From Deltaproteobacteria bacterium TL4 (lineage in GTDB: Bacteria > SAR324 > NAC60-12), in NCBI GenBank assembly GCA_051382335.1, contig JBBCAX010000169.1:1-12680 (forward strand): DNA of 12,680 nucleotides, read 5' to 3'. This document shows positions 1 through 12,680 of the stretch, piece by piece. A model generated the notes under the pieces. That model searched no databases. It saw only the letters and a program-made list of their open reading frames with translations, and was not told where the DNA came from. Within the stretch, counting starts at the first letter, position 1. Every line of letters starts with the position of its first letter. The translations under genes and the position numbers were made by a program.

Positions 1-59
1 TATAAAAAATATAGAAGAATATTTCATAATATCAATATAATACCAAACCTAATTCCTAG

Positions 60-377
60 TACTATATCAATGATTTCTTCTTGAGTTACAGCGAAAAAGA
101 ACTCAACAAAGGTTATGCGGACCTTTTTCTGGAACCTTTTCTTGCCAAGTACCCTGAAGTCCCTTTTGGCTACTTGATTGAACTCAAATATTTCAAACGC
201 AACGAACTCACCGATAACGCCCTCGAAGCCTCAATACAAGAAACACGAGAGCAACTCCCGCAATACCTCAAAGACCAAAAACTAACTTCAGCACCAAAAA
301 TAAGAGGACAGCAAGCTTTCTGGTGCGCTCGCTTCGCTAAAGCACACCCTACATCACATTCTCGGACAACCGCCTAG
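60..377 (+). pseudogene. Fragment of the C-terminal PD-(D/E)XK-like domain of an AAA-ATPase-like (PDDEXK_9/DUF1703-type) protein
   Basis: SEKELNKGYADLFLEP...GYLIELKY...QLPQY matches the E-x-x-x-x-G-Y-A-D ... I-E-L-K-Y pattern of this family. An in-frame TAG at 57-59 lies immediately upstream, there is no N-terminal ATPase, and the 3' end runs into a REP-like repeat. Confidence 0.6.
322..352 (-). repeat. GTAG-family REP (repetitive extragenic palindrome)-like element
   Basis: Minus strand reads GTAG-GGTGTGC-TTTAGCGAAGCGA-GCGCACC: a GTAG tetranucleotide foot followed by an imperfect GC-rich palindrome, as in RAYT-associated REPs. Confidence 0.65.
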
Positions 378-541
378 TACTATAATGCGAGCTGGAGACT
401 TTTCCAGCCTCAATTACCCTATGATCGCCAATTTTACAGGATTTTGAACGCAATTCTGGCTATGATTGATAAATCGCTTCACATTACAACTCAATGCGGC
501 AAAGAGGTGGTGTGATGAAAAGAAAGGTCAACTAGCATTCC

Positions 542-592
542 TGTGTTTGCGGAATACGGTCTCAATCACAAAAAAGAGATTCCGCAAACGCA
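542..592. terminator. Stem-loop just downstream of the radical SAM gene (possible terminator or RNA-stabilising hairpin)
   Basis: TGTGTTTGCGGAAT (542-555) pairs with ATTCCGCAAACGCA (579-592) at 13/14 positions, 13 nt past the stop codon. There is no canonical U-tract on the 3' side. Confidence 0.45.
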
Positions 593-605
593 AAAAAATC
601 GGGGT

Positions 606-1922
606 TCACGTCTTGTGTCTTAAATGAAGACTATGCTGGAGTTTATTGCTCGTAAAACAACGTAACGCTCGGTTGAAGCTCCTGGTCGTAATGAGCGTTT
701 TCACAATTTTTTTCATCAGAGTGGCGGGGCTATAAACACGTTGGACACATTCTGAAAAAACCTGTTTGAACTCCTCTTCACTCATTGTTTTGGGTTTGAA
801 TACCAGGTTGGTAAAATCGTAGCGAGGCCAATCCGCGGGGAAGTTGTTATAAATGAGCCGTCCCTCCTTGACAAACTTTTCCATCATGCGAGTTCCAGGC
901 AGTGGTGTTAAACAGGTGATTTGCGGAATAGTCATATTACTGGAAATCGCATAATCCGCCCGTTTGCGCAATGATTCCGCAGTATCCGTATCCATTCCAA
1001 AAATCAGGGCTCCGATGACATTGATTCCGTGTTTATTGATTCTTTCAAAGTAGGCTTCATATTGGCTGACACCAATTTTCAAATTCAAGGTTTTATTAAC
1101 CTCGGCCAAGGCTTCCACATTTTCGGATTCTACCCCAATGAGGACTGTCCGACAACCGGCCTGGTGTGCAAGTTTAACCAACGCTTCATCCTCTCCAAAG
1201 TTCATTGAAACTTGGGCTACCCAACGTTTCTCTAACTTCCGTTCAATCATCTTTTGGAATAAATCAGCCGCGTGTTTCACTGATTTTTTGCTGCTTCCGA
1301 TTAAATTATCATCCACAAAAAAGATTTTTCTGTTAGGAATTTTTTCAAGTTCCGCTATAACCTGGTCTACCGGCCTTTGTCGGTACTGCTTTCCATTAAA
1401 TGTTGATACGGAACAGAACTCACAATCAAAGGGACATCCCCGGGCTGTTTGAACGGGGGCAAAAATATCTTTGGGATGGAGCAGATCATACCTGGGCATA
1501 GGCAGGTTATTAATATCGGCATGAGTCCCCGTATATAATTTTTCGATTTTATTTTGTTCGAGATCTTCAATTAATTTAGGCCAAACATTCTCCGCTTCTC
1601 CCGTGACAACCGTATCGACATAGTGCAAAGCTTCGTCGGGAAGCATCGACGCGTGAATTCCCCCGATAACCGTAGGAACCCCTTTGTTCCTGCAAATCGT
1701 GGCAATTTCATAGGCTCTCAATATATTATTGGTATAGGCCGTGAATCCAATGAGATCTGCTGGTCTAAAAGTAAACTCTTCATGATTTTCATCAATGATT
1801 TCAACATCCCAGTGTTTCGGCGTCAAGGCCGCGATAATAAACAAGCAGAGTGGGGGTAAATGTGCCCCTGTGCGATTCCCTGTCAAATTTTTGGGGTTTA
1901 CCAATATTAATTTTTTTTTCAT
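606..1922 (-). CDS. Cobalamin (B12)-binding domain radical SAM protein (class B methyltransferase-like)
   Basis: CxxxCxxC motif (RGCPFDCEFC). The N-terminal B12-binding domain shows PPLCL, DEN, GGIHAS and GEAE motifs. FFVDDN, GVES and TPLPGT motifs follow. Confidence 0.92.
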   Translation of the reverse strand: MKKKLILVNPKNLTGNRTGAHLPPLCLFIIAALTPKHWDVEIIDENHEEFTFRPADLIGFTAYTNNILRAYEIATICRNKGVPTVIGGIHASMLPDEALHYVDTVVTGEAENVWPKLIEDLEQNKIEKLYTGTHADINNLPMPRYDLLHPKDIFAPVQTARGCPFDCEFCSVSTFNGKQYRQRPVDQVIAELEKIPNRKIFFVDDNLIGSSKKSVKHAADLFQKMIERKLEKRWVAQVSMNFGEDEALVKLAHQAGCRTVLIGVESENVEALAEVNKTLNLKIGVSQYEAYFERINKHGINVIGALIFGMDTDTAESLRKRADYAISSNMTIPQITCLTPLPGTRMMEKFVKEGRLIYNNFPADWPRYDFTNLVFKPKTMSEEEFKQVFSECVQRVYSPATLMKKIVKTLITTRSFNRALRCFTSNKLQHSLHLRHKT

Positions 1923-2296
1923 AGTTCATCTCCACCGAATTAATAAGCTTAAGCATGTACTGAGGTCGATTGGTTTTAGGGCTAACTCTAATTCAGCCTC
2001 TCCTCTGCCTATAACGAACAAACGAAACATTGTAAACCCTAAAAAATACGGAGCATCAGAAAACCCTGTTCGTCGTATTTTCCCCTTCCTCAAAGAACAT
2101 TTGAAAAAACAACGCGATTTCATAAAGAAAACTTTTTATTTTCTTGGGAAAATGTAAAGGGCTTAGTATGGATTTCCTGGAGTTTTTGAGTTTCTGACTA
2201 AAATTTTTATTTGCGTTGAAATTGTAAAATTCCCAGAAACGCATAAAAGCAAAACTTTTTTGAGGAACAACCTCAAACAATAATTCTCGGGGTAGG

Positions 2297-3154
2297 ATGA
2301 AAATTTATCTGGATCTCACAGAAGAGCAAAATCAATTTTTAGAAGACCAGCCGGACTTCGACCTGCAGGGATGGTTTCAACGGGCATTGCGCGGAAAAAT
2401 CAATGAACTTAAAATTAAAAATGAAAATATTAACGTGATTATTGCCGCGGCTGGTTATGATACCCGCATCTCTGAAGTCGTCCACGAGGTCCCCAAAGCC
2501 ATGCTCATGATCAAAGGCAAGAGCTTGCTGGAAAGGCAGTTGGATGAATTGAAGAAATTCAATATAAAAAATATCACGATTGTCAGAGGTTATAAAAAAG
2601 AACGTATTATCGTTCCCGAAGTCCATTACATTGACAACAATGACTATGAAAAAACAGGAATCTTATATTCTTTTTTCTTAGCCTCTGAAAAGATGACAGG
2701 AAAAACGATTCTGTTATATTCGGATATCCTGTTTGGAAAAGATATCCTTGAAAAGTTAATTTATGATGCTTCTGATTTTGCGGTGATTGTGGATAAATCG
2801 TGGCGTGATCATTATCACAACCGCATTCAGCATACGGTCAGCGAGGCTGAACTGGTGACCGTGGAAGAGGGATGGATTTCCCACATGGGGTGCGATATTC
2901 CTTATCAGGAGGCTTACGGTGAGTTTATTGGCCTTTCAGCGTTTTCCTCCAAAGGTGCTGAAGTCGCAAAAAATTTATATGCTGAACTGAATCAGACTGT
3001 TGATAAAAATAGTTTATTCCGAAAACCCCTGACAACGTTATTTAATGGTTTAATCGCGAAAGGAGAAAAAATAACGCCCATTGATATTCTGGGTGGCTGG
3101 TTTGAAATAGATACGTTTGAAGACTATAGAAAGTCTTGGACGATGGTTCCCTAA
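2297..3154 (+). CDS. PntC/LicC-like NTP transferase (phosphonate/phosphocholine cytidylyltransferase family) with a ~40-aa N-terminal extension
   Basis: IIAAAGYDTR, PKAML-IKGKSLLERQ, VRGYKKE, N-DYEKT, LYSDI, GEFIGL and WFEIDTFEDY motifs. SD-like GGGGTAGG lies immediately upstream. Confidence 0.85.
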   Translation: MKIYLDLTEEQNQFLEDQPDFDLQGWFQRALRGKINELKIKNENINVIIAAAGYDTRISEVVHEVPKAMLMIKGKSLLERQLDELKKFNIKNITIVRGYKKERIIVPEVHYIDNNDYEKTGILYSFFLASEKMTGKTILLYSDILFGKDILEKLIYDASDFAVIVDKSWRDHYHNRIQHTVSEAELVTVEEGWISHMGCDIPYQEAYGEFIGLSAFSSKGAEVAKNLYAELNQTVDKNSLFRKPLTTLFNGLIAKGEKITPIDILGGWFEIDTFEDYRKSWTMVP

Positions 3155-3179
3155 AAAAATTATTTAATGGAGTTTTTAA

Positions 3180-4049
3180 ATGAAAAATTTATTTATATCA
3201 ATCCTGTCGTGTTTTCTTTTTTTGTTGAGCTCTTGTGATAAACCTGTTGCCGAAAAGGAGCAGCGTCCGCTCAATATGGTCTTTGTTCCGGCAAGTGAAA
3301 AATCCGAAGCCAGTGAATTTAAATCGTTAATGGATATTGTCAGCCAACTAACCCAAATTGAGTTCAATTTTATCAAGGTTACCGACTACAATGCCGCCGT
3401 AGAAGCCATGCGTGCCGGACATGCGGATATCGCATGGTTTGGCGCGGCTACCTATGTTATCGCGGCAGAGATGGCTGAGGCTGAGGCATTTGCCGCGGGA
3501 ATTCCAAAGGGGCAGAAAGACGCGGGGTATTACACCTATTTTGTTGTCCGCAAAAACAGTCCTGTTAACACGTTGGCCGATGCCAGAGGCAAAGTTTTGG
3601 CCTTGAATAACATTGGTTCTACCAGTGGCGATTATATCCCGCAGGTTGAATTGTTGAAGGTGAATTTGGATATTCATAATAAAGAGCACTTTAAACAGAT
3701 ATTCTATGCGGGAAGTCACGATGCCTGTTTATTGGCGGTTATTAATGAGCAGGCCGATATCTGCGGAATGGCTAGTCATAATTTCGACAGCAGAACCACC
3801 GATGGCACCGTTGCCCCTGACACGGTAAGAATCATTCATATTTCTCCCAAGATACCGCCGGCTCCTCTTGCCTATTCCAAAAAACTGTCACTTGACGTAA
3901 GAAATAAAATCAAACAGGCGGTTCTCGACGCGCATAACCATGGAAAAATCGGAGGCTGGGGAGGCGAAATGGAAAAGTATGTTGCCGTTGAAGATAAAGA
4001 TTTCGACTTAATGAGAGAGGTACGGAAACTGTTGGAAAGCCATCCTTAA
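3180..4049 (+). CDS. phnD: Phosphate/phosphite/phosphonate ABC transporter substrate-binding lipoprotein
   Basis: Lipobox LSSC, plus the DYNAAVEAM, GYYTYFVVRK, STSG and GSHD motifs of the PhnD/PtxB family. GGAG RBS. Adjacent to phnC and phnE. Confidence 0.92.
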   Translation: MKNLFISILSCFLFLLSSCDKPVAEKEQRPLNMVFVPASEKSEASEFKSLMDIVSQLTQIEFNFIKVTDYNAAVEAMRAGHADIAWFGAATYVIAAEMAEAEAFAAGIPKGQKDAGYYTYFVVRKNSPVNTLADARGKVLALNNIGSTSGDYIPQVELLKVNLDIHNKEHFKQIFYAGSHDACLLAVINEQADICGMASHNFDSRTTDGTVAPDTVRIIHISPKIPPAPLAYSKKLSLDVRNKIKQAVLDAHNHGKIGGWGGEMEKYVAVEDKDFDLMREVRKLLESHP

Positions 4050-4073
4050 TTTTTTGTGGTTGAAGGGGTTGAA

Positions 4074-4832
4074 ATGTTAAAAATTGAAAATTTCTCCAAA
4101 ACCTTTGATGAAAATTTTGTGCTGAAAAATGTTAGTTTTGAGTTGGGATTCCAAGAATTTGTGGTCATTTTGGGACCCAGCGGATCAGGAAAAACCACAC
4201 TTCTACGTATGATCAACGGTCTTGTTCCACGTGACAAGGGAAGCCTTTATTTTAAAGGAGAAGCAATCTCAGACGCCAAGCGATTGACTGAACTGCGCCG
4301 ACATTTCGGGATGATTTTTCAACATTACAATCTTGTTGAAAATTTGCGGGTGATTAATAACGTGCTGACTGGCGCTCTGACTGAAACGGATCATTTCCGT
4401 TCACTGCTGTATATTTTTCCCAGAAAACTAAAACTCGAAGCCTTGCGATGTTTAGAACGAGTCCAATTGCTGGATAAAGCCTACGAACGTACCGACAATC
4501 TCTCAGGAGGGCAAAAACAGCGCGTGGGGATTGCGAGAGCGATTATGCAGAAACCGGCTATTATTCTCGCCGATGAGCCTATTGCCAATCTTGATCCGCT
4601 GATCGCCTACAATATCATGAAATTACTGAAAGATATCTGTATTACTAACCATATTTCTGTTATCTGTAACTTGCATCAAGTCGATTTTGCCCTCCAGTTT
4701 GCGGACCGAATTATTTGTCTGGTCGATGGAGAAATTATCCTTGATAAACCTGTCTCCGCTTTGAGTTCTGAAACCATATATCAGGCTTATAAAGGCAGAA
4801 ATCGAGGCATGTTTTTTGAGATGGAAAATTGA
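4074..4832 (+). CDS. phnC: Phosphonate ABC transporter ATP-binding protein (ATG 4074 preferred over GTG 4056)
   Basis: Walker [10 protein letters not shown]-loop MIFQHYNLV, signature LSGGQKQR, Walker [13 protein letters not shown] and H-loop CNLHQV. GAAGGGG precedes ATG 4074. Confidence 0.93.
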
Positions 4833-4941
4833 GGCATGGGGGAAACGCCTATTCACAATCCAATTTTTTTTGATCTTTATGTTCTTCGGGCTTCATTGAA
4901 ACCCCTTCGCATCGCTGAAAATAATTTTGATTTGTTGAAAA

Positions 4942-5742
4942 ATGCAGAACTCCGATATCGAATTAGAGAAACTGATCAAACCTCAGTGGGGGTGGCAAAC
5001 TTATGTTTCCATGCTGGTGTTTGTCCTGGTACTTTTTTTTACCGCAAGACACCTTAAGCTGGATTTTCTCAATGTTATCGGCAATTTCTGGAAGTATGCC
5101 GTTGATCTCTCAGGTCGAATGTTTCCTCCTGATATTACAGACCTTGATAAGCTTCTTTTATCAATGGTTGAAACCATCGAAATCGCTATTTGGGGAACCT
5201 TCCTCGCAATCCTCTTGTCGATCCCCCTGGGGATAGCTTCCGCACGAAATATTTCTCCCCATCCCTCAATTTATCTCATGACAAGGGTCATCACCGTGTT
5301 TTTTCGTTCCATCCCGGAATTTATTTTAGCTATGTTTCTGGTGATTTCGGTCGGATTTGGCGCGATTTCAGGCGTTTTCGCGCTGGGTCTGCATACGATG
5401 GGATTTCTCGCGAAATTTTATGCGGAAGAGATGGAACATGTGTCCATTGAACCGATAGACGCGCTTACCGCAACCGGAGCGACAAAAGCACAGATTTTTG
5501 TATTTGCCGTTGTGCCTCAGGTTTTGCACGCCTTCATTGCTTACAATTTGTATATTCTGGACAGAAACGTGAGAATGGCTACCATGCTGGGAATTGTCGG
5601 AGCCGGTGGTATTGGATATGAACTAATTGCTTATTTCCGAATGTTTCGTTACCAGAAAGTCACCACCATCATTTTGATTATTTTTGTTACGATTCTGATC
5701 ATTGATTTTATTTCTGGTTGGATAAGGAAAAAACTTCGATAG
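4942..5742 (+). CDS. phnE: Phosphonate ABC transporter permease
   Basis: MFPPD, ETIEIA, RSIPE, AKFYAEE, an EAA-like loop DALTATGA, NVRMATMLGIVGAGGIG, and multiple TM helices. Confidence 0.93.
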   Translation: MQNSDIELEKLIKPQWGWQTYVSMLVFVLVLFFTARHLKLDFLNVIGNFWKYAVDLSGRMFPPDITDLDKLLLSMVETIEIAIWGTFLAILLSIPLGIASARNISPHPSIYLMTRVITVFFRSIPEFILAMFLVISVGFGAISGVFALGLHTMGFLAKFYAEEMEHVSIEPIDALTATGATKAQIFVFAVVPQVLHAFIAYNLYILDRNVRMATMLGIVGAGGIGYELIAYFRMFRYQKVTTIILIIFVTILIIDFISGWIRKKLR

Positions 5743-5784
5743 TTCCCAACGCTTTGGATGACCTCGCAAAACTAGCTTATCGGT

Positions 5785-6927
5785 ATGACAGGAAAGCCGC
5801 TCATGACCTTACACTCCAAAGAACGCCTGGTTTGCCATGGCAGTAGCTACTATGAACTGTTGCTGAATGATATCAATCAGGCTCGTTACCATATTGATCT
5901 GGAAACCTATATTTTTGATGCGGATCCTGTTGGTTTTCAGATTGCGGAGGCCTTGATCAAAGCCTCACAGCGGAAAGTCCGCATTCGAGTTTTGGTTGAT
6001 GGCGCGGGTTCTCCATTTTGGGGCGGCCCTTTAGTGGAACAGTTGGAACAGGCGGGAGTTCAAACTCGTGTTTATCATCCGCCTCCTTGGCATCTATGGC
6101 AATGGAGTCGCGCGGTCTGCCGTTTTTCAACCCTGCTCAAATTATTTCACCTCATCACCCGTGTCAATCGAAGAAATCATCGTAAAACCTGCATCATTGA
6201 TCGTCGGATTGCATGGGTTGGCAGTTTTAACATCACCCAAGTTCATCTTGAGCTAGAACTCGGCGGAAAGGGTTGGAGAGATACCGCGGTCCGGCTGAGT
6301 GGGATTGACTTACTTGATTTACAAGAAGCCTTTGACAAAGCCTGGCAATATAAATTTCTTGTTAACGCTTCAGGTTCTGAGACCTTGAGTTCAATCATCC
6401 GCTTAAATAATACTCGTAAGCGTAGACGTCGCTTATACAAAGATCTCTTACAGAAAATGAAAAGGGCACGCAAACGAATATGGATCACGAATGCCTATTT
6501 TGTTCCTGATGTCGCTTTATTATGGCGACTCAAGAAAGCGGCACGACAAAAGATTGATGTTCGAATTCTACTGCCCAAGAAATCAGATGTGTTTTTTATG
6601 CCTTGGGCTTCTGCCACATTTTATGAAAGCCTGATGAGATCCGGCGTCAGGATTTACGAATACTTGCCAGGAATTCTTCATGCCAAAGTCATGATCATTG
6701 ACAATTGGATGACGGTGGGGTCCAGTAACTTAAATCACCGCAGTTTACTTCACGATTTTGAAGTTGATGTCGTCTTAAAGGAACTTCATTCCAGAGTTGA
6801 ACTTCATGATCAATTTTTGGAAGATCTGAAGCAATCACGAGAAATAAATTGGCAGGAATGGACGACACATAATGCCGCCAGACGATTTATGGGGAAATTG
6901 ATTCTTTCTATAAAATATTGGATCTAA
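5785..6927 (+). CDS. clsB: Cardiolipin synthase B-type phospholipase D family protein
   Basis: Two HKD motifs (NHRKTCIID, LHAKVMIID) with GSFN and GSSN, plus LETYIF, WRDT and ITNAYF. No N-terminal TM anchor (ClsB-like). Next to a ybhP-like gene. The start may be ATG 5803. Confidence 0.8.
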   Translation: MTGKPLMTLHSKERLVCHGSSYYELLLNDINQARYHIDLETYIFDADPVGFQIAEALIKASQRKVRIRVLVDGAGSPFWGGPLVEQLEQAGVQTRVYHPPPWHLWQWSRAVCRFSTLLKLFHLITRVNRRNHRKTCIIDRRIAWVGSFNITQVHLELELGGKGWRDTAVRLSGIDLLDLQEAFDKAWQYKFLVNASGSETLSSIIRLNNTRKRRRRLYKDLLQKMKRARKRIWITNAYFVPDVALLWRLKKAARQKIDVRILLPKKSDVFFMPWASATFYESLMRSGVRIYEYLPGILHAKVMIIDNWMTVGSSNLNHRSLLHDFEVDVVLKELHSRVELHDQFLEDLKQSREINWQEWTTHNAARRFMGKLILSIKYWI

Positions 6928-7040
6928 CTCAGCGGTGATGCGTTTTCCTTGACAAGGATCCGGATCACACGGCTTCCTGGTGGAAAACGTGAGTTTGTGG
7001 AGTCACACTTAAAACATTTAGGACACAAGAGAGAACGGCG

Positions 7041-7799
7041 ATGGAACCTCTTACTTTGAAAGCGATCACTTATAATATCCACAAAGGATTCAGTACAGGG
7101 AATCTGAGATTTGTGCTACCCCAAATTCGAGATTCTTTAGAATCCACAAAAGCGGATATTGTATTTTTACAGGAAATTCAAGGGGAGCATCTTGGAAAAC
7201 AACGGAAAATTGAAGCCTGGCCCGAAGAACCTCAATTGGAGTTTCTGGCAACCAATATGTGGCCTCATCACGTTTATGGAAAAAATGCGATTTATGATGC
7301 GGGTCATCATGGGAATGCGATTATCAGTCGCTTTCCTCTTATTTTTTGGGAAAATATCAATGTTTCTCATAGTCCAAAGGCCAGTCGAAGCTTATTACAT
7401 GGAGGACTTCAAATTTCGGAAACGGAAACTTTGCATGTCATCTGTATTCATCTGGGACTGCTAGCCTCCGAAAGGGAAGGACAATTGATTCGATTATGTC
7501 AACGTATTCAAACCCATGTCCCGCCTGAGGAACCGCTTTTGATTGCTGGAGACTTTAATGACTGGAGAGGTCGAGCTGAATATCACATGGAATACGATTT
7601 GGGACTGCATGAGATTTTTAAAGTTTGGCAAGGCAGTCATGCCCGCACTTTTCCCTCATGGTTTCCGACCTTAACGGTTGACCGAATGTACTATCGTGGT
7701 TTGAAACTCAAGCATTGCATACGCATCGATACCCCTCCCTGGAAAAAATTATCGGACCACATCCCTCTCTTTGCAGAGTTCGTATTCAATAGATGCTAA
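7041..7799 (+). CDS. ybhP: Endonuclease/exonuclease/phosphatase (EEP) family protein, YbhP-like
   Basis: TYNIHKG, DIVFLQE, GHHGNAI, HLGL, AGDFNDW, RTFP, DR and LSDH motifs. Confidence 0.85.
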   Translation: MEPLTLKAITYNIHKGFSTGNLRFVLPQIRDSLESTKADIVFLQEIQGEHLGKQRKIEAWPEEPQLEFLATNMWPHHVYGKNAIYDAGHHGNAIISRFPLIFWENINVSHSPKASRSLLHGGLQISETETLHVICIHLGLLASEREGQLIRLCQRIQTHVPPEEPLLIAGDFNDWRGRAEYHMEYDLGLHEIFKVWQGSHARTFPSWFPTLTVDRMYYRGLKLKHCIRIDTPPWKKLSDHIPLFAEFVFNRC

Positions 7800-7886
7800 T
7801 GCTGAAACGATGATGGTCCATGTAACCAGAAAAGTTTTTCCCGGGAAATTCCCCTCCCCTCCCCCCTTTGCCAACGGGGGAATCTA

Positions 7887-7923
7887 AGGGCTGAGGAACA
7901 TTCTTTCAAAAAAGCTCAGCCCT
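7887..7923. terminator. Inverted repeat between the convergent ybhP and degP genes
   Basis: AGGGCTGAG (7887-7895) pairs with CTCAGCCCT (7915-7923): a 9-bp stem 10 nt past the degP stop codon. Confidence 0.4.
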
Positions 7924-7933
7924 CCGCCCATGA

Positions 7934-9379
7934 TTACTCTGATTTCAGAATAATGTATTGACTTCCGCCTTGGTTTTGTACCAGCAGCAATAGGCCTTCT
8001 TTCAATTTGGCGTCATTTATAGCCTTTTCAAAATCCTCAACCGTGGTTATTGTTTGACGATTGATTTCCAAAATTATCATTCCTGCACGCAATCCAAAGG
8101 AGGCCGCAACTGAATTGGGATTGATGCTGGAAATAACAACGCCTGAATCCTGGTCCAATCCTGATCGCTTTGCTAATTCAGGCGTGAGGTTCTGTACGCT
8201 AATCCCTAATTGTTCATGTGAATCAACCTTTCCCATTTGTTCCTGCCCTTGATCGGGGCGCGCACCAAGTTTTGCGGTGAGCATCGAAGTGAGCCCTTTT
8301 CGAACAATCTGAACCGCGACACTGGAACCGGGCTTGGTGTTGGCGACCTCGTTTCGTAAATGACTGCTGTCCTTGATGAGGACTCCATTAAAAAGAGAGA
8401 CCACGTCCCCTTGTTTAAGGCCAGCGTCATCCGCTGGAGAGTGCTTCATGACGGAAGCAATAAGCGCCCCCTGGTGTTCCTGAAGGCCAAAGCTCTCAGC
8501 CAGTTCGTGAGTCAAATCCTGAATTCCAACACCTAACCAGCCACGCGACACTTTGCCTTCATTGATTAAAGACAGCATAATGTGTCTCGCCATATTGATC
8601 GGCACAGAAAAACCAATGCCTTGATACCCTCCATTTTTTGTGAAGATCGCCGTATTGACTCCAATGACCTCTCCTGCCAAATTGATCAAAGGCCCGCCAC
8701 TATTCCCTGGATTAATCGCCGCGTCGGTTTGAATAAAATTTTCGTAATCAACGATTCCCACATTGGATCTTCCTTTGGCACTGACAATCCCCATGGTCAC
8801 CGTATTGGACAAGCCAAAGGGATTTCCAATGGCAAGAACGGATTCTCCAACCTGGATATCCTCTGAATTTCCCATAGGCAAGATTGGCAGGTTTTCGCCT
8901 TCAATCCTGATGACGGCTACATCTGAAAGAGGGTCAGCGCCAACGAGCGTGGCATTGAACTCTCGTCCATCCATCAAGCGAACCGTTATTTTATCAGCAT
9001 CTCCTACCACATGATTATTGGTCAAAATATTGCCTTTCGCGTCAATAATGGAACCTGAGCCTAAACCTTCCTGTTTGAATTGTTGCTGATGCGGTTGTTG
9101 ATGCTCTTGAGGCAAACGCCTTCCATGAAAAAATCTTTCAAAAAACTCGTCATTGAACAAGTTATAGGGATTGTTGAACTCAAATTGTTGTCCCGCTGTG
9201 TTAATAGTTTTTTCCACCTTTATGTGTACCACTGCTTTTTGCGCTTTGCTTACAATCTCGGCACGAGCCTTTGATTCCCTCATCAGTCTTTGAAGATCCT
9301 GGCTTTCCGCAAGGGCGGTGTTCAACGGAAATAAGACGATAGCCATGACGATGATTCTCCATAAAATTCTGTGTAGCAT
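7934..9379 (-). CDS. degP: DegP/DegQ (HtrA) periplasmic serine endoprotease with two PDZ domains
   Basis: Signal peptide, catalytic triad TNNHVV / SDVAVI / INPGNSGGPL, PDZ1 starting RGWLGVGIQ and PDZ2 starting LGISVQNL. AGAGAGG RBS. Confidence 0.95.
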   Translation of the reverse strand: MLHRILWRIIVMAIVLFPLNTALAESQDLQRLMRESKARAEIVSKAQKAVVHIKVEKTINTAGQQFEFNNPYNLFNDEFFERFFHGRRLPQEHQQPHQQQFKQEGLGSGSIIDAKGNILTNNHVVGDADKITVRLMDGREFNATLVGADPLSDVAVIRIEGENLPILPMGNSEDIQVGESVLAIGNPFGLSNTVTMGIVSAKGRSNVGIVDYENFIQTDAAINPGNSGGPLINLAGEVIGVNTAIFTKNGGYQGIGFSVPINMARHIMLSLINEGKVSRGWLGVGIQDLTHELAESFGLQEHQGALIASVMKHSPADDAGLKQGDVVSLFNGVLIKDSSHLRNEVANTKPGSSVAVQIVRKGLTSMLTAKLGARPDQGQEQMGKVDSHEQLGISVQNLTPELAKRSGLDQDSGVVISSINPNSVAASFGLRAGMIILEINRQTITTVEDFEKAINDAKLKEGLLLLVQNQGGSQYIILKSE

Positions 9380-9792
9380 GATACCTCTCTGTTAATTTGA
9401 GATTTTTGAGGATTCCTTTTAAGTCAAAAATTTCTATCAAGGAATATTTTGGACTGGCGTGAAGCGCTGAAACAAGAACCGCTTCTCTTTTTAAAACCAG
9501 CAACAACTCCCCCTTCTTGCCTTTGAAGGAGAAGCGATGATTGATTACCCTAGTTATTCCTTGAGTAACATTTGGGGTGAAAAAGTTCTTTCAGAATGAA
9601 AATAAGGCAGAATACCTCATTCCTAAAATTTGAGGAACTTTGGTTTATTTTACCTTTTTTATTTCAACGATTGAAGGTAGGTTGAGCGTTACCCCATAGC
9701 TACACACTGGGATGTTTTCGGTCGCAGGCGCTCTTGGTGAAGAGTTTTTTTCACTGCTGATAACTAATAACTCTTGAGAAAAGTATGAAATT

Positions 9793-10995
9793 ATGAGTCA
9801 GAACGATATGATCATCATTGGCGGAGGAATAAGTGGTTTGAGCTTGGCGTTTTATTGTGCCAGAGCTGGGATGAAAACCACGTTGTTGGAAAAAAATGAT
9901 AGAGTCGGTGGTTCTTTTCATTCCCATCGAATCCAGGATGCAGGCGATGTTTTCTGGTGTGAACTTGGCGCTCATACCTGTTATCGATCTTATCAAAATC
10001 TCCTGGATATTATTGATGAGTGTCAACTGGATGAACTGATGCTTCCGAGAGCAAAGGTCCCTTTCACCATGTTACTTAACAATGAAATAACATCCATTTT
10101 TTCTCAAATTAACTATCCTGAATTATTCGTCTCTTTACCTCGTTTGTTATTTCAAAAAAAAGAGGGTCAAAGCGTGGCGTCTTATTATTCAAAAATTATT
10201 GGAAAACGTAATTTTGAAAAAGTGTTCAAGCACCTGCTCAACGCGGTTCCCTCACAAAGTACCGATGAGTTTCCTGCGGACATTCTCTTTAAAAAGCGAA
10301 AAAAACGGAAAAATGTGATGAAAAGCTATACGTTTGTCGATGGCATCCAAAGTATTACCGATGCTCTAGCGAAAATGGAGGGAATCAAAATCTTGATGAA
10401 TAAGGAGATTAGTTCTGTCGAGCAGGTTAATGGCAACTACCATGTTGTCACCCATGACGGAAACTACGTCGCTAATAATTTGGCCTTAGCCACTCCCGCT
10501 CCCGTCGCGGCTCAACTTCTGCGGAATCTGTATCCGGAAATTTCACAGCATTTATCGCAAATTCAAATTGCAAAGGTCAATTCAGTCGGAGTTATTATCG
10601 AAAAGAATGTTGTCCCGATTAAACCAGTAGCAGGAATCATTTCTCCAGAGGATTGCTTCTTCTCTGTTGTTTCCCGGGATACCGTGCCGGATGAGACATT
10701 TCGAGGTTTTACGTTTCACTTCAAGGCTGAAATTTCGGAGCATGACTTCAAAATCAAAAGAATCACGGAGGTGCTCGGCATCAAACCATCTCAAATCAAA
10801 CACACGGTTTCAAAAGTAAATTTGGTTCCTTCGTTGAGACTTGGACATCACAGGGTGGTTAACGAAATAGACAGCCTTCTGGACAACAAACGGATTTCCT
10901 TAACGGGAAATTACTTTTTAGGCCTTTCTATTGAAGACTGTGTTTCCAGATCTTTAAGTGAATTTATGAGACTCAACACCTTGAATACAGACTAA
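9793..10995 (+). CDS. FAD-dependent oxidoreductase, protoporphyrinogen/coproporphyrinogen oxidase (HemY)-like
   Basis: IIGGGISGL dinucleotide-binding motif, EK-DRVGG, ELGAH, GIQSITDAL, LATPA and a C-terminal GNYFLGLSIEDCV. Confidence 0.75.
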   Translation: MSQNDMIIIGGGISGLSLAFYCARAGMKTTLLEKNDRVGGSFHSHRIQDAGDVFWCELGAHTCYRSYQNLLDIIDECQLDELMLPRAKVPFTMLLNNEITSIFSQINYPELFVSLPRLLFQKKEGQSVASYYSKIIGKRNFEKVFKHLLNAVPSQSTDEFPADILFKKRKKRKNVMKSYTFVDGIQSITDALAKMEGIKILMNKEISSVEQVNGNYHVVTHDGNYVANNLALATPAPVAAQLLRNLYPEISQHLSQIQIAKVNSVGVIIEKNVVPIKPVAGIISPEDCFFSVVSRDTVPDETFRGFTFHFKAEISEHDFKIKRITEVLGIKPSQIKHTVSKVNLVPSLRLGHHRVVNEIDSLLDNKRISLTGNYFLGLSIEDCVSRSLSEFMRLNTLNTD

Positions 10996-11046
10996 GGAAC
11001 GGCAAAAAAATAACTTTAAAACATTTAATCAATGATGGCTGGAGGC

Positions 11047-11210
11047 CAATACCCGTGCATGAAATGAATCGAACCTCTCACTAAGGAGTGCCAAAGCTTG
11101 CTTTGGCCCAAATAACAAGAAATGCTTTCGCATTTTTGGCCAAAGCAAGCTTTGGCACTCCTTAGGACATTTGTGAAGAGTAGCATCATTCATTTCATGC
11201 ACGGGTATTG
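11047..11210. mobile_element. 164-bp MITE with perfect 23-bp TIRs and a 10-bp target-site duplication (IS4-family-like ends)
   Basis: CAATACCCGTGCATGAAATGAAT (11047-11069) is the exact reverse complement of 11188-11210. GGCTGGAGGC is duplicated at 11037-11046 and 11211-11220. Confidence 0.92.
11081..11165. repeat. REP doublet (REPIN-like) inside the MITE
   Basis: Perfect 28-bp inverted repeat CTAAGGAGTGCCAAAGCTTGCTTTGGCC (11081-11108 / 11138-11165). Each arm is a GGAG foot plus the hairpin GCCAAAGC-TT-GCTTTGGC. The spacer holds a further hairpin, AAATGC-TTTC-GCATTT (11120-11135). Confidence 0.8.
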
Positions 11211-11345
11211 GGCTGGAGGCTGGTAAGTCTAAAAAAAAGTGGCGTTAGTTGCCTGTGCGCATAAATTACTGGTCATCGCTAAAACGATATTCCTCAAGGC
11301 TTTTGCTGGAGTTCATTCGTTCCAAGGAGTCCCCCCTGTTTTTAA

Positions 11346-11374
11346 CCTCAACACGGCTTGGGGCCTTGTTGAGG
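11346..11374 (-). terminator. Hairpin downstream of the peroxiredoxin gene
   Basis: CCTCAACA (11346-11353) pairs with TGTTGAGG (11367-11374), with inner GGC/GCC pairs. The U-tract is weak. Confidence 0.4.
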
Positions 11375-11407
11375 CGGGTTCATTAATCTTGGTTATCAGT
11401 CAGACAC

Positions 11408-12004
11408 TTACAGAGTATCTGCGTTATCAGCCAGGTAGTTAGCGACCCCTTGGGTATTCGCCTTCATTCCCATTTCGCCTTGCTGCCATCCAGCCGGACA
11501 AACATCACCATTAGTTTCATGAAATTGAAGCGCATCCACCATGCGAAGTAACTCATCAATATTTCGGCCTAAAGACAGATTGTTGATCACTTGATGCTGT
11601 ACAATTCCTTCTTTATCGATCAAAAATGATCCCCGTAACGCTACCGAATCATCCAGCAGAACATCATAGGCGCGTGCGATGCTTTTGTTCAAATCCGCAA
11701 TCAAAGGGAATTTGACTGGACCAATGCCCCCCTTTTTCACAGGGGTTTCTTTCCAAGCCAGGTGTGTGTATTGTGAATCCACGGATACACCTAGGACTTC
11801 AACCTTCTTTTTTGCAAAATGCTCCATTCGATGATCAAAGGCGATAATTTCAGAGGGACAAACAAAAGTAAAATCCAGGGGATAAAAGAACAAGGCCACA
11901 TACTTTCCTCGATAATCTGATAACTTGATCTCTTTAAACGAGTTATCTGGCATAACGGCCTTTGCCTTAAAATCAGGGGCTTGTTTGGCAACTAGGACAC
12001 TCAT
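11408..12004 (-). CDS. ahpC: Typical 2-Cys peroxiredoxin (AhpC/Prx1 subfamily)
   Basis: FYPLDFTFVCPSE peroxidatic motif, SVDS, GRN and a C-terminal VCPAGW resolving cysteine. GAAGGAGA RBS. Confidence 0.95.
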   Translation of the reverse strand: MSVLVAKQAPDFKAKAVMPDNSFKEIKLSDYRGKYVALFFYPLDFTFVCPSEIIAFDHRMEHFAKKKVEVLGVSVDSQYTHLAWKETPVKKGGIGPVKFPLIADLNKSIARAYDVLLDDSVALRGSFLIDKEGIVQHQVINNLSLGRNIDELLRMVDALQFHETNGDVCPAGWQQGEMGMKANTQGVANYLADNADTL

Positions 12005-12028
12005 ATCGTCTCCTTCACTAATCCAGGG

Positions 12029-12077
12029 TTATAAAATTTTATAATAACACATTCATTCGTACTATTTAAAATTTTAA
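12029..12077. promoter_or_regulatory. Two AT-rich palindromes upstream of the peroxiredoxin gene; candidate PerR/Fur-family operator
   Basis: Perfect palindromes TTATAAAATTTTATAA (12029-12044) and TTAAAATTTTAA (12066-12077). They resemble the Per box TTATAATNATTATAA. Confidence 0.4.
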
Positions 12078-12180
12078 TAGCACTCATTTAGTCCTATTTA
12101 ACCACACTTGATAAAAGTTCCAAGCAAATTTTAAAAATATTTTGCAGAAACAGAAGAACGGCAGAATCTAAAAAAAGAGT

Positions 12181-12680
12181 TTAAAACTCTGATTTCACAC
12201 AAAACTCACAGAATTTCCCCCCAAAAGCCGATAATTTGAGAATGCACCGATCAAAAACCAGTTTCCGGTTGGCCTCTTCTTTGAGTTGTTCTCTGATAGG
12301 ATCCAGGTCTTCATGACGTTCAAGAGAGATATAATAGTGATTTTTACCAGGGTCACCCTCATCGGTCGTCAGCAATCCAAGTCGAATTAAATTATCAATA
12401 TAAGCATAGATATTCTTGGGGTGATTACATTTAACGCGTTCTGCGATGCGACTGAAGTGCGGCATCAGAACTTTGGAACCCAAACCAATTTTAGGTGCCG
12501 TTTTAACACGAACATAGGGTTGATCTTTTTCTTTTGCAAAGAACTTGATGATCGCGGCTTCATCAGGAGAAAGTTGCGTGATAATCCATTGATACGCAGG
12601 GTGACTCCCCTCTTTGGAAACATCTCCTTTTTTAAATTGTTTGATCAAATCTCTGAACTGTTGATCCAGCGGAGGTGGGG
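12181..12680 (-). CDS. Abi-alpha / DUF4393 family protein, 5'-truncated by the window edge
   Basis: HPAY..II.QLSPDEA, YIDNLIRLGL and L(S/T)AFG..FC..C motifs. The frame stays open upstream of the called TTG to the window end (PPPLDQQFRD...). Confidence 0.8.
   Translation of the reverse strand, partial: PPPLDQQFRDLIKQFKKGDVSKEGSHPAYQWIITQLSPDEAAIIKFFAKEKDQPYVRVKTAPKIGLGSKVLMPHFSRIAERVKCNHPKNIYAYIDNLIRLGLLTTDEGDPGKNHYYISLERHEDLDPIREQLKEEANRKLVFDRCILKLSAFGGKFCEFCVKSEF

Follow-up and report, generated by a model that had tools for sequence, protein, structure and literature searches.

Open reading frame calling on the 12,680-nucleotide window (the whole stretch of DNA that was analyzed, contig JBBCAX010000169.1 of Deltaproteobacteria bacterium TL4) confirmed six genes on the forward strand within 2297–7799, as first described, with intergenic gaps of 25, 24, 109, 42, and 113 nt. 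The features of the locus are as follows:

2259–2277, no strand: inverted repeat, 7 bp with a 5-nt spacer, 19 nt 5′ of the start codon of the first gene; a weak candidate for an operator
2297–3154, forward strand: LicC/PntC-superfamily nucleotidyltransferase-like gene (285 aa; PF12804), with an N-terminal ribbon-helix-helix (RHH)-like domain at residues 1–42
2297–2422, forward strand: RHH-like N-terminal strand-helix-helix segment of the first gene, conserved in 30/30 clade members
3180–4049, forward strand: PhnD/PtxB-family binding protein (PF12974; TIGR01098 above cut-off), with a lipobox-like LLSSC
4074–4832, forward strand: PhnC-type ABC ATPase (TIGR02315, 285 bits vs cut-off 266)
4942–5742, forward strand: PhnE-type permease, single copy (TIGR01097, 278 bits vs cut-off 217)
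5785–6927, forward strand: ClsB-like phospholipase-D (PLD) enzyme with two HKD motifs
7041–7799, forward strand: YbhP-like EEP hydrolase, 42% identical to Escherichia coli YbhP

The phnC frame starts at the ATG at 4074, with an alternative GTG at 4056, and the binding protein scores below the TIGR03431 PhnD cut-off (204 vs 261). Among the window ORFs, pepM, phnGHIJ, phnWX, and ptxD are absent, as the original prediction had stated. Two features of the first protein had been overlooked there, an N-terminal domain of ~42 residues and an alteration in the signature loop.

The proposed link between the nucleotidyltransferase and phnDCE held up, being conserved across phyla in the neighborhoods of related loci. 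The nucleotidyltransferase-like gene, phnD, phnC, and phnE occur in the same order in all three related loci that were long enough, and phnD lies immediately 3′ of the first gene in five of six, the sixth contig stopping 83 nt on. This sample of six is partly dependent, with L032 and L033 from one assembly and L034 and L036 near-identical. Identical longest-contig size, a proxy only, matched 11 of 30 clade members to a top-30 binding protein, 7 of them in addition to the directly observed loci. In the window, each of the four reading frames is intact, at 57–79% identity to relatives. The conserved unit is thus four genes, whose grouping, judged by synteny, exceeds chance; the last two genes of the run fall outside that claim. 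Its distribution is sparse: among 88 genomes of the same phylum and 401 spirochaete genomes, the first gene was found only in the TL4 genome and one other (G088), the cassette was present in 0/87 other genomes of the phylum, and plasmid and phage searches with the window proteins returned distant matches only. Viral scans for loci of the XRE fusions and of the marine sister clade of the binding protein came back empty. We read 2297–5742 as a probable sporadically distributed uptake cassette.

A second nucleotidyltransferase lies immediately 5′ in five of the six related loci, and the three of these partners that have an N-terminus all retain the catalytic Arg and Lys. The run in L033 adds a TagF-like transferase (PF04464) along with the second nucleotidyltransferase. 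Enzymes related to the first protein also adjoin OPA-family MFS transporters, a second kind of organophosphate importer, and CDP-alcohol phosphotransferases are likewise found beside them.

The inverted repeat at 2259–2277 was equalled in 15/200 shuffles and was not seen upstream of related loci, which had no shared motif and only AT-rich words in common. Scans for promoters (33 vs 25.0 ± 4.8) and terminators (10 vs 13.4 ± 4.2) were at chance level.

The first protein had been called PntC-like, and the LicC-like PF12804 fold is indeed present: PntC (PDB 6PD1/6PD2) was its top Foldseek match (E 1.9e-17, 18% identity), and LicC was its best sequence match among solved structures. Against the PntC signature GxG(T/S)R-x4-8-PK, the window copy keeps Arg and Lys and has Asp for the second Gly, so that its loop reads GYDTR; R57, K67, D143, E270, and D272 are retained, with Asp at the G55 position. 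In Tde-PntC, R15A and K25A reduce activity to <10% (PMC6697681). Both catalytic residues are retained by only 8/30 clade members, compared with 31/31 stand-alone relatives and 24/24 XRE-fused relatives that keep the full motif. Within the clade, Lys is lost in 21/30 and the second Gly in 29/30, the latter also being absent from 6/31 stand-alone relatives. The members without Lys all fall in derived subclades, so few events would lie behind the loss. The pocket residues D143, D166, W169, Y173, R176, H179, E183, E185, E209, E270, and D272 are present in all 30 clade members. Quick trees were used for phylogeny: in one of 49 rows the nearest group to the first protein includes PEP-mutase-fused domains (SH-aLRT 93), whereas a 142-row tree leaves that link at support 60. 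The homologues whose neighbors are PPDK-like and glutamine-amidotransferase genes group in a clade of their own. The PntC label is too specific because of the RHH-like domain, the catalytic residue loss in the clade, and family members that act on phosphoesters and phosphoramidates. The first protein is probably a regulator that senses ligand, and in TL4 it may have kept catalytic activity.

The N-terminal domain, modelled as a monomer, gave a confident strand-helix-helix (pLDDT 89) with an alternating hydrophobic strand. RHH proteins made up 28 of its best 50 structural matches, three by title and the remainder presumably so; these had a Z of only 2.9–4.1, the top row was not an RHH, and the RHH of PutA was among them (Z 3.5). 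Foldseek gave no match with this domain, Pfam gave weak matches only, and sequence searches with the domain alone found nothing significant among solved structures, nothing in the Atlas, and 12 library matches, mostly fragments from the same clade. Of 120 homologues listed, 24 carry the same nucleotidyltransferase domain behind an XRE-HTH, and further homologues have it joined to other RHH-like N-termini. Clade members have an acidic N-terminal domain, with a mean net charge of −3.3, whose strand varies at positions 4 and 6 (K2 occurs in 25/30), features poorly suited to DNA reading; basic strands in more distant RHH-fused relatives, together with the XRE-HTH fusions, instead point to transcription control. 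On the model, this domain is likely RHH-like, a putative DNA-binding tip.

The original prediction had the importer carry phosphonate. The importer genes are of PhnDCE-type families, and the binding protein itself fits either a phosphonate or a phosphoester. It is about 30–34% identical to plasmid PtxB and PhnD and belongs to a clade of 30 close and >2,000 further relatives. The P-oxygen ligands Y70, Y117, S147-T148-S149, and H180 are all kept, and the tail positions are A38, H200, and A228, with A228 and A38 present in 30/30 clade members. PtxB has a Tyr cap and an Asp latch (PMC5700983); both are missing here, replaced by A228 and A38. The amine-binding pair Asp205/Glu177 of E. coli PhnD is replaced by A228/H200. 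For the Arg223/Thr247 pair of GpxB, mapped through E. coli PhnD and not by direct GpxB alignment, the cap is Ala (H180+48 spacing) and the Arg position is His, which is Arg in 88/90 sister-clade proteins. As the phosphite and 2-AEP signatures are missing, and on this mapping probably the glycerol-phosphate signature too, the cargo would be either a phosphonate, at slightly better than even chances, or a phosphoester, at slightly worse. The Ala cap points to a cargo of greater size, whose tail would be larger than H and is probably neutral or anionic. None of the cassette genes encodes a LicA-type kinase, so the cargo would arrive already phosphorylated.

Genome-wide searches of TL4 (100% complete, 445 contigs) gave no match to PEP mutase (PF13714), C-P lyase (including PhnG/H/I/J), PhnX, PhnA, PhnW, PhnZ, or PtxD. 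G088 has a PF13714 match, but one without the EDK-x5-NS motif. The best TL4 match to plasmid PtxD was only 30% identical, and phosphite uptake was ruled out by this search and the pocket residues. MeOPN-type phosphoramidate synthesis was also dismissed, because a PPDK-like query was matched only in its nucleotidyltransferase part and not in its kinase part. An intact nucleotidyltransferase paralogue is present at C342, unlinked to the cassette, and two pstB-like genes lie elsewhere, below the curated cut-off. Neither PF04464 (TagF-like), LicD (PF04991), nor the L033-type transferase had a match in TL4, and in this genome the pathway may therefore lack its last step. Salvage of phosphonates without degradation, as originally proposed, draws partial support from the conserved importer–nucleotidyltransferase link, the lack of synthesis and catabolic genes, and the transferase in L033; for TL4, the surface-decoration part is weakened by the missing final transferase.

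Taken as a whole, the locus is best explained, at a little under even chances, as a four-gene organophosphorus uptake cassette with a first gene that is mainly a sensor, a separate working enzyme, and unrelated clsB and ybhP neighbors. PhnDCE would import a small, ready-made organophosphorus compound, and within the lineage a LicC-type cytidylyltransferase would activate it with CTP for a glycan or lipid, on the lic/Pnt pattern but with no synthesis de novo; the most likely end use would be the cell-surface coating. In the product of the first gene, a dimer-forming RHH-like module would be fused to a nucleotidyltransferase domain with its ligand binding preserved; that ligand is probably either the imported compound or the CMP/CDP product. 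We infer that the importer is under the control of this sensor, for which autorepression would be the simplest mode, and that the working enzyme is a distinct intact paralogue, found upstream in most relatives and at C342 in TL4. The second nucleotidyltransferase in five of six loci and the TagF-like transferase in one fit a scheme in which cargo is imported, activated with CTP, and transferred, the first gene serving as sensor.

Against this, the window protein may itself be a working cytidylyltransferase whose RHH-like part is a dimerization or autoregulatory add-on. It retains R57 and K67 along with the acidic residues that serve as metal ligands, and Arg and Lys are both present at the two loci (the window and L001) where no partner enzyme lies alongside. 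The 24 XRE-fused relatives all have the full motif, and the second Gly is missing from 6/31 stand-alone relatives as well. We nevertheless hold such bifunctionality to be unlikely, given the losses of Gly and Lys across the clade, the upstream partner that L032, L033, L034, and L036 carry despite keeping Arg/Lys, and the intact paralogue at C342. Our sensor would also differ from a regulatory subunit that does not bind DNA, dimerizes through its RHH-like part, and contacts the partner enzyme or the ABC ATPase when product accumulates. The acidic domain with its variable strand, the lack of a shared operator, and the first gene abutting phnD in every testable locus are in keeping with this idea, to which we give little credence in view of the basic strands and XRE-HTH fusions of relatives.

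In TL4 the cassette could alternatively be an orphan serving phosphorus nutrition (phosphate, or a phosphoester with general phosphatases) or the relic of a horizontally acquired decoration island. The genome has no acceptor transferase that we found, the cassette is absent from the rest of the phylum surveyed, and PhnD-family proteins can carry phosphate (PMC10284923) or take up glycerol phosphate as a nutrient (PMC12718374). This seems rather improbable when the four frames are intact and similar to those of relatives, pstB-like genes exist elsewhere, simple uptake of phosphate offers no evident role for a nucleotidyltransferase-type sensor, and the Ala cap suggests something larger. Least probable is the six-gene version, in which PntC would supply a CMP-phosphonate for the PLD enzyme to attach to lipid, with the EEP enzyme acting as pathway hydrolase. 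The genes share a strand, the gap after phnE is 42 nt with no terminator-like site in the scan, no other transferase was identified in the genome, and E. coli PssA, a PLD-fold enzyme, uses a CDP-activated donor. In the related loci, nonetheless, the conserved neighborhood does not extend to clsB: PLD or EEP genes follow phnE in 0/3 informative relatives, with no match to either in six related loci. The PLD protein scores below the ClsB cut-off (198 vs 281), with ClsB-like size and a ybhP partner in an order reversed relative to E. coli, where the pair exists without phn genes; no second Cls-type PLD was found in TL4, and a 49% orthologue occurs in G081, where the cassette is missing. Membership of PLD and EEP in the pathway was rejected on this synteny, and the ClsB-like and YbhP-like genes are probably neighbors outside the cassette.

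A bolder and more doubtful generalization is that repeated fusions of RHH or HTH domains to LicC/PntC-type CMP-phosphonate sensors form a new class of one-component regulators controlling phosphonate-salvage importers, that cells without PEP mutase display environmental phosphonates, and that the uncharacterized PhnD clade defines a new cargo. Were the cassette reading right, neither could phosphorus nutrition be taken for granted wherever phnCDE occurs without C-P lyase, nor a phosphonate-free surface wherever PEP mutase is lacking, two assumptions on which surveys of phosphonate makers and consumers rest. A decayed cytidylyltransferase would also have given rise to a new regulator type. What is new here is the combination of RHH fusion and catalytic decay, together with the cassette being set apart from clsB/ybhP.

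Among known systems, PntC of the Pnt pathway (Rice et al. 2019, PMC6697681) shares its fold and PF12804 with the first protein, which differs in the extra RHH-like domain and a signature loop degenerate across its clade; where that pathway has PEP mutase, TL4 has an importer. The Lic pathway of Streptococcus pneumoniae (LicB, LicA, LicC, LicD) has the same logic of import, CTP activation, and transfer, with LicB in the place of the phosphonate-family ABC importer. Importers of the PhnT family (PtxABC for phosphite, E. coli PhnCDE for 2-AEP, and GpxB for glycerol phosphates) share the P-oxygen ligands, whereas the cap residue is Ala here, Tyr in PtxB, Asp/Glu in E. coli PhnD, and Thr/Arg in GpxB, and the ptxD and C-P lyase that go with PtxABC and PhnCDE are missing. 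Cj1416-type phosphoglutamine cytidylyltransferases belong to the same enzyme family as the first protein. So does the phosphoglycerate cytidylyltransferase CpgD (PMC12275187), and the two examples indicate that the family activates phosphoesters and phosphoramidates too; the available portions of the sources describe no importer link for either, unlike the window. Fusions of enzyme and regulator are represented by PutA (RHH) and NadR (HTH with adenylyltransferase). The enzyme domain of the window protein differs from theirs in being LicC-type, with catalytic residues lost in most of its clade, and it resembles them in joining a putative DNA-binding domain to an enzyme domain, in a gene next to an importer that it possibly controls.

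A recount of open reading frames confirmed six same-strand genes, separated by 25, 24, 109, 42, and 113 nt, which the original prediction had joined into one candidate phosphonate salvage operon. The window is the whole of contig C169, from a 6.6-Mb assembly of 445 contigs (rated 100% complete and 2.61% contaminated), and carries the following features:

81–377 (+), C-terminal piece of a PD-(D/E)XK nuclease, at the left end
606–1922 (−), gene for a B12-binding radical SAM protein, oriented divergently from the cassette
2297–5742, cassette: first gene, phnD (binding protein), phnC, and phnE
5785–6927, PLD gene (clsB-like)
7041–7799, EEP gene (ybhP-like)
7934–12004, ordinary housekeeping neighbors (genes for a degP-like protease, a HemY-like oxidase, and peroxiredoxin)
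12181–12680 (−), Abi_alpha-domain gene, interrupted by the right end

In profile searches, PhnC and PhnE scored above curated family cut-offs, the binding protein scored above the cut-off of a broad phosphate/phosphite/phosphonate model and below that of the PhnD equivalog, and the PLD protein scored under the ClsB cut-off. Homologues of the radical SAM protein (40–43%) occur in L038 and L043, where related nucleotidyltransferases, an OPA-family importer, and FabH/FabF-like genes lie nearby, and none was found in six core loci; within the TL4 genome, the closest paralogue of this protein (on contig C186) lies near a PF01066 gene.

The first-protein search gave 149 matches among 1,230 candidates, and the best 30 (self included) were full-length and 53–66% identical. 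We examined six relatives' loci, namely L001 (a Spirochaetota record) and, among the 80 metagenome loci retained out of 123 confirmed, L032–L036; these are not fully independent, as L032 and L033 belong to one assembly and L034 is near-identical to L036. The predicted gene association recurred in this survey, with all four cassette genes in the same order in L001, L032, and L033 (57–79% identity) and a binding-protein gene directly 3′ of the first gene in five of the six loci, the sixth, L034, ending 83 nt past the stop. As a proxy for linkage, 11 of 30 first-gene proteins have a longest contig exactly equal in size to that of a binding protein among the closest 30 (10/16 for contigs ≥4 kb only), 4 of the 11 being the window and loci viewed directly. 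The four-gene unit is almost certainly real. The cassette was found in none of 87 other genomes of its own phylum, and of 401 spirochaete genomes a single one has the first gene, a patchy occurrence that suggests horizontal spread.

The PLD and EEP proteins, proposed earlier as transferase and hydrolase, could not be retained as pathway members, since neither has a match in the six related loci; in the three with all four cassette genes, phnE is followed by AsnC-like, 2-hydroxyacid dehydrogenase (opposite strand), or epimerase-like genes. An E. coli record has ybhP-clsB-ybhN with no phn gene within the 7.7 kb shown, a Legionella adelaidensis record has an EEP gene and no clsB in the stretch shown, and an 11-kb stretch of genome G081 with a PLD orthologue (49%) contains neither cassette nor EEP genes, on a contig ending just upstream of that orthologue. 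Searches of the TL4 genome with this PLD protein or with E. coli ClsB matched the window copy alone, which suits a putative housekeeping cardiolipin synthase. Both genes are very probably unrelated to the cassette, though transcription may read through from phnE, as no terminator-like site was found in the gap before the PLD gene.

Residues 46–285 of the first protein have the LicC/PntC fold, with LicC the best match by sequence and PntC by structure (identity ~20%), and inositol-1-phosphate cytidylyltransferases close behind. PntC has the signature GXG(T/S)RX4-8PK, and R15A and K25A lower its activity to <10% (accessible text of Rice et al., PMC6697681). Among 117 of 120 listed homologues (three without the N-terminus were dropped, and Arg was scored within a three-residue window), both Arg and Lys are present in 31/31 stand-alone proteins, 24/24 XRE-HTH fusions, 22/32 proteins with other extensions, and only 8/30 of this clade, the window protein included. 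Within the clade, Arg is kept in 24 members, Lys in 9, and the second Gly in 1, and the pocket and metal residues D143, D166, W169, Y173, R176, H179, E183, E185, E209, E270, and D272 are present in all 30. Such a pattern is what a domain with retained binding and dispensable catalysis would show, though the Lys losses represent few events, because they are confined to derived subclades, and the window protein itself has both Arg and Lys.

Conservation is higher in the N-terminal residues 1–38 than in the catalytic loop (mean majority frequency, 0.69 versus 0.52), and these residues, folded alone, are predicted to form an extended stretch plus two helices (pLDDT 89). Ribbon-helix-helix (RHH) proteins account for 28 of the top 50 matches in a structural comparison against 48,161 chains; three are so titled, and the remainder we take to be such (TacA1, ParD2, PutA, NikR, and omega are among the 28). 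With Z scores of only 2.9–4.1, an unrelated top row (Z 4.9), and no Foldseek match, this constitutes an RHH enrichment rather than a firm match. Among more remote homologues, some carry similar N-termini whose strands are basic, one of them giving a weak RHH_3 match (E 0.015), and others are fused to XRE-HTH; that fusions to DNA-binding domains recur argues for a sensing role. DNA binding and dimerization we only infer, since the clade's own N-terminal domain (38 residues) is acidic, with a mean net charge of −3.3 in 29 members, its strand positions 4 and 6 are variable, and no shared operator was found upstream of the related loci. On balance, we lean slightly toward a mainly regulatory first protein.

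A second nucleotidyltransferase gene lies directly upstream of the first gene in five of six loci (in L035 and L036 only as C-terminal parts), and the three partners with an N-terminus all have Arg and Lys. This partner is absent at the window and L001; the TL4 genome has an intact paralogue at C342:11913–12716, whose grouping with the L034 partner, on a long branch, has an SH-aLRT of 93. In L038 (1398–2444) and L041 (4116–5162), a nucleotidyltransferase domain with neither Arg nor Lys, whose N-terminus weakly resembles C2H2, is encoded immediately 5′ of an intact paralogue, a second, independent case of such a pairing; in L038, an organophosphate-type MFS importer follows. A PPDK-like protein of a phosphoramidate-type cluster (L150:3271–6369) also carries at its N-terminus a relative of the window's nucleotidyltransferase domain.

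Neither phosphonate synthesis nor known catabolism was found in the TL4 genome, extending the earlier reading of the window: there was no match to PEP mutase (no PF13714 member, against 11/14 control genomes with one), none to PhnJ, PhnG/H/I, PhnA, or PhnZ-type HD, nothing above cut-off for PhnX or PhnW, and a best match of only 30% for PtxD, in a fragmented assembly (445 contigs) that could hide genes from searches. A dedicated transferase was likewise not found (LicD, PF04464, and the L033 and L053 transferases gave no match), and three PF01066 genes all lie off the cassette's contig. A candidate transfer step is visible in relatives: L033 has PF04464, intact enzyme, and cassette in that order; at L032, genes for NeuB, a sulfotransferase, and an APS kinase stand back to back with the cassette, and at L001 the divergent gene is PgsA-like and may serve housekeeping. 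The TagF-like PF04464 protein (L033:6012–7214) has at least 1,568 relatives at E ≤ 1e-20 in several phyla, some source-labeled YidC/Oxa1. It is rather doubtful that the pathway is complete in TL4.

In the binding protein, Y70, Y117, S147-T148-S149, and H180 are invariant across 120/120 relatives listed (2,564 in all at E ≤ 1e-40). The cap is Ala in 30/30 close relatives, whereas it is Tyr in PtxB (phosphite) and Asp205 in E. coli PhnD (2-AEP), and His replaces PhnD Glu177; the residues do not match the GpxB Arg/Thr pair either (criteria from accessible parts of Bisson et al., PMC5700983, and Wang et al., PMC12718374). The Ala cap and His argue against phosphite and 2-AEP types as cargo. K41 is invariant, and a sister clade with a more basic pocket (P0151–P0240, 57–63% identity) has Arg at 200 in 88 and Lys at 90 in 80 of the 90 proteins listed, which suggests a neutral or anionic cargo tail; no characterized member of that clade was found.

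Whether such a cargo would be a phosphonate or a phosphoester divides the evidence. Kinship with PEP-mutase-fused domains, which favors phosphonate, appears in a 49-row tree, where the clade groups with other RHH fusions and with these domains (93), but is not settled in a 142-row tree (60). Of the rows labeled PepM-like, P0074 and P0079 are truncated and share 45–48% identity with PEP mutases that bear the motif, while four more were so labeled on weaker grounds. For a phosphoester, intact relatives adjoin MFS importers of the PgtP/UhpT/GlpT families (the best-scoring families at L038 and L047, though under cut-off) and CDP-alcohol phosphotransferases, and the nucleotidyltransferase family includes a phosphoglycerate cytidylyltransferase (accessible text of PMC12275187).

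In the proposed mechanism, an organophosphorus compound would bind the periplasmic lipoprotein and be imported by PhnCE, an intact LicC-type enzyme would join it to CMP, and a transferase would place it on a glycan or lipid, with the RHH fusion sensing product or cargo and throttling the importer. We consider such activation-linked salvage likely in the lineage. Full-text literature searches, whose coverage excludes most subscription papers, found no paper uniting RHH, nucleotidyltransferase/cytidylyltransferase, and transcriptional regulator, or PhnD, phosphocholine cytidylyltransferase, and CDP-glycerol glycerophosphotransferase. Looser searches gave nothing describing such a system by title or abstract, and the accessible portions of Li and Horsman (PMC8942020) and the Acker preprint do not describe import-linked activation. 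Collectively, the system would be a variant of the lic/Pnt kind, with a candidate organophosphorus compound as its cargo and a previously undescribed, putatively regulator-like fusion as its new element.
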